From the IMG/VR virus record IMGVR_UViG_3300025015_000014, positions 68,787 through 132,786 of that record: DNA of 64,000 nt; one strand, 5' to 3'. Shown piece after piece: positions 1 to 64,000 of the stretch. The stretch comes from a virus. Positions within the stretch are counted from its first letter, which is position 1. Every line of letters starts with the position of its first letter. The notes beneath the pieces are model-generated. The model did no database searches. It was not told where the DNA came from and saw only the letters and a program-made list of their open reading frames with translations. A program made the translations under genes and the position numbers.

Positions 1-2038
1 AGATCTTTAATTCGACCCGCTTATCCCGAACATTGATGCGGGACACCTTGCCCACATCCCCGTTGAAGACCCCATACTTGTAGTTGTTCCGGATGATCAT
101 GATCCGGTCATTCTCCCGAATCAGATCTTCCCCCAACCGGATCTCCCCAGCCCCACTACCAGGATTCAAGAGTGCTCGCAGCCGGGCATTGAGGTTTGTC
201 ACCCCCACGGTTCCGGCATGGCGAGGGGAAAGAACCTGGAAAGTGATCGGGGTTGAACCTTTGTGGCGACTCTCGTACAGCTTGGACACGAGTTCCAGAA
301 TCCTATCCAGAGCGGTTTCGTCGCGGGCCACCCGGATAAGACCGAAGTCTGACTTCAGATCGGTCTTGGGTATTTGTCCTCGATAGATGTCATGGGCAGC
401 GAACACGATGTCCGAAGTGTCCTTCTGCCGGAAGATCTCAGTTAGGTTCACAACAGGGAACACCCCCGACCGAATCATGTCCCGCAAGACGTTGCCCGGC
501 CCCACAGATGGGAGTTGGGCTGCATCTCCCACCAAGACCAACCGGCACTGAGGAGATGTGCTGTAGAGCAGACGATACAGAAGATGTTGGTCCACCATGG
601 AGGCTTCATCTACCACGACCACTTCGGCAGGATGCGGATGCTCAGCACTGTAGCCCCAGAATTCATCCCCCTCGAAATCCACCGTGAGTCCTTCGGGGTC
701 ACTGCCTACAATGCCTGTGTATGTTGAATCACGAGAATCTTCAGAGGATCCCTGAGCCGCTAATGCCCGATGAATGGTTGAAGCAACGGCCCCGGTACGG
801 GCTGAAAGGTTCTTGGCTGCAATCCCCGTGGGGGCGCAGAGCAGGAACTTGACCCCGGCCTCCTGGAAAATACGAACGGCTGCCTGAAGGGACGTTGTTT
901 TTCCGGTACCCGGTAAACCGGTCAGAACTGAGACTGGCTCCCCAAGAGCATTAGCAATCCCCTGTTTCTGATCATCTGAGAGACTCAAATGGGCACTGGC
1001 CCCCCATTCATCAAGAGCAGTCTCAATCACGGTCAACAGTTTGACCCTGGCCTTTTTGGCCACCTCGGCTGTTCTGGGTCCAACTGAAGCCAATCGCTCG
1101 ATGTAGGGCTTGGCCGGGTTCTTCTTACTGTACCGGGCTTCCACCAGTCGTTGCATCAAAAGGTTGGCAGACTCTTGCTCTATTTTCAATGCCTTCGGGA
1201 GATAGATGGCCCGCACACCGGGAACAGTTTCCCGGTCCACTACGAGTTTCCCAGCCTTGTGCAACTCGGCGAGGGCGGCCCCAGTGGCCAGAGCCGAAAC
1301 ATCCCCGAGTAGTTTCTGAAGCATCCCGTGAATCTCACCCGACTTGGCATAGAGATGCCCCGAGGCCAGAATCCCTTGCAAGATATCCTGCACAGCCCCT
1401 TGAATCCGCCCCTCATGTTGGAGAGAGAGGCCAAGACGTACAGCCACAGCGTCAGCAGCCTGGAATGAGATTCCAGGTACAGCCACCAAAGCCCACGGAT
1501 TCTGACTCAGGATGGTCTCGGCACGATCCCCGAAAATGCTCCAGATCAACCGGATCTTGGCAGGAGGCAACCCGAGATCCCCTAGAAAAACCACCGAGCG
1601 GAAATAGGTTTGAATGACCTGCCACTTCTGATGCAGATAGCTGGCCGAGAAACCGTCCAAGACAGGAATCTGTGCCAGTTTGTCCGGGTCAGCCAAAGTA
1701 GCCAGGAAGTTCTCATCTCCGGTGGCCGCCCGGATCCCATCTACCAGGAAAGACCCGACACCATGAGCAACCAGGAGATTGGCCACGGTTTCCGGACCCC
1801 ACCCATCCTTGAACACAGGGGCTTTGCTGATCTGTATCTGCGAACCATACTTGAAATGAGTGGCCCAGTCCCCCTCGAAACCTAACCAGGAACCAATCTT
1901 CACGGGGTAGCCCGGAACATAACCCCGAATCGTTACAGGCTCTTCAAGAACCGAACCATCCAGACGAACCTTCAAGATGTAGAAAGACTCATCGGGGTTA
2001 TCGAACACGACGTTGATGACATGGCCAGAGAAATACAC
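1..2038 (-). CDS. recD2: RecD2-like SF1B helicase (3' end runs off the window)
   Basis: Translated by hand because the ORF track omits it. GTG start MYFSGHVINVVF, Walker A VLTGLPGTGKTT, APTGIAAK, IVDEASM, GDAAQLPSVGPG, EIFRQ, VFNGDVG. Confidence 0.9.
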   Translation of the reverse strand, partial: MYFSGHVINVVFDNPDESFYILKVRLDGSVLEEPVTIRGYVPGYPVKIGSWLGFEGDWATHFKYGSQIQISKAPVFKDGWGPETVANLLVAHGVGSFLVDGIRAATGDENFLATLADPDKLAQIPVLDGFSASYLHQKWQVIQTYFRSVVFLGDLGLPPAKIRLIWSIFGDRAETILSQNPWALVAVPGISFQAADAVAVRLGLSLQHEGRIQGAVQDILQGILASGHLYAKSGEIHGMLQKLLGDVSALATGAALAELHKAGKLVVDRETVPGVRAIYLPKALKIEQESANLLMQRLVEARYSKKNPAKPYIERLASVGPRTAEVAKKARVKLLTVIETALDEWGASAHLSLSDDQKQGIANALGEPVSVLTGLPGTGKTTSLQAAVRIFQEAGVKFLLCAPTGIAAKNLSARTGAVASTIHRALAAQGSSEDSRDSTYTGIVGSDPEGLTVDFEGDEFWGYSAEHPHPAEVVVVDEASMVDQHLLYRLLYSTSPQCRLVLVGDAAQLPSVGPGNVLRDMIRSGVFPVVNLTEIFRQKDTSDIVFAAHDIYRGQIPKTDLKSDFGLIRVARDETALDRILELVSKLYESRHKGSTPITFQVLSPRHAGTVGVTNLNARLRALLNPGSGAGEIRLGEDLIRENDRIMIIRNNYKYGVFNGDVGKVSRINVRDKRVELKI

Positions 2039-2039
2039 G

Positions 2040-2549
2040 TCAGTCCTCAGACTTCAGGAACCCTCGGAGGTTGGCAATGCAACGCTTCAGATCCTCTACC
2101 TGATCCCCCAACTCCAGAAGTCGAGAGAGATCAGGATCTGTAGAACCCCCCACGGGAGGTTCCATGTCTGAGACCAAAACCATTCGAGCCGCATGACCAA
2201 TCAACGAGGTCATTGACAGGGTTTCAGTCTTTTCAGCCGCCTGAACCTGCCACCCCTCTGGTACCCGAGTCAAGACCCCAATCCCAGAGAAACAAAACAG
2301 GTAGGCTGGATTCAAATGGTGACCTGCGGGACAGTCAGCAGGTTGCCATCGGCAACAACCACCACCCCAACGGGTGTGCTCAATGGGGGTCGGCGGCTGA
2401 TGGTGCGCTACCAGGCGAACCCGTTGCCCCTCAAAAGGAGCCAGCATCTCGACCAAGTTACTTGGGGAACCGGAAACCCCCTGAACACAAACCTGGCCAC
2501 TGGCCTGATAAAACAGACCCTCTAGTAAGATTGAACGAAAGGGGTCCAT
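2040..2549 (-). CDS. hypothetical protein
   Basis: 169-aa ORF packed between nrdJ and recD2 on the same strand. Confidence 0.7.
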   Translation of the reverse strand: MDPFRSILLEGLFYQASGQVCVQGVSGSPSNLVEMLAPFEGQRVRLVAHHQPPTPIEHTRWGGGCCRWQPADCPAGHHLNPAYLFCFSGIGVLTRVPEGWQVQAAEKTETLSMTSLIGHAARMVLVSDMEPPVGGSTDPDLSRLLELGDQVEDLKRCIANLRGFLKSED

Positions 2550-2570
2550 GTCTCTCCAACACCCTCTGTA

Positions 2571-5411
2571 CTACCCGATCAAGCACTTGTCTCCGCTACA
2601 TAGGTTGTCATCAACATCGTGGCTGGACTCGGTAAGAGCCATGGGCGTGATTCGTGCCATCATGTCCTTGTAGACAACTTCGTCAATCTGTAGATAGGGC
2701 GGGTAAAGGTACGATTTTCCCTCCCCCTCCTTGGCAGGCAACATGGAGACCCCCTTGAGGCGGTCCTCAAAGGTCTCCAGGCAAGTTCGTAGATCTTGGG
2801 TCTCCTCAGGACGGAAGGTGACCGTAACGCTCACCTGATTATCGGCCCACCGTCTTTGCATATCCACGGCATTGACGAACTGCTCCCAAACCGTCACCTC
2901 CCCCTTGCCCTTGATGTAGTGCTCCTCCTTGATGGGGAAACCCACCACGGACGTGTCCGGAGCATATGGATCCTCATAGACTGGATGCCCTGCCTTTCGA
3001 GCCAGGTCCACCAGGGCAGACGTGTTGGCCACCCGCACATGTCGAATGTAGTAGGGGGCATGAGGATAGTGAATACCGGGGGTGGCTCCCATCAACAGGG
3101 AAACGGTCCCAGAAGGTTTCACCGTGCTCATCTTGATTGACAAAGGAATCCCAAGCCAATCCGAGTAGACCCGGTCCAGCCGTTGAAGATACCCGTAGCC
3201 CTGATCACACCATTGGAAAAACTGTCGCCGACCGAGCTTGACCATGGCCTGAATAATCCCCGACATGGAACACCCGATCCGTCGGTTCCGGGTCATCACC
3301 GCATTGGCCCGCATGTCATGAGTAGGCACCAGGGTCACAGTCTTGGCATAGAGATACGCCATCTTCAGGGTTCGCTCGAAATCCTCATAGCTATCGTGAC
3401 GGGCAGGATAGGTTTCAGTAAGATTACAACTCTCATAGGACTCAAGTGACATTTCTCCGCAAGGGTTGGTACCCATCACTCGCCAATCCTTGTTGTCTCC
3501 CGGCCCCTGCATCCGAGAGAACTTGCGGGCATTCTCAATCCAGAACACCCCAGGCTCCCCATTGACAGACACAGCATCTACCAATGGCCGGTAATCCATC
3601 CCGGCATACCCAAAGATGCTGTTGTTACTAGCCCAGCGTCTGTCGGCCAAAGCCTTCTTGTCCTGCTTGAGCTTCAGAAACTCCTGGTCAGTAGACTCCC
3701 CGAACATGATTTCTGAAGACCTGCGGATTCCCCCGGCAACAATACACTTGCCGATATAGTTGAAAAGGTCCACAATCTGAGTGGATGTGATCTTCGCAGG
3801 CTCCCCCTCCCCGGTGAAACGAACGCTTGCTTTATCAATGGTCCCTTTCTCCTGGTCTGCCGCGACCTCGAAACGAACCTTCACCCCATCAGGCAACAGA
3901 ACCCTGGTAATCCCGGCAACCATGTCTTGAAGCGGCCCTGGACCGGAAGCCGTGCCCCCAAAGGTCTTGAGAGGTATCCCACGACCCCGGACCTTGGAGT
4001 AGTCGATGATCGAAGGATAGGCCCCCTTCCCAACAAAGGAGTTGAGCACGATCCGTAACAGATCCACCCACCCTTCTCGGCTGTCTGCTACCACATGGGG
4101 TTCCGAAATAGTCTTGGGGGCCTGAACCTTGACCTTGCCTGCCCCCCTAGTGTCCCCCCCGACTCCGACTCCCAACATGCTCATGTCCATCAGGAAACAG
4201 AAGGGGGCCGCGAAATCCTCAGCCAGACCTTCGGAGGACACATACGCGCAATTCTGAAGGCTGGCACTTCCCCGTTCATACACGAGATCCGTGCCCATCA
4301 TCCAAAGCCCACGACCCGGAGGAGTCCACTTGAACTCGAACAGTCTGGCAAACATCTCCTGGGCTGATTTTTGCGCCTTGGGTTCATTCCAGGGCAAACC
4401 CATCTGACGGCAATGAATCTTCTGGATGTTGAAACAACCCTCAACGACCCGTTGACAGGTCTCCCACCAATCTTCGGAAAGACCGTCGGGCTTGAGCCTG
4501 CTGTACGTGTTATGACTAGCAAAACCCCCAGTGAAATGGGTTCCCACACTGGTACTAAGTACAGCCACCCTGCGGAGACCTGCGGGTGAGACACGAACCA
4601 CCCGCACATAATTCTTTGGCGCACACCGGAGAAGCCCCCCTCCATACTCTCTCAGGTGCTGACGAAAGCGTTCCAGAAGACGGGGAGGTTGAAGGATCCC
4701 CAACAAACGAAACAGGTTCTCCCGCCCCCATGTGCTCAGAGCATAGACCTGTTGCCGTCCCTCGATCTTCATCCTTTCTGATTTCCGGTACGGAAACCCA
4801 CGAGAAAAGAGGAACTTCTCCACCTGTCTCAACATCGGGTTGTCCACCTGGACGAAATTCACACCGTTTCGACGGTCCAGGCATCCTTCCCCATCATAAG
4901 CAGCCGATAAAAAACCCCCTTCGTAGGTAGCATCCTTCTCCCAAACCGGACCAAAAGGGCGCAGTAAATGTACTGAGTTACCTCTGTCTGTCACCCCCAG
5001 ATCCTCGGTTTGCCTCCAATGTAAACGGTTCTCAGTAGTCCCAAATCGCACGAGCCACGGATGATCGGGAGTGGCATAAAGCAGCGTACCGTCCTCCAAC
5101 TCCACCACATAAGTCTCCGCTTCCTCTGTTTCATTATGTAGAACCTCCCCCCACCGGATACCCCGAAACATCTCTTCAGCCTCTTCATCAAACCCTACAA
5201 TGCCCTGTCCTACCTGCAAGTCCCCGGCGGGCCTCCAAAGAAGATCATCACAAAGGATGGGGGTCTCCACCCCTACGCAACGCTTGAACGTGAACAGACC
5301 CAGCCCCGCGTAACCCCAAGCCGGAGGCTGGTTTTGAAACGGCTCCAGAAAAGCCGCACTCAGCGAGAAAACGCGAACTTTACGATCATCGGAAACTTGA
5401 CCGAAGATCAT
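2571..5411 (-). CDS. nrdJ: class II (B12-dependent) monomeric-type ribonucleotide reductase with intein
   Basis: Motifs PPGRGLW, LQNC, GGIRRSSE, TNPCGE, RNRRIGCS, TVKPSGTVSLL and C-terminal CSGDKC. Confidence 0.93.
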   Translation of the reverse strand: MIFGQVSDDRKVRVFSLSAAFLEPFQNQPPAWGYAGLGLFTFKRCVGVETPILCDDLLWRPAGDLQVGQGIVGFDEEAEEMFRGIRWGEVLHNETEEAETYVVELEDGTLLYATPDHPWLVRFGTTENRLHWRQTEDLGVTDRGNSVHLLRPFGPVWEKDATYEGGFLSAAYDGEGCLDRRNGVNFVQVDNPMLRQVEKFLFSRGFPYRKSERMKIEGRQQVYALSTWGRENLFRLLGILQPPRLLERFRQHLREYGGGLLRCAPKNYVRVVRVSPAGLRRVAVLSTSVGTHFTGGFASHNTYSRLKPDGLSEDWWETCQRVVEGCFNIQKIHCRQMGLPWNEPKAQKSAQEMFARLFEFKWTPPGRGLWMMGTDLVYERGSASLQNCAYVSSEGLAEDFAAPFCFLMDMSMLGVGVGGDTRGAGKVKVQAPKTISEPHVVADSREGWVDLLRIVLNSFVGKGAYPSIIDYSKVRGRGIPLKTFGGTASGPGPLQDMVAGITRVLLPDGVKVRFEVAADQEKGTIDKASVRFTGEGEPAKITSTQIVDLFNYIGKCIVAGGIRRSSEIMFGESTDQEFLKLKQDKKALADRRWASNNSIFGYAGMDYRPLVDAVSVNGEPGVFWIENARKFSRMQGPGDNKDWRVMGTNPCGEMSLESYESCNLTETYPARHDSYEDFERTLKMAYLYAKTVTLVPTHDMRANAVMTRNRRIGCSMSGIIQAMVKLGRRQFFQWCDQGYGYLQRLDRVYSDWLGIPLSIKMSTVKPSGTVSLLMGATPGIHYPHAPYYIRHVRVANTSALVDLARKAGHPVYEDPYAPDTSVVGFPIKEEHYIKGKGEVTVWEQFVNAVDMQRRWADNQVSVTVTFRPEETQDLRTCLETFEDRLKGVSMLPAKEGEGKSYLYPPYLQIDEVVYKDMMARITPMALTESSHDVDDNLCSGDKCLIG
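4509..5279 (-). mobile_element. intein (257 aa) with LAGLIDADG-like endonuclease
   Basis: Begins FKR/CVGVETPILC and ends GFASHN/TYSR (Thr +1); GFLSAAYDGEG motif. Removing it restores FKRTYSR. Confidence 0.9.
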
Positions 5412-5461
5412 GCTACCCCTTCCGTTCTTGCCATCAGTTGGCTTCCCCTGAGTTCAGGCCA

Positions 5462-6451
5462 TCAACCAGCTATTGCCCTCGTACCAGCACACAACCCCAG
5501 CAACCTAGCCGACAGAACTGCCCAGGGGTCTAGTATTCCTGTGACGACATTCCGTTGGGCTTCCGCAAGAGCACGGAGTATCTGAACAAGCTCTGGCTTG
5601 CTCCACCGACCCATTCGTTCAATGACCTCTTTCTTGTACCGGAAACCGTGAAACCCCATCTGTGCCGCAGCCTGTTCATGGGGCACACCTTTCTCTTGAA
5701 GATCCCGACCTACCAACCACCGTACCACCGGAGGCATAACCCAGCCTACTAGCTCCATCACCGGGACTTCCTTTCGGGTTTCACGAACCCGCCGCAACAT
5801 CAACGCAAGTCGCTTTGTGTCCTTGGCAGACAAGGCATCCACAATCCGTATCATGCTGGTTTCGGCAAGGGGTGCTCGACCTTGAACGAGATGGTTCTCC
5901 GTGATGGTGGTCACCTTGTCTATGTCTGCCAACATGGATAGCTTCTGAAGCTCAAAGGACAAAACCCCCAGGTCTGGCCCGGAGAGCACAACCAAGCTCT
6001 GGGCCAAGCCCGCACTGAGAGTCTTGTTCTTTGCCTTGGCCTCGGCGATACAGAACTCGATGGCCTCCTTCTCAACGTCCCAGGGCTTGGGTTCAGGAAA
6101 GGTCCGATGCAGAGTCTTGCCTAGACTGGCTGCGAAGGTCCAGAAAGCCCCTTTCCCAGGGTCTCCCGAACAATGCAGAAGTAACGTGATACCAGCCCAG
6201 GGTGCTTTAGCCGTCTCCTTCAGGAAAGCTAGGGACAGATTCTCTGGTTTGCTGATTATCACCAAACGACTCGGGGCACTGCCTAACGGGTCAGGCATCA
6301 AGGCTTCTTCCAGTTCCCCCTTGTTGTCACCCGTGACCCATAAGACATCCCAACCAAGACGAACTTGGTTCTGAGTCACGGTCTGAATGAACCGGCGAAC
6401 TCGAAAATCATCGGACCCCGAGACGGCCATAACCGGGAACAACTTACTCAT
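5462..6451 (-). CDS. holA: DNA polymerase III delta (HolA)-like clamp-loader subunit
   Basis: LVVLSGPDLGVLSFELQKL motif; size and neighbourhood fit; start adjusted to MSKLF. Confidence 0.7.
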   Translation of the reverse strand: MSKLFPVMAVSGSDDFRVRRFIQTVTQNQVRLGWDVLWVTGDNKGELEEALMPDPLGSAPSRLVIISKPENLSLAFLKETAKAPWAGITLLLHCSGDPGKGAFWTFAASLGKTLHRTFPEPKPWDVEKEAIEFCIAEAKAKNKTLSAGLAQSLVVLSGPDLGVLSFELQKLSMLADIDKVTTITENHLVQGRAPLAETSMIRIVDALSAKDTKRLALMLRRVRETRKEVPVMELVGWVMPPVVRWLVGRDLQEKGVPHEQAAAQMGFHGFRYKKEVIERMGRWSKPELVQILRALAEAQRNVVTGILDPWAVLSARLLGLCAGTRAIAG

Positions 6452-7095
6452 CCGACCATCCCATCTAACAGAGCACTCACCAAGCCCACCCGAGTTGGCT
6501 GTTTCTGACGGGTCAAGACCCGTAGACTGTCCCACATCTTTCGTCTGGCCGGATGCTGAAGGTCAGAGGCCAAAGTTACGATTATGGCCTGAATCAAGGC
6601 ATCCACCTTCTCTCCCTTGGTCTGTTTCTCGATCAGTCGAATCAAAACAGACAAGTCCCCTGTCAACACCCCCTCCAACAAGTCCCAGGCCAAGGAGGTC
6701 GTAGCCCCATCCTCCTCAACAGTGGCCGGAGCCGAACACCAATGTTCAAGACATCGAGAGCGAAGCACCCCCCAAACGTCTTCTAACTCATGTGCCCACA
6801 GAACCGGGAGAGTCACCCCGGAAGGAAATTCCTCGATGGTCTTGAGTAACGCATCCACGGCATCCGGAGTGGCCCTGTCCATAGGACCGAGAACCACCAC
6901 CCCGATCTTTTCCCCGACAGGCGGGCTGAACAGCAACTCCGTGGCTTCGCGGGCCTCGGCAACCTTCAGCCCATCATCCCCAAAGGGCGGAGCCACCAGG
7001 CGTCCGTTCACTTGCCGGACATGGGCCAGACAGGCTGTTCTAGCCCCCGGTCCATGAAACAAGACACAAGAGGCTGACATGACGACAGACATCAC
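6448..7095 (-). CDS. DNA polymerase III delta-prime (HolB)-like clamp-loader subunit
   Basis: MDRATPDAVDALLKTIEE and the LRSRC (SRC) motif; degenerate Walker A. Confidence 0.7.
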   Translation of the reverse strand: MMSVVMSASCVLFHGPGARTACLAHVRQVNGRLVAPPFGDDGLKVAEAREATELLFSPPVGEKIGVVVLGPMDRATPDAVDALLKTIEEFPSGVTLPVLWAHELEDVWGVLRSRCLEHWCSAPATVEEDGATTSLAWDLLEGVLTGDLSVLIRLIEKQTKGEKVDALIQAIIVTLASDLQHPARRKMWDSLRVLTRQKQPTRVGLVSALLDGMVG

Positions 7096-7115
7096 TCACT
7101 GCTACCCGATGGGAG

Positions 7116-7325
7116 CTACTGGGAAACGTGAAAGGATTTGCCGCAGGTCAGACACTTGTAGCGGATGAACCGACCCCCCTGAATTGGGGTGAAACTACCC
7201 CCCGGACCCGTCGCCTGACGAGAATGAACATTCACGATCTCGGCATGAGTGCCCCCACAGCCTGCGGTTGCCCGACAGGCGATCCAAACTTTGGTACCCT
7301 TCGACGGAGGAGTTGTATTGCCCAT
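7116..7325 (-). CDS. small Zn-ribbon protein
   Basis: CxxxxxC...CxxC pattern. Confidence 0.6.
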   Translation of the reverse strand: MGNTTPPSKGTKVWIACRATAGCGGTHAEIVNVHSRQATGPGGSFTPIQGGRFIRYKCLTCGKSFHVSQ

Positions 7326-7351
7326 TGGTGTACCCTTTCAAGTTGCCCGAA

Positions 7352-7927
7352 CTACTCTACCACCGGGTAGGTCAACTTCAGATGCCCCTCAGGCCAATTC
7401 AATTCAGGGTCCACCACCGGGAAATCAGGATCCCCGCGAACCGGGAGCACCACCGGCTCACCCGGTACCGGAAGCGGAGATACCCCCTCCGTAGGTATTG
7501 TGCTTCCATCAGGAGCCATCCAGGTAGGTACATAGCCCTGTTTCTGACACTGCTCCCATAAGGCTATCCGAATCTGATCCAGCACATCGGCCACACCTCC
7601 CCGATCCTGTTCCCCAGCCAGCCAACCATTCCGAAAATCCAGGGCCTCAACCACCGAGGCATTCCGTAAACTGGGAGTCGTTTGGGTGATCGGTCCATAT
7701 TGACCAGCTTGAAGAATCGGAACCACGACCTTCTGCCAGAAATGCCAGCGAACCTGGAAGGGAAACAAACAGGCATCCCCATCCTGAATAGGCGGCTTGA
7801 TCAGACTCACCACGACATCATGAGAAGGAGCCGCCGATGTGGATCCGGGAAAATCCACCATCGCTCTCCCCGTCAGGATGTTGAGACAACCAATAGCTAG
7901 TTGTTGAAGATCCGTCTCCCGACCCAT
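7352..7927 (-). CDS. hypothetical protein
   Basis: 191-aa ORF with a GGGGGAG SD. Confidence 0.65.
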   Translation of the reverse strand: MGRETDLQQLAIGCLNILTGRAMVDFPGSTSAAPSHDVVVSLIKPPIQDGDACLFPFQVRWHFWQKVVVPILQAGQYGPITQTTPSLRNASVVEALDFRNGWLAGEQDRGGVADVLDQIRIALWEQCQKQGYVPTWMAPDGSTIPTEGVSPLPVPGEPVVLPVRGDPDFPVVDPELNWPEGHLKLTYPVVE

Positions 7928-8053
7928 GATGACTCCCCCTTGAAGGCCCGTCCAAGCAGATCCTCCATCAAGATCCCGAGAATAACCCCCCCACCGAACC
8001 AGGAGCCACTAAACTAGAAGCCCCGATAGTTACGTTTCGCGTAACTCTAAAGG

Positions 8054-8145
8054 CCCAAACACCAAACAATGACCCTGATAGTTTGGTTTCACGACATCCT
8101 AATGCCCCAAACTCGAAACAATGACCCCGATAGTTTGGTTCCACG
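8054..8145. repeat. two ~40-bp direct repeats at 52-bp period (iteron-like)
   Basis: aaacaatgaccc(t/c)gatagtttggtt(t/c)cacg at 8064 and 8116, each preceded by cccaaac. Confidence 0.75.
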
Positions 8146-8846
8146 GTAGTTTGGATTGTGTCAAGGATCTGGAGATAAACTTCGGAGGCCCCCCATCTAA
8201 AAAGCGGGGGTTCTCTCTCCTGAGTCCCGATCCCTAGTAAGGCCATCTACAGCCGTATAGGTACAGGAATCAGTTCAAGAGGAGCAAGAGAAAGCACGAT
8301 CAGAATCATAACCATAACCATTTAGACGGGAGACCTGCGGTCTCCCTTCCCTTGATCTCCTAATGGGGAGATGGACCAAAGGGAAGGAAGAGGAGGATGG
8401 TACTGCCATCCAGCCAACCAGAGATCCCAGTGGGCAGTCTTTACCAGGGATGATCCCCATCCCTGTAGAGTCCCACCTGGTCCTCGTCCCAGGATCTCCT
8501 GATGGGAAGATCCTGGGACAGGGGAGCACCGTAGAGTTGTCTTTTACAAGAACCCGAGGGGAGGGGATCTCCCGCTGGGTCAGGTGTCTCGATATTCCTA
8601 TCGGGATATCGAGACCAGGGATCCGGTTCTGAGGGCGCACACGTAACTCAACGGTTTCCCTCCCTGGTTTCCCAGGTGCCAGTCTCCAGGATTCCTTTGA
8701 TCCATGGATCCTGTGCCCAATCGAGACGGCCAAATGGGTGCCTTGCATCCCCAAATAGCACACATTCTGATTGGCGGTACTGGCAAACGGATTGGTCATC
8801 CGGAACCTCGATCCCAGAGGGATCTACCCCCTCGATCAGAGGTTTG

Positions 8847-9956
8847 TCAAGAAAAAGATCGAGGGACTTGGGGAACATCCTCCAGGTATCTGGAAGCAAC
8901 TCGGGAAATCAAGCTAGCACGGACCCTGGGGGCGAGCAGATCCTCAATGTTGGGCTTCTCCAGGAGCCAGGGAACACCCTCCTGTTGGTATCTGTTCTCT
9001 AGTTTCCGAAGAAGAGCCTTGTTGGCCCACAGATCTCCAAAGAAACGCTTCCAGGCGGGTCTCCAGAATAAGGCCGAATAGTTCCTCTGACCGTAGCCTT
9101 CAGTTGTTGGGGTGTCCCCGAGATTTCGGCCCACCTCGGATAGACTTGGGATTCGAACCTCTTCTTCCAGAGTGTCCAACCAGACATCCATGAATCGTTG
9201 TTCCTTGGAATTGGCCCAGGATTGGCGCATGAACTGACGGATCTCCTTGCCCAGGGGGTCAGTGAAATCACGGAACAGGATCTTGATAAGGAGGTCACCC
9301 GCATCCTGTGTGTCTGACCGTGACACATCGCGGGTATGTGTGCCCCGACCCTCTTCGGTTTCCTGTTCTATGGAGAGATCCTGTGCTTGATCACGAGCCT
9401 CAGTAAGAACCCGTCGCTTCAGGAGCTTCTGAAGTGGTCCTTTGGCCACCGTCGCAGGAGTCTCATCGCCATTCTGAATGCGAACAGCGAGGTATCGGCC
9501 AACCTCATAGGCCGGTCGCAGGATCCTTCGCGGGATCGTCGTGGCACTCGTGGATAGCCCCATGAGAGCCGTGTTTAGGATGTCATCGGGGGTAGAAGCT
9601 ACCCCCGTAGTCTTGACTAACTGATTGAGAGCCGCTTTCAGACCTTGATACATGCCGGTGTTGCCAGGTTCCAACCAACCGGGGGCCAGGGTATCCCCCT
9701 GGAATTTGTCGATGACATAGGGGAGGGCTTGTTTCCCCTTGCCCCACCAAGTATCCACAGGAACTCCGGCGGCTCCTTCAAGAATTTGAAGTCGGAAGAA
9801 CAGGTCGTAGGCTGCATCCATGTAGGCAAGGAGCCATCGACTGGCTACACGATGGCTCCTTTTCTGTTGGGGAGTGGCCAAGTCCCGACTCAATAGTCGG
9901 CAGGCCAGCCGAAGCAACTGCGGGGATTGCATTACTCGGAGCCTTAGGTCGGTCAT
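8847..9956 (-). CDS. hypothetical protein (RVASR[W/Y]L motif at both ends)
   Basis: 369-aa ORF. Confidence 0.75.
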   Translation of the reverse strand: MTDLRLRVMQSPQLLRLACRLLSRDLATPQQKRSHRVASRWLLAYMDAAYDLFFRLQILEGAAGVPVDTWWGKGKQALPYVIDKFQGDTLAPGWLEPGNTGMYQGLKAALNQLVKTTGVASTPDDILNTALMGLSTSATTIPRRILRPAYEVGRYLAVRIQNGDETPATVAKGPLQKLLKRRVLTEARDQAQDLSIEQETEEGRGTHTRDVSRSDTQDAGDLLIKILFRDFTDPLGKEIRQFMRQSWANSKEQRFMDVWLDTLEEEVRIPSLSEVGRNLGDTPTTEGYGQRNYSALFWRPAWKRFFGDLWANKALLRKLENRYQQEGVPWLLEKPNIEDLLAPRVRASLISRVASRYLEDVPQVPRSFS

Positions 9957-10040
9957 TGTTCAAAGTCCTTCCGCTCTCCCCCCGGGGGGAGAGATTTACA
10001 GCTTGGTTTTTATAGCCTGTCTATCGACTCACGAAAGTTC

Positions 10041-10069
10041 TTGACACGATGGGCATGAGGGCTTAGACA
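10041..10069 (+). promoter_or_regulatory. sigma70-like promoter
   Basis: TTGACA-17-TAGACA; shares the aaagttcttgacac context with the 24479 promoter. Confidence 0.45.
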
Positions 10070-10202
10070 CGGGGAGACTGACGTGTTTGGTTTCACGTCA
10101 GTCAACGCTCACCCGACCCGCTTTCAGAAGCATTGTCCGGGTGGGCAAACAAGAACCGTGGCACCGCCCCCTTCGGGAGGCTCTGCCCAGGAGGATCCTC
10201 AA

Positions 10203-11270
10203 ATGGCACATCCGCCGTCCGCCGGTCATTTCATACCTGCTCTACTGCACCAACTCTATCAAGCCACCGGAGGTCAAGTCGGGGTCTTCGTGACCGATAA
10301 GCCTGTCTTACGAGCTACTGTTCTGGAAGCAGGGTTTGATATCAGCCGACTCAATCAATATGGCCAACCCTCTGAGGGCTGGCGTCTATGGGGTCGTACC
10401 CCGGATGGGGTTGCTAGACGGGCCTGGCGTGCCCTCCAACGACTGCAAAAGATACCTGTGCCCCAGGTGGTCAGGGGACCGAAATATGGCCTGTGGGGGC
10501 TTACAGAGGCCGGGGTAGAGGCTGCTAAAGCCCTACCTCGTGGGAGCAACCTGACAGCAACCTATCTGGGTCGCAGGATGCTAGACACTGGGGGTCCAAC
10601 GGGCACTTTCTACAACACCCTGGCATATGCCGTGATCAAGAAGCTCCCTCTCTCAGCAAACAGGGACCGAATCAACGACCATGTGCAAACCTTCTTGGCC
10701 AAGTTGATCACTCGGGATTCCTTGCGGGGCAAACTCCTTGCCGGTGAACGGATTCAGGACTCTCTCCTCGGCACCTATGCTGTTCGGTCAGCCTACTCCG
10801 ACTGTCGGGATTGGGGAACGGAACCAATAGAACGTGAACTCTATGGCGCCCGCACGGAAACGGAACGCCACCGTGAACGTGAAAGGGACCAGGAAACGAA
10901 ACCTGAAGAGCAGGAAAATCCACTCTGGGGCACGCCAGAGGTTAATCCCTTGGTGACCCATTTCTTGGATCAGGAGAATGGGTGGGATGTCGAAGACATG
11001 GCCGAATCGGCCAAGGCCAGACTTGTCGATGACAGGATTACCTGGGAAGCCATCTGGTCACAGGTTCGAGCAACCCTCAAGGCTCGCCATATCGGTCAAG
11101 CAGCCGAGATTCTCCGGCTACATGGACATGAAGACATGACCGTTGATGAGATTGGCTTGCAAATGGGCCTCCCGATTCATCGTGTGTCTGTCTTGCTTGC
11201 CCAGGCCCAGAAGACCTTCGTTCGGACGATGGCCCAGAATGGATTGCCTATCCCGGAGAGATACATCTAG
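10203..11270 (+). CDS. sigma-factor-like protein with N-terminal winged-helix (Mrr_N-like) segment
   Basis: Region-2-like DHVQTFLAKL...LGTYAVRSAY; region-4 HTH MTVDEIGLQMGLPIHRVSVLLAQA; GLWGLTEAG; GGAGG SD before 10203. Confidence 0.6.
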   Translation: MAHPPSAGHFIPALLHQLYQATGGQVGVFVTDKPVLRATVLEAGFDISRLNQYGQPSEGWRLWGRTPDGVARRAWRALQRLQKIPVPQVVRGPKYGLWGLTEAGVEAAKALPRGSNLTATYLGRRMLDTGGPTGTFYNTLAYAVIKKLPLSANRDRINDHVQTFLAKLITRDSLRGKLLAGERIQDSLLGTYAVRSAYSDCRDWGTEPIERELYGARTETERHRERERDQETKPEEQENPLWGTPEVNPLVTHFLDQENGWDVEDMAESAKARLVDDRITWEAIWSQVRATLKARHIGQAAEILRLHGHEDMTVDEIGLQMGLPIHRVSVLLAQAQKTFVRTMAQNGLPIPERYI

Positions 11271-11278
11271 CTCGTTGG

Positions 11279-14200
11279 TCACTCCCAAGAGATCCAATCG
11301 GATCCGGTCTCCGTCTGTGATGCAAGCCGCATCCCCGCGTCGGGATACACGTCTGCCAGCAAACGGGAGTAGTGACACTTGGCTTCTTTCCCGTGGGCCT
11401 TCAAGAAACCCGTGATCTGTTCGTGATGATCAGCCCGCCGTCTGTGCAAATTAGAGGTGATGTACCCGGCTTCCGAATGCAAGTCATGGCAAGCAGTCAT
11501 CCCGAGAGAGGCCACCTTGACAGGGAAACCGTAGAGGCCATGAGTGCGGGCCATGGCTTCTTTCTCTGTGGCTGCCTTGGACTTCAATTCAGTTTTGGTC
11601 TGATCCCCCCCAGCAGTTATCACAACCTTGTGTCCAAGTTCGGCTCGAAGTTCAGCCAGACGGGCCATCTTACGAACAGCAGCCAGTTTCGGCCCCATCT
11701 CCTGGAAAGCGGCAACCAGAATCTTGGCTGGAAGGCTTCCGGCCCTTTTGGCATGAGTGGAGATGAACTCAGCCGACCGTTCGTCCTTCAGATAAGCCTT
11801 TCGGGCGATCCTGGTAGCAGCCTTGGTCAACTTGCGGGCAGCAGCTTCACAGTCGCTCTGAATGTACTTGGTGAAACCGTAGAGACCCGAAGCGATCCCG
11901 GCAGTCTTGTCCTTGTCCGATCCCTCTTCTTTCTTCTTCTCACAATTGTCTCTCATCCCCCCCTCGGGGAGCTTCTCACAACCCGCTTGCTTGGTGTACC
12001 CCTTGGCAATCTCCCATGCCTCGGCCCCGGTGTTCCAGGAACGGACTTCGGGTTGCCCCGAAAAATCAATCAACTGAGAAGCCACGGTTTCGGGCACGTT
12101 GCTCAGTTGAACAACGTCATATTCCGTCGAGTCCGCGAGTTTCTCCCAGTACCGGGCATTCCGTCCGGCTTCAGCATCCGTGGCCCCCAGTAAAGCCCCA
12201 GCCTTACTTACGGCAGCCCAGAGCGTGAGAGCCGAAGCTGTCTTGTGGGCACAGGCTGAGCAGTCTCCATCTCCGTCCGTGTCGGCACTTTTCCCGCAAG
12301 CACAGGTGGCTAGCCGAACGGTGCGGTAGTCCTCGTCATATACCGTGACATTCAATTTGCGCCGAAGGGTAGCGACCACCCTCTTGAAATCGTCCAGTTT
12401 CTCCCGTTTCACTTCGACAGTGAAATCCCAGCCTTCTTCAGTTCCCTGGAGGTTCACAAGATTGAACGCCCGAAGGGCCTGTTTCACTTCTCGTTCGGCT
12501 GGATCGCCGGGTTCTCCCAGTACCCCGAGGGTATAGGTTATCCACTCGGCGGCCTCTTTCTTGAACTTGTCCCCATGCTCCTCGTTCATGTCCTTCCAAG
12601 TGGCTGCGTCCTCTTCGTTCATGTTCTCAGTTGGATCAGCGGGTTTGCCTTCCTCGAAACGACTCTTTTTTTCGTCAACGCCTGCGAGCTTGAGTTCCTG
12701 TTGTTGTTTCTCAGGGAGAGCCTCGATAAACTCGGCTTCCCAGTTGGGGACAACCAAGTTCTGACCCGTAATGTCAATGACGTGGTTGGGACTGACCTTC
12801 TTTCCCACATTGTCCCGGACCCAATCCTTGAGGTCCAGCTTCGCCGATCCCCCTGAGAAACGAGCCTTGATCTTCGACCCGTGCTTCTTGGGGTCTCCGA
12901 TGGTCACAATGAAGCCCCCGGCAGAATCCTTCGAGATGACCCACATCCAATCGGTCACCTGCTTCTTAGCGGGCTTGGCCGCCAACTTGGTCAGGTCGGC
13001 CAGAACCGTATCCTCAGCCGCGTGTTTGGCAACTTCCTTGATCAGGTCAATAGACGACACACCCATGAAGGTTCCATCCTCGTCATCGAACTGAACATAG
13101 ATGAGTCCCCCACCTGGTCCAGGCAGAGAGGTTCGTTTTCCACCAGGAAATGCAATGGGGGTTACGGTACCAGAAGTGCCATTCGCAGGCAAGCCCCCCT
13201 TATAGAAGGCACGGGAAACCGGGTTGGCATGAATAGTCACTCGGGTTCCAGCAGAAACCGTGAGACTGACTTTGGCTTCCTTGGCCGCCCGCCGTTCCTG
13301 AGACTTGGCCTGGGATAGGGGCTTGGGTTTGAAAGACAGATCCCGTTCTACGAGAGGGAGCCGTCCGCCCATTCCCTTGAGACTCTGAAGTTCCCGGAAA
13401 CTGATGTACCCGAGTTCGCCCATTCCAGGATGCAGTTCAGCCCAACCGAACATTTCATCTTGGCCATCCAACTCCGTGATGAGCCACAGCCCTCCGGAGT
13501 AGGGCGAGAAGAACTTGACCCAGGCTATCGGGTCTGAATCCTCGGCTGTGCTCCCAATGGCCGGGATCTTGGCCTTGAGTGCCGAGGGCATGAGTTTCTG
13601 TGGGGCGGCTGTCTTGTCCTCGTCTTTGGCTATCTGTTCCAGGGCCAAAATGACCCCATCCTCAGAGGCTTCCTTGGCTTCAGCCCCCTCCTCTTTCTTC
13701 TTCTCACAGTTGTCTCGCATCCCCCCCTCAGGGAGTTTCTCACACCCTGCTGTCTTGCCGCCCTCATCATCCATGATGGCCCCAAGCATCTTCATGAAAT
13801 CGGCGGGAGCAACCCCCTTCATGCGTTCCTTGGTTTCAGGCTTGGCCTTGGACAAAAACCGTTGCATGAGAACCTGGGGACTGACCTTGGCACCGGATGA
13901 AGGCTTGTCCTTCTTGAATGCCCGAACCTCATCAGCATCGGCATCCTCAAGATCATGCTTGTCCATTACGTCCTTGACCTTGGGATGGTAGTTTTTCTTC
14001 CGTTTGGGCTGGTTCACTGGCCCCGTTCCCTCGACCTTGGCTTCCCACGCATCCCGATCAAGAGGTTTCTCTTTCTTCTTCTTTTTCTTCTCCACATAGT
14101 CTTGGTAGGTCGGGGCAGCTTCTTTGTCAGTGGCTGAACGAGGGAAATCCCCGGCGGTCTTGAACTTGTCTTCGTACTTATCCGTGTTGGCTTCCCATTC

Positions 14201-16567
14201 CTTGCACTCAGACTCATCCAGGTTATCAGGACAACCCTCAGCCATCTGCTCCAGCGTGGAGAGGATATCATCCTCAACGGCAACCTTCTCCGACTTGTGT
14301 GCCCTCTCCATCAAAGCAATGGCTTTTTCAACCACCTTACCCCCCTTGTTATCATAGAGCCGGTGACTTCTACCTGACTGCCCAGGAAAGTCCTGACCCT
14401 TGCCGCGGTCAAAGTCCATTTTCCCATCGGGGGTTTCGAGAACGAACTCACCAAACCCGAGATGCTTCAGTTCTGCTCCGGGATAGACATATTGAACCTG
14501 GTTGATGAACACCGTGTCCCCATACCAGTATTTCCCGTCGAAGTGGTGTGCTGCCGTCTTGAACTTGTCCTCGTATTTGTCCGTGTTGGCTTCCCATTCC
14601 TTGCACTCGGATTCATCCAGGTTGTCTGGACAACCCTCAGCCATCTGCTCCAGCGTGGAGAGGACATCATCCTCGAAAGTAGTTGACGTGGCTGCACGAC
14701 CTTGACCCCGTGTGGCTTCCTCGTGGTCTTCCTTGTACCGTTCTGCTTCGGATAAGGAATCACGACGTTTCTTTTCCTTGGGCTTACTATCCTGGCTCTT
14801 CTGTTGTTCCCTTTTGGCGTAGGTGTCCTCATCCTCTTTGGTGTGCTCTTCGAGTTGCTTCTTTGTTTTGGTGTGCTCTTTCTCGTGGTCCGCCTTACCT
14901 TTCTCAGCCCGGTCCTTGGGATCCACCTCCCAGGACCGAGTGCCTCCAAAGCCATCCGACTCTTCTTCGGTTCGTTTTTTACCTTTGGAAGGATCTTTTT
15001 CGATCTCTTTCAGGGTTTTGCCGTGTTCTTCGGCCCTGGTCTTGTGATGCTCAACCTTCTCCTCAAGCTCCTTCTTCCGTTTCCGGTACTGCTTTCGATG
15101 AGAGTCCAAAGCGTCCTCTTCCTCGGTTCGTTTGGGCTTGTCCTCTGCTTTGGATTCTTCTTTGGGCTTGTCCTCTGCTTTGGCTTTGTCGATCAAGGAC
15201 TGTGGCGGCCTTTCCGATTTCGGGTGCTTCTTCTTGTAGGACTCCCATAAAGTTTTGAGAGAAGCCACAATCACGTTGGCTTCATCTTCATCGGATTCAT
15301 CCAGGTTGTCTGGACAACCCTCAGCCATCTGAGTCAAGACAGCCAGGGCTTCATCCTCAGCGGCAAACAAAGGCATGTGTGTCACCTGTTTCCCGTCCTT
15401 CTCAGCCAGGACAACAGTGACTTCATGGGGCTTCTTGGCTTTGAACTGTTTGGCTGCAATCTGTTGAGCTTCGAGAGAGGTCTTGGCCGTTACTTCGATC
15501 TGTTTGCCCTTGTAGAAAGCAACATAGCCGTTCAGGCTCGCCGTCTTACCTTCCTCTTTCTTCTCTTCGCAGTTGTCCCGCATTGGCCCCTCGGGCAACT
15601 TCTCACATCCGGCGGCTTTGAACTGGTCCTTGTGCTCCTCGGTCTGCTTCTTCCACTCGGCACAATCCTCGTCACTCATGTTCTCACAAGGGTCGGCGGG
15701 CTTGCCCTCCTCGAACCGACCCTGGATTTCATCTCCTGGAAGGGCTGATGTCATTTCGGTTGGGGGTGCTTCTTTGTTCAGCATCTGCCCGAGAGAGGCG
15801 ACAACCGCCTCGGCTTCAGTCATGGAAGCCCCCTTGGTGTGAAACGTGGTGAATGGACCCTTCACAGTAAGGTTCACCGCAGGCCCGACACCTGTAGAAA
15901 CCGTTTCTACTGTGCTCTTGAAAGTCGGCTGACGGCTTTCAATCACCCTGGCTGCCATTTCCCATCCTTGAACAACGTGTTGCAGATCTTCCGGATCTCG
16001 GCCAGGTGCAAGATACTGAAGTAGGATCTCATTCCCATAAGCATTCACCTTGTAGGGAGGAAGATTGGCCCAAGGAACATGGGATTTCTTGGCCAAAGAA
16101 CCCAACAGACGGAGCACCTCTGCCCCGTCTGACGTGAAAAAAAGCGGGGCGGCCGTATGCGCCATCCCTTGAAGGTCTGCCAACACGGAGTCGATAGACC
16201 CCTTCTTTACAGTTTGCGGATCCCGGTGTGTAGACAATCTCTCAACCCTCCAACCCTTGGACTTGCCATATTTCTGAAGAGCCGCCAGCACGGACTTATC
16301 TGTTCCCTTGGGAAAGGCCAGATACACAATGGTTTCCCGAGTCATCCCAGCCTGTTCTTGGCCATGAGTCAAAGGGGCACTGTGCTTGTTCCCCAGGAAA
16401 CGTATCGCCTGCTCATCCTCGTGGGTTTGTCCGTCATCGTCCTTGAACGTGATGGGGAGATGCTCAATGTCATCCCAGGTGTCCTTATTGAAAGGGGTCT
16501 TGTTCCCCACGAAAGAGAAATAGCCTCGGTCCACCGTCATGGACCAACCTGCTGTCTTGCTACCCAT
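11279..16567 (-). CDS. 1762-aa modular repeat protein (putative virion polyprotein) with a DUF2958-like domain
   Basis: Internal repeats GCEKLPEG.MRDNCE x3, AEGCPDNLDES x3, RFEEGKPADP x2; VKFFSPYSGGLW...ELGYISFREL...VERDL segment. Confidence 0.8.
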   Translation of the reverse strand: MGSKTAGWSMTVDRGYFSFVGNKTPFNKDTWDDIEHLPITFKDDDGQTHEDEQAIRFLGNKHSAPLTHGQEQAGMTRETIVYLAFPKGTDKSVLAALQKYGKSKGWRVERLSTHRDPQTVKKGSIDSVLADLQGMAHTAAPLFFTSDGAEVLRLLGSLAKKSHVPWANLPPYKVNAYGNEILLQYLAPGRDPEDLQHVVQGWEMAARVIESRQPTFKSTVETVSTGVGPAVNLTVKGPFTTFHTKGASMTEAEAVVASLGQMLNKEAPPTEMTSALPGDEIQGRFEEGKPADPCENMSDEDCAEWKKQTEEHKDQFKAAGCEKLPEGPMRDNCEEKKEEGKTASLNGYVAFYKGKQIEVTAKTSLEAQQIAAKQFKAKKPHEVTVVLAEKDGKQVTHMPLFAAEDEALAVLTQMAEGCPDNLDESDEDEANVIVASLKTLWESYKKKHPKSERPPQSLIDKAKAEDKPKEESKAEDKPKRTEEEDALDSHRKQYRKRKKELEEKVEHHKTRAEEHGKTLKEIEKDPSKGKKRTEEESDGFGGTRSWEVDPKDRAEKGKADHEKEHTKTKKQLEEHTKEDEDTYAKREQQKSQDSKPKEKKRRDSLSEAERYKEDHEEATRGQGRAATSTTFEDDVLSTLEQMAEGCPDNLDESECKEWEANTDKYEDKFKTAAHHFDGKYWYGDTVFINQVQYVYPGAELKHLGFGEFVLETPDGKMDFDRGKGQDFPGQSGRSHRLYDNKGGKVVEKAIALMERAHKSEKVAVEDDILSTLEQMAEGCPDNLDESECKEWEANTDKYEDKFKTAGDFPRSATDKEAAPTYQDYVEKKKKKKEKPLDRDAWEAKVEGTGPVNQPKRKKNYHPKVKDVMDKHDLEDADADEVRAFKKDKPSSGAKVSPQVLMQRFLSKAKPETKERMKGVAPADFMKMLGAIMDDEGGKTAGCEKLPEGGMRDNCEKKKEEGAEAKEASEDGVILALEQIAKDEDKTAAPQKLMPSALKAKIPAIGSTAEDSDPIAWVKFFSPYSGGLWLITELDGQDEMFGWAELHPGMGELGYISFRELQSLKGMGGRLPLVERDLSFKPKPLSQAKSQERRAAKEAKVSLTVSAGTRVTIHANPVSRAFYKGGLPANGTSGTVTPIAFPGGKRTSLPGPGGGLIYVQFDDEDGTFMGVSSIDLIKEVAKHAAEDTVLADLTKLAAKPAKKQVTDWMWVISKDSAGGFIVTIGDPKKHGSKIKARFSGGSAKLDLKDWVRDNVGKKVSPNHVIDITGQNLVVPNWEAEFIEALPEKQQQELKLAGVDEKKSRFEEGKPADPTENMNEEDAATWKDMNEEHGDKFKKEAAEWITYTLGVLGEPGDPAEREVKQALRAFNLVNLQGTEEGWDFTVEVKREKLDDFKRVVATLRRKLNVTVYDEDYRTVRLATCACGKSADTDGDGDCSACAHKTASALTLWAAVSKAGALLGATDAEAGRNARYWEKLADSTEYDVVQLSNVPETVASQLIDFSGQPEVRSWNTGAEAWEIAKGYTKQAGCEKLPEGGMRDNCEKKKEEGSDKDKTAGIASGLYGFTKYIQSDCEAAARKLTKAATRIARKAYLKDERSAEFISTHAKRAGSLPAKILVAAFQEMGPKLAAVRKMARLAELRAELGHKVVITAGGDQTKTELKSKAATEKEAMARTHGLYGFPVKVASLGMTACHDLHSEAGYITSNLHRRRADHHEQITGFLKAHGKEAKCHYSRLLADVYPDAGMRLASQTETGSDWISWE

Positions 16568-18161
16568 TAGGCACCCCCAACAAAACCAGATACTGTGCGG
16601 CTACCCGCCGGGCCAAAGAGTCTGGAGAGGCTCCTGCATACTTGCCCTTCCCCACCTCATCAATCAAATCGTTGCGAGCAGCCCGTGCCCCCGCAAATTG
16701 GTCCGTGAGGTGCCCCGCCGGTTGCCCGTCCACAACTGCCCGCAAGTAAGCCCGATAGTGCAGATCCGATTGGGCAGTTCCCTTATTGCGGTCTAGGAGA
16801 TTCTGGGCCACACCCTTCCAGTTCAAATCGGCGAGGTGTCTGAGAGCCACTCGTTGGGCAGTTCGCACGGCTTCGGGTTTGATTCCGTACTGCTTACACA
16901 GGAATAGATACTCCTTTGCGGCATCCGGCCAAAGATCCACAGCAAGTCCCCACTGGTTGAAATCCATCCGGTCGAGCAGTTTCTCAATCTGGCCTGCCCT
17001 AGCTTTCTGGCTCGGAGAACCATCATGGTGCATCAACCAAAAGGTGTAGGCCCCATAGAGTTTTCCGGCCTTGGGGTTCCTCTTGAAGTCCTCTGCGGAG
17101 GGGGGACGATGCCAATCCGTCGTGGCCAACCGGGGATTGTCCGGTCGTTGGGGTTGCCCTTGTTCCTGAAGAAGTTTGTTCTGGAGTCGTTTCATCACGT
17201 CTGAACCACCGGCCAGGGGTTGATCATACCCGTGGTCTACTTCATGGGGATAGATAGGCTTTCCATTGGGATTGCCTGAGTAAGTCGCAACCTTCCTCAC
17301 CAGGATATCCATAGCCCAATGACGACCGCCCCATGCCTGATCTTTTGTCTTTCCGGCCATGAACTGAATCTTAGCTCCCCGGTCTAGTTCTCGGGGTGTG
17401 GAAGAGGTCATGTATTCTTCGCCGTCAATCTCGACCGTGTAGTAGCCCAAAGCAGGCGTCCCGATAGACCTAGGGACCCGTGTCACAGTCCCGACCTGTT
17501 TCGTTGTGTGTTCGGAAGCCACTACCTGTTTCCCTTCTGGGGTAATCTCTCGCATGACTGCCAGAGCGGTTCGACGAACCAGATAGTCCCCCCGATTCTC
17601 CGACCACTTCTTGTAGAACTCCTCTTTGGGAACCACCCGTACTGTTTGACTAGGGTCCGGGATGTTGGGATCTGCAACCCAAACAGTGTGTTCCTGGTCC
17701 ACATCGAAAATGACCGAAGCATGGGACCAAGGGCGTCCTTCCGGATTCCAAGCAATCATCACAGGAATACCCTGATCGGTCCATGTCTTGACTTGTTCCA
17801 GGGTGGCTGGGCAAATGAGATGCACCCGCATCCCAAAGTGTTGAGCAGAGGCTATGGCATCTTCCCAGGAAGCCCCAGCCATGGGTCTCGCACCCATCAC
17901 ACGATTGACCTCGTCCTCCGTTGTCTGCAAGCCGTTGGCCTTTAGACACATGGTCATGGAAGTGCTCATGCAAGAAAATTGAGTCCGTTGCCGGATGGGT
18001 TCTACGTTGGCTCGTGCGGTCTTGGGCCGCTTAGACCAGGCTTCATTGACCATTCGGGGAACCCCCATCTGCTTGATCCGGGCTACCACCTCGGAGAGTC
18101 CAGCGACCTCCAGAGCTTGGAGCAAGGCACTGAGCACTTCGGGGGCATTGTAACGATTCAC
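16560..18161 (-). CDS. multidomain protein with peptidase C39-like domain
   Basis: RQRTQFSC...HASVIF...VADP (Q/C/H/D pattern). Confidence 0.7.
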   Translation of the reverse strand: MNRYNAPEVLSALLQALEVAGLSEVVARIKQMGVPRMVNEAWSKRPKTARANVEPIRQRTQFSCMSTSMTMCLKANGLQTTEDEVNRVMGARPMAGASWEDAIASAQHFGMRVHLICPATLEQVKTWTDQGIPVMIAWNPEGRPWSHASVIFDVDQEHTVWVADPNIPDPSQTVRVVPKEEFYKKWSENRGDYLVRRTALAVMREITPEGKQVVASEHTTKQVGTVTRVPRSIGTPALGYYTVEIDGEEYMTSSTPRELDRGAKIQFMAGKTKDQAWGGRHWAMDILVRKVATYSGNPNGKPIYPHEVDHGYDQPLAGGSDVMKRLQNKLLQEQGQPQRPDNPRLATTDWHRPPSAEDFKRNPKAGKLYGAYTFWLMHHDGSPSQKARAGQIEKLLDRMDFNQWGLAVDLWPDAAKEYLFLCKQYGIKPEAVRTAQRVALRHLADLNWKGVAQNLLDRNKGTAQSDLHYRAYLRAVVDGQPAGHLTDQFAGARAARNDLIDEVGKGKYAGASPDSLARRVAAQYLVLLGVPNG

Positions 18162-20156
18162 CTAGTCCCACCATAGCCGGAGTTCCCCGTTGGCTACGAT
18201 ATCAGCCTCATCTGCCATCAGCTTACGGCTTGCTTTCTGGATGAAGGCCAACACTTCTGGCGGCCCCTCCAAGTAGACCACCACACTATGTTCTCGTCCC
18301 GGCTGGAACTTGACCTGGTTGATGCCGGGAACCTTGGTCAGAAGATTGCCGATCCTCTTGACACTGAACTCGTTATAACCAGGTGCCGCAGCCGTCATGG
18401 CTGCTATCCATTGGGGTAACATCATCCAGACTGGAGACCGATAGACCAATCTCCGGATTTCCATGGCCTCATAATCCGGGCGAGATCGTCCTGGGTTGGC
18501 ATCAGCATAGGCGTCAATCAAGTCCTGGAGAGGACTGGCCGTTCTCAGTTTGGATGTCCATCTAGCGGCGACTCGTTGGGCCAGGGTCTTCATTGCATTC
18601 TCCTTGTTGGCTGCCCTACTCCAAGAACCGAGATCCTCATAGGCGTCCGGAAACTCCCGGAGGGCCTCTTTCTTGACTGCTTCGGCCTTGGCTTTGAGTC
18701 CTGCGACTCGCAGCAAGGTCACGATGAAGGCGGCAATGTCTGGAACGATGTTCCATTGGAATTCGCTGGTCACATCTGTGACCAAGCCCTCGGGTATGGG
18801 GGTGGCCGGGTCCGCATATAACGCACTGAGACTATGCCAGTTGGCATCATCAGCAATCAAGTAGCCAAATGTCTCAGCCGCAATTGGAGTCCCCCCGATT
18901 AGCCGGAAAGCCTTCTCGGCTGCGCCCTTGATTTTGGGGGTGATCGAATCCTCAAACATCTGACTCTTGTTCTTCAGTTTGCCTGCCGGAACAGGTGGCC
19001 CCGCCTGAGCGATCTCTTGAGCAAGAGCCTTGTCAAAGAGGGTCTCTACTCTGGCCGCCAGATTGGGCATCCGACCCCGACGTAAAAGAGCAAGAGAGAT
19101 AGCCGCTGCCCGAACTTTCCCTTCTGGGGTGATCCCAACCCGATGTGCCACCGAATAAGCCAACTTCTGGCCCCACATTGGCTCCAGGGATGGTCCCCCG
19201 TGTTCAAACATGTTCCAAAGAGCCTGAGCCAGAGATGTGTCACGGAACTCTTGAAACAGGTTGTATATGAAGCCGGTGATGTAGGGCTTGGGATCCTTGT
19301 CTATGGACATGGCCGCAGGGGATTGAGCCTGGGTTTTGAAAGCTCGAAGCAAAGCATCTACCGTCTTCTCCCAACCTGATAAGTAGCCGGGATCAATGGT
19401 GGCCTGCTTGATTCGAGAAGCCGACATGGACATCTGCTTGTTTGTCTCCCAATCTTCGAACCGGATGGCGGGATGCCCCTTGATCGTACCCCGAGTAGCC
19501 CAGGTGAAATCCTTGGTGTTCTTGCGGGGATCCAAGGTGGGATACTTCGCCTTGGCAGCAGCCAGGTTCTCGAAAACCTCACTGTGTTGCCCTTTAGTCA
19601 CCACTTGAACAGGCATCTGTTCATCCCAGCCCTTCCACTCGGCTTTCTTCTGTACGTCTGGACCCTTGTCATTCAGAATGAGCTTGCTCAAGGCATCCTC
19701 GTCATAGCCGGGGGTTGTCAACAACCCCCGGAGGGCCTCGGCGACCTCTTGGGACTGGACGAATATGTTGGGCTTTCGTTCGCGGGCATCTGTCCCAGAA
19801 ACGGTGAACCCTGACTTGCCTCTGTAAATGCCTTTTCTGACCTGTATCCGCCCTGCGGCCCTTCGGCTCCGCCAACCTGGGTCTACCACGTCGGCCAGGG
19901 AAGCACAGAAAGCTCCCGTGTCATCCACCTTGCCTTCCATCTGTTTGATACACTTCGTGACCTTGTGTTTGGCATCCCCTGTGAGTGACCCCCAGAACTT
20001 CTTGACCGAATCCTGAGTCCAACCTTTCGGCAGCGTTTTCCATTTGGCAGCTTCCCGAAGCACCCCATTCAAGGCTGCTCGTAGGGTCGGGGTTTCACTG
20101 GCCAGTCGGAGAAACGTCCGATCCATAGGGGCTCGGGGAACAAAGGGGGTGGTCAT
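18162..20156 (-). CDS. hypothetical modular protein
   Basis: 664-aa ORF abutting the downstream gene. Confidence 0.75.
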   Translation of the reverse strand: MTTPFVPRAPMDRTFLRLASETPTLRAALNGVLREAAKWKTLPKGWTQDSVKKFWGSLTGDAKHKVTKCIKQMEGKVDDTGAFCASLADVVDPGWRSRRAAGRIQVRKGIYRGKSGFTVSGTDARERKPNIFVQSQEVAEALRGLLTTPGYDEDALSKLILNDKGPDVQKKAEWKGWDEQMPVQVVTKGQHSEVFENLAAAKAKYPTLDPRKNTKDFTWATRGTIKGHPAIRFEDWETNKQMSMSASRIKQATIDPGYLSGWEKTVDALLRAFKTQAQSPAAMSIDKDPKPYITGFIYNLFQEFRDTSLAQALWNMFEHGGPSLEPMWGQKLAYSVAHRVGITPEGKVRAAAISLALLRRGRMPNLAARVETLFDKALAQEIAQAGPPVPAGKLKNKSQMFEDSITPKIKGAAEKAFRLIGGTPIAAETFGYLIADDANWHSLSALYADPATPIPEGLVTDVTSEFQWNIVPDIAAFIVTLLRVAGLKAKAEAVKKEALREFPDAYEDLGSWSRAANKENAMKTLAQRVAARWTSKLRTASPLQDLIDAYADANPGRSRPDYEAMEIRRLVYRSPVWMMLPQWIAAMTAAAPGYNEFSVKRIGNLLTKVPGINQVKFQPGREHSVVVYLEGPPEVLAFIQKASRKLMADEADIVANGELRLWWD

Positions 20157-20277
20157 TTGAGGATCTCCAAAATCCGGAAGCTGGCCGGATCTCTCTATCG
20201 GGGGGATAAGATAGACTCATTACCGGCTGGTTTGAACGGTAGGATCAGAGGGGTCAGAGAGACCCGGTGGACGGACG

Positions 20278-20568
20278 ATGCACTATCAGGTTTTTGTGAA
20301 CCATCTGGCGAGACTCTCAGGCCACCATGAGGATACAGTAGCCTCAATTCTGTTTCATCTCTCGGATGCCCTGCTGATCCTTCAGAATGGAGATTCACTC
20401 AGAACTCGGTTGGGGGTTTTCCGTGCCGTAGTCCACAAGGGGAAACGGGTGGTTCCCCCCAGAGGTGGAGACCCTATGCAAACATCACCCACGTTGCTTG
20501 TGAAACTACGATCCGGGAAACGGCTGCGGCGACCAGTTCAGGAGAGGAAATCTGAATCCCCCGCATGA
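20278..20568 (+). CDS. HU/IHF-like DNA-binding protein
   Basis: LGVFRAVVHKGKRVVPPRGG...VKLRSGKRLR arm; 96 aa. Confidence 0.75.
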   Translation: MHYQVFVNHLARLSGHHEDTVASILFHLSDALLILQNGDSLRTRLGVFRAVVHKGKRVVPPRGGDPMQTSPTLLVKLRSGKRLRRPVQERKSESPA

Positions 20569-20789
20569 GCATTGGGTGGATAGGCCCCTACATCTAACCC
20601 CAAGTCCACGCCATCTACCAACCCCTTGCCATAACCGGCCTGAAGGCCCATGTGGTAGCCAAGCCGGAGGGCTTCATTTGGGGATCGTGGGACATTGACT
20701 TCTGGGGCAGGCAGGCCACGAAGCGCACGGAAACGATACCAAAGCCTTTGGCGACTGTGTTCGAGGAGACTATGAAGGGTTTCAAGCAT
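20538..20789 (-). CDS. hypothetical protein
   Basis: 83-aa ORF. Confidence 0.5.
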   Translation of the reverse strand: MLETLHSLLEHSRQRLWYRFRALRGLPAPEVNVPRSPNEALRLGYHMGLQAGYGKGLVDGVDLGLDVGAYPPNAHAGDSDFLS

Positions 20790-20827
20790 CCCATCCTAAG
20801 ATACCCGATTCGAGACCAGAAGCAAGA

Positions 20828-21259
20828 CTAGCTTGGTTTCCCAACCATAACCAGAATCTCTCGGGCCACGTCAAGCCCAATTTTTCCGGTCGTGTCGAGC
20901 ATGACTTGACGAGAACATTGAGCAAGCTCAAGCTCAATTTGGGCACGGGTTGTGGCATCCCCTTGTTGGTACCCCTGTAGATAGGTCGGATCATGGGTTA
21001 GCTTGGCCATGATTCCGGCATAGACTTCTCGCCGGAGGGCTTCTACCAAAAGAGCATGGGCAATATGCCGAACACCACCCCCGGCAAGCTGTCCTGCTAG
21101 TTGGGCATCTTCGGGTGTTTGGAAGTCATGGGTAGACCAAACCTTGCCCCCCTGGTTGACTAGGACGCCAACCAGGAGCTTGAAAAGTCGATACCCGTCA
21201 TGTTCCCCTGTTTCCTTGAAGAGCAGGTTCAGAGGGTCACTTGCCACGGATTGCCTCAC
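20828..21259 (-). CDS. hypothetical protein
   Basis: 143-aa ORF in a minus-strand run. Confidence 0.6.
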   Translation of the reverse strand: MRQSVASDPLNLLFKETGEHDGYRLFKLLVGVLVNQGGKVWSTHDFQTPEDAQLAGQLAGGGVRHIAHALLVEALRREVYAGIMAKLTHDPTYLQGYQQGDATTRAQIELELAQCSRQVMLDTTGKIGLDVAREILVMVGKPS

Positions 21260-21599
21260 AAGCAGAACACCAATGCGAAGTCTTGTCCTGAATACCCCAG
21301 GCAGTCAAGGGGATTTGAACATCCCAACCCAGGTTTGGGTTGCCACACAGAGCCTGAGTACCTGCGGGTAGCCCCCCCAAGTTGGGTTCCTCTTCGGGCG
21401 CAAGTTCCCGTAGGTGGTAATGCCAAGTGGATGTCCGGGTCTCGGCAATCACCAGTCGCTTGCTTTCTCGAACCATGCGGGCCGCCTTTGCTTTGAGTTC
21501 CTTGCCCCCCCAGATGCAGAGTTGACCTGCCCCGTAGAAAGGCAGGAACACCAGGAGTCCAACCAAGAGAGCCGACATGGAGATGTAAAACACCGTCAT
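21237..21599 (-). CDS. hypothetical membrane-anchored protein
   Basis: N-terminal hydrophobic helix; preceded by the GGCTTAG-N16-GTAG motif. Confidence 0.6.
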   Translation of the reverse strand: MTVFYISMSALLVGLLVFLPFYGAGQLCIWGGKELKAKAARMVRESKRLVIAETRTSTWHYHLRELAPEEEPNLGGLPAGTQALCGNPNLGWDVQIPLTAWGIQDKTSHWCSACEAIRGK

Positions 21600-21622
21600 G
21601 CTTCTACTACGGGTCTCCCGAC

Positions 21623-23209
21623 CTACCTAAGCCGTTGAACCACCGCAGTCTCAGCCGTCAGCAGAAGGGTAGCCGTGGATACGGCTGTCTCGATGACCAC
21701 CTGAACTACTTGGAGGGGGTCAGGCAATATCGGGGTCTCTCCCATGTCCCGGACATGGCCACCTTCAGAAGTTGCCTCCCATCCAATCCAGCCTTGTGTT
21801 TGGGAGAGCTTGCCGAGGATCTCTACGCCCCCTCCGGCATTGACAATCAATCGGGTTGTGGGAATCTTGAGAGCTTTGGCCAGAATCAGCCACCCAGCCC
21901 GTTCTTCGGGTTCCTTTATGGAGGGATAACAGGTTTCCAGATGAAGCCCGGCTCGCAAATAAGCAATCCCACCACCAGGTAGGATGCCACTACGAAGGGC
22001 GGCCTGAACAGACCCCAGGGCATCCTCAACCCTGGCCCGTCGTTCCTTCATGGCTACTTCAGAGATCCCCCCAACTCGTAGGATAGCCAACCCACCTGAG
22101 AGCTTGGCCTTCCGTTCTCGCAATCGGTCCTTGTCATAGTCCGATGTGGCTCTTTCCTCTTCGGCTCGGAGTTGGATCAGACGTTCCTGAACCGTCTCCT
22201 GGGCCTCATCATAGGCTTCAAGCACCGTGGTTCTGGTCTTGATGGTGATCTTGCGGGCTGTGCCAAACCAAGTCTGGTCCCAAACCCGATGGTTCATTCC
22301 TGCCCGAGGATCCACAAAGGTTGCCCCAGTCAAAGCGGCAACATCTTTCAGAAGCTCGATCCGAATGGGTCCAACACCCGACACCGGAACAGCAGAACAC
22401 TTGACGACCCCTTTGGAGTTATTGACGATCATTGTGGTCAAGGCTTCACCAACGAAGGCTTCGGCAAACACCACCAGTTCGTTGCGAGGCCATTGGCTGG
22501 CTGTTTCCAGAAGGTCTTGGACATCCCCCACGGTGACCAGGGAGATTCCCAGTACAGCCACGATAGCCCCATCAATGAGGCGTTCGTTTTGATTGCCCAA
22601 CAGTTCAGTAGACGCCATTCCCCCATCAAGTTCCATTCCTTCCTTGAGGTCCAACCAAGTCTCGACTGATTGACTGTCCTCAATGGCAACGGTCCCATCC
22701 TTGCCTACAGCCATACAGGCTTCAGCTAGATTCTCGGCGATCTCTGCATCCCCGTTACTAGCAAGCAGGGCCACTTGTTTCAACACATCCTTCTCTTGGA
22801 TTGGCCGATGGAGCTTTTCCAAACAGTCTCGGGCCTCTACTGCGGCGGCTCTCACCCCCCGGATGATCCCATTGGGACTCATTCCTGCCGTGATCAGTTT
22901 GTGTCCTTCTTGGAGCAACCCGTCAGCTAACAAGGCGACAGTCGTGGTGCCATCACCTACCTGGGCATTTACTCGGAGACAGGCTTCCTTGAGAATCTGT
23001 GCCCCCAGATTCTGTGTGCGTCCCGAGAGTTCAATCTCTCGGGCAACCGTCACCCCATCCTTAGTGGCTAGCAACCCAGATAACCGATCCAGCATACAAG
23101 TGCGGCCATGCGGCCCATAGGTCACACCAACAACCCGAGCCAGTTGATGAGTCCCTTTCAAGAGTTGTTCGCGGGCTATTGCGCCCGTGAGAATCGTCTT
23201 TGCGCCCAT
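21623..23209 (-). CDS. groEL: GroEL-like chaperonin
   Basis: TYGPHGR, TKDGVTVAREI, VGDGTTT, EGMELD, LSGGLAILRVG, PGGG; start adjusted to MGAKTI. Confidence 0.93.
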   Translation of the reverse strand: MGAKTILTGAIAREQLLKGTHQLARVVGVTYGPHGRTCMLDRLSGLLATKDGVTVAREIELSGRTQNLGAQILKEACLRVNAQVGDGTTTVALLADGLLQEGHKLITAGMSPNGIIRGVRAAAVEARDCLEKLHRPIQEKDVLKQVALLASNGDAEIAENLAEACMAVGKDGTVAIEDSQSVETWLDLKEGMELDGGMASTELLGNQNERLIDGAIVAVLGISLVTVGDVQDLLETASQWPRNELVVFAEAFVGEALTTMIVNNSKGVVKCSAVPVSGVGPIRIELLKDVAALTGATFVDPRAGMNHRVWDQTWFGTARKITIKTRTTVLEAYDEAQETVQERLIQLRAEEERATSDYDKDRLRERKAKLSGGLAILRVGGISEVAMKERRARVEDALGSVQAALRSGILPGGGIAYLRAGLHLETCYPSIKEPEERAGWLILAKALKIPTTRLIVNAGGGVEILGKLSQTQGWIGWEATSEGGHVRDMGETPILPDPLQVVQVVIETAVSTATLLLTAETAVVQRLR

Positions 23210-23396
23210 TGAATCACGCCTCCTCCCCCACTCTACCCGAGGAGTTGAAATGATGGGTTGCTCTCTCTTGGTGTCCAAAACGATGACGGAACCAACCGTC
23301 AAATAATCTTATCGTGGGCAGCCCCAACCGATATTTTGATCATGACGAACACCCCAACGGTCCCATCAAAGACCAGAACTGAGGATGATCAGGGGG

Positions 23397-24002
23397 TTAT
23401 CTCGCCAAATGACCAATCCAGCGGGAGGCAATCCGGTGTATTAAACGTGATCTATGGGGCGATCTTACGGTGTTATTACGACCCAATACGCTATTTTGGG
23501 AACACAAGGGGGTCTGCGAAGTGGCCCGAACCAGATGGGGGACACACAACAAACCCAACCCAGTCACGAAAGCCTCATACACAGCAAGGCGTTTCGGGTC
23601 ATCCTCCCATATAGCGACTGTTGTGATGCTGGGGAACTTAGCGAGTGCTTTACGCAACACGGATGTCTTGAAAGCGGTTGTGCTACCGCCAGGGTTCAGC
23701 CGAACCAGATCAAAGTCAAGACCCTTTTGCCCTAGTAATTCCGGGACTCTCCAACGAAAGGCACTATGGTCAGGCCGACCCGTACACAACACAGCCAACA
23801 CTTGTTTGTGCGCTATGCTACGTTTGGCTTCCGCTACTGTGGTCCCTACCCACCAAGATGCTTCGGGGGTGTCCGGAACACATGGCTGGCCTAAGGATTG
23901 TTCCTCAACCCACCAGTCTTCGCCCACTCCAGGAGGCGGCTCTGGACTCCGAAACAAAGTGCCGTCGAAGTCATATAAATGGAGTTCAAGTGGTTGATAC
24001 AT
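23397..24002 (-). CDS. HAD-superfamily phosphatase (Swiss-Army-knife RNA-repair-like)
   Basis: YDFDGTLFRSP, CTGR, IWEDD. Confidence 0.75.
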   Translation of the reverse strand: MYQPLELHLYDFDGTLFRSPEPPPGVGEDWWVEEQSLGQPCVPDTPEASWWVGTTVAEAKRSIAHKQVLAVLCTGRPDHSAFRWRVPELLGQKGLDFDLVRLNPGGSTTAFKTSVLRKALAKFPSITTVAIWEDDPKRLAVYEAFVTGLGLLCVPHLVRATSQTPLCSQNSVLGRNNTVRSPHRSRLIHRIASRWIGHLAR

Positions 24003-24478
24003 CGGACACCAGGGACTCAAGAGCAAGACCGAAGTGGGGCATCCGGAGAACGAAAGCACGGATACGTTTCAAGAGAAACTCGTTTTCCGGGTGCCGACAA
24101 CAACCACCTTGTAACATCCGCTGATAGCGACGGAGTTCCGGATTGGCCTCGATAACCGTCAATAATTGTGGATACAGGGTTCGGGCCATCGGGTACCTAC
24201 TTGGCCTCACTACTCTGCCGGAGTAAGGGTATCAGGTGAGGTCGCATTTCGGGTCGGGTACGGGCGATTTCGAGCAAGGCTTTTCGAAGCATGGAAACCT
24301 CCTAGAAAACGGAACGGATAGGCTGTCTACCGAAACACGGCTTAGCCGAATCGGGTTTCGGGTAGCATAGGTGCCCGCCCACTTACCGGCCGGTGGGGAT
24401 TCAAGGGGGTCTGGCACAAGTCGGACTCCCATCGGAAGCCGAATCCACAAAGGATTCGGTTAGACCGGAACAAAGTTC

Positions 24479-24506
24479 TTGACACCCGATTCCACGGGGG
24501 TAAGAT
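24479..24506 (+). promoter_or_regulatory. sigma70-like promoter of the + strand tRNA cluster
   Basis: TTGACA-16-TAAGAT. Confidence 0.55.
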
Positions 24507-24783
24507 AGGGAGCGATGGGAACCTTGAACCAGTTATCCTCACGAAACACGCTACGGCAGAGTTGGTTGCTTACCACCTCCCTGTCGTATCGCTTTACGGC
24601 GGGGGCAACCGGGTAGAGGCTCAAGACAGAGCAAATAGACCCGAAGCCCCTCCCGGAAACGAACCGAGAGGGGCTTCGGTGTTTATGGGGGTTCGGTGGG
24701 TTGATGACTTACCGACCCCAGGTTCCGTGAAAAGTAGTCGATCACGATTTGGGTGGGGACGGTCACCAACCGACCCCACCTGT

Positions 24784-24864
24784 GCCGGGATGGCGTAATG
24801 GCAGCCGCGCATGGTTCAGGACCATGTGTTGAAAGACGTAGGGGTTCAAGTCCCCTTCCCGGTA
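24784..24864 (+). tRNA. tRNA-Leu(CAG)
   Basis: Cloverleaf; CATGG TTCAGGA CCATG. Confidence 0.9.
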
Positions 24865-24928
24865 CTCAGGTACGGCAAACCGCAGTGACAATGCCATAAA
24901 GTCACAACCCTTTGGTCCGTACCTCTTT

Positions 24929-25018
24929 GGGCAAGCGGCGGAGTTGGAGGTGCCGCAGCGGACTGTAAATCCGTTCCCTTTTGGGTTAACACTGGGGGTT
25001 CGAATCCCTCCTTGCCCA
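24929..25018 (+). tRNA. tRNA-Tyr(GTA)
   Basis: GCGGA CTGTAAA TCCGT; long variable arm. Confidence 0.88.
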
Positions 25019-25029
25019 CTGTTCCTGAT

Positions 25030-25104
25030 ACGCCCGTAGCTCAACGGATTCAGAGCAATGGCCTACGAAGCCAGAGGTTCCCGGTTCGAATCCGGGCGGG
25101 CGTA
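25030..25104 (+). tRNA. tRNA-Arg(ACG)
   Basis: Cloverleaf; loop CTACGAA. Confidence 0.9.
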
Positions 25105-25109
25105 CTAAA

Positions 25110-25194
25110 GGAGAGATGGCCGAGCGGTCGAAGGCGGCGGTCTTGAAAATCGCTGGGTTTAAAAGCCCCGGGGGTTCGAATCCCTCTCTCTCCG
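25110..25194 (+). tRNA. tRNA-Ser(TGA)
   Basis: Loop CTTGAAA; GGAGAGA acceptor. Confidence 0.9.
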
Positions 25195-25364
25195 CAAAGA
25201 GCCAGAAAGAAAAACCGGGAACCAGATGGGGAGGGCGACACGAACCGTCAAGGGGCTGGCTGGTTCCCGGTGTGCCCCATATCACCTATGGCGTACTACG
25301 TTTGGGTCTGTGACAGGTACAGAAAGATCTTGTGCGGAAAGCGGCTGGGGTGTACACTCTGACC

Positions 25365-25799
25365 ATGAGGCTTGAACACCACACCAAAACCAAAGGAGAT
25401 AAGGGGCTGGGCTTCGTAATTGCTGCTTTCTTGGGAGCAGGTTTCCAAGTTGCTCTTCCACTCAGCGAACATTTGCCCTTTGATCTAATTGCCATTTCCG
25501 GGAAAGCCCTCAAGAAGGTATCGGTAAAGTATAGATCCGCAGTAAAGGGTTCTGTAGAAATTGCTCTTCGGGGAGTTTGGAGCAATCAACAAGGAACACA
25601 TACGACTTTTCTGCAACGCGGCGATGTGGATGCGCATGCTTTGTACTGTCCAGATACAAAATTATGCTACTTCGTTCGGGATGCTGAAATCACTTCCAGG
25701 CGGGGTTTCAAATTGCGCCTAGAAGAACCCAAAACCCCACACCCCCAATCTCGTCCTGCTCACCTGTACACGGATCCAACGCGCCTTTTCATTTCTTAG
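25365..25799 (+). CDS. PD-(D/E)XK (homing-type) endonuclease
   Basis: KGDKG...PFDLIA...KVSVKYR; stop overlaps the first base of tRNA-Ser. Confidence 0.75.
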   Translation: MRLEHHTKTKGDKGLGFVIAAFLGAGFQVALPLSEHLPFDLIAISGKALKKVSVKYRSAVKGSVEIALRGVWSNQQGTHTTFLQRGDVDAHALYCPDTKLCYFVRDAEITSRRGFKLRLEEPKTPHPQSRPAHLYTDPTRLFIS

Positions 25800-25885
25800 G
25801 AGGGGTCGCCTAGTCCGGCTGTGGGCACCTGATTGCTAATCAGGCAGACAGAAATGTCTCGTGGGTTCGAATCCCACTCCCTCCG
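25799..25885 (+). tRNA. tRNA-Ser(GCT)
   Basis: CCTGA TTGCTAA TCAGG. Confidence 0.9.
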
Positions 25886-25913
25886 CTCTTTTTGCAGGAC
25901 AGGAGAAAATAAT

Positions 25914-26002
25914 GCGAGCATGGCGTAACTTTGGTAGCCGCGCAAGGTCGAGAGCCTTGTCCCCAAAAAACGGGGGTGGGGGTTCGAGTCCCCCTGCTCG
26001 CA
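25914..26002 (+). tRNA. tRNA-Leu(GAG)
   Basis: CAAGG TCGAGAG CCTTG. Confidence 0.85.
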
Positions 26003-26106
26003 CTACGGGTAACCGGGTTCGAATCCCGGCTTGGTTGATGGGGGTGACGGGTCAATCAAGGTCATGGTGACCCCAGAGGTTCGATTCCTCTACTTGGCAA
26101 CCGTAG
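26003..26106 (+). ncRNA. twin-T-arm tRNA-like RNA (copy 1)
   Basis: CTACGG/CCGTAG closing stem; CCGGG-TTCGAAT-CCCGG and AGAGG-TTCGATT-CCTCT. Confidence 0.55.
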
Positions 26107-26187
26107 TCAAGTCAAATGGGTAGGAATAGGCTCTCGCTAGAGAGGGCCGCCCGACTGGTGGGAATCCAGTCAACAAGAACCCCCAAT

Positions 26188-26260
26188 GGCTCGTTAGCTC
26201 TGATGGTCAGAGCGTTCCGTTGAAGCCGGAAAGAATCCTGTTCGATCCAGGAACGAGCCA
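26188..26260 (+). tRNA. tRNA-Phe(GAA)
   Basis: TTCCG TTGAAGC CGGAA. Confidence 0.85.
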
Positions 26261-26270
26261 CCCTTTCCTT

Positions 26271-26360
26271 GGAAGAACGCCGGACATTGGTGGGCCGGGC
26301 CTGTCTCGAAAGCAGGTTCCCGTAATACACGGGATGCGAGTTCGATTCTCGCTTCTTCCG
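26271..26360 (+). tRNA. tRNA-Ser(CGA)
   Basis: Loop CTCGAAA; long variable arm. Confidence 0.85.
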
Positions 26361-26412
26361 CTTGGGGACTGGGACATGCAATTCAATCCTCTTTTCCTGC
26401 CAGCCCCATTTT

Positions 26413-26505
26413 GGAGGATAGCCGGATATCGGTTCGCCGGGCACGCCTGGAAAGCGTGTGGGTTCCGTAATAGGGATCCTGCGGGTTCAATTCCCGTGTC
26501 CTCCG
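26413..26505 (+). tRNA. tRNA-Ser(GGA)
   Basis: CACGC CTGGAAA GCGTG. Confidence 0.85.
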
Positions 26506-26586
26506 CCGAAACAACTTAGGCTTAGTTCCCCCACCTCTTGTGTAGTAAGATAGAACCCGCCCAGATGAGGCGGAAAGGGGGATCTA

Positions 26587-27153
26587 GTGCGAATGATAAG
26601 GCTGCTCCTTTTGGTTTCCGCTCTGTGCTGCACAACCGCGAAACAGACGAACGTGAAAGCAGAGCCCGTGAAGGAACATGAACCCTCCAAAGCGCTCGTT
26701 GCTCTGTTTGACCATTGGGCAGATTTGCAAAGATTTCCCCCCGAAACAAGGCTATATCTACGGTTTCGCTTTCCACATTCTGACGGGGAAATACGCGAAT
26801 TTCAGGACTTTGTTGCCGCTTTCGATTGTGCAGATTGTTCAGACGAAGAGATGGAACAAACAACAGTACAATTCGATAAAGCACAAGAGCGGTTTAAAAC
26901 GGGTCAGTCTTTTACCCGCAACTTTCCTCAAATCGTAGCCTTCTTGCAGCGAAAGGAACCAAGCCGAATGGCATCCCTCTTTGGTCTAGCAGATGCTTTG
27001 GCTAAGGAAGCTTCTTTCTACCGCTATGCTCTGTGTGTTTCCAAGACAGATGAGTCGTGGCAAGAACGTCTCGGTTGGTCAGCCAGTAAGTCGGACAACA
27101 TTACTCCCCTTGTGGGTTCCTGTAATGAAATACTTACAAGGTCTAGCGACTAA
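26587..27153 (+). CDS. hypothetical exported protein or lipoprotein
   Basis: Signal-peptide-like N-terminus; upstream GGCTTAG-N16-GTAG. Confidence 0.6.
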   Translation: MRMIRLLLLVSALCCTTAKQTNVKAEPVKEHEPSKALVALFDHWADLQRFPPETRLYLRFRFPHSDGEIREFQDFVAAFDCADCSDEEMEQTTVQFDKAQERFKTGQSFTRNFPQIVAFLQRKEPSRMASLFGLADALAKEASFYRYALCVSKTDESWQERLGWSASKSDNITPLVGSCNEILTRSSD

Positions 27154-27177
27154 ATCTAGTGTGCGTCTTTCTGCGCT

Positions 27178-27253
27178 GGGAGTGAAGGCTTGAGGGTAAG
27201 CCGCCGGCCTCCAAAACCGGAAACAGTGAGTTCGATCCTCACCACTCCCGCCA
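27178..27253 (+). tRNA. tRNA-Trp(CCA)
   Basis: Loop CTCCAAA; encoded CCA. Confidence 0.85.
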
Positions 27254-27318
27254 CAGGTTCAGACACCCTATTTTGAGGGTTACGGGTTTCCCGCAAGAAA
27301 CCATCCCTGAACCTGCTT

Positions 27319-27391
27319 GGTCGGGTAGCTCAGTTGGTAGAGCGCGGGTTTGAAGAACCCGGCGTCGGCGGTTCAATTCCGTCCCCGACCA
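27319..27391 (+). tRNA. tRNA-Phe(GAA)
   Basis: CGGGT TTGAAGA ACCCG. Confidence 0.92.
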
Positions 27392-27410
27392 CTACTGTTC
27401 TATTTCCTTT

Positions 27411-27491
27411 GCCGGGATGGCGTAATGGTAGACGCGGTGGCTTTAAAACCCATTGGCATAGCCCGTGCGGGTTCGAGTCCCGTTCCCGGCA
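27411..27491 (+). tRNA. tRNA-Leu(TAA)
   Basis: Loop TTTAAAA. Confidence 0.88.
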
Positions 27492-27544
27492 CTACAACGG
27501 CTTAGTTCCCGTGACTTTTGTGTAGTACAAGCAGGAGGTGCTAC

Positions 27545-27748
27545 ATGCTATTCGAATCGGCAGAGGATCGGCGGAGTGAAGTTCAGGACGCCGTCAAGGC
27601 TTTTGCGGAATGCAATGAGCGGCAAGCGGCTCTCTTGGAGCATAGACTCTTCAGTCAGGAGCGGGTGGAGGCCATCATAAAGGCACAGGCTTACCGGCTG
27701 GACAAGCCCGTCCCGCATCCTGCCTTTAACGGGCAGCAGGCTTTCTGA
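27545..27748 (+). CDS. hypothetical protein
   Basis: AGGAGG SD and the promoter motif upstream. Confidence 0.6.
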   Translation: MLFESAEDRRSEVQDAVKAFAECNERQAALLEHRLFSQERVEAIIKAQAYRLDKPVPHPAFNGQQAF

Positions 27749-27754
27749 TACTGA

Positions 27755-27839
27755 GCTAGGGTGGCGAAATTTGGCAGACGCGCTGGCCTTAGAAGCCAGT
27801 AGGGTAACACCTTTGCGGGTTCGACCCCCGTCCCTAGCA
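27755..27839 (+). tRNA. tRNA-Leu(TAG)
   Basis: CTGGC CTTAGAA GCCAG. Confidence 0.9.
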
Positions 27840-28134
27840 CTATTCCGCGAGAGCCGCTTTGACTTCCTGCCGGAGTGCCTCGGGCAGGAAGTCAAGACAG
27901 GCGAAGCTCCTGACTTCGATACTGATCTCAACAGGATCTTCTGTGGTTGCAACCATCTTGACAGGGATAGCCATGAACAGCATCCGAGGATACTTGTCGT
28001 GAACCCTAGCAACCCGGATGATGGGACCGGAATCCTGAACAACAGTGGGATCGGTAGGGTCCGCGATCATATCTGAGGACAATACATTTGGCATCGAAGC
28101 ACCTCCTGCTGGTATGATACCCTGGAGGTGCCCC

Positions 28135-28461
28135 ATGGTTTACATCGAAGAAGCCGCCAAGTTCCTACACGACACTGGACTCCTGTTCGAGATCAACCGT
28201 CAAGTGCTACATCCTCTGGGGCTGGCACTCGAAGTCAACGTAATGGACGACGGGCAAATCACTTTCGGACGGGTTTGGGATTGCAGGGCTGATCCTGAAG
28301 GGATCCTTTTTGATGAAGACACCCTGCGGGACGGCTATCAAAAGCACCAAGCCTACATGGCAGAGCACGGTGCAAAAGCACTGGTTGGACGAAAAAGGTC
28401 CCTGGGTTTCACCGCACAGACTTTCAACACGCGCCCGTGGCTCAATGGATTAGAGCAGTAG
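28135..28461 (+). CDS. hypothetical phage protein
   Basis: GGAGG SD; GLLFEINRQVLHPLGLAL; 3' end overlaps tRNA-Arg. Confidence 0.65.
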   Translation: MVYIEEAAKFLHDTGLLFEINRQVLHPLGLALEVNVMDDGQITFGRVWDCRADPEGILFDEDTLRDGYQKHQAYMAEHGAKALVGRKRSLGFTAQTFNTRPWLNGLEQ

Positions 28462-28504
28462 ACTTCGGATCTACGGGTTGGGGGTTCGAGTCCCTCCGGG
28501 CGCA
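28431..28504 (+). tRNA. tRNA-Arg(TCG)
   Basis: GTAGA CTTCGGA TCTAC. Confidence 0.92.
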
Positions 28505-28507
28505 CTT

Positions 28508-28589
28508 GCCGAAGTGGTGTAATTGGCAGCCACGCGAGATTCAAAACCTCGTCCCGCAAGGGGTACCGGTTCGAGTCCGGTCTTCGGCA
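28508..28589 (+). tRNA. tRNA-Leu(CAA)
   Basis: Loop TTCAAAA. Confidence 0.9.
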
Positions 28590-28598
28590 CTGTTCCTG

Positions 28599-28670
28599 GC
28601 CGCCGTAGCTCAACGGTAGAGCAGTCGCCCCGTAAGCGACAGGTTGTCGGTTCAATTCCGACCGGCGGCT
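28599..28670 (+). tRNA. tRNA-Thr(CGT)
   Basis: GTCGC CCCGTAA GCGAC. Confidence 0.92.
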
Positions 28671-28884
28671 CTAGCTCGCCCACCATGTGTGGAAGGAGTT
28701 ACGGGACCGTCCTGGACAACACAGGACGGTCCCAGCTTTTCTTAGGCTTTGCCGCAAGCCATTTAGGGTATACTTAGGTGCCGCTCCCGGGGTGTTTCCT
28801 TCGCAAGAGGGAAGCGGGGCTGGCATCTAAATTTGGGTGAATGGGGAGTCCCCCCGGCTCCCCTAGTAACCGTAGAAGGTCTCC

Positions 28885-29205
28885 GTGCGAAAACGGCTAT
28901 TCAATAAGATTCGGAACCAGGTGCGGATGGGATCTGGCTGGCTTCAGCCTACATTAGCGCACCTCGGCATCGAGGCTTGGACCTGGAAACAATGCAAGGC
29001 ATACAGGACACTTCAGCAGGACACCCCGCGGCGAACTGTTAAACAGGACAAGGAATACGAGAAGCTCCGGGTTCAAGCCCGTAAGTTCCGTAAGCTCCGT
29101 CGCAAGGCAGCCAAGAAGCTCGGGGTTCCCTCACGGCCTTGCTTCGGAACCATTTCTTTCCTGTACGTCTACTTGGCTTCCCTGAAACGGCTCCGTTACA
29201 TATAG
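28885..29205 (+). CDS. hypothetical basic protein
   Basis: 106-aa ORF. Confidence 0.5.
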   Translation: MRKRLFNKIRNQVRMGSGWLQPTLAHLGIEAWTWKQCKAYRTLQQDTPRRTVKQDKEYEKLRVQARKFRKLRRKAAKKLGVPSRPCFGTISFLYVYLASLKRLRYI

Positions 29206-29666
29206 TGGCCATTTGGTACCACGGTACCACTCAGGAAAATGCGGATGCCATTTTGGCATCGGGTTTTTTCAAACAGGGCACCTTTTTCGCGGACAATATG
29301 GGGAGTGCCCTCCATTACGGCGGGGACTGTATCTTCGAGGTGTTCTTTCCTGTGGCACCTTCCACTTATTGGGAATGGGTATGCCCGAAACCTCTTCTAG
29401 TCAAAGGTTTCGTCCGTCTTCTCTTCCGAGCCATCCCCGAAGTTCTATATCGGGGTTTGGACGCGGAGATGGCGGACAGGCAGCAAGATCTACTGCTCCG
29501 TAATCCGGGCAAACAGGTTTGTGTAGCCTGTTGCGGTAGGGGTCAGGTAGAGGATCCTCCCCCGTTTGTTCGTTGGCGAGACAACCGTCCGTGTACCACT
29601 TGTAATACTTGTAGGGGACACGGGTACGTTCCGTCCGATATGGATGCTGCTATCATGCCGTCATAG
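29205..29666 (+). CDS. ADP-ribosyltransferase-like fold plus CxxCxGxG zinc finger
   Basis: WYHGT...AILASGF..GTFFA; two CxxCxGxG motifs. Confidence 0.5.
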   Translation: MAIWYHGTTQENADAILASGFFKQGTFFADNMGSALHYGGDCIFEVFFPVAPSTYWEWVCPKPLLVKGFVRLLFRAIPEVLYRGLDAEMADRQQDLLLRNPGKQVCVACCGRGQVEDPPPFVRWRDNRPCTTCNTCRGHGYVPSDMDAAIMPS

Positions 29667-29732
29667 CTCAGTTGGCAGAGCACCTGCTCGGTAAGCAGGG
29701 GGTCCCCGGTTCAACTCCGGGTGGCGGCTCCA
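29657..29732 (+). tRNA. tRNA-Thr(GGT)
   Basis: CCTGC TCGGTAA GCAGG; CCA end. Confidence 0.92.
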
Positions 29733-29740
29733 TGTACTTT

Positions 29741-29805
29741 GCGCCCGTAGTTCATATGGACAGAGCGACAGTTCGGCTACAAGGTTCGACTTCGACTGGG
29801 ACACA
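29741..29805 (+). pseudogene. degenerate tRNA-Arg-like remnant
   Basis: GCGCCCGTAGTTCA.ATGGACAGAGC 5' half with broken anticodon and T arms. Confidence 0.5.
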
Positions 29806-29860
29806 CCTTCTTGCATCCTATCAATGCCTTGGGTATACTTGGACTAGGGAGGTTCAAGTC

Positions 29861-30700
29861 ATGACTGGGCCAGCAAACAAGAAACTTACCACAGAAATAC
29901 TAGCCCTCATCCGTATAGACCGCGAAACACATGGGATGCGAACAAGGGACATCGCATCTAAGTACGGTCTGAGCAGTACTACAGCCAGTCTCGCTATCCA
30001 GGGTATGGATTCTTCTAATGTCCAGTCACTTCGAAAAAAGCTAACAGCAGAACTCAAAGCCGCTATCCAGTCGGATCGGGAAAACCAAGGGCTGACAATC
30101 TATCAGATAGCCCGTAAATATGGGCTGTCTAAATCCACGGCTCACTTTGCGGTTCAAGGATGCAGTGCCGAAAAGGTACCCCGAAGATTTGGGGTGCCCG
30201 GTGCTTGCGCCCGGTATCTGGCGCAACCGTCCCCACAACAACCTCGTCCCAATCTTTCGACTACGGACTTGGGCGAATCTGTACGGATACTTGCGGTTGG
30301 GAGGATGCTTCTAGCAGGACTGTCCCCTTTTCTCCCTGTCCGTGAGTCCACACCAATCGACATCCTGGTGTTACGTACCAATGGGACAATGGCAAAGTGT
30401 CAATGCCGTTTCATGTCCCCAGCTAAGGTGGGGGTACATATCTTGAGCCTTCGAGTATTAAGGAACAACGGTTTGGGGAAACGGATTGCCAGTCGATATA
30501 CACGGGAAGAGGTTGACTTTTTCCTGGGCTACTGTGCGGATAATGATTCTTTCTACGTTGTCCCCTATGTTGCAACCAAGGGCCGGAGTGAGTTACGAAT
30601 CTGGGTTCTTCGGAAACCTAGTGGCCGAAACACCCAGAAATCCTTTGAGGGCACCCCCTACCGCAATGCGTTTCAAATTATTCAGCAAATGTCCCCATAG
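29861..30700 (+). CDS. HTH-repeat plus PD-(D/E)XK endonuclease
   Basis: Two KKLT.E...IA.KYGLS repeats; PIDILV...KCQCR; YTREEVDFF; stop lies inside tRNA-Arg. Confidence 0.7.
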   Translation: MTGPANKKLTTEILALIRIDRETHGMRTRDIASKYGLSSTTASLAIQGMDSSNVQSLRKKLTAELKAAIQSDRENQGLTIYQIARKYGLSKSTAHFAVQGCSAEKVPRRFGVPGACARYLAQPSPQQPRPNLSTTDLGESVRILAVGRMLLAGLSPFLPVRESTPIDILVLRTNGTMAKCQCRFMSPAKVGVHILSLRVLRNNGLGKRIASRYTREEVDFFLGYCADNDSFYVVPYVATKGRSELRIWVLRKPSGRNTQKSFEGTPYRNAFQIIQQMSP

Positions 30701-30768
30701 CTCAGTTGGATTAGAGCACATGGCTCCGGACCATGAGGGCGCGTGTTCAAGTCACGCTGGGGACGCCA
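30691..30768 (+). tRNA. tRNA-Arg(CCG)
   Basis: CATGG CTCCGGA CCATG; CCA end. Confidence 0.92.
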
Positions 30769-31293
30769 GTTCGAGTCTGGCCGGGCGCACTGAAATCGTG
30801 ATCGACTATCTGACGGGTCTTTTACAAGCGGGGCACCTTCTAGAAACCACAGTGGTCATCAGAAAGGCGACTGCTTCCCTTCCTTTTTGCTTTTCTTCAG
30901 CACTCCAAGTCCTGAAACCTTGTTGCATCCGCTTTTGGTAGTTGAGCATCCCTTCCATTGCAGAACAGGCGGTAACACCATGGCAAAGACTGCCCAGAAG
31001 GCTCGCCCCTGCATCGGTCTTGGTAGGACCATCCATGTCAATCTCCCCTCGAAGGTCTCCGTGCCATGCCTTGGCCCTGGGGAATAAGGTTTACGCCTCA
31101 GACGGCACGGCCTGGACGTGCTCGCATTTACATTCGACCTGGGCTTCGGCCGTCTTGGCCGCCCCCCAAAAAGCGTCCCAGTAGCAGCCCATGTACGGAC
31201 CGCTCCCGTCTTGGTCACATGGGACCGACAGGGTGATGTGCCACCCCTCGGGGAAGAGAACCGCTTCGGTCCGCGACCCGGAAGTCGCGGACT

Positions 31294-31581
31294 CTACCGC
31301 GACCTGGGATACGTCTCCCTCCCGGAGGATCTCCCAGGCACCAGAGAACAAGGGCTCTGCCACTTCGAAGGGCTTCCGCCCCTCGATAAGGGTTCTCTCC
31401 CGGCCCCCCACGAATGGGTGGCGAGATAGATCACCTTCTCCGCGGGGCAGATCCCCGCGGCGAGGAGCGCTGCGTCTACCTCGTCGGCAATATAACTGCC
31501 GACGTTGGCGAACCCGCCCCCCAAAGCGGTGACCACGGTGTGCCACGTTTGTGGTCCACACATCTCGTATTTGTATTCCAC
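31294..31581 (-). CDS. hypothetical protein
   Basis: AAGGAG SD; 95 aa. Confidence 0.45.
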   Translation of the reverse strand: MEYKYEMCGPQTWHTVVTALGGGFANVGSYIADEVDAALLAAGICPAEKVIYLATHSWGAGREPLSRGGSPSKWQSPCSLVPGRSSGRETYPRSR

Positions 31582-31616
31582 GTTCGTTCTCCTTGCTCAC
31601 GCGGGTCTCGCCCGCA

Positions 31617-31937
31617 CTACTCGCAATCATCAGGAAAGTTGCCGTCTTCGTGGCAGCGCGGGTCTCGCCCGCACCCCGAGCACGGACCCGCTCCCCGGAA
31701 TCCCCGGGGAGTGGTTTCCCCACACGCAACACAGCGTGTGATGACGGTACCGGCGGCAACTTCCTGCCGCATTTCTGCGACGACCGCCGCAGCCCACCCC
31801 CCGACGGGCGCATCTAGACCTCCGTCGCGGGCGAGGTAGTCGTCCGAGACGAACCCGTCGGTTCCGATACTGGAAAGGCGGAGGGCCACTTCTTTTTCCC
31901 ACGCTGGAGACTCTTCCGGCTCCCTCCACCAACTCAT
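31617..31937 (-). CDS. hypothetical Zn-finger protein
   Basis: AAGGAG SD; CxxC...CxxC. Confidence 0.5.
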   Translation of the reverse strand: MSWWREPEESPAWEKEVALRLSSIGTDGFVSDDYLARDGGLDAPVGGWAAAVVAEMRQEVAAGTVITRCVACGETTPRGFRGAGPCSGCGRDPRCHEDGNFPDDCE

Positions 31938-32070
31938 TGTCTCTCTCCTTGCCCGTTACGGGCTCTTCAACCTTAACAACGCGGGCAACCAAGTCCCTAA
32001 GCCAACAGACTAGCTTAGAAGAACTCTTGTTTGGGTAGTACAGGTGGATCCCCGCTATCATGAAGATGCT

Positions 32071-32352
32071 TCAGCCTCCTGCCCGACTGAGTTTGGCTGC
32101 CTCGTTAGTGGCCTCTGTATAGACCATGTCCTCTTCTTCACGGGTCAGTGAGATCAGTTCTCGGGTATCCTGACGGGTCACTGACAAACGAAAGAGCACT
32201 GGAGTGTCCGTGGTCATGAGTGTGAAGTCATCGGGCCACTGTACCTGGAACACAACCTCGATGGTTGGACAGGTGCTTTCCGGGGATGCCCGCTCGAAGG
32301 TCACGATGATCAACGAACGGTGATCTGTTGATTTTTCTCGCCTGGTGAACAC
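32071..32352 (-). CDS. hypothetical protein
   Basis: GGAGG SD; 93 aa. Confidence 0.55.
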   Translation of the reverse strand: MFTRREKSTDHRSLIIVTFERASPESTCPTIEVVFQVQWPDDFTLMTTDTPVLFRLSVTRQDTRELISLTREEEDMVYTEATNEAAKLSRAGG

Positions 32353-32366
32353 TGGGCCTCCCCGGC

Positions 32367-32855
32367 CTACGCGGCCTGCGAGATGCCCGTGACCGTGAGG
32401 GAGGCTCCCTTGATCCGGACGGCCTTCTGAACCTTGGTACGGGGGAGCTTGCCGATGACCTCAGTCTTGATCTGAGTTTCGGCCTCGGCCACGCCTGCCT
32501 CTTCCAGGAGCGCCTTCGTGGCATCCTTGTCCATGGTCAGAGCCTGCTGCATGACCTCACGGATCAGAGTCAGGGCAGCGTCCCTCGTGCAGCCCATTCG
32601 CTTGACCATGAGGGCCAGAGTCGGGAGCAACGGGATGCTGCACGTTGGCGACTTGTCCGTGTCAGCCCCGATGGCAACTTCGTCGAGGGTCAGGACGATG
32701 TTGACCGAGAGACCCTTGAGAGTCTGATTGGGGTTCGCACGGTCCTTGAGGTCTCCCCCAGCCTTCTCGACATCGTCGATGGCCTTCTTGACACCTGCCT
32801 GGAGTGCCAGGAGAATCTCAGGACTCAGATCGGCCGCTGCTGTGATGGTCTGCAT
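32367..32855 (-). CDS. hypothetical protein
   Basis: GAGGAG SD; promoter motif at 32901-32927. Confidence 0.75.
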   Translation of the reverse strand: MQTITAAADLSPEILLALQAGVKKAIDDVEKAGGDLKDRANPNQTLKGLSVNIVLTLDEVAIGADTDKSPTCSIPLLPTLALMVKRMGCTRDAALTLIREVMQQALTMDKDATKALLEEAGVAEAETQIKTEVIGKLPRTKVQKAVRIKGASLTVTGISQAA

Positions 32856-32920
32856 GATTTTGTCTCCTCGTTGTTCAGAGGGTTCCTGCCCTCTCTCGTA
32901 CTACGCAGGTCAGTTGCCAA

Positions 32921-35581
32921 CTAAGCCTTCGGTTTCTTCCCCCGGCCATGAGCCAGCACGTCTACTAGGTCATTGAGCTTGGCTAGGATCAGAGCCGGGG
33001 TCTCGGATACAGTCAGGGACCACACATGATCCGGGAACAGACTAACCACAGCCCTAGATCCGTCACCGACGCCTACCCCGATTATATGAATCCCCGCTGC
33101 CTGGGCTCTTCGAACCTGCCGTCGAATCACCGGCACATGTCTACCGTTGGGTTCCCCGTCTGTCACCACGAACAGGAACCGATGAGGTTCGGGACGTTCT
33201 CCCAAAGCACGAAGGGCAAACTCAATCCCGTCTGACATCGGAGTACCGCCACTAGCCATCGTGTTGGCAAACCGCCACTTCACGGCCCCGAACCGTTCAT
33301 GAAATGCCTGGAACACGTCATAATGAACCCCATGGGTGCGATGATAGTCCCGTGTATCCCCAGGAAGGGGACTTGAATTTCCCGCACCGTCCCTGAATCC
33401 AATGGCCATCGTGGGGAAAGTCAGGGCATCGAAAGGCTCAGTGAGAGCTACGAGCATTCGACCGGCTTCCCGTTTCTTGTCCCCCATTGAACCGGATTCA
33501 TCAACAACGGTGGCCACTGCCATCCGACATTCCAGTTCCTCACCTTTCTTGTCCCAAGCCCGAGTCGGGTACTGTCCATCCTGAACTTCCCCGTGGGTTT
33601 GAACGAGATACCGACTGGAAAGTGTCCGTCCTTTACGAACCCCACGGGTGCGCCCGACCATCTCCAGTGCTCGGATGATTGCCCGAAGTCGGGCACGAAG
33701 ATAGGCAGACTCTTTGGTCACCGAATCCTTGATCTGATTGGCAACACCCAGGTCATAAGCCTTGCCTCTGGCCGAAGGGGACACAAAAGCAGCGGTATCC
33801 AAACCAGGATCTAGAGGAGACCAGGGAGCCTCTCCCCTCTGAACATCAGATTCTTCCTTGTCCAGGGCTGTGTTGACCGCTTCCTCAAGAGCCTTGTTGT
33901 TGTCCAAAAGTCCCGTACCTTGGGTTGCCTGCTGGAGAGCCGTTGTCGCAAGATTCTCCCAATCCGTGTTGCCCGCATGAGGGCCAACATGATGATGATG
34001 GCCTCCGGCCCCGTTTGCTGGCTTGCCGTTGGTTTCCTCATCCCCCGAGGTTTGGTCTTGCCCCGTACCCTCAGAGCTACCGTCACCTACACCGTCTGAA
34101 GCCTCCCCGTCATCGCTATCGGAATCAGCACCCTCACCATCCGAGGCATCCCCATCAGATTCACCATCCGAGGAATTCTCGTCAGGATCCCCATCGAATT
34201 CACCCTCACCATCCGAAGAACTCTCAGCGGCATCTTCCGACTCCTCAGGGTCATCCTCTGAGTCCCCGTTCTTTCCCCCCTGCTTAGAAGCCGCGTCTTC
34301 TGCCTCATCCGGGTCCGCCTTATCCTTTGAGGTTTTCCCGGCCTGCTTCTTGTTTTTCCCGTCCTTGCCTGGTTTATCTTTTCCCGCCTTGTCTTTCCCG
34401 GAAGGCTTATCCCCGTCCTGCTTGCCGGGTTTGCCTTGACTGGTTTGATCACTGGCATCGTCCCCGTCGGCATCTTCCGAGTCGGACTCGTCAAACCCCT
34501 CCATTTGAGGTTGCGGTTGGGGAGGCTGTTGAGGTTGTGGCTGGTTCTTGGGCTTTGGGGTGATTTTGACTTCCTGTTGCCAGCCACAAACCGTGCAGGT
34601 CATGATCCCCACACCAGGGACTTTGCCACCGACCCCGTTTGACTTCGGGCGTACCTTGAGTTTGTCGGCCGAGGCACCGCAAGAGGGACATTGAAGTGGT
34701 CCGTTCTGTGTCTGTGAATCCTCTTCGTCCTGTTTGCCAAGTTCGGCGAGCTTGGCAATCACGTCCATAGCAATCCGGAGACAACCCAAGTCATCTTGCA
34801 CGGTCAGTTGAATGGCTTCATCAAGCATGGGCCGGAGAGGTCCGTTCAAGACCAGATCAACAGCATCTGGCTTTTCTTTCCGATAGTGATCCAGGGCATC
34901 CCGTTGTTTCTCGGTGTTATAGCCAAGACCCACATCCCGGAAGGTACCCTCAATGATCGAGAGGGCACCACGTTGCCCTCCGTGTGCCCGCACGTTAGCT
35001 TCCCCGGCGGCTTCTTGACCGAGAATGAAGTCCTGAAGGTCACAGAGCTTGATGTATATGCCCTCGAACTGTTCACTCCCCCGGCGTTCGATTCGAATGT
35101 CCTCTACGATGTTTGACCAGTCTTGCAAAGCCATATGTACCCGAGACCAGTCCTTGACTTTGGCCCAACGGGGTAGAACCAGAGCGGCCATCTCCTGAGT
35201 TCGGAGTGACCGACGACAGGAATAGAGAGTGTGTAGAGCCTCATGGTAGCCACCCCCGGTCAGAGCCAGAGCCACACGGAGAGTGAGCTTGTCAGGTGTG
35301 GAGGCTATGACTATTTGCCGTCCAGGGGCATGTTCGGCATTTGTCTCCCGGCACATCACCGACAGATCCAAGACGGTTGGAACACAACCCGAATTCTTGG
35401 CTGCCCACTCACACAACCGGGAAGTCAACCGTCGAATGGTCCATCGGTCCATATTGAGGAACCGCGCCCCTTGACTGAGAACAGGCGGGGCGTCCTTACC
35501 AAGAATGCCGATGACCGAAGCGGCATGTCGTTCACGATACTCGCGGCCTCGAATGACAGGTTCAATGACTTGGGGTTTCAT
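32921..35581 (-). CDS. vWA-domain protein (CobT/NorD-like MoxR partner)
   Basis: HEALH and NIVEDIRIE in the N-domain, acidic linker, MIDAS VVDESGSM...GTP...VTDGEP. Confidence 0.85.
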   Translation of the reverse strand: MKPQVIEPVIRGREYRERHAASVIGILGKDAPPVLSQGARFLNMDRWTIRRLTSRLCEWAAKNSGCVPTVLDLSVMCRETNAEHAPGRQIVIASTPDKLTLRVALALTGGGYHEALHTLYSCRRSLRTQEMAALVLPRWAKVKDWSRVHMALQDWSNIVEDIRIERRGSEQFEGIYIKLCDLQDFILGQEAAGEANVRAHGGQRGALSIIEGTFRDVGLGYNTEKQRDALDHYRKEKPDAVDLVLNGPLRPMLDEAIQLTVQDDLGCLRIAMDVIAKLAELGKQDEEDSQTQNGPLQCPSCGASADKLKVRPKSNGVGGKVPGVGIMTCTVCGWQQEVKITPKPKNQPQPQQPPQPQPQMEGFDESDSEDADGDDASDQTSQGKPGKQDGDKPSGKDKAGKDKPGKDGKNKKQAGKTSKDKADPDEAEDAASKQGGKNGDSEDDPEESEDAAESSSDGEGEFDGDPDENSSDGESDGDASDGEGADSDSDDGEASDGVGDGSSEGTGQDQTSGDEETNGKPANGAGGHHHHVGPHAGNTDWENLATTALQQATQGTGLLDNNKALEEAVNTALDKEESDVQRGEAPWSPLDPGLDTAAFVSPSARGKAYDLGVANQIKDSVTKESAYLRARLRAIIRALEMVGRTRGVRKGRTLSSRYLVQTHGEVQDGQYPTRAWDKKGEELECRMAVATVVDESGSMGDKKREAGRMLVALTEPFDALTFPTMAIGFRDGAGNSSPLPGDTRDYHRTHGVHYDVFQAFHERFGAVKWRFANTMASGGTPMSDGIEFALRALGERPEPHRFLFVVTDGEPNGRHVPVIRRQVRRAQAAGIHIIGVGVGDGSRAVVSLFPDHVWSLTVSETPALILAKLNDLVDVLAHGRGKKPKA

Positions 35582-35597
35582 GTACCCTCCATCTGGT

Positions 35598-35652
35598 CTA
35601 CTCTAACAGCCGGGTCACTAAGCCGGGCTTAGTTGGACAGGCTGTCGGGTAG
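35598..35652. promoter_or_regulatory. back-to-back pair of GGCTTAG-N16-GTAG motifs
   Basis: ctac-N16-ctaagcc-g-ggcttag-N16-gtag between the divergent vWA and MoxR genes. Confidence 0.75.
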
Positions 35653-35673
35653 AAGGGGTGCAATGGAGGGCAC

Positions 35674-36891
35674 ATGCCTCACAAAATACCCTGTTTGGAG
35701 TGCAAAAAGGAAGTCGAGGATTTCCTGGCTGGGCATCTCATGGAGGCTCACGGGGTATCCCTGACCGAGTATCTGACCGAACATCCTGGGGCAGCCACGG
35801 TATCCCAGAGACTCTTGGACACGCACAGGGCGACGAAACGTCCTGGCCCTAAGCATCCGGTCAGTGCCTCGGATCTGAGTGTGGCAATGGGTCCAATCTC
35901 TTTCCCCGTGAATGTCGGGGTACCGGCCACGGCTTGTTTGCCCATGCCCGCTCATTATCGGATTCCTGACCACGGACTCTTGGGGGAAGATGTCTCTCAA
36001 GCTCTCGTGGCTCTTCGGTTCCGCCGTAGCCTCTACATCCACGGACTCCCTGGTTCAGGCAAGGACGCCTTGCTGCACGCCTTTTCGGCAATGACCCGTA
36101 CCCCCGGCCTGATCCGGCAAGTGCGTCCTGGTGCTGATGTGGAAGGTTGGTTCTTCGCCCGTGGTTTCACCGAGTCAGGAACGTGTTGGGAAGAAGGGGA
36201 GGTTCTCAAGGCTCTCCGGGATGGCTATCTCTGTTCCAACGGGAAACGCATCCCCTATCTCATCCTTTTCACCGACTTTGACCGTGCAGACCGTGAACAA
36301 GCCGAGTCTGTTCGTCTGATCACCGACTCAATTCAGGGTCGTGTAGATGGTCCTGGTGGTCGAACGGCTCCGGTTCTCCCAGGTACAATCATCACAGGCA
36401 CGGGCAACACTTCTGGTGGCGGGGATGAGCGGGGCAGGATGGTGAGTGCCAATCTCCTTGATGCCTCCCTGATGGATCGTTGGGAACGGGTGCTTCAGTT
36501 TCACTGGATGGAGTGGGTAGACGAAGAACCCGTGCTGAAATCAAAGTTTCCGCTCCTGGCCCAAGCCTACGGGCAACCGCTCTGGGATAAGTTCAAGCAG
36601 ATCACGAAGGTGCTCCGTGAGGCCATCTATGATGACAAGCTCGCCGGAGAGTTCAGTCACCGTGCCTTGTGCGCCATCCTCGGTCATGCTACGGACATCT
36701 TGCTCCTGTCCGGGGGCAAGCCCCCGAACGATCTGTTCAAGAAAGCGGTCCGGGTTTGGATTGACAAGTTGCCAGATCGAGAAAACCGAGAAAATGCAAT
36801 ACACATGATGGATCCTCATTTGGGTCTCCTGGCCGTTGGGGATATCAGTCACATCGTTCGGAGCCAACCGTTGGTTCCAGGAGTTGCATGA
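35674..36891 (+). CDS. MoxR/CbbQ/CobS-like AAA+ ATPase
   Basis: HGLPGSGKD, FTDFDRA, TGNT, LMDRW, FSHR; N-terminal C2H2-like finger. Confidence 0.88.
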   Translation: MPHKIPCLECKKEVEDFLAGHLMEAHGVSLTEYLTEHPGAATVSQRLLDTHRATKRPGPKHPVSASDLSVAMGPISFPVNVGVPATACLPMPAHYRIPDHGLLGEDVSQALVALRFRRSLYIHGLPGSGKDALLHAFSAMTRTPGLIRQVRPGADVEGWFFARGFTESGTCWEEGEVLKALRDGYLCSNGKRIPYLILFTDFDRADREQAESVRLITDSIQGRVDGPGGRTAPVLPGTIITGTGNTSGGGDERGRMVSANLLDASLMDRWERVLQFHWMEWVDEEPVLKSKFPLLAQAYGQPLWDKFKQITKVLREAIYDDKLAGEFSHRALCAILGHATDILLLSGGKPPNDLFKKAVRVWIDKLPDRENRENAIHMMDPHLGLLAVGDISHIVRSQPLVPGVA

Positions 36892-37835
36892 TGGAAAACC
36901 CCGTTACAGTTATGGGTGTGGATCCTGGAACAGGTCCGGATCAACAAAAGACTTTCACGCTCGGCCAAAGTAGCTTCCGAGACCCCCTGCTGATTACCTT
37001 GGGGGAACTCTCCGACTGGCGGATCAATCGAGTGATCCCTTTCCGAGAAACCCATGCCCTCGTTTGCAAACGTATGGGCATCACAATGGATCAGTATGGG
37101 ATTCAGGATTCCAGTAAGAAGCCCTGGATTGAACTCTGGGTCGGCTGGGCTTTCCGGGATCTGGTTGCAGCAGGGTTTGCGAGCCGCAAACAAAAGGGTC
37201 AGTGGCATTTGACCCAGGCCGGGGTGGACCAAGCCATGAGACTTCGCGGGACCGAACCGATCCTTCCGGAGTCTGATTCGGAGACAGGACCCCCTCAAAC
37301 AGCAACCGATCTACCGGAGGGGTTGGTTTCCTTTCAACTTGCCACGGCAACCTCAACAGGCTATGCCGGTGGGGATGCCTATCTGATCGGATTGGCAACT
37401 CAACAGACCCCATGTTTCGGGCTTTCCTACGGGGATTCTCTTGTGTGCGGGTCGTGTCCGTTGTTGGAACGCTGTGGGCAAGCCTATCTAGCCACCCTCA
37501 TGAATCAGGCTGAAGCCTTGGCCCAAGAGGAAGCCAAAAAGATCAGAGCCCTCAAGGAAACAGAGCGGGCTTTGGCTGCGAGAGTGGCCAAGGATGCCGC
37601 TCTCGCAGCTCAGGCCAAACAACCCCCACTTCCGGTCGTTCCCCGACCTACCACACCCTCAGTCTCTCCGGCTCCTATTGGAAACGTGAACCTGGTCACA
37701 GTCCCCAAGGATGGGACGCTTTGTTCCAAGTGTCATCAACCCCTGGCCAAGGGATCCTCAGCCTACTGGGTCCGTACTGCTCCGGCTGGGATGTACCATC
37801 CCCAGTGTTACCAGGAATTGGTGGCCAAGCCATGA
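36888..37835 (+). CDS. Mrr_N-like winged-helix plus Cys-cluster protein
   Basis: WVGWAFRDLVAAG....KGQWHLTQAG; Cys clusters. Confidence 0.6.
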   Translation: MMENPVTVMGVDPGTGPDQQKTFTLGQSSFRDPLLITLGELSDWRINRVIPFRETHALVCKRMGITMDQYGIQDSSKKPWIELWVGWAFRDLVAAGFASRKQKGQWHLTQAGVDQAMRLRGTEPILPESDSETGPPQTATDLPEGLVSFQLATATSTGYAGGDAYLIGLATQQTPCFGLSYGDSLVCGSCPLLERCGQAYLATLMNQAEALAQEEAKKIRALKETERALAARVAKDAALAAQAKQPPLPVVPRPTTPSVSPAPIGNVNLVTVPKDGTLCSKCHQPLAKGSSAYWVRTAPAGMYHPQCYQELVAKP

Positions 37836-38314
37836 CCAGTCGAACACTTGGATCCATCCTGGAACAAATCCGTATTGTCAACACGGCCCTCAACCGACCA
37901 GCCCTTGACCTGGAAAACAACGAAGACCTGACCACGCTAGGGCTGCTACTCTGGCGGATCAATGAACTGACCACAGGTCTTCTGGACAGCATCAAAGAGA
38001 TTCTTCGAAAACGAGCAGTCGCCGTCCGAGGTGGCTTACCGGGGTCGATCACTTTCGGTGCTCCGGATGGGCTATGCACGGTTACGGTTCAGGGAACCGA
38101 GATCAAGATCCGCAAGGACATGATCCATGACCTGCGAACCTCCTTGGGCGAAGACCTGTTCTGTTCTCTGTTCGAGATGGAGACCGTTTTCAAACCCCGC
38201 CCCGGTTTCTCGGAACGTGCGTCAGTCTTGACCTCGGAGCAGCAGCAAGAGCTTGGCCGAGCCATAGACATACAGGTTCGGACGCCTCGTGTTGCTTTCA
38301 CAACGAGCAAGTAG
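37832..38314 (+). CDS. hypothetical protein
   Basis: Overlapping stop/start with the upstream gene. Confidence 0.65.
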   Translation: MTSRTLGSILEQIRIVNTALNRPALDLENNEDLTTLGLLLWRINELTTGLLDSIKEILRKRAVAVRGGLPGSITFGAPDGLCTVTVQGTEIKIRKDMIHDLRTSLGEDLFCSLFEMETVFKPRPGFSERASVLTSEQQQELGRAIDIQVRTPRVAFTTSK

Positions 38315-38328
38315 ATGGAACCCCACGG

Positions 38329-38658
38329 GTGATGATGAAAAGCGGAGAAGGAACTCCAACGCGCCCTCGTACCTGGAAAGACTGTTTCCCATATCAGCAG
38401 ACTTGTCCTTGGGTGAGTTGTCGGCACCACCTATTCCTGGAAGTACGTCCCCAGACAGGGACCATTCAGTACAACTTCCCAAACCAGGAACCGGATGAGA
38501 TCCCGGCCACCTGTACCCTATGGGTAGCTACACGAGGTGGAGTTACGCTGGAAGAAGCCGGGGTGCTCCTTAACTTGACACGGGAACGGATTCGGCAGAT
38601 TGAAATCGTAGCCACTCGGAAGCTCAAAGTCTTCCGTAAGAACTTGCAAACGGGATAG
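38329..38658 (+). CDS. sigma70 region-4 HTH protein
   Basis: VTLEEAGVLLNLTRERIRQIE. Confidence 0.75.
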   Translation: MMMKSGEGTPTRPRTWKDCFPYQQTCPWVSCRHHLFLEVRPQTGTIQYNFPNQEPDEIPATCTLWVATRGGVTLEEAGVLLNLTRERIRQIEIVATRKLKVFRKNLQTG

Positions 38659-38661
38659 GTA

Positions 38662-38880
38662 ATGAACAAGCCCACAACCCGAGACCTGGCAGAATCAGCC
38701 GCAGACCTACGAGGCTATGCCAATCGGTTCCGCACTTTGGCCCAAACAAACCAAGCCCCGACAGCCCAGGAACTGGCAGCAGCGGCCGATTTCTTTGAGT
38801 CGGTGTCAGAGGAACTGTTGGAACTGTTGCCTACGACCTCGAAGGGAGTACAAACCCCAACTCCTGTGCCCGGCTCCTGA
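38662..38880 (+). CDS. hypothetical protein
   Basis: 72-aa ORF at the end of the + strand operon. Confidence 0.55.
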   Translation: MNKPTTRDLAESAADLRGYANRFRTLAQTNQAPTAQELAAAADFFESVSEELLELLPTTSKGVQTPTPVPGS

Positions 38881-39475
38881 ACCCAGCCATCGCGGCATCT
38901 GGATCCAAGAACTGCATCTGAAAGTCACGGAGTTCATCTGGCAACGGTGGGAGTCCCCAATCTTCTGTTCCGAGGGTGGGAACCTGAACCTTCTCAATGC
39001 AGACTGCCAAAATGTCAGCCGCCTTGACCTCGGGAGCCTCAAGCGTGGCCGGATTCAAGCCCAGGATCCGAGTCAAAGAGTCATTGAGTTTGCGGTCAAA
39101 CTCAGACCACCGACCCTTTCGACCATCCGGGTATTCGACTAACAGAATCTGACGAAGCGGGGCTTGAATGTCATGGGTATAGGCTTCGCTGGTGTCGTGA
39201 AACAAACCACCAAGCTGAATGGCCTTACTCGTCTTGGGCCAGAGCTTCTTGATGATGTGCGACACTATAATGCAGTGTTCAGCGATGGTGACCAGGGGTG
39301 AGCTTTGACCCCCATATCGGAACGTATGCCCGAGTCCCCACACAATGTCATCGTAGTGGACATTGGCCGAGTCAGGGGTCAAGAGGGACAGGCTAGACCC
39401 CGAGAGTGTCGGAATCCAACCTGTCCATCTATCAGGTCGTTGTCTGCGGCGTAGGATCTCTGTAGGTGTCACCAT
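38831..39475 (-). CDS. HD-domain nucleotidase (YfbR-like)
   Basis: RYGGQ...IAEH...LFHDTSEAY...AAD. Confidence 0.8.
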   Translation of the reverse strand: MVTPTEILRRRQRPDRWTGWIPTLSGSSLSLLTPDSANVHYDDIVWGLGHTFRYGGQSSPLVTIAEHCIIVSHIIKKLWPKTSKAIQLGGLFHDTSEAYTHDIQAPLRQILLVEYPDGRKGRWSEFDRKLNDSLTRILGLNPATLEAPEVKAADILAVCIEKVQVPTLGTEDWGLPPLPDELRDFQMQFLDPDAAMAGFRSRAQELGFVLPSRS

Positions 39476-39507
39476 GTCCTACTATACCCGATAAGATGGA
39501 AATCGAG

Positions 39508-40059
39508 TTAGGGTTCCAGTTCATCGCCCCAGTAGGAAGCACTCTTCAAGAAATCCCGCCACGAAGGAGGCATCCCATCTGCGAACGTCGGCAGGAACCC
39601 GCCCGGCACCACCATGGGCTGCCGTGGCTTGACCCGGAGCTTCATCCGAGCCTGTTCCGGTGTCCGGTCTGCCTTCTTCTGATTGCAGTCCAGACAAGCT
39701 GTCATGACATTGTCCCAGACCGTCTTTCCACCCATGCTCCTTGGCACGACGTGGTCCAAGGTGGCTTCCCGCAGATCCAGCTTGTCGCCGCAGTAGCCGC
39801 ACTGACCCTTGTCCCGGAGCCAGAGGTTCTTCCGGTTGAACCGGACACCCCTCTGCTTGGACAACCAGCCCGTAGCCCCCGAGAGCAGTCGGATCACGGC
39901 CGGTACCCGCCAAACCCGAGAAGGCGACCGCACGAACCAGTCATCATACTCAGCCCCAGGCAAAACCGTGGCACGACCGGAGACAACCCAAGAAAGGGCT
40001 GTCTGCCAGTTGACCTGGTTCACAGGCATGTAGTGGGCATTTAAAACCAAAGTATCCAT
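39508..40059 (-). CDS. HNH endonuclease (McrA-like)
   Basis: RDKGQCGYC...TLDHVVPRSMGG...WDN...CLDCN. Confidence 0.9.
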   Translation of the reverse strand: MDTLVLNAHYMPVNQVNWQTALSWVVSGRATVLPGAEYDDWFVRSPSRVWRVPAVIRLLSGATGWLSKQRGVRFNRKNLWLRDKGQCGYCGDKLDLREATLDHVVPRSMGGKTVWDNVMTACLDCNQKKADRTPEQARMKLRVKPRQPMVVPGGFLPTFADGMPPSWRDFLKSASYWGDELEP

Positions 40060-40111
40060 GATTGCACCTTACACCAATCTACCCCTCAACGAGCAGTGAC
40101 GCAACCTTTCG

Positions 40112-40185
40112 TGCCCCTGACGGGATTCGAACCCGTGATTACCAGCTTGAAGGGCTGGCGGCCTTGACCGCTAGCCAACAGGGGC
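40112..40185 (-). tRNA. tRNA-Glu(TTC)
   Basis: CCAGC CCTTCAA GCTGG. Confidence 0.92.
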
Positions 40186-40250
40186 AACGAAGCTAGGGGG
40201 GGTCTACTGCCCCCTAGCTTCTACGGGGAACACAGTATCACTAAGCCCGG

Positions 40251-41054
40251 TCAGATAGGAACGACCTTCGACTTGAGAGGCTCAGGCAGTCCCGCTATTG
40301 CTTCCTGGATCTGTTCAGCCGAGTACCGTGCCGAGAAATGGGTCAGCACCACAACCTCGTTCTGAAACAGATCCGCCGACGCTACAATCTCAGACAAGTG
40401 GGTGTGCCCATGCTTATGAGCCTGCTCCACTGTCTCGGCCCCGAAGAAAGTAGACTCTGCTATCAGTACCCTGGCCTTGAGAGCCGTCTGGCAAGCTGCC
40501 ACAGCCTCAAACCGGCTGTCCAGCATGTAGGCCACTTCCGGGGTCTCTACCTGATCCGTGATCTGGGTGCCCGCTCTCTTGAGTTTCCCGATCTCTTCTC
40601 CTGCCAGCCCCACGAACTCCGGCTTGAGCTTCTGGCTCACCCGGTAGATCACGTACCCCTGGGAGTGCCCGATGTGCAAGGTGGGCACCACCCGCACCAA
40701 CACGTCCTTGGACACCTGAATGGTGGCCCCCGGCTCCGTGGGCAGGATCTCAAAGGGAACCAGGTCCCCTTGTAGCCCCGACCAAAGGGTGAGAATTTCC
40801 CTCACCTGGGGGGCGATCCCAACCGGGACCACGAACTTCGAGGGCGACATGCCCAGGAGGGATCTCCAAAAGGCGTGTCTCACAGCCCCTGCCAAATGAT
40901 CCACATGGGCATGAGTCACCAGCACCGTCTGGATCTTGACCGCCTGTTCGGTGCAAACCCCGATATCCAAGACCAGTTTGAACTCAGGCAACACGAAACA
41001 GGTTTCGTGTCCGCTTCTGGACTGCCCTTCGATGATGTGGTTGGCTATCTTCAT
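40251..41054 (-). CDS. rnz: RNase Z (tRNA 3' processing), metallo-beta-lactamase fold
   Basis: THAHVDH, AESTF, HGHTH, THFSARY; KLKPEF arm. Confidence 0.8.
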   Translation of the reverse strand: MKIANHIIEGQSRSGHETCFVLPEFKLVLDIGVCTEQAVKIQTVLVTHAHVDHLAGAVRHAFWRSLLGMSPSKFVVPVGIAPQVREILTLWSGLQGDLVPFEILPTEPGATIQVSKDVLVRVVPTLHIGHSQGYVIYRVSQKLKPEFVGLAGEEIGKLKRAGTQITDQVETPEVAYMLDSRFEAVAACQTALKARVLIAESTFFGAETVEQAHKHGHTHLSEIVASADLFQNEVVVLTHFSARYSAEQIQEAIAGLPEPLKSKVVPI

Positions 41055-41298
41055 GACCCTTCTACTCTCCTGGCCTATTTCCTAAGCCGTGTAAGCATCG
41101 GGCAGTTGGGAAAATGCGGGCATGGGGGGAACACTTCACCCCCATGGCACAAGAAACCGGGTTCAGCGAACGCCCCGGGTGAATAGTAATAGCCCTGAAG
41201 GCAACCTGCCGTTTTTGCTTTACGTGCCTCCACAGCAACATCTTTATGGGTGATTTTCGGTGGGGGTCCATGCCACTTGGCCATGTTTAGTGAGCCTT

Positions 41299-41532
41299 TC
41301 AGTCAGCGTATTGAGTCAAGACCACTCGGGGTTCTCCATCAGTTGAACCAATTTCCTGCACGCTACTTCTCTTGGGGTCAAGCCAAGGAGCTATTCCCTC
41401 ATCCGCAGCAATGGTTGCAGCGAACTCGCGTGCTCCTTGTTCGTCCACAGCAACCACCAACACAGCGTGGGTTTCTTCCCAGCCAAGTTTGCCCCTATCA
41501 AGATTCCTACGGTCTAAAAAGTAGTGTTTCAT
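41299..41532 (-). CDS. hypothetical protein
   Basis: GGAGG SD. Confidence 0.55.
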   Translation of the reverse strand: MKHYFLDRRNLDRGKLGWEETHAVLVVAVDEQGAREFAATIAADEGIAPWLDPKRSSVQEIGSTDGEPRVVLTQYAD

Positions 41533-41593
41533 TGGGCACCTCCCAGGTATGATACCCCATCCCGCCAAGTCCGGCGGAAGAGGAGATGTTCCT

Positions 41594-42046
41594 ATGTTTG
41601 AGGTGCAAGACCGCATCTATGCCCTTCTATGTGAACTGGTGACCCTGACTGAAACTTGGACACGGACAAGACCCCAATGCTTCCAGGCCACCCATAACAA
41701 CCCCCTTGCTTTTGCCAAGGAATATCGAACCGTTCGTTTCGGCAGTGCCCGGATGATAGGACACACCACGGCAGGACTCAGACTCGCCAATGCCGATCCC
41801 AACTGTTCTGCTCTCTTCTTGGTTCTTCGACAAGACATGATCAGGTCCGTCCGCGACATCGGGCACCAACTGAATCTCGGTAAGCATGTCCAGCTGAATT
41901 ATGTGTCATCTGAGAACTGGCAGAACAGACCCTATGGTCTGGTCATTGTAGACTGTGCTGCTTTTCTTTCTCATGGAAACCAGGATAAAGTATATGCCCT
42001 TGCCCGAGATGTGGAACACTGTCCCCTGTTTGTGTTCCTAGAATGA
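41594..42046 (+). CDS. hypothetical protein
   Basis: AGGAG SD; 150 aa. Confidence 0.55.
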   Translation: MFEVQDRIYALLCELVTLTETWTRTRPQCFQATHNNPLAFAKEYRTVRFGSARMIGHTTAGLRLANADPNCSALFLVLRQDMIRSVRDIGHQLNLGKHVQLNYVSSENWQNRPYGLVIVDCAAFLSHGNQDKVYALARDVEHCPLFVFLE

Positions 42047-42048
42047 CT

Positions 42049-42123
42049 TGGTGAGCGAGGAGGGATTTGAACCCCCGACCACCTGCGTGTAAAGCAGGCG
42101 CTCTCCCCCTGAGCTACTCGCCC
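42049..42123 (-). tRNA. tRNA-Val(TAC)
   Basis: CCTGC TTTACAC GCAGG; CCA end. Confidence 0.92.
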
Positions 42124-42172
42124 GTTCCTATTTTTGTTTGCTCTTCTGGGCGCAACGAATGACCCAGTAGAC

Positions 42173-43231
42173 TCATCCAAAGAAGTCCAAAACCGTGGGT
42201 TGCTTAAGGGGCGGTGTCAAATTCACCCCCTTGCGAAAAAATACCACGGGTTCCGAGCGGTACAGGCCGGAAGAAGCCTTGTTATACTGATGCTGCGAAA
42301 GCAGCATCTGCCAGACAAAATGCCCAATGAACACGCGACTAGCAAGCTGCACTACCGTCGTCAACATATTGGGGTTGACGTTTAGCACAAGCCACCCTCT
42401 GTCAGATAACAACCGGTGTGCGTGCCATATCAAAGGCCAAAGGAACCCAGCCTCCCATTGTTCTTGAGTAGGGTATCGCAAGTAGGATTGTCCAGCATCC
42501 TCAGAATACTTTTCGACGTTGAAATACGGAGGGCTAGTAAGAACCAAGTCTGGGGTCACACCCAGGCTTGGCATCAAGTCTTCGGCACATCCGTCAAGGA
42601 GACTAACTTGAAAGGTTGTGTTCACCTTAGCTGCCAAGTCCCGGAAGAATTCTCGGTTCCTGTTTTGGGCTTCTTGATGGGGATCAACACCCACATATCG
42701 AACTTTGGCGGCCATGGCTCCGAACAATCGGCCGCCCCAACCCGCACAAGGATCCATTACCGTCTTGGCCCCGACATACTCAATGATGCTTTTGGCCACG
42801 GTGGGTCGGAAGTTGGACACCCGTTGGGTTCGCCGCAAGGCATAAATGCTTTTTCGGATGCCCCAGGGCTTCAGGTTGTCTCCATACCGGATCCGTTTAC
42901 GGATGGCCTCCCGCAACAAAGCGTCATCAGCAAAAACCTCCAGCGGGGTCATAAACCCACGACACCGCACCCCCAACATCTCGGGGTGGTAGGAATTGAT
43001 AATCCCTAAACCCACCATGGATTGCCGGATCACTCCGGTATCTATGTCGATACAGGAAGGAGTGGCCACCAGTTTGAGGTACTCCTGTTCCAGGTTCTCT
43101 TTTGCATACGCGGGGTAGGGGAACCCATTGGTCCGGAGTTGTTGAAAGACCTGATCTTCCAGGAATTGCTCCTCGGAGGAGTTTCGGCCCGGCCGGTTCT
43201 TTCGGAAGTCAATCTGGTCCAGGGACAGCAT
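42173..43231 (-). CDS. SAM-dependent amino-DNA methyltransferase
   Basis: DPCAGWGGR (SAM binding) and TSPPY. Confidence 0.8.
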   Translation of the reverse strand: MLSLDQIDFRKNRPGRNSSEEQFLEDQVFQQLRTNGFPYPAYAKENLEQEYLKLVATPSCIDIDTGVIRQSMVGLGIINSYHPEMLGVRCRGFMTPLEVFADDALLREAIRKRIRYGDNLKPWGIRKSIYALRRTQRVSNFRPTVAKSIIEYVGAKTVMDPCAGWGGRLFGAMAAKVRYVGVDPHQEAQNRNREFFRDLAAKVNTTFQVSLLDGCAEDLMPSLGVTPDLVLTSPPYFNVEKYSEDAGQSYLRYPTQEQWEAGFLWPLIWHAHRLLSDRGWLVLNVNPNMLTTVVQLASRVFIGHFVWQMLLSQHQYNKASSGLYRSEPVVFFRKGVNLTPPLKQPTVLDFFG

Positions 43232-43235
43232 TGGG

Positions 43236-43308
43236 TGGGCCTTCAGGGAGTCGAACCCTGGACCAATCGGTTATGAGCCGAGTGCGCTGACCGCTGCGCT
43301 AAAGGCCC
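43236..43308 (-). tRNA. tRNA CAT anticodon (probably Ile2)
   Basis: Loop CTCATAA; GGGCCTT acceptor. Confidence 0.85.
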
Positions 43309-43311
43309 GTG

Positions 43312-43560
43312 TTAGAACCCTTCCTGCCTACGTCTTTCCTCTACTCCCAGAACCACATAACGACGGCCACAGAGCAGGCAGTAAGCGTAGTCTACCAAAC
43401 GGTTTTGTTGATCCCGCATGAGCATGACCACTCCTGTCTTGCACCCGGGTTCTGTGCAATCGGGCGACCCTGGTTTCTTCAAGGGTAGCCCATACCGGAG
43501 TTCGACCTCTTTCCGGTATGCCTCGGGATCGGTCTCAGCCAACTTCTCCATATCCAGCAT
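43312..43560 (-). CDS. hypothetical Zn-ribbon protein
   Basis: CxxxxC...CxxC. Confidence 0.5.
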   Translation of the reverse strand: MLDMEKLAETDPEAYRKEVELRYGLPLKKPGSPDCTEPGCKTGVVMLMRDQQNRLVDYAYCLLCGRRYVVLGVEERRRQEGF

Positions 43561-43570
43561 CAAAATCTCC

Positions 43571-43837
43571 TCAGACTCTGATGCCCTCAGCATCAGCAAC
43601 AAGATCCCAGATCCGCTGGATGTTCTCCAGGGTCAATCGGACACCCTTCTTGGTGAACCCGGTGTAGGTGTCCGATTCCACAAACTCCCGGAGATCCCAA
43701 ATCGGTCCCTGAGGGGTCTTGATCTTGCGAAACTTGTACCTGCCAATGTCCCCATAGTCCTTGAGAACCGGCTCTGGTTTGAATTCCCGTTGTTTCTTCG
43801 GCTTGGCCCCGTCAGGGGCAGGAATAGGTGTTGTCAT
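43571..43837 (-). CDS. PC4/YdbC-like ssDNA-binding protein
   Basis: WDLREF......FTKKGVRL. Confidence 0.7.
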   Translation of the reverse strand: MTTPIPAPDGAKPKKQREFKPEPVLKDYGDIGRYKFRKIKTPQGPIWDLREFVESDTYTGFTKKGVRLTLENIQRIWDLVADAEGIRV

Positions 43838-44031
43838 TGGTCCTCTCTTTTGGCGCACCGTTCCAGAACGCCGTACCGCTCGGGCCGTTTGGCAATCAAA
43901 CGGCGAATCTCTTCGGACGACAAAGGGTTGGGGCCTGTTTGAATCTCGTTAAACACTTGACAGATCTCAAAACAACGACGTTCCGCCGCGTGCCACAAAT
44001 CCAACTGCTCCAGTCTGCCCTCTTTCACCCG

Positions 44032-44274
44032 CTAGTCCCCCGGTTTGTCCTCGGTCCCGTTCGGTTTGGCCCCCTTCTTGAAGCCCCTCTTGTCAGACCT
44101 CTTGATGACCAGATCCCCGCCGAACTCATCCCCGTCCTCATCCGGAAAGAACAACAGAACGGTGTTGCTCAGGTCAATCGAAATCGGAAGGTCCGTGACA
44201 CCCACGTAGAAATCATGATCCGTCTTGTCTCGTCTTCCTCGAAGTCGCAGTCGAATCTCATTGTTTGGTCCCAT
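44032..44274 (-). CDS. hypothetical protein
   Basis: AAGGA SD; 80 aa. Confidence 0.55.
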   Translation of the reverse strand: MGPNNEIRLRLRGRRDKTDHDFYVGVTDLPISIDLSNTVLLFFPDEDGDEFGGDLVIKRSDKRGFKKGAKPNGTEDKPGD

Positions 44275-44591
44275 GTGCGTATTCCTTTACTACAATCGGT
44301 ACATCAGTCAGCAAACGATGAAAACCCTCGGGGTCAGGATGCTCTATGTCCACATTCTGATCCCATCCGTGTGGAAGAAGCAACCCGTACACCTCGCACT
44401 CTACCCGACCCCGACCGAAATCCACATGACGACCACGGACATCCAGGTATGCCTCAGCCTCAGCCCGTGTCCGCCAACAACAACCACCCTCATACCCCTC
44501 TTGTCGGCCGAGCTTGAGAACTGTATCTGGGGTCTCTCGTAGAGCCTTGTCATAGCCTTTCTTGTTCCCTATCGTGAAAGCATGGGCTGGT

Positions 44592-45182
44592 TCATAGCCG
44601 GAGGACCTTGTCTGGAAGTACCTGGAAAGCCCATCGCTCCCCCGTCTTGAAGAACCTTTGAGCAGCCTGAGCCAAATAGCTCGACACCATTCCGATGAAA
44701 GGGAGATGCTCCCCGTTCTCGCAAGTGGCCTGCCCCTCCCCCGCCTCGTCGGGCTTGAACTGTTCAGTCCAGACGACCCGTCCAATAGTACCCTCAGCAC
44801 CCAGACAACCATGAAGGCAAGGAATCCCCATAGGCTTGACGAACCCCTGGATGACCCTGCGGGCCTCCGCATTGTCGGTGCAGTCAATGACCAAAGCAGC
44901 ACCACCCAGGAGGGCCTCAGCATTGTCCGAAGTGAGCCGATGAGGGATTGCCTCCACCCTGACCCCAAACATTCCCTGGAGAGCTTGCTGGAACGCCTGG
45001 GCCTTGTTCCGACCCACGCCCATCGTGGTGTGAAACTGGGACATGACGTTCTTTTTCTCGACCCGGTCGAAGTCACAAACCCGAATCGGGTAAAGGCCCA
45101 CCGGGCAGGCCCAGTTACGGAGAAGGAGTCCCAGGTGTGACCCAAGTGCTCCGACTCCGACGATGACGATAGGGGGCTTCAT
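44592..45182 (-). CDS. ThiF/E1-like ubiquitin-like activating enzyme
   Basis: IVGVGALGS, DFDRVEKKN, NKA, IDCTDN...R, TCE; GGAG SD at MKPP. Confidence 0.88.
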   Translation of the reverse strand: MKPPIVIVGVGALGSHLGLLLRNWACPVGLYPIRVCDFDRVEKKNVMSQFHTTMGVGRNKAQAFQQALQGMFGVRVEAIPHRLTSDNAEALLGGAALVIDCTDNAEARRVIQGFVKPMGIPCLHGCLGAEGTIGRVVWTEQFKPDEAGEGQATCENGEHLPFIGMVSSYLAQAAQRFFKTGERWAFQVLPDKVLRL

Positions 45183-45222
45183 GGTCCCACTCCTCACAGA
45201 CACTACTCTAAACCACCGTCAT

Positions 45223-45594
45223 CTAAGCCGTTGCTGTCCAGCGGTTGTTGGGATTGCTTTTGACCCCCCGGAAGTCTCGGGTCAGTTCTCGATGTTTGGC
45301 TTGGAACCCCTGGGCCACCAAGGCGGCTCGAATGACAGGGGCCGGGACATGTAACCTGAAGTTGAGACACTGAACATCGTTGTGATCGAACTGGGTCTCA
45401 CCACTGTCCCGAAGTTCCTTTGTAAAGGCTTCCAAGGACGAATAGACAGGGTCGTTCGGATCCTTCAACCCGAACCGCTCATCTTCCCCCATCCAATCGA
45501 CCGGCTCCTTTCGCATGAGGCGCCGTTCGAGCCGGTCTTCTTCCCGTTCCTCTTCACGGATAGCATCGTAAGGGATGTAGGAAAGGCGTCCCAT
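45223..45594 (-). CDS. hypothetical protein
   Basis: 123 aa with its own promoter motif. Confidence 0.6.
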   Translation of the reverse strand: MGRLSYIPYDAIREEEREEDRLERRLMRKEPVDWMGEDERFGLKDPNDPVYSSLEAFTKELRDSGETQFDHNDVQCLNFRLHVPAPVIRAALVAQGFQAKHRELTRDFRGVKSNPNNRWTATA

Positions 45595-45601
45595 GCCCCT
45601 A

Positions 45602-45964
45602 CTACGCAGAGGAGCATGGGCCTAAGCCACGGCACTTAGACCCGAATGGCGTTTTCGGTCTAATTATGAGTCTCGATGGCATCGGCGGATCTGCCGTGGC
45701 CGGAAACCGATCCACCACGAAATCCTTCAACTCGGCTGTCGCGTCCATCTTGATCCCCGGCACGTAGCCAGCCCGGATTCCCTCCTGGGCGATGCGGAGT
45801 ATCTCAACGTCCGAGGAATCGTAAAGCACCGCATCCGGGTTGTCCCCGTTCTGACCGGCCCAGGTAATGTTGAGCACCGCCTGATCGGCCCGAATCTGAA
45901 TCGCCGCCTTTGGACCGGCTACGATATCCTCTACTGCCTGGTCCATTTCTTTGTCTGCCTTCAT
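45602..45964 (-). CDS. putative ubiquitin-like (beta-grasp) protein
   Basis: Small; LNITW first strand, helix, terminal strand LIIRPKTPFG then a 12-aa tail; lies between JAB and E1. Confidence 0.55.
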   Translation of the reverse strand: MKADKEMDQAVEDIVAGPKAAIQIRADQAVLNITWAGQNGDNPDAVLYDSSDVEILRIAQEGIRAGYVPGIKMDATAELKDFVVDRFPATADPPMPSRLIIRPKTPFGSKCRGLGPCSSA

Positions 45965-46027
45965 CGGAGCACCTTCCTTCCCTTGCGAGAAATTCCCGCA
46001 TCCTTTTCTACTCGAAACCCGTTCCGG

Positions 46028-46405
46028 CTAAGCCCCAGATCGTCGCCGAAGTTCAGCCAGCCCCGCGAAATGCCCCTCTTCATACGTGGGATTCACTTGA
46101 ACATATTCCTCTGTCACACGGTTGAACACGTAGTAGCGCACGTCATTGAACGTGACCACCGGCCACAACAACAACCGACCCAAACCCTTTTCAAGTGCTC
46201 GCCATGTAGTCGTGTCGGTGTTCGAAGGGGCCGCCGGGCCAGCCCAGGGGTGCGTGTGGGCAACCCCACCAATCTCTTCTCGGTGTTCCCATAGGAAAGT
46301 CCAAAGGTCATGGCTATCCGGGAGGTAGGTTCCTGTAGTACCTTGCGGGTCGTGCCACAACAACGTCTGGCCTTCTCGGTTGAACACGACAGCCACTTCG
46401 TGCAT
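46028..46405 (-). CDS. JAB/MPN+ metalloprotease
   Basis: E...HTHP....PSxxD; start adjusted to MHEVAV (GGAGAGG SD). Confidence 0.85.
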   Translation of the reverse strand: MHEVAVVFNREGQTLLWHDPQGTTGTYLPDSHDLWTFLWEHREEIGGVAHTHPWAGPAAPSNTDTTTWRALEKGLGRLLLWPVVTFNDVRYYVFNRVTEEYVQVNPTYEEGHFAGLAELRRRSGA

Positions 46406-46812
46406 CTGCCTCTCCCCGGAGTAAAGAACCGCGACTCCCTCAGGCATCGGTTGGACGATCATGGGATCAATACGAGAAGCTAAGAGCCTTCCCATTGGCG
46501 TGAGAATGGGTTTGCCCATGCTTTTCACTCCACCGTGCTTCCCGTCTCAGGAAGAACCAACCCGCAACCCGGGCACGTCCAAGTGTTACAGTCCGGGTAC
46601 TCTGTTGTCGCTGGGGTGGCGTGCATTTCACTCTTACACTTAGGGCATTGTCCCGGCCCTGTTTTTATTTGGGATTGAAATCACCTGCTGTTGGCAACCC
46701 TATGAAGCCGTTGGCTCCGATGAAAGTACCGGGGAGTGACTCGCTCAAGGCAACCTGATCGGGTGTCAGGATCCGTTCCTTCAAAGCCCGTGCGAGGAAC
46801 AGATCCATCATT

Positions 46813-47814
46813 TCACGGTTCGTCATTCCCGTCCTCCTCGTCACGATCTGCATCCCAAGCTGGCCTGTCCCCATCGACATGTCGCCAAACCACCAACTTA
46901 TGCCGACGGATGGCTTCAGCAACTACAGCAGGTAGGCTTTCGAGAGTGAAGAAAGTGTCCCCCTTGGTGCCCAGATGGTCATCCAAGCAGACCCCGGCAT
47001 CAATTACCCGGAGGGTCTTGGCATCAACCACACACTCCAGTCGCCGGTTGTGTGTTCGATACTGGACCACTATCTCTCCCTTGTTATGCGAGGGCCGACA
47101 AGCCAAGAGTTCAGACCCCGACACCGCAAGAGCCGCCTTTGCTGCTGTCTCAAAGTCCATCGCAGCCATTGCCCGTCGGCCAAGCCCGGTACCCAGACTC
47201 TGCATGGCTTCCTGACGTTTCCCTTCCAGAACACGTTGCTTGGCTTCCTCAGCCCGGATCCGTTCCAGTTCCTTCCGACGCTCTTCAGCTTTGACCCTTT
47301 GGTGAATCACCCATCGGAAAGCCAAATCCAAAGCCGGGGTCACTTGGGGGATGTTTCCCACTGAGTCCTTGCGATCCAGATAGGCGGCAAGAACTGCCCC
47401 TTCTGGCCCCAAAGGGAACTCCTGTCGGATGTAAACCCATTGGTCATTACCATGTTGAACAACCAGGGCACGAGTGAAATGTTCTAGCCCAGGCTCTACA
47501 AGGAACACGGGTTTCGTTTGTTCGATGAGTTTGGCCGGGTCTGTTTCGACCCGAGCCTTGTCTGGAATGAGCCGATTACCGACCAGATAGCCCCGAAGTG
47601 GGGTTCGCCCCGTTTCAAAACCGGCGGGCATTTCGGCCGGACTTTGAAGAGTCGCTTTTCGTCCCCCGGTTACTGTAAAGGAGAACCACCCGTGTTCCTC
47701 CGGGAGTTTCCCCTGGATTTTCCACACACGGGACCGGTCACTGATTTCCCTTCCACCGAGCCAGGGTAGAACCCTGACTTCGGTTTCCGGTTGCAGTAGG
47801 TCTTCCCAGCCCAC
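46813..47814 (-). CDS. protein with putative divergent E2-like C-terminal domain
   Basis: DAGVCLDDH...TLESLPAVV echoes the E2 G-x-(I/V)-C-L...T(L/I) pattern; context supports it. Confidence 0.5.
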   Translation of the reverse strand: MGWEDLLQPETEVRVLPWLGGREISDRSRVWKIQGKLPEEHGWFSFTVTGGRKATLQSPAEMPAGFETGRTPLRGYLVGNRLIPDKARVETDPAKLIEQTKPVFLVEPGLEHFTRALVVQHGNDQWVYIRQEFPLGPEGAVLAAYLDRKDSVGNIPQVTPALDLAFRWVIHQRVKAEERRKELERIRAEEAKQRVLEGKRQEAMQSLGTGLGRRAMAAMDFETAAKAALAVSGSELLACRPSHNKGEIVVQYRTHNRRLECVVDAKTLRVIDAGVCLDDHLGTKGDTFFTLESLPAVVAEAIRRHKLVVWRHVDGDRPAWDADRDEEDGNDEP

Positions 47815-47842
47815 GGCTATCCTTTCCGGGTTGCTGGCTAGA

Positions 47843-48130
47843 CTAGGTCACCGAGATGCCTTTGCTTCTCAAGAAGGCATGGACCTTCGTAGGATCGTCT
47901 GTCCAGGTTTGGGTTTTCGTTCCGTCATCTACCAGTCCGCAAGCCTGAGCCACCTTTGGGAATGCCTTTTGGAGGGTGCTTTCCAAAACACCTTTGAGAT
48001 GACTTTGGTTGCACGTCTTGGCCCACCCGGCTGTCACAGCAACGAACCCCTGCTCTTTCTTCTGCCGGTCGATTTCAGCCAGCACCCACTTCTTCAGGGC
48101 AACAAAAACAGGCTTGGGCAATACAGTCAT
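47843..48130 (-). CDS. hypothetical protein
   Basis: AAGGAG SD and promoter motif. Confidence 0.6.
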   Translation of the reverse strand: MTVLPKPVFVALKKWVLAEIDRQKKEQGFVAVTAGWAKTCNQSHLKGVLESTLQKAFPKVAQACGLVDDGTKTQTWTDDPTKVHAFLRSKGISVT

Positions 48131-48196
48131 CTCAACTCTCCTTGCCCTCTTCTACGCGGGAGGATCCGGAACTAAGCCCGGACTCCCCGTGATAGG

Positions 48197-50071
48197 TCAA
48201 GCAGCCCAGGCGGGCTTGGCCAGGAGTTCCGTCCTGAGAATCTCCTCAACCAGGGTCTTCTGCACGGCCCTACGAGCAGCCGCCTTGACCGGAGTCGAGG
48301 CAATCAGATGACGAAGAATCCGGGGAATGGCATAGGCATCCTGTCCCTCAAACATCTTCTCTGAGATGTCAAAACACGGGATTCCCATCTGAAGAGCCGT
48401 CCACCGAACGATCTCCCCATCCTGGCCGGGAACCTTCAAGAGTCCAAAGGCCACCGGATTGACTCCCATCTGTCGGATGGTCTCTGCCAATCGGGTGTTG
48501 TTCGACTCGCCTTCGTCCCCAATGAAAAGGAACAGGGCGTCCTCATCCGGTCCCGGCTTGTGCCCCGCCAAAGCCTGCACACCCTCATGGTAGTACGTTC
48601 CACCACCAGCCGTGTGCCCCTTGAATGCCTGGGCCACAGCAGCAGCCGAAGCCGCCTTGAGAGTGACCTCAGACCCGACCGTGTTGAACACGGAAACATG
48701 CAACCGATCCAGAGGGAACCCCACCAAGAGCCGGGTCAGATACCCCTTGGCAGCCTCCAGTGAGTTGTGCATGGACCCGGACTTGTCCACCACGCAGTAC
48801 ACCCGCAAACCCCGAGTGACTTCCTCCAAAGCCTTTGCCGTGGCCTTGTCAGCCACATCCTGGAGCTTCTCAGCCGTTTCGGTCTTGCGAACCCTTTGAG
48901 CAATGTTCGCCGCCCTTTGGTCCGTAGCCTTCTTGGTGGCTTCCGTCCATTGAGCCGACACCCCCGGATCCTGAAGCAAACCCAGTTCTTCCAGGGTCGG
49001 AGTCAAGATGATTAAGTCAGAGTGGGACAGGCCACCTGCCTCAATGGCACAAGCCATGATGGCCCGAGTCACACCAACAGTTGCCGGGAGCATTCCGACG
49101 ATCCGCTTCCAGTTGGGCTTGTCCTTCTTGATCCGGTTGCAGATCTGACGTTCGGTCAAACCCTCCCAGGATTCAGCCTGAGCTACCTCAGCCCCAATGG
49201 CCATACCACGACGACCATCCTTTGACTGTTTCTGCTTCCACCGAAGAGCCTGAAAGAACCCGAGGCTCCCCGGCTTGTAGCCGATCCGGGCACAGAGCCG
49301 CTTGACAGTCGAACGGAAGCCTGCCTTGACAAGCCCCTCCAACATCCTGGGGTTGTTCTCCCGGAAACGGAGCCACTTCTGGATGGCCTTCGAGTAACGA
49401 CCCATGAATGGTTCACGAGCCGACTTGCCAAATCCGAGGTCACGGTTGATTGCCGCAACCTGGGGCAGAGCCAGAAGATCCCCGACCCGGATCAGGAGCT
49501 TTGGGTTGAGATCCTTCTTGCCGTCACGTAGCAGGAACATGGCCTCGCCCACATCCCTGAAGTCATCATCATGGAACTCGATCTTTCCATCGGTACCCTT
49601 GACCGGTTCACCCTTGCGACCCTGAACCAGCATGAAAGCTGCCAAGGCCGTCTTCAGATCCCGGTTGTCCTGAGCAAAGGCCCAGGAGGCCCACCGGGCC
49701 GCAAACTCGTTGTCGAGTTTGTAGACTTCGGCGATCTGGCCGTACACGTATGCCGCGACTTCAGGGAAGATCCCCGGCATCTGGAAACGGGCAACGACCT
49801 GGTTATTTTCCTTGACCTTGCCGTCGATCCCCAAAACACCAACACGAGTACGAATGGACTTCTTGCCGACCTTGGACAACTTGTAGACGACCTTGACCTT
49901 GGGTTCGCCCTCTTCCTTCCAAGAGGCAGGTTCCCACTTGGCCCCAACAGGGGAACCCTGATCTGGGATTACGATGCCGGGTCGATTGTGTACCATATGG
50001 TCAACGATGCCTGTGAGGGTCTGAAGGATCCGTTCTGCCGGGCCGAGGGTTTCAATTCGCTTCTGGTCCAT
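48197..50071 (-). CDS. Ro60/TROVE-like helical domain plus C-terminal vWA protein
   Basis: 624 aa, basic helical N-region, MIDAS VVDKSGSM...GGT...IGDE. The vWA call is firm; TROVE is inferred from architecture and the adjacent RNAs. Confidence 0.65.
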   Translation of the reverse strand: MDQKRIETLGPAERILQTLTGIVDHMVHNRPGIVIPDQGSPVGAKWEPASWKEEGEPKVKVVYKLSKVGKKSIRTRVGVLGIDGKVKENNQVVARFQMPGIFPEVAAYVYGQIAEVYKLDNEFAARWASWAFAQDNRDLKTALAAFMLVQGRKGEPVKGTDGKIEFHDDDFRDVGEAMFLLRDGKKDLNPKLLIRVGDLLALPQVAAINRDLGFGKSAREPFMGRYSKAIQKWLRFRENNPRMLEGLVKAGFRSTVKRLCARIGYKPGSLGFFQALRWKQKQSKDGRRGMAIGAEVAQAESWEGLTERQICNRIKKDKPNWKRIVGMLPATVGVTRAIMACAIEAGGLSHSDLIILTPTLEELGLLQDPGVSAQWTEATKKATDQRAANIAQRVRKTETAEKLQDVADKATAKALEEVTRGLRVYCVVDKSGSMHNSLEAAKGYLTRLLVGFPLDRLHVSVFNTVGSEVTLKAASAAAVAQAFKGHTAGGGTYYHEGVQALAGHKPGPDEDALFLFIGDEGESNNTRLAETIRQMGVNPVAFGLLKVPGQDGEIVRWTALQMGIPCFDISEKMFEGQDAYAIPRILRHLIASTPVKAAARRAVQKTLVEEILRTELLAKPAWAA

Positions 50072-50206
50072 GTTGTTTCCTCCGTCGTTCCAGCCTGCTC
50101 TCCCGAGTCAGGCGGATGTTGTTGTCCCCCTCCCCCGCAGGGGAAAGGAACGAGTGAGGTTCCTGCCGGTCTACCCGAAACTCGAACGAACTAAGCCCAT
50201 AAATGC

Positions 50207-50247
50207 AAAACGGGGCAGCCATCCAGTGAGGGTGACTGCCCCGTTTT
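50207..50247. terminator. bidirectional intrinsic terminator
   Basis: aaaacggggcag...ctgccccgtttt, downstream of the ncRNA array. Confidence 0.7.
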
Positions 50248-50257
50248 AGGGTCTCTC

Positions 50258-50337
50258 GGCGAACGAGAAAAGGGGGGGTGTTTGAACCCGCTACCGATTG
50301 AGATATCTACGCTTATCCACCCACTTGATTGTGCGCC
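50258..50337 (-). ncRNA. Y-RNA-like RNA D
   Basis: GGCGCAC-AATC ... TCTC-GTTCGCC terminal helix. Confidence 0.6.
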
Positions 50338-50344
50338 AAAACTA

Positions 50345-50489
50345 TGGAAGCCCCTGCCAGGATTTGAACCTGGGCCTCATTGCGTGTGTGCTTCCGAGAT
50401 TGTGTCTCCCCGCAGGAAGAAACGAGTACGAAAGCGGTGTGCTTGTTCAGCCTTGGATGGGCTGCGCTCTACCATTGAGCTACAGGGGC
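50345..50489 (-). ncRNA. tRNA-like RNA E with permuted Y-like helix in the variable arm
   Basis: GCCCCTG/CAGGGGC acceptor, D and T arms, loop CATCCAA, ~70-nt insert ACTC-GT...AC-AATC. Confidence 0.7.
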
Positions 50490-50494
50490 AAAGA

Positions 50495-50817
50495 ACGAAC
50501 CCAAAATGGAGATCCTGACCGAGGGGGATTGTTTAGGCCCCCCACCGCCTCATGCAGTCACGTTATTCCGGCACATCCCCTACGGCGGTTGATCGGACCA
50601 CCATCAAAAGGGTCGGCAGGCTTTTACCTGCACAGAAGGGTGCTCAAACCAATAAACCCCTCTGCCCGACTGATTGGGTAAAGAACCGCACTAACCCCAA
50701 CAGTCTGCCGTTACACTTCCGCACAAGTTGGACCAGTCCGGTTCTTGTTGACTGTGCCTTCCTGCGAGCAGCAGGTAGATTTTCAGCCACCAGTCAGAAG
50801 CTCCATTCTGGGTTCGT
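50495..50817 (-). ncRNA. ~320-nt structured RNA of unknown family
   Basis: ACGAACCCAGAATGGAG pairs with CTCCATTTTGGGTTCGT at the two ends. Confidence 0.6.
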
Positions 50818-50879
50818 GCTGCCTAAGGGTTTGTACCTGAGCGTTTAGCCCGTGGTACTCGAAGCACCAAAAGAATTGA

Positions 50880-51008
50880 GGGCACGCGAGAGGACAGGCT
50901 GTTTTTGTTGCATTTAGTCGGATTTGAACCGACGACATTCACCGTGTAAAGGGTAACGCCCTACCAACTGGGCTATAAACGCTTGTTAGCCTGCCCGATT
51001 GCGTGCCT
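50880..51008 (-). ncRNA. Y-RNA-like RNA A enclosing a tRNA-Val(TAC)-like core
   Basis: GGCACGC-AATC-GGGCAGGCT / AGCCTGTCC-TCTC-GCGTGCC around D, anticodon and T arms. Confidence 0.75.
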
Positions 51009-51059
51009 CAGAGGGGCAAGCACTTTTCAAGGTGCTTGCCCCAGATCAAAAAAGGTCTT

Positions 51060-51199
51060 GGAGCACGAGAGGGCAGGCTGTTTAGTTCCCTCCCCTTACG
51101 GGGAAAGAATGCAGTCGGAGTTGAACCGACAACTTTCAACTTGGCAGGTTGATGCTCTACCAACTGAGCTTTGCTTGTTAGCCTACCTGATTGTGCTCC
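51060..51199 (-). ncRNA. Y-RNA-like RNA B enclosing a tRNA-Gly(GCC)-like core
   Basis: GGAGCAC-AATC-AGGTAGGCT / AGCCTGCCC-TCTC-GTGCTCC; GCTCAGTTGGTAGAGC; GGTTCAACTCC. Confidence 0.75.
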
Positions 51200-51245
51200 T
51201 CGGCAGACCCGACAAGACTGTTTCACCTGTTCGGGTCTAATGTTT

Positions 51246-51346
51246 GGGGCACGCGAGAAGAAAGGCTGTTTTTGCACTCTTCCTGTAATGGTAAGAAGTG
51301 GGCGTTTTTCACACCCGGCTTGTTAGCCTTTCCGATTGCGTGCCTT
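51246..51346 (-). ncRNA. Y-RNA-like RNA C (no tRNA core)
   Basis: GGCACGC-AATC-GGAAAGGCT / AGCCTTTCT-TCTC-GCGTGCC. Confidence 0.7.
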
Positions 51347-51348
51347 AG

Positions 51349-51479
51349 TGGGGTTGCTAGGATTCGAACCTAGATTGCTTGTATGCCTTTGCGGGTGTTC
51401 CCCCGAAGAGGAACGAGAACAAAGGCGGTTGTTTTGCTTCATTATGTTTGAAGTGCCTTTTCCATTAGGCTACAACCCC
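51349..51479 (-). ncRNA. tRNA-like RNA F with permuted Y-like helix in the variable arm
   Basis: GGGGTTG/CAACCCC acceptor, loop AACATAA, insert GCCTTTGT-TCTC-GTTCC-hairpin-GGAAC-ACCC-GCAAAGGC, T arm. Confidence 0.7.
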
Positions 51480-51583
51480 ATTGAGGAACTCGGGTTTCAA
51501 GTTGTCAGCCTCCCCGTAGGGAGGAAGCACGACGGGGGAGGCATGAAGCATCCCCAGTACCTACTACTCTAACGCGGCAAGCT

Positions 51584-52480
51584 CTAAGCCGTCAAGATAT
51601 TTGTTGCGATGATTCGGGCGGCTTCGGAAGCCTCAGCCCAGGACAGCTTCTGTCCTCGCGGGGATCCGCCGATACTCTCTCGGCCACCCCAGCCTTCGGG
51701 TGCAAGTTTGGACCAGACGTTCTTGAGCCCGCCAGGTCCGAACAGGGCTTCTGCCTTTTCCGTAGACGGGCACCCCACCGTGATGTTGCCCTGTGGGGTC
51801 AAGGCTACGATTACGGGAGCCACCTCCGCGTACCATACGTCGAACCCCCATACTTCGGACTCCAGACAGGCAACCTTGCCGAAAACTTCCCTTCGCACAA
51901 AGGAACGGGCTTTGATCACCCGTTCCGCCTCTTCAGCCTTGACCGCTTCAATCAAAGCCTTTGGGGTGCGGCTCAACAGGGATCGCCATCTTGACACCCC
52001 TGCGTAGAATTCCAAGGCATCCTGTGTCGAACCTCCTGTTTGGTTCCACAGAAGAAGCAGGCACCCTTCCGGGGTTTCTTCCTGTCGGATACCAATGGGA
52101 TTCGTGTCCACTTGATTGATCAAAGTGGTCAACGTCAAGAGGTCGCGGGTCATTGAAGTCCGAACTGGCGGGGGTGCCTTTTCGAACTCCCCAACCCGTG
52201 AGGGGTGGGGAAGCAATCCTGCCAGAGAGGCGATGCAGAAACAGGCATCCGCATCAGCGGCCCCCGTCACAACGAAGCTGGGGTCTTCCCGTCGAACCCC
52301 AAAGTGATCCCGATAGGCCCTGAGGGCTACACCCTCAAGGTGTGAGAAGGAACCGTGATGGTCCATCTCCAAAGGACCAACCACGCTTCCATGTTCCCCA
52401 AAGGAACACTCGATGGGTTCCCAGCCTGCGGCAGCTAGTTCGCGGGCTTCTTCAATCTCGTTCGTGTGTTTGATTCGCAT
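51584..52480 (-). CDS. DHH-like phosphoesterase-related protein
   Basis: MDHHG, ADAD, WGGRESIGGSPR. Confidence 0.55.
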   Translation of the reverse strand: MRIKHTNEIEEARELAAAGWEPIECSFGEHGSVVGPLEMDHHGSFSHLEGVALRAYRDHFGVRREDPSFVVTGAADADACFCIASLAGLLPHPSRVGEFEKAPPPVRTSMTRDLLTLTTLINQVDTNPIGIRQEETPEGCLLLLWNQTGGSTQDALEFYAGVSRWRSLLSRTPKALIEAVKAEEAERVIKARSFVRREVFGKVACLESEVWGFDVWYAEVAPVIVALTPQGNITVGCPSTEKAEALFGPGGLKNVWSKLAPEGWGGRESIGGSPRGQKLSWAEASEAARIIATNILTA

Positions 52481-52739
52481 GGTTTTTCGTGCCTCCTGCC
52501 GTATAGACGTGCTGCCCTACGAGCATCTGACAGTTGCCGACTAAAAAGTTTGTGGTGGTCTGGATTCTCCAAAAGTCCCGCCCGGGTCTGGCCGGGGGAC
52601 GTTTTCGGAGGTCTTGCTGCACCCCACTGACTTCAGACAGCCTTCGAGGCAAAGCGATCCAGCACCCTCTCCCGATCCCAAGTTTGGAACAGGCTTCTTG
52701 GTACCAGTCGCCTGAACTACCCTTGGGATACCACCACAG

Positions 52740-52811
52740 ACGCGGGGACGGGAATCGAACCCGTGTAGCTCAGGTTATGAGCCTGATGCCTGGCCTCTAG
52801 GCTACCCCGCA
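52740..52811 (-). tRNA. tRNA-Met(CAT), initiator-like acceptor
   Basis: TCAGG CTCATAA CCTGA; TGCGGGG acceptor. Confidence 0.8.
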
Positions 52812-53037
52812 CTAGATTTGGTGCTCTCAGGATCGAACCCGGCTGAGAGCACCGGGGCACCGTAAAAACCCCGCCGAGGCTTCGGGGGCCTGGAACCAAT
52901 AACGCCGACTCTCGACAGACCATCCCAGGAAATGTTTTGTCTATCGGTCACTGTCGGTCACACCAGAGGGGCTAGCAAGGCCCCATACTTCCCCCTTCGG
53001 CGGGGGCTGGCGCTACACCTGCTCACCAAATTAAAAT

Positions 53038-53440
53038 GCAGGTCGGGGTGCCGTGCGTCGGCACCAGACGCCCTACTCCAGTAGTTTCCCTCGCAGTGCC
53101 AGTTTCGAACATCCTGGATGCTTTTCCCGGCACGCGCTTCCCGTCCGGAATGGGACTTGCCAGAGATCATCGGGTATTTCCCCAGGCATATCTGCCTTTA
53201 CCTCCACCCTGCCCAAAAGGACACGGCTTCTACGGCAAAGACTTAGAGCGTGCCGGGGGAAACTAGTACAAAGTATTGAGGAGGTTTTCCTACTCCTCAC
53301 CGGGTCGAGCCTTGTCCCGGAGGCCAGTCCTGTGAATTCGCAACCGTTATTGAGAACTGCTTGGAGTTTCCCCCAAGTCCCATCTGCGGGGGAGGTACAG
53401 TGTCCGGTTGCTACAGGACAAGGTCAGCTCCCCTACCTGC
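53038..53440 (-). ncRNA. ~400-nt multi-pseudoknot RNA
   Basis: Terminal helix plus four 8-10 bp long-range complements, some crossing. Confidence 0.65.
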
Positions 53441-53455
53441 TGCTCGGTCTAAAGG

Positions 53456-53806
53456 AAGGTTTCACGGGTGTGCTGCTACGCCAAAGGGGGATTTGGCCTT
53501 ACCCTCTCGGGGGTGCCTCTTCACTTAACCAAGTGCTCCCGGCTGCGCGTTTCGGAGGTTGACTACTTGACGACCACCACCGTTTCTCCGAGCCTGCTTC
53601 CGGTGGAACCCGCCTACTTTCGTCACTTGCTTGGCTGATCTCAATCCCCCGGACATCGCTACCCGTTAATGAGGATTTTCCAAGCCCCCTTACCCTTGCA
53701 GCTTTCTACGGGGAGGTCTGCAAGTACCCTTCTCCCCAACACACACCGCCTTTGCCCCACTCTTTAAAGGATGGCTGCTTCTAAGCCAACCTCCCCGTGG
53801 AACCTT
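53456..53806 (-). ncRNA. RNA containing a split 23S rRNA L11-binding (GTPase-associated centre) mimic
   Basis: GGAGGTTGGCTTAGAAGCAGCCATCCTTTAAAGAGT ... GCGTAGCAGCACAC, closed by CACGGG/CCCGTG. Confidence 0.75.
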
Positions 53807-54256
53807 ATGGGGCTTGTCCGGTCTTTCACTGGACATGTCTCGCTTCTTTTTCCTGCTCCCTCCCTAGCAAGGATCCGTAAGCAGGAAAAAACCAGCCTTG
53901 TTCGCCACGGAGTCCTTCTACAGGAACTTTAATCTACCCGTGGGTCTTGAGGACGAGCAAGCCGAGCCTTCCTGGATTGTCTCCAGGCGCAGCCCCAATT
54001 GTTAGAGGGTGTCCGCTTCATACACGTTGATTCGTTTGCCTCACCCGCTGTCCCCTATGGCAACAAGGAAAACAAACGCTCTCCCTGTCACTGGACCTCG
54101 CCCTGAACAACGGACGGATTCACGGACGTTACCCGGGGATGCCTTTCCCCGACCCAAACTCAGAACTGATTTTCAGAGAACCCTGGTTGGTGTCCTCCAC
54201 CAGCCCTTACAAACCGTCTACTCTAACACAAGCACGCCTAAGCCAGAAATCTTTAG

Positions 54257-54327
54257 AGACACCAACCGGATTCGAACCGGTGTCGCAGGTTTTGCAGACC
54301 TGTGCCTCGCCTCTCGGCCATGGTGTC
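54257..54327 (-). tRNA. tRNA-Cys(GCA)
   Basis: CAGGT CTGCAAA ACCTG. Confidence 0.92.
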
Positions 54328-54328
54328 A

Positions 54329-54405
54329 TGGTCGCAACGCCCGGATTCGAACCGGGGACTTCACGGTTATGGGCCGTGCGTTCTAGCCACCTGAACTACG
54401 TTGCG
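54329..54405 (-). tRNA. tRNA-Met(CAT)
   Basis: CACGG CCCATAA CCGTG; CCA end. Confidence 0.85.
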
Positions 54406-55202
54406 GTTTCGGGTCTCCGCCGGAGATTGGCTTTCACAGTCTGCCGTAAAACACCCAGATCCATGTCCAAGGATTCAGCCAGGGTAAGTAGTGCGGCGCT
54501 GTCCTTAGGGAGGCAAGCCCCGCCAAACCCACGTTGCCCATCCGGACCCGGTACCCTACAGGGGCCGGGTACAACACGAGCTACCACATCATGGGCGGGG
54601 TAAACAACATGCTCGTACTTGACCCCCAGTACCTGACACAGATCGTAGAGGTCATTCCAGAAACCCACCCGGACAGCAAGAAATGTGTTGCAGGCATACT
54701 TGAGAAGTTCGGCTTCCTCCCAGGAACAGAGAACCAAACCAGTCTGAGGGAACCAATCCCGATGAAGCCGGGCGACCCCCTCATCTGATCCTTCGGGGCC
54801 GAATCCCAACACAACCCTCGGGGGAGAGGCAAAGTCCCGTTCAGCCGTTCTGGCCGTCAGGAACTCTGGGCTGAAGATCAAACGGAGCTTCGGAGCTTGA
54901 ACCTGAAGTCGCCGACAACTCCCTGGAAGAACCGTGCTCTTGAGCACCACCGGAAGTGTTGGACCCGGAGTCAACCGATTCAGGGCAGCCAAGGTTTCAG
55001 ACACGGCTGACAAATCCTGCTGTCCCTGTTTGGTGGGGGTAGGGACACAAACGAATACAAGATCCGCTTGGGCTACTTGTTCCAGGGAATGGGTTGACCG
55101 AGTAGGATCCCGATCAAAGACCAAGACCTGCTCCTGTTGGACTGTCATGAAAGCCTTGACGGCTCCCCCAACATATCCGTTTCCGATGATGCCGATCTTC
55201 AT
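54396..55202 (-). CDS. UDP-glucose/GDP-mannose dehydrogenase family protein
   Basis: IGIIGNGYVG, CVPTP, KSTV, SPEFL, KYACN, GFGGACLPKD. Confidence 0.88.
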   Translation of the reverse strand: MKIGIIGNGYVGGAVKAFMTVQQEQVLVFDRDPTRSTHSLEQVAQADLVFVCVPTPTKQGQQDLSAVSETLAALNRLTPGPTLPVVLKSTVLPGSCRRLQVQAPKLRLIFSPEFLTARTAERDFASPPRVVLGFGPEGSDEGVARLHRDWFPQTGLVLCSWEEAELLKYACNTFLAVRVGFWNDLYDLCQVLGVKYEHVVYPAHDVVARVVPGPCRVPGPDGQRGFGGACLPKDSAALLTLAESLDMDLGVLRQTVKANLRRRPETAT

Positions 55203-55234
55203 GGTGCGCCTCCCACTGAGAGACACTACACCAT

Positions 55235-55458
55235 TGGGCTGGGGAGGGGGGGTTCGAACCCCCGAGCAGGTCAAATAGAATCAGCAGGGGGTCCAGGATT
55301 TGAACCTGGGATCGAAGGGTCAGAGCCTTCTGCCTTAGACCACTGGGCTGGGGAGGGGGGGTTCGAACCCCCGAGCAGGTCAAATAGAATCAGCAGGGGG
55401 TCCAGGATTTGAACCTGGGATCGAAGGGTCAGAGCCTTCTGCCTTAGACCACTGGGCT
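55235..55458. repeat. exact 109-bp tandem duplication of tRNA-Gln sequence
   Basis: tgggct recurs at 55235, 55344 and 55453 with identical intervening sequence. Confidence 0.9.
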
Positions 55459-56144
55459 AACCCCCTAACTTTCAGCCATTTACGAACGGCATTGCCTGAC
55501 ACCCCATACTGCCGTCCAGTGGCTTCATAGCCAGCAGTCTGGATTTGAGCCAGTATTTTTTCAATAGGAAGATCCTTCTTTGGCCGTTTCTTTCGTTGTT
55601 CTGCCAAAACGATGGGACGACAACCCGAGCAGTATTTTCTGGTTATCAGTTTGGGTTGCCCGCAACGAGGACAAGGTCGTTGGCGAGTCATTCCGCGACA
55701 GAAGGTTGGCATTGTGGCATCACAATTTGGGCAAAGCACCCGCAGATTTTCTATCCTGTTGTCCGCGTGATTCCCGTTGATGTGGTCTAAACGAAGAGCC
55801 ATGCTTCTGCCGTGCCACCATTCTCCCTGACCGCACTCTTCGCATTCCCGTTTCTTCAAGCCCTCACTGTAAAGACGTTTTTTTAGTTTAGTGCTGTGAC
55901 AGGAGACGTTTTGCTGTAGATATTCTGCAATGGGCTGGCGTCCTTTCAACCCCGCCAATCGAGAACCCTCCCGGCTACCCTTGAAGTGGGCGGTATCCAA
56001 TCCCAATCGGAGGCAAGCTCTTCGGATAGTGGCGTGATTCCCAGAAGCAGATGTCAAACCCAATCGCCGAACAACATCAATTACTGTGATGCTTTCAACC
56101 ACTGCTTTTTTCAAATCCGCCTCTGACCAAGTTCTGTATGCCAT
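55380..56144 (-). CDS. HNH homing endonuclease with HTH-like ends
   Basis: CEEC...LDHINGNHADNRIENLRVLCPNC; reads through tRNA-Gln. Confidence 0.85.
   Translation of the reverse strand: MAYRTWSEADLKKAVVESITVIDVVRRLGLTSASGNHATIRRACLRLGLDTAHFKGSREGSRLAGLKGRQPIAEYLQQNVSCHSTKLKKRLYSEGLKKRECEECGQGEWWHGRSMALRLDHINGNHADNRIENLRVLCPNCDATMPTFCRGMTRQRPCPRCGQPKLITRKYCSGCRPIVLAEQRKKRPKKDLPIEKILAQIQTAGYEATGRQYGVSGNAVRKWLKVRGLAQWSKAEGSDPSIPGSNPGPPADSI
55394..55466 (-). tRNA. tRNA-Gln(CTG)
   Basis: GAAGG CTCTGAC CCTTC. Confidence 0.88.
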
Positions 56145-56240
56145 TACAACCTCCAGATGTAGCATATCAGAACCTGAAAAACCAGGCAACCCAATTCAAT
56201 GCACCGCCAATTGTGCTACTCCCCATTTTTGGGATCAGAG

Positions 56241-56312
56241 AGCGGGAGACGGGGATTGAACCCGCGACCTGAAGTTTGGAAAACTCCTGCTCTACCACTG
56301 AGCTACTCCCGC
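56241..56312 (-). tRNA. tRNA-Gly(TCC)
   Basis: Loop TTTCCAA. Confidence 0.92.
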
Positions 56313-56323
56313 ATATTTCAAGA

Positions 56324-56401
56324 TGGTGCCCTCGCCCGGACTTGAACCGGGAACCTCACGGGTAGGAGCCGTGTGCTCTCATCCAATTGAGCTACGAGGA
56401 C
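56324..56401 (-). tRNA. tRNA-Arg(CCT)
   Basis: CACGG CTCCTAC CCGTG; CCA end. Confidence 0.9.
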
Positions 56402-56406
56402 AATTG

Positions 56407-56781
56407 TGGATCCGCCGGGAGTCGAACCCGGGTCCAGAACGCATTCCTGATCAGGTCCTTCACAGGCTTGTCCGGTGTATTAGTCCCCACATAGCTAGCA
56501 CCGGCACCGCTATGTGGAGGTTCTCGATGCGGAATTCAGTTGGGGCTTTACGAGTTAGCCACCAGTAATCCGCCACCTACGCCCTGTCCGTTTACGCCCC
56601 ATCCGAGAGTCACAGGGTTCCGAGTCTCGGTGGAACGGAGAGGATTAAGCCGCTCGGGCCATCCTCTCGCCTTCGATGTTATCGTTGGCACTTGGTTTTT
56701 GTCACGAGATTTCGGGAGACCGTGACCCCTCCCTGCCTGCACCTTTTCCCTCTTGCGCCCTGTCGAAACCGTTACGGACCC
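56407..56781 (-). ncRNA. ssrA: tmRNA, tag (A)ANDNIEGERMARAA*
   Basis: 5' GGGTCCGTAACGGTTTCGAC; 3' GGACCCGGGTTCGACTCCCGGCGGATCCA with G3-U70; tag ORF 56689-56645. Confidence 0.93.
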
Positions 56782-56789
56782 ATTGGTGG

Positions 56790-57199
56790 GGAGCTTGCCT
56801 GTTCCCGTCCCGACCTACAGGGGACACCAGCCATATTTCAGGCTGGGCCTTTCTGCGGGTCGTCTCCCCTGGACATCCAGATCTCCTATCCACTTTTGGA
56901 TAGCTGGATCGGGCTTTGTCCCCGGTTGTTCACAGGCTTACTTTACCGGGGCCGTTTCATTAAGTGGGAGCCACCCCACAAGGCTGCCGTCAGCCAAGAA
57001 GCACCAGCAAACGACGGCTACACCCGAAACGGAATGCTGGTTATTGCCACTTATTTAGTGTCGGTTGGCGTCGAGAACTCCAGCAAACTGACAAGCCAGC
57101 TAGAACCGACAGGGCCGGGTTGGTTGCCCAACCAGCGCCTCCACCAGCCTGTGTGACATGACCTCCAGATAGGACCATGTCCCTGGGCAACAGGCACCC
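56790..57199 (-). ncRNA. tmRNA-like RNA lacking a tRNA-like domain
   Basis: Terminal helix, CACAGGCT/AGCCTGTG helix-2 equivalent, resume-like TAAATAAGT-GGC. Confidence 0.5.
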
Positions 57200-57274
57200 G
57201 GAGCGGGCGACGGGGCTTGAACCCGCGACATCCGGCTTGGGAAGCCGATACTCTACCAACTGAGTTACGCCCGC
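57200..57274 (-). tRNA. tRNA-Gly(CCC)
   Basis: Loop TTCCCAA. Confidence 0.92.
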
Positions 57275-57362
57275 ATTGGAGGTCGGGGGTCCCTAGGAAA
57301 CCCCCACTCTCCTGTCCAGATTCGGCGGAATCCCTAGCCTGACTGTGGGACAGGCTGCCCAG

Positions 57363-57435
57363 TGGAGCTGATGGGGATCGAACCCACTGCCTCCGGTATG
57401 CAAAACCGGCGCTCTCCCAAGTGAGCTACAGCCCC
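57363..57435 (-). tRNA. tRNA-Ala(TGC)
   Basis: CCGGT TTTGCAT ACCGG; G3-U70. Confidence 0.92.
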
Positions 57436-57507
57436 ATTTGAAAGACACTACCAAATTGTCAAGGAACAGAGTCCCAAGATACTGTGTCTACTCGAAACCC
57501 GCAAGCC

Positions 57508-57876
57508 CTAAGTCTTGCGGTTGAGACCCTGGAGGGGATCATATAGCCGCTCACTCTCCTGTTTGATGTCCGTGCCCGCTCTGCAAAGGACCATGAAAAT
57601 AGCCGCAGCCCAATCCTCGAAACCCCTGACCGGGTGTTCAAGGAGCTTGCAACAAAGGTCAATCTGTTTGAAGGTCCAACTGACGATAATCCGACTCCCT
57701 GGGGTGGAGGCCGAACAAACCGTTGCCCTGTGCAGGAAAGAACCCTCTCCAGGTTGACTCACACTCCGACAATAATCATCGTAGTGGCGCTGGGAATGAA
57801 TAATGAGCAGGTCCAATTCCTCACGGGAGAACTCCAGGACCGCTTCGACTTGGTAATTGAACGCTGTTCGTTTCAT
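57508..57876 (-). CDS. hypothetical protein
   Basis: Preceded by the promoter motif. Confidence 0.6.
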   Translation of the reverse strand: MKRTAFNYQVEAVLEFSREELDLLIIHSQRHYDDYCRSVSQPGEGSFLHRATVCSASTPGSRIIVSWTFKQIDLCCKLLEHPVRGFEDWAAAIFMVLCRAGTDIKQESERLYDPLQGLNRKT

Positions 57877-57915
57877 ACCCTGTCTACTCGAAAAGACCAT
57901 CGGCTAAGCCTGAAT

Positions 57916-57992
57916 TGGTGGGACGAGCCGGGTTCGAACCGGCGACAAACGGATTAAAAGTCCGCTGCTACTACCAACTGAGCTACCGTCCC
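57916..57992 (-). tRNA. tRNA-Lys(TTT)
   Basis: Loop CTTTTAA; CCA end. Confidence 0.92.
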
Positions 57993-58059
57993 GGGGCGGT
58001 ACTGAAAGCCGCCCGTTTTCCACGGTGCAAAGTCATTGCTCGCACCTCCTTTCTACCAG

Positions 58060-58131
58060 TGGAACCTACGGGAGTTGAACCCGTGTTTCAGCCTTGCGAA
58101 GGCTGCGTCCTCCCAATTGGACGAAGGCCCC
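58060..58131 (-). tRNA. tRNA-Ala(CGC)
   Basis: CAGCC TTCGCAA GGCTG. Confidence 0.88.
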
Positions 58132-58183
58132 AGAAGAAACCCTTGTCTCGGATCAACAGCAGGTGCTTGGTAAGATTCGCCGA

Positions 58184-59167
58184 TTACTGCTCGGCTGCGG
58201 GGTGTGTTTTGATGTGGGTCATCCACTTATCAAGCAATGCCGGGGTGAGGGCACCAAAGTAGACCTCTTGACTGATCCCTGAATCCTCGATGCTCCGGCC
58301 ATAGGCCCGATGCCGCCAAATCACCCGCATGGTCTTCTTAGCTTCCCGAATGAAATAGCCTGTCTTGTCCTGGTACCCTCTCGGTGCCCAATAGCCATAT
58401 TTCGTCCCGCCCGCCATAACGGCGAACCCTTTGGCTCCCAGATAGTCATGGGCTGCCTGAGGGGTCATGCCTACATTCGGATCCTTCTTGGGGGCTACCT
58501 TGACTTCCTCGAAACTGATCGACTGAAATCCCTCATCTCCAGGAAGCTCCCAGGTGACCCAGGCCACCTTGTCCCGAACAACCATGTCGAAGATGCGGCC
58601 CTTGCCGAAAGCCTTGAGGGTCTCATAGAGCTTGTCAGAGGTCACATCCACAAGCCGCCGGGTCCCAGCCTTGGCCCCGAATGGGCGATAGTACGTCCAA
58701 CGACCCCCATGAGGAACCCCGGCATCCATGGGAACCCAGGCCACCTTGTAGCGAGAAATCACCTGGAGAAGGCTCTTATCGAGCACATCCTGGGCGAACC
58801 GTCGCAGGTCGGAATCCGTGAAAGACCCGCTTGATTGTGGCCCATACACGTTCCGAACTCGGGACCACACGGACTCATCTTGGGAATCCGGTGAGGGAGA
58901 CGGAGAATGATGAGCACCCCCCGACTCAATCATCTCACGGGCGACGTTGAGTTTTTGCATCGTCTCCAAGTCGCCACCCCGGTCTGGGTGGAACTTGAAG
59001 GCCAGTTCCTGATACTTGTGCTTGACCTCGTCCGGGGAAGCCGTCGGGGGCAAACCCAGAAACTGATAAGCCCCATCCAATGAGAAGGCAAAAGCTCGTT
59101 TGAGAAGATACCGGGCTGTCACTCTCTGAGCCGTATGCCTGTCCTGCGCTTGTGTTTGTGTGTTCAT
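58184..59167 (-). CDS. J-domain (DnaJ-like) protein
   Basis: AYQFLGL...YQELAFKFHPDRGGD...LNVA. Confidence 0.85.
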   Translation of the reverse strand: MNTQTQAQDRHTAQRVTARYLLKRAFAFSLDGAYQFLGLPPTASPDEVKHKYQELAFKFHPDRGGDLETMQKLNVAREMIESGGAHHSPSPSPDSQDESVWSRVRNVYGPQSSGSFTDSDLRRFAQDVLDKSLLQVISRYKVAWVPMDAGVPHGGRWTYYRPFGAKAGTRRLVDVTSDKLYETLKAFGKGRIFDMVVRDKVAWVTWELPGDEGFQSISFEEVKVAPKKDPNVGMTPQAAHDYLGAKGFAVMAGGTKYGYWAPRGYQDKTGYFIREAKKTMRVIWRHRAYGRSIEDSGISQEVYFGALTPALLDKWMTHIKTHPAAEQ

Positions 59168-59204
59168 GCCCTCAAAGGAATATAGAAGGGCTAACGATCA
59201 CAAG

Positions 59205-59279
59205 TGCCCCCGACAGGATTCGAACCTGCTGCCTTGAGCTTAGAAGGCTCCTGCTCTAATCCAAATGAGCTACAGGGGC
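59205..59279 (-). tRNA. tRNA-Arg(TCT)
   Basis: Loop CTTCTAA. Confidence 0.92.
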
Positions 59280-59285
59280 ATTGAG

Positions 59286-59358
59286 TGGGCCTGATTGGGC
59301 TTGAACCAACGACCTCTTCCATGTCACGGAAGCGCGCTCCCAACTGCGCTACAGGCCC
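59286..59358 (-). tRNA. tRNA-Val(GAC)
   Basis: CTTCC GTGACAT GGAAG. Confidence 0.92.
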
Positions 59359-59362
59359 ATAG

Positions 59363-59737
59363 TTACCAGGAATGTCTGCGAGCAGTTCTCTTTTGGGCAG
59401 TGGTCATAGACCGACGGATCCGCCGTTGTCCCAGTCGGGGCAGGGTTTGGACCAGCAACAGCATTCTCCGTTGACCCTGCCAGCCTCTTAGGGACTCGGG
59501 GGCCGGTTTACGGATCCGGGGCCAAACCGGCGGCAGAGGTGGCGGAGCGGGTTCAATATCCAGGTCTAGGGTCAGTTGGTTTTCTGGATAGTTCGAAGTC
59601 GGCCCCGCCGTAGCCGTTTGGCTTGGAAAATCAAGCACAGTAGAAGAGGTGATATTGGCTGAGTTGTTCGAAAGGGTTATCGTATAGATGTCCCCCGTCG
59701 TTGCCGATGTCGGGATGTTTGCAGCGCCCCAAGCCAT
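59363..59737 (-). CDS. hypothetical protein
   Basis: 124-aa ORF between tRNAs. Confidence 0.45.
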   Translation of the reverse strand: MAWGAANIPTSATTGDIYTITLSNNSANITSSTVLDFPSQTATAGPTSNYPENQLTLDLDIEPAPPPLPPVWPRIRKPAPESLRGWQGQRRMLLLVQTLPRLGQRRIRRSMTTAQKRTARRHSW

Positions 59738-59758
59738 GCCTCTATACTACCCGATCTT

Positions 59759-59835
59759 TGGTATCCCCGGCCAGAGTCGAACTGGCGACCTCTCGGTTCG
59801 TAGCCGAGCGTTCTGATCCACTGAACTACGGGGAT
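59759..59835 (-). tRNA. tRNA-Arg(ACG)
   Basis: CTCGG CTACGAA CCGAG; CCA end. Confidence 0.9.
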
Positions 59836-59890
59836 CCTGCTTGATACTCTGTCTATCCGCCCCAGTGAGTGAACCCAGGAGGTTCAGCCC

Positions 59891-60466
59891 ATGCCTCTTC
59901 TGCCGTTTCCCAGTAACCACCAGGCCGCCTCGTTTGACTGTGGGGCTGCTGCCCTACAATCCGTCCTTTACTATTTCGGGGTTGAGGTCGTAGAAACGGA
60001 TTTGATCAAGGCTCTCAAAGCCACCGAGGACGGCATCGAACCGGGCTACATTGTAGGGTATCTGACCAACCGCAATTTCTCAGTCCATGCCGCCGGAGGC
60101 ATGACCATCAAGGAACTTGAATACTGGCTGGACCGTAAAGCCCCCATCATCCTGCTCATCCAAGCCTGGGCAAAGGAAGCCAACAAAGACTATTCCGAAG
60201 CCCTTGACAATGGCCACTACGTTGTTGCCATTGGGTATGACGAGCAGAACATTTACTTCGAGGATCCGTTCCTGTTGGGCCACCTGGGATTCATCCCCCG
60301 AGAGGACCTGGATGCCCGGTGGCATGTCGATTCAGACGGTGCCCAACTGTTCGAGCATTTCGGTATTGCCGTGTATGGTCGCAAGCCTGCGTATGACCCC
60401 AACAAGATTCTCCGGATCCAAGCCGGAAAGGTTGCTGCGGCTTGGCTTGCCAAACAGTCGGGATGA
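59891..60466 (+). CDS. peptidase C39-like cysteine protease
   Basis: HQAASFDCGAAAL...GHYVVAIGYD...FEDP; AGGAGG SD. Confidence 0.88.
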   Translation: MPLLPFPSNHQAASFDCGAAALQSVLYYFGVEVVETDLIKALKATEDGIEPGYIVGYLTNRNFSVHAAGGMTIKELEYWLDRKAPIILLIQAWAKEANKDYSEALDNGHYVVAIGYDEQNIYFEDPFLLGHLGFIPREDLDARWHVDSDGAQLFEHFGIAVYGRKPAYDPNKILRIQAGKVAAAWLAKQSG

Positions 60467-60531
60467 GTGGACTTGAACCACCGGCCTCACGGTCCCCGAC
60501 CGTGCGCTCTACCAGACTGAGCTACACCCCG
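60458..60531 (-). tRNA. tRNA-Pro(GGG)
   Basis: CACGG TCGGGGA CCGTG. Confidence 0.9.
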
Positions 60532-60535
60532 AGTA

Positions 60536-60630
60536 AGAAGTCCCGCCAGGATTCGAACCTGGATTAACCATGCACTGCTGGAATCGAACCAGCGACCCGT
60601 TAGGGAGCCTGCCAAGACTCTAGGACTTCT
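60536..60630 (-). ncRNA. twin-T-arm tRNA-like RNA (copy 2)
   Basis: AGAAGTCC/GGACTTCT stem; GCTGG-TTCGATT-CCAGC and CCAGG-TTCGAAT-CCTGG. Confidence 0.6.
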
Positions 60631-60632
60631 AG

Positions 60633-60705
60633 TTGGCCCGAGTGGATTTGAACCACCTACCTCCTGCTTATCAGACAGGCGCTCTACCAGATGAGCTACG
60701 GGCCA
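60633..60705 (-). tRNA. tRNA-Ile(GAT)
   Basis: Loop CTGATAA. Confidence 0.92.
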
Positions 60706-60805
60706 ATATCGGGGGCAGTTGGTGGGGAGACACTTCCCCGTCGGTGTTCCTGGGGAAGTGTCTCCCCAGGAGTCCTGATACCAACCACCCTCGAACCTTT
60801 ACAAG

Positions 60806-60879
60806 TGCCCCTGACCGGATTCGAACCGGTGGTCTTCTGCGTGAGAGGCAGATGTCCAAGGCCGCTAGACGACAGGGGC
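60806..60879 (-). tRNA. tRNA-Glu(CTC)
   Basis: TCTGC CTCTCAC GCAGA. Confidence 0.92.
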
Positions 60880-60887
60880 ATTTGAGG

Positions 60888-60960
60888 GTTGGGTGACGGG
60901 ATTTGAACCCGCGACGACTGGATCCACAATCCAGCGATCTACCACTGATCTACACCCAAC
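60888..60960 (-). tRNA. tRNA-His(GTG)
   Basis: CTGGA TTGTGGA TCCAG; G-1/C73. Confidence 0.92.
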
Positions 60961-61008
60961 ATTGTGGGGTTCCCCGAGAATGCAAAGGGAACCCTGGTGA
61001 GCCGCACA

Positions 61009-61079
61009 GATGACCGATAGGTTTCGAACCCACACTTCCAGGTATCCAGCCCTGGTGCTCTCCCTTGAGCTACGGTCAT
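61009..61079 (-). tRNA. atypical tRNA with 8-nt anticodon loop
   Basis: ATGACCG/CGGTCAT acceptor; CCAGG GCTGGATA CCTGG. Confidence 0.6.
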
Positions 61080-61082
61080 TAG

Positions 61083-61157
61083 TCGGAGTGAGTGGATTTG
61101 AACCACCGACCCTCTGGTCCCGAACCAGATGCTCCTACCAGGCTGAGCTACACTCCG
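61083..61157 (-). tRNA. tRNA-Pro(CGG)
   Basis: TCTGG TTCGGGA CCAGA. Confidence 0.9.
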
Positions 61158-61272
61158 ATTTGAGCAACTGAGCAGCGTCCGCCCTTTGGCTTGGTTTCCA
61201 GGCATCCCTGGACCCTCCCCCTGAGTGACTTACCCATTCAGTTGCTCGGGTTCGGATGTCTCCGAACCGTAG

Positions 61273-61345
61273 TGGGTCGGGAGGGATTTGAACCCTCAAC
61301 CTCGGGCTTAAGAGGCCCTTGCTCTGCCAACTGAGCTACCGACCC
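61273..61345 (-). tRNA. tRNA-Lys(CTT)
   Basis: Loop CTCTTAA. Confidence 0.92.
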
Positions 61346-61377
61346 AGAACGAAAGACAGCAGTCGAACCAACTGAGA

Positions 61378-62205
61378 TTATGCGGTGGCCCGCAGGTAGA
61401 AAGTGACCTGGAAAGCACCTGAGATGTAGGTCTTCGATTGGGTGACCGCCTGCTTTTCGTCTACCTTGAAATCATAGATGCCATAACTGTCAACCCCACT
61501 GGAATAGTCTATTTCGGACTTGTCCAGCAGGTCTTCATCCAGGCTAATCTCAACGTGGTCCGCATATCGGTCCACCAAGGCATCCTGAAACTGATCTGAC
61601 CCTCCTGGGGGGGGGTCATCCCCGATGTTCATTGCACTGAGGACATCTGAAAGATCCTGGAGTAGATATGCCCACGCTCTTGCATGTTTCGCCAGGTTTC
61701 GTTTTGCCTCACTTGCCTGGAAAGCCAAGCCCTTTTTTTGCCAGAAGGCAAGGAAAAAGCCTAGCAGGATGTCTGTGGGGATCTCCATGGTGAGTTGCCC
61801 TGTTGCGGTCTCAGGTCCCTCAATCGTCACACCTACTGAGACCTCCTCAGCATAGGCGGGGTCACGATAGCCACGGGTTATGGGGGTGAACTCCGTGTCT
61901 ACATCAAAGTCCTTCTCCAACTTCCCGCTAAACGTGATGGGGTTGTCCTCTACAGCCCACATCTTGGGGTTTCGTTGCAGGAACAGCATGAGGTCATCCG
62001 CGACGGGTCGGGTCGGATCCCCTATGGCGTCAAAGGAGTCAAGATCTGAAGGGTCCACGCGGGAGGGAAGCCGCGTTGCTGTCGCATAGAAAGCATACAG
62101 GTCGTGGATGTTATGACTGGCCGTTTTTCGCAACATGGGGACCAAATGTTGCCGCATCTCAGGACGTGCCTGTGCCATGCGGTGAAGCAGTTGTCTTAAG
62201 GTCAT
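61378..62205 (-). CDS. hypothetical protein
   Basis: GGAGG SD before MTLRQLL; N-terminal ...LRKTAS segment. Confidence 0.65.
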   Translation of the reverse strand: MTLRQLLHRMAQARPEMRQHLVPMLRKTASHNIHDLYAFYATATRLPSRVDPSDLDSFDAIGDPTRPVADDLMLFLQRNPKMWAVEDNPITFSGKLEKDFDVDTEFTPITRGYRDPAYAEEVSVGVTIEGPETATGQLTMEIPTDILLGFFLAFWQKKGLAFQASEAKRNLAKHARAWAYLLQDLSDVLSAMNIGDDPPPGGSDQFQDALVDRYADHVEISLDEDLLDKSEIDYSSGVDSYGIYDFKVDEKQAVTQSKTYISGAFQVTFYLRATA

Positions 62206-62248
62206 GGGACACCTCCACAGACACCTCAGGATAGGAAGATAACCGAAG

Positions 62249-62323
62249 TTGGCCCGAGTGGATTTGAACCACCGATCCCTTGACCCCCAGTCAAGTGCGT
62301 TAACCAGGTTACGCCACGCCCCG
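62249..62323 (-). pseudogene. chimeric tRNA-Pro(GGG) with an Ile-derived 3' end
   Basis: Acceptor CGGGGCG/CGGGCCA is mispaired; the 3' ~25 nt match tRNA-Ile at 60633. Confidence 0.65.
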
Positions 62324-62326
62324 GTA

Positions 62327-62411
62327 AGATGCTCTGTACGGGATCGAACCGTGTGTCCCCCGGATTCGAACCGGGCTGCCATCAAAGGCGGGAGCCATCC
62401 CCAGAACATCT
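62327..62411 (-). ncRNA. twin-T-arm tRNA-like RNA (copy 3)
   Basis: AGATGTTCTG/CAGAGCATCT stem; CCCGG-TTCGAAT-CCGGG and ACGG-TTCGATC-CCGT. Confidence 0.6.
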
Positions 62412-62413
62412 AG

Positions 62414-62486
62414 TTGGCCCGGCTGGAATTGAACCAGCGACCTCACGCATATCAGGCGTGCTCTCTTCCAACTGAGATACGGGCCA
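62414..62486 (-). tRNA. tRNA-Ile(GAT)
   Basis: CACGC CTGATAT GCGTG. Confidence 0.88.
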
Positions 62487-62566
62487 GTTTCAGGTAGCAG
62501 CAAGGCATTCCCAGGGTTGGGTTCGCACCAGCCCCTGAAAATGACGAACCCCTGCTGCTACCATAG

Positions 62567-62639
62567 TAGACGGGACAGGAATTGAACCTGCGACAACCTC
62601 TGCGTGAGAGAGGCACTCTTCCAACTGAGTTACCCGCCT
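62567..62639 (-). tRNA. tRNA-Val(CAC)
   Basis: CCTCT CTCACGC AGAGG. Confidence 0.88.
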
Positions 62640-62643
62640 ATAG

Positions 62644-62716
62644 AGCCTGCTGTCGGAATCGAACCGACCACCTGAGGTTTACAAAACCTCTGCTCTGCCA
62701 AATGAGCTAAGCAGGC
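62644..62716 (-). tRNA. tRNA-Thr(TGT)
   Basis: GAGGT TTTGTAA ACCTC. Confidence 0.92.
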
Positions 62717-62734
62717 ACTTACTGCTAATCCTAG

Positions 62735-62805
62735 TTCGGGTGGGAGGACTCGAACCCCCGTAACAGGGACCAAAACCCTGCGTCCGGCCACTAGACGACA
62801 CCCGA
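62735..62805 (-). tRNA. tRNA-Gln(TTG)
   Basis: CAGGG TTTTGGT CCCTG. Confidence 0.88.
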
Positions 62806-62945
62806 ATTGTAGCTGGCCTCCATATCCCCCGGCGTGGTGTTTGATTCCCGCCTGCCTCTGCCCGTCTACTCGGTATTACCTTTGGCACGGGACAGCAGGG
62901 ACATGAAGGTTTCCCCACCCTTGCAATCAGGTGGACCAGTAAGAG

Positions 62946-63021
62946 CGGGCTGTACGGGATTTGAACCCGTGATTTCCTGATCGACAGTCAGGAGGGGACG
63001 GCCAGACTCCCCTAACAGCCC
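62946..63021 (-). tRNA. tRNA-Asp(GTC)
   Basis: CCTGA CTGTCGA TCAGG. Confidence 0.88.
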
Positions 63022-63090
63022 ATAGCCCCCCGCATCTCACTTCCAGACGGTACCTTATTGGCCCGCTCCTGCAAACGAAGTAAAGGGGAC

Positions 63091-63166
63091 TGGCTCCGGT
63101 GGCCGGGATCGAACCGGCTGCATCAAGTTTAACAGACTTGCGCTCTACCAATTGAGCTACACCGGA
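63091..63166 (-). tRNA. tRNA-Asn(GTT)
   Basis: CAAGT CTGTTAA ACTTG; CCA end. Confidence 0.92.
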
Positions 63167-63184
63167 ACAGTACGGAACGCACAG

Positions 63185-63256
63185 AGCGGATGACGGGATT
63201 CGAACCCGTGTGGTCCACCTTGGCAAGGTGGTGCCTAGCCACTAGGCTACATCCGC
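63185..63256 (-). tRNA. tRNA-Gly(GCC)
   Basis: CCACC TTGCCAA GGTGG. Confidence 0.92.
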
Positions 63257-63266
63257 AAAGGCCCGG

Positions 63267-63800
63267 TCAAGGCAGTGACCGGGCTGGAGAGGGGAACACA
63301 ACACGAGAAGTGGTGGAGCATATCGGACTTGAACCGACGACCCCCACAATGCCATTGTGGTGCTCTCCCAACTGAGCTAATGCCCCATTTCGGTGCCTTG
63401 AGGGTCTTCCTTTTCCCTTGTTCAGAACCCCGTAGGTCGGGGTTAGGCTGTGACAGTTCGGACAAAGAAGGGTGAGATTCTCCTCTGTCGTATTAGCCCA
63501 GTTTCCGTCTATGTGCTCTGTTGTGAGATGGATGATGCCATTGAAGGGGTTTCTCTCTGACCAACCGCAACGAGCACACTTCTCTTGGTACTTTTCTCGA
63601 AGATACCTACGAATCCGCCCGCAAAGTTGCTCCTCACCAACACCCTTATTCCCAGTCTCTAGACCTCTTTTCCAACGAGAGATGTAGTCTTGATAACTAC
63701 GCTCCTGCTGACATTTGTGAGAACAAGTAATGGCCTCAAGGTTCTCAACAGGAGTTTGGCACACGGGGCAAGGAAGTCTTTCTTTTTTAGGGTGGCTCAT
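63267..63800 (-). CDS. HNH homing endonuclease
   Basis: CARC...EHIDGNWANTTEENLTLLCPNCH; reads through tRNA-Ala. Confidence 0.82.
   Translation of the reverse strand: MSHPKKERLPCPVCQTPVENLEAITCSHKCQQERSYQDYISRWKRGLETGNKGVGEEQLCGRIRRYLREKYQEKCARCGWSERNPFNGIIHLTTEHIDGNWANTTEENLTLLCPNCHSLTPTYGVLNKGKGRPSRHRNGALAQLGEHHNGIVGVVGSSPICSTTSRVVFPSPARSLP
63311..63386 (-). tRNA. tRNA-Ala(GGC)
   Basis: CCACA ATGGCAT TGTGG; CCA end. Confidence 0.92.
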
Positions 63801-64000
63801 TTCCTGACGACCTCCATCACACGAGACAGAGTTTATTGAAAAACTATTAGGGGATGTCCTCCCAGTTGGACGACGACCCCATTGTTTACAGGGCATCGGG
63901 AATCGAACCCTTCTTTTTGCAGACCGGTGATGACCCGGCTTATCCCCTATCGGGGATGGTCCGTCCTTGTGCCACCAGACTCCCTGTAGTCGGAGCGAGT

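What the first reader, a model, noticed from the sequence alone, without database searches (positions are those of the whole stretch)
44592..51590. Phage Ro60/TROVE-like protein plus Y-like RNA array coupled to a ubiquitin-like conjugation set
Seen: one minus-strand block running promoter motif, 6-7 ncRNAs, terminator, promoter, 624-aa helical+vWA protein, small ORF, protein with a GVCL cysteine, JAB protease (HTHP..PS..D), small protein ending RPKTPFG plus tail, ThiF/E1. Established: Ro60 proteins are TROVE+vWA, and bacterial orthologs are encoded next to their tRNA-mimicking Y RNAs; E1/E2/JAB/Ubl sets conjugate Ubls. Inference: a phage ribonucleoprotein that is a target or adaptor of Ubl conjugation, acting in RNA quality control, tRNA repair or counter-defence against anticodon nucleases. 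The parts have precedent separately; I cannot confirm whether the combination has been described.
Basis: partly seen in the sequence, partly recalled or inferred. Interest (0 to 1): 0.92.

Follow-up and report, generated by a model that had tools for sequence, protein, structure and literature searches.

The report
Ro60-like protein, tRNA-like RNAs, ubiquitin-like cassette
A huge phage carries a conserved gene cassette, also found in myxobacterial chromosomes, that joins a Ro60-like ring protein and a new family of tRNA-like RNAs to a small ubiquitin-like activation set, a combination I could not find described.

Summary
The block is real, and it is conserved far beyond this window. On the minus strand lie a helical+vWA protein (48197-50071), a 333-aa protein with one universally invariant Cys, an intact JAMM/JAB peptidase, a small protein ending in a conserved ...RPKTPFG, and a ThiF-type E1.

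A confident AlphaFold model of the 624-aa protein finds Ro60/TROVE proteins as its best full-length matches. No sequence profile sees TROVE.

The "Y-like RNAs" are not Y RNAs by Rfam. That family is a cloverleaf RNA with a 60-130-nt variable-arm module (CUCG hairpin ... YACA[A/C]GC).

A covariance model finds 159 such RNAs in 75 sources, almost always just upstream of the Ro60-like gene or just after ThiF. The same five genes, in the same order, occur in 74 huge-phage loci, in a 25%-identity phage clade, and in Corallococcus chromosomes. In Corallococcus a T-arm plus ACA[A/C]GC motif sits about 180 nt upstream.

The E2 assignment of the 333-aa protein is not confirmed. Its N-half looks like OB folds. 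Function is inferred, not shown.

The parts
44592..45203 (-). ThiF-type E1 (adenylating enzyme), 203 aa
   Evidence: Pfam ThiF 8.3e-25. NCBIfam ThiF/MoeB/PRTRC_ThiF hits. PADLOC E1-E2 2.4e-14. G16/G18/G21, D44, D46, K67, D107-C108-x-D110-N111, R115 and T160-C161 are at least 95% conserved in 57 sequences.
45223..45594 (-). 123-aa ORF, not conserved
   Evidence: No family hit. No tblastn match in 74 loci.
45602..45964 (-). Ubiquitin-like protein candidate, ends RPKTPFG plus a 12-aa tail
   Evidence: Homologues end in RPKTPFG followed by 0 to about 40 variable residues; several stop exactly at FG. R102, P103, K104 and G108 are at least 95% conserved. Outside its own family, the ESM Atlas neighbours of its model are beta-grasp families (YukD, PB1, UBX, ubiquitin) at TM 0.38-0.47, which is a lead only.
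46028..46528 (-). JAMM/JAB metallopeptidase, 166 aa
   Evidence: Prok-JAB 4.3e-05, just under the cut-off. PADLOC JAB 1.4e-3. E44, H91-x-H93, S102 and D105 are at least 95% conserved in 55 sequences.
46813..47814 (-). 333-aa protein: two OB-like barrels, a long helix, a small alpha/beta domain with invariant Cys276, and an acidic tail
47843..48130 (-). 95-aa ORF, not conserved
   Evidence: No family hit. No tblastn match in 74 loci.
48197..50071 (-). Ro60/TROVE-like protein: N-terminal beta domain (32-97), helical domain (103-418), vWA with MIDAS (420-595)
50207..50247 (-). Terminator-like hairpin between the RNA array and the Ro60-like gene
   Evidence: 18-nt arms, 89% complementary, 5-nt loop. 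Folded; followed by UUUUGCAUUU.
50349..50489 (-). Long-arm tRNA-like RNA (74-nt variable-arm module; 'anticodon' loop CAUCCAA with A33)
   Evidence: Rfam tRNA 52.9 bits with a 70-nt insert. Cloverleaf plus extra hairpin, z = -3.6. R1 model 70.7 bits.
50492..50820 (-). About 330-nt structured RNA closed by a 28-bp stem
   Evidence: Inverted repeat I1. MFE -157.9 kcal/mol, z = -5.8, 0 of 100 shuffles as stable. No Rfam hit. No sequence relative in 74 loci.
50868..51353 (-). Three tandem repeat units: the D1 (...GGCACGCAAUCGGnnAGGCUAACAAGC) and D2 (AAACAGCCUnnCCUCUCGCGUGCC) motifs, which occur only here in the window, flanking tRNA-Val(UAC) at 50909-50982 and a decayed tRNA copy (GCC, broken acceptor) at 51106-51178
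   Evidence: Repeat families D1-D5. The motifs occur only here in the window. Spacer folds z = -5.8 and -6.0. ARAGORN and Rfam. Same layout as the variable-arm module (read).
51349..51479 (-). Long-arm tRNA-like RNA (63-nt variable-arm module; loop AACAUAA with A33)
   Evidence: Rfam tRNA 48.4 bits with a 70-nt insert. Fold z = -6.2. R1 model 92 bits.
51566..51595 (-). Sigma-70-like promoter match upstream of the RNA array (unconfirmed)
   Evidence: TTGACG-18-TAGAGT, 9 of 12 matches. The number of such sites is not above chance.

Best explanation
This is a conserved cassette of RNA plus five proteins, shared by huge phages and Myxococcota chromosomes.

Its centre is a Ro60-like ring protein (helical toroid plus vWA with an intact MIDAS site). 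Its likely RNA partners are encoded beside it: cloverleaf tRNA-like RNAs whose variable arm carries a stem / internal loop / CUCG-hairpin / YACA[A/C]GC module.

The same operon encodes a minimal ubiquitin-like pathway. The proposed steps are:
1. JAB trims the tail of the Ubl to expose Gly108.
2. The ThiF-type E1 adenylates that Gly and holds it on Cys161.
3. The Ubl passes to Cys276 of the 333-aa protein.
4. The OB-like barrels of that protein bind RNA.

I therefore read the cassette as an RNA-scaffolded Ubl-transfer or RNA-surveillance machine. The Ro60-like RNP would select or hold an RNA or RNA-bound target, and the Ubl set would modify a component of that complex.

What is shown: the parts, their catalytic motifs, the Ro60-like fold, the RNA family and the gene linkage. 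What is inferred: every biochemical step, the RNA-protein pairing and the target.
For: Fold: AF2 pLDDT 88. Ro60/TROVE proteins are the best full-length hits in PDB and BFVD.

Motifs: MIDAS. E1, JAMM and Ubl-Gly. One universally invariant Cys in the 333-aa protein.

Gene linkage:
- 74 IMG/VR loci: by tblastn the 333-aa protein is found in 68, JAB in 67, the Ubl in 66 and ThiF in 63, in the same order and on the same strand. Misses are mostly where the contig ends.
- 11 loci of a 25%-identity phage clade: the 333-aa protein in 8 and ThiF in 9.
- 71 genome-contig loci: the 333-aa protein in 65, the Ubl in 51, JAB in 50 and ThiF in 47, including complete Corallococcus chromosomes.

RNA family:
- 159 full-length model hits in 75 sources.
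- 94.1% of cells paired against 52.9% in shuffles; covariation score 0.92 against 0.18.
- A perfect stem of at least 5 bp follows CUC in 106 of 132 RNAs, against 27 of 132 shuffled.

RNA-gene linkage:
- 40 of 44 loci with full flanks have at least one copy. 89 of 103 flank copies lie within 2.5 kb of the block ends, where 31% of the flank bases lie. 101 of 103 are on the gene strand.
- In the window's own 132.8-kb contig only the two real copies next to the gene were found, plus one chance hit at window 26228-26360 that overlaps ordinary tRNAs.
- Copies lie upstream of the gene in the distant clade and in MAG loci.
- An ACA[A/C]GC plus T-arm element lies 175-190 nt upstream in 10 Corallococcus loci. 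Overall 20 of 44 loci have it, against a background of 0.005 per 730 nt.
Against: No TROVE sequence-profile hit: the window protein, the window's own contig, the N-domain profile against PDB with 0 hits, and 47 family members.

The RNAs do not reach the Rfam YrlA or Y RNA models. The best is one 26.5-bit hit against a gathering score of 69.

The 333-aa protein gave no UBC/E2 match by Foldseek, VIA or Pfam.

In one distant locus (L086) no separate Ubl ORF lies between JAB and ThiF.

4 of 44 full-flank loci have no RNA hit.

Much of the linkage within the main phage clade could be inherited synteny.
Confidence: 0.45

Rival explanations
1. Sulfur relay. The Ubl is a sulfur carrier of the ThiS/MoaD/TtuB/Urm1 type, thiocarboxylated after E1 adenylation. 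JAB only matures it, as Mec+ does for CysO. The 333-aa OB+Cys protein passes the sulfur on (as a persulfide on Cys276) to thiolate tRNAs or the tRNA-like RNAs, and the Ro60-like ring holds the RNA.
For: ThiF-type E1 with best hits to the ThiF/MoeB/SAMP-E1 families. A JAB plus a Ubl with a C-terminal extension. RNA-rich setting: 49 tRNAs plus the tRNA-like arrays. OB-like barrels and a single invariant Cys in the 333-aa protein, with no E2 match.
Against: The terminus is FG, not GG. No rhodanese domain, PP-loop ATPase or cysteine desulfurase was detected among the block's ORFs. The E1 is a bare 203-aa adenylation domain.
Confidence: 0.2
2. Two unrelated neighbours. The Ro60-like protein with its RNAs is one system, and the E1/JAB/Ubl genes with the 333-aa protein are another (for example a Bil-like conjugation or counter-defence set). 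They are kept side by side by shared descent or co-regulation, not by a joint mechanism.
For: Variable ORFs and up to about 6-9 kb separate the genes in some loci. In Corallococcus three opposite-strand genes (metallophosphoesterase, GMC oxidoreductase, endonuclease V) split JAB from Ubl-ThiF.
Against: The order vWA protein, 333-aa protein, JAB, Ubl, ThiF persists from 100% down to about 25% identity and across phage and chromosomal settings. The RNA arrays sit at either end of the whole block and never inside it: 0 of 103. In 21 loci the first RNA starts 61-153 nt after the ThiF stop.
Confidence: 0.15
3. Not a Ro60 relative. The 624-aa protein is a generic helical-repeat plus vWA adaptor (as in vWA-MoxR or Ter-type systems) that serves as scaffold or substrate of the Ubl set, and the nearby RNAs are just part of the phage tRNA region.
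For: No TROVE HMM signal. The best sequence-profile hits are BatA/BatB-type vWA domains. A precedent exists for vWA proteins encoded with complete Ubl-conjugation sets in bacterial conflict systems (PMC7159879, passages read).
Against: The top structural hits in two libraries are Ro60/TROVE proteins aligned over both domains at once. No MoxR ATPase was detected among the window's block ORFs. The RNA element is kept upstream of the gene even in Corallococcus chromosomes that have no tRNA array there.
Confidence: 0.1

Closest known systems
Ro60 (Rsr) - Y RNA / YrlA ribonucleoproteins, including the phage versions (Thermus phage phiLo phiRo60 with Yrl1/Yrl2; mycobacteriophage and jumbo-phage TROVE proteins)
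   Same: A helical ring followed by a vWA domain with MIDAS. ncRNA genes with tRNA features are encoded right next to the protein gene. That is the rule for bacterial and phage Ro60 (PMC4201824, abstract and passages read; PMC12135203, abstract and passages read). A subset of jumbo phages is known to carry ROT/TROVE proteins (PMC7824862, passage read).
   Different: No TROVE profile match. An extra N-terminal beta domain (residues 32-97) in the main clade. The RNAs are ordinary-order cloverleafs with open acceptor ends and a large variable-arm module, not the permuted YrlA layout. They miss the Rfam YrlA model, and I did not see the GNCGAA motif in the repeats (read). They come in arrays of 1-6 copies. 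The cassette is fused with E1/JAB/Ubl genes.
Prokaryotic Ubl-conjugation operons: Bil (ISG15-like) systems, type II CBASS Cap2/Cap3, and the E1-E2-JAB-Ubl sets of Iyer, Burroughs and Aravind (named from recall; listings seen)
   Same: A ThiF-type E1 with a conserved Cys, a JAMM peptidase, a small Ubl with a conserved terminal Gly and a removable tail, and a fourth protein with a single invariant Cys. The E1 also hits the PADLOC Cap2 E1-E2 models.
   Different: The fourth protein is not recognisable as an E2 and carries OB-like barrels. The E1 is short and stands alone. The set is tied to a Ro60-like protein and to RNA genes, and it is present in phages as well as in host chromosomes.
Ubl sulfur-carrier systems acting on tRNA or cofactors (TtuB/TtuC/TtuA, Urm1/Uba4, CysO/MoeZ/Mec+; from recall, plus the listing of PMC3980101)
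   Same: An E1 of the ThiF/MoeB type, a Ubl, and a JAB that can trim a C-terminal extension. tRNA-type RNAs as possible substrates.
   Different: An FG terminus instead of GG. No rhodanese, PP-loop thiolase or desulfurase in the block.
vWA-MoxR 'FtsH ternary' conflict systems with a full Ubl-conjugation set (Kaur et al. 2020, PMC7159879; passages read)
   Same: A vWA protein encoded together with JAB, E1 and Ubl genes, and enrichment in developmentally complex bacteria such as Myxococcota.
   Different: No MoxR or FtsH ATPase, RING E3, EAD1 or caspase effector was seen here. Here the vWA is the C-terminal domain of a Ro60-like ring, and RNA genes belong to the cassette.

Membership tests
Ro60 / TROVE (Pfam PF05731) | Match to the TROVE sequence profile | tested here: not met
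   No hit for the window protein at E<=0.1. None in the window's own 132.8-kb contig, while the Deinococcus and Bacteroides controls matched. None in 47 family members at E<=1. The N-domain profile gave 0 PDB hits. The full-length profile touches RO60 only through the vWA at E 0.011, and TROVE chains at E 1.3.
Ro60 / TROVE (Pfam PF05731) | Fold: helical-repeat ring followed by a C-terminal vWA domain | tested here: met
Ro60 / TROVE (Pfam PF05731) | MIDAS motif in the vWA domain | tested here: met
   D429, S431, S433 and T492 are invariant and D519 is at least 90% conserved in 47 sequences. That Ro60 has a MIDAS is recalled.
Ro60 / TROVE (Pfam PF05731) | A Y RNA / YrlA gene next to the protein gene | tested here: inconclusive
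   No YrlA or Y_RNA hit in the window's RNA stretch at E<=1 or in L070. One sub-threshold YrlA hit in L027 (26.5 bits, gathering score 69). A different tRNA-like family is tightly linked instead.
Ro60 / TROVE (Pfam PF05731) | Binds Y RNA on the outer face and misfolded RNA ends in the central hole | not testable with these tools
   Needs RIP-seq, EMSA or a structure.
ThiF / E1 adenylating enzymes (PF00899) | Profile match, nucleotide-binding GxGxxG, catalytic Asp, crossover-loop Cys | tested here: met
   87.7 bits against a cut-off of 28.1. G16/G18/G21, D107-C-x-D-N and T160-C161 are at least 95% conserved in 57 sequences.
JAMM / JAB metallopeptidases | The E ... HxH ... S-x-x-D metal site | tested here: met
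   E44, H91, H93, S102 and D105 are at least 95% conserved in 55 sequences. The Pfam Prok-JAB score of 23.8 bits is just under the cut-off of 25.
Ubiquitin-like beta-grasp modifiers / carriers | Conserved C-terminal Gly that ends the mature protein | tested here: met
   RPKTPFG is followed by 0 to about 40 variable residues across the loci; several homologues stop at FG. G108 is at least 95% conserved.
Ubiquitin-like beta-grasp modifiers / carriers | Beta-grasp fold | tested here: inconclusive
   Only the ESM Atlas model (pLDDT 0.61) is available. Its non-family neighbours are YukD, PB1, UBX and ubiquitin at TM 0.38-0.47. No Pfam or NCBIfam hit.
E2 / UBC-like conjugating enzymes | UBC fold | tested here: inconclusive
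   The secondary-structure order of residues 210-305 (helices, four strands, Cys loop, helix) fits. However, Foldseek found nothing at E<=1e-3, and the VIA wide list is filled by the OB-like part, so the C-domain was barely tested.
E2 / UBC-like conjugating enzymes | Match to the UQ_con or Prok-E2 profiles | tested here: not met
   0 Pfam families for the window protein. No E2 family among the 14 families hit by any of 37 members at E<=1. No PADLOC hit.
E2 / UBC-like conjugating enzymes | Single invariant catalytic Cys | tested here: met
   C276 (in G-x-C) is invariant in 37 close sequences and in 12 sequences that include 16-19%-identity homologues. C261 and H280 are not conserved there.
tRNA (Rfam RF00005) | Cloverleaf with covarying acceptor, D, anticodon and T stems | tested here: met
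   The two window copies score 48-53 bits. In 135 distinct family members 94.1% of cells are paired, and 15 of 16 pairs show changes on both sides.
tRNA (Rfam RF00005) | Decoding-type anticodon loop (U33) and normal length | tested here: not met
   U33 in 64 of 126. 42 different 'anticodons'. Variable insert median 64 nt. All 159 hits are 87-171 nt long by their coordinates, and 158 of them cover the whole model.
Ubl sulfur-carrier pathways (ThiS/MoaD/TtuB type) | GG terminus and a partner rhodanese, desulfurase or PP-loop sulfurtransferase | tested here: not met
   The terminus is FG. No such domain was found in the 13 ORFs scanned around the block or by NCBIfam. A partner encoded elsewhere is not excluded.

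The most novel reading that the evidence does not exclude
The tRNA-like RNAs are not mere scaffolds but chemical partners of the E1. In this reading the Ubl carboxylate activated by the ThiF-type enzyme is esterified to the 3' end of the cloverleaf RNA, making a 'Ubl-charged tRNA-like', or the RNA itself is Ubl-ylated. The Ro60-like ring threads that RNA end, and the OB+Cys protein acts as the transferase. That would be an RNA-dependent ubiquitin-like transfer system shared by myxobacteria and their huge phages.
Probability: 0.07. Interest if true: 0.97.

Novelty: new variant of a known kind. Interest (0 to 1): 0.85.

Why it matters
Ro60-Y RNA particles and ubiquitin-like conjugation are each well studied, but I found no report that joins them. 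Five full-text searches turned up no paper with the combination.

The arrangement is conserved from cultivable Corallococcus strains to 500-kb phages. That gives a tractable model (Corallococcus, or heterologous expression) for three questions:
- What bacterial Ro60-type rings do.
- What the tRNA mimicry of their RNAs is for.
- Whether Ubl chemistry can be directed by, or at, RNA.

It also suggests that huge phages borrow a host RNA-handling or conflict system, which is relevant to the arms race over tRNAs.

Tried and rejected
- Complex prediction of the Ro60-like protein with the 333-aa protein gave no answer: score 0.04 against a mark of 0.32, controls not run. This is evidence neither for nor against binding.
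- The look-up of sequencing runs listed no RNA holder for the RNA stretch.
- The D1 motif searched in IMG/VR gave one chance hit inside a coding region (L076).
- The 330-nt RNA has no sequence relative in the 74 loci by blastn or nhmmer.
- The ESM Atlas was uninformative for the 333-aa protein; its own model has pLDDT 0.48.
- Strict regex cloverleaf scans gave many tRNA-dimer false positives and missed true copies. The covariance model replaced them.
- The N-domain-only profile search of PDB gave 0 hits.
- The profile of the 333-aa family against PDB gave only RNase H and Syd at E>0.6.
- Which D1/D2 pairing is real (flanking a tRNA, or flanking a spacer hairpin) could not be settled from three copies. 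By analogy with the variable-arm module I favour D2...hairpin...D1.
- Absence of UBC hits in the VIA and Foldseek lists is reported here only as untested for the C-domain.

Full report
SETTING. The window is part of a 132,786-base virus contig that CheckV rates about 25% complete. It carries 49 tRNA genes and a tmRNA (Rfam gives 52 matches), so it is a fragment of a huge phage. The finding lies on the minus strand between 44592 and 51590.

THE PROTEINS.
- 44592-45203 is a ThiF-type E1. Pfam ThiF scores 8.3e-25, with NCBIfam ThiF/MoeB/PRTRC-ThiF hits and PADLOC Cap2-type E1-E2 at 2.4e-14. In 57 homologues the GxGxxG, D107-C-x-D-N and T160-C161 positions are at least 95% conserved.
- 46028-46528 is a JAMM/JAB peptidase. 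Prok-JAB scores 4.3e-05, just under the cut-off. E44, H91, H93, S102 and D105 are at least 95% conserved in 55 sequences.
- 45602-45964 (120 aa) matches no profile, but its homologues all end in RPKTPFG followed by nothing, by one or two residues, or by up to about 40 unrelated residues. Gly108 is at least 95% conserved. That is the signature of a Ubl whose terminal Gly is either ready-made or exposed by a peptidase. The ESM Atlas model's neighbours outside its own family are beta-grasp families at TM 0.38-0.47, which is a lead only.
- The 123-aa and 95-aa ORFs are not conserved.

THE 624-aa PROTEIN. Sequence profiles see only a vWA domain, with an invariant MIDAS motif. TROVE is not seen for the window protein, for its contig, for the N-domain profile or for 47 relatives.

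An AlphaFold2 model built from 47 sequences is confident: pLDDT 88, pTM 0.80. It shows a small beta domain (32-97), a helical domain (103-418) and a vWA domain (420-595). Three structural searches agree:
- Foldseek against PDB ranks the Thermus phage phiLo Ro60 (9kop, 9l5y), Xenopus Ro (1yvp, 1yvr, 2i91) and Deinococcus Rsr (2nvo) first, at E 5e-8 to 5e-6 over 531-582 columns, ahead of vWA-only hits.
- BFVD returns a Gordonia phage 'Ro-like RNA binding protein' and TROVE proteins among the full-length hits.

THE RNA STRETCH (50072-51590). In 5'-to-3' order on the minus strand it holds:
- a long-arm tRNA-like RNA (51349-51479);
- a repeat unit without a tRNA body;
- a decayed tRNA copy with a GCC loop and a broken acceptor stem (51106-51178);
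- tRNA-Val(UAC) (50909-50982);
- a 330-nt RNA closed by a 28-bp stem (50492-50820; z = -5.8, no Rfam hit);
- a second long-arm tRNA-like RNA (50349-50489);
- a truncated tRNA-like remnant (read by eye);
- a terminator-like hairpin (50207-50247).
The repeats D1 and D2 occur only here in the window. They are complementary to each other. Their layout is AAACA / stem / UCUCG / hairpin / AAUC / stem / AACAAGC, which is the same as the insert in the variable arm of the two long-arm RNAs (read).

A NEW RNA FAMILY. Hand scans found similar RNAs in related loci, and 32 of them were aligned. RNAalifold gave a cloverleaf in which 15 of 16 pairs show compensatory changes. A covariance model built from that alignment gave the following:
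- It found 159 matches at E<=1e-3 in the window plus 74 loci. By their coordinates they are 87-171 nt long, and all but one cover the whole model.
- On 135 distinct sequences 94.1% of cells pair, against 52.9% in shuffles. The covariation score is 0.92 against 0.18 in shuffles and at most 0.25 for slid partners.
- The insert has a median length of 64 nt. CUCG is present in 114 of 126 and ACA[A/C]G in 124 of 126.
- Position 33 is U in only 64 of 126, and 42 different 'anticodons' occur. These are not decoding tRNAs.
- A perfect stem of at least 5 bp follows CUC in 106 of 132 RNAs, against 27 of 132 shuffled, with 82 different stem sequences.
- Rfam files them only under tRNA. YrlA is not reached, apart from one 26.5-bit hit in L027 against a gathering score of 69.

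LINKAGE IN THE MAIN PHAGE CLADE. The Ro60-like protein has 1,540 relatives at E<=0.001 among the 8,000 candidates scored; the 120 listed are 57-100% identical and lie on contigs of up to 536 kb. In 74 IMG/VR loci, tblastn finds the 333-aa protein in 68, JAB in 67, the Ubl in 66 and ThiF in 63. They are always downstream, on the same strand and in that order, and most misses are at contig ends. Ordinary tRNA arrays lie upstream in 55 of 74. Of 44 distinct loci with at least 2.5 kb on both sides, 40 have at least one long-arm RNA. Of 103 flank copies, 89 lie within 2.5 kb of the block ends, where 31% of the flank bases lie. None lies inside the block and 101 are on the gene strand. In 21 loci the first copy starts 61-153 nt after the ThiF stop. 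Copies within one array are not independent, so the per-locus count is the fair figure. In the window's whole 132.8-kb contig the only real copies are the two next to the gene; the scan's one other hit (window 26228-26360) is a chance match over ordinary tRNAs.

LINKAGE IN THE 25%-IDENTITY PHAGE CLADE. Of 11 loci, 8 keep the 333-aa homologue and 9 keep ThiF. The RNA model hits upstream of the gene in 4 loci. In L086 the order is ring protein, 333-aa homologue, JAB, ThiF, with no separate Ubl ORF.

LINKAGE IN GENOMES. Of 71 loci, the 333-aa protein is found in 65, the Ubl in 51, JAB in 50 and ThiF in 47.
- The 54-60%-identity hits sit in MAGs that are mostly labelled Myxococcota. These are probably binned phage contigs and so hint at the host.
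- The 36-42%-identity hits include complete chromosomes of Corallococcus exercitus and C. coralloides, where the neighbours are cellular genes (UvrD, endonuclease V, a GMC oxidoreductase) and no tRNAs are present.
- I searched 58 of these 71 loci with the RNA model and got 34 hits. Again they lie next to the block.
- In 20 of 44 loci of the lower-identity group, an ACA[A/C]GC motif plus T-arm lies upstream on the gene strand. That includes 10 Corallococcus loci, where it sits 175-190 nt from the start. The background is 0.005 per 730 nt (compare).

READING. The conserved unit is RNA + Ro60-like ring + OB/Cys protein + JAB + Ubl + E1. I think it most likely works as follows. The ring protein and the tRNA-like RNAs form an RNP. 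JAB matures the Ubl. The E1 activates Gly108 on Cys161. Cys276 of the RNA-binding 333-aa protein then takes the Ubl over for transfer to a component or client of the RNP. Only the parts, the motifs, the fold and the linkage are shown. The rivals are a sulfur relay for RNA thiolation, two independent neighbours, and a protein that is not a Ro60 relative.

LITERATURE. Phage Ro60 with adjacent Y-like RNAs is known (PMC4201824 and PMC12135203, abstracts and passages). TROVE proteins in some jumbo phages are known (PMC7824862, passages). vWA proteins encoded with Ubl-conjugation sets are known (PMC7159879, passages). Five searches listed no paper with Ro60/TROVE together with E1/JAB/Ubl, or with long-variable-arm tRNA-like RNAs in huge phages. 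Supplements were not read.

Noticed in passing
window 50492-50820 (-): A structured RNA of about 330 nt, closed by a 28-bp stem. It ends 3 nt before the second long-arm tRNA-like RNA. z = -5.8, no Rfam family, and no sequence relative in 74 related loci. It could be a processing (RNase III-type) leader or an ncRNA in its own right.
   Followed up: partly
L088-L111 (genome contigs): The closest relatives of the cassette (54-60% identity) sit on contigs binned into MAGs that are mostly labelled Myxococcota (Polyangia, Kofleriaceae, Myxococcales). More distant copies are in Corallococcus chromosomes. This hints that the huge-phage clade infects Myxococcota and shares the cassette with its hosts.
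   Followed up: partly
L126 10900-17300 (Corallococcus exercitus chromosome) and the other Corallococcus loci: In Corallococcus about 6 kb of opposite-strand genes (metallophosphoesterase, GMC oxidoreductase, endonuclease V) split JAB from Ubl-ThiF. Upstream lie a sigma-70 region-4 protein and large ORFs with no family.
   Followed up: partly
L086 9992-13428; L079 and L082: In a low-GC distant phage clade the ring protein is only 517 aa, so it lacks the N-terminal beta domain, and the 333-aa homologue lacks the acidic tail. No separate Ubl ORF lies between JAB and ThiF in L086. L079 and L082 carry two ThiF paralogues.
   Followed up: partly
L027 15851-15905 (+): A sub-threshold Rfam YrlA (Y RNA-like) hit (26.5 bits, gathering score 69, E 0.0066) lies between two long-arm tRNA-like copies, downstream of ThiF.
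   Followed up: no
window 27178-27250 (+), 62249-62323 (-), 55293-55349 (-): Rfam tRNA hits that ARAGORN did not call; the last is partial (model 9-63). They may be further odd or decayed tRNAs in this phage.
   Followed up: no
window 56404-56781 (-): A phage-encoded tmRNA (129 bits; tag ANDNIEGERMARAA) sits inside the tRNA array. A related distant-clade locus (L082) also carries a tmRNA.
   Followed up: no
window 42173-43231 (-): A 352-aa protein with a weak DNA-methylase match (N6_N4_Mtase 1.2e-4; phrog_12517 5e-15), flanked by tRNA-Met and a second tRNA-Val(UAC). Virus Rctr197k has a 354-aa ORF and a tRNA-Met in the same place after ThiF.
   Followed up: no
window 46813-47814 (-), C-terminus: The 333-aa protein ends in an acidic tail that in many homologues finishes with ...DEDW. 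This recalls the acidic interaction tips of OB-fold proteins such as SSB, and is a possible docking peptide for the MIDAS site or for a partner.
   Followed up: no
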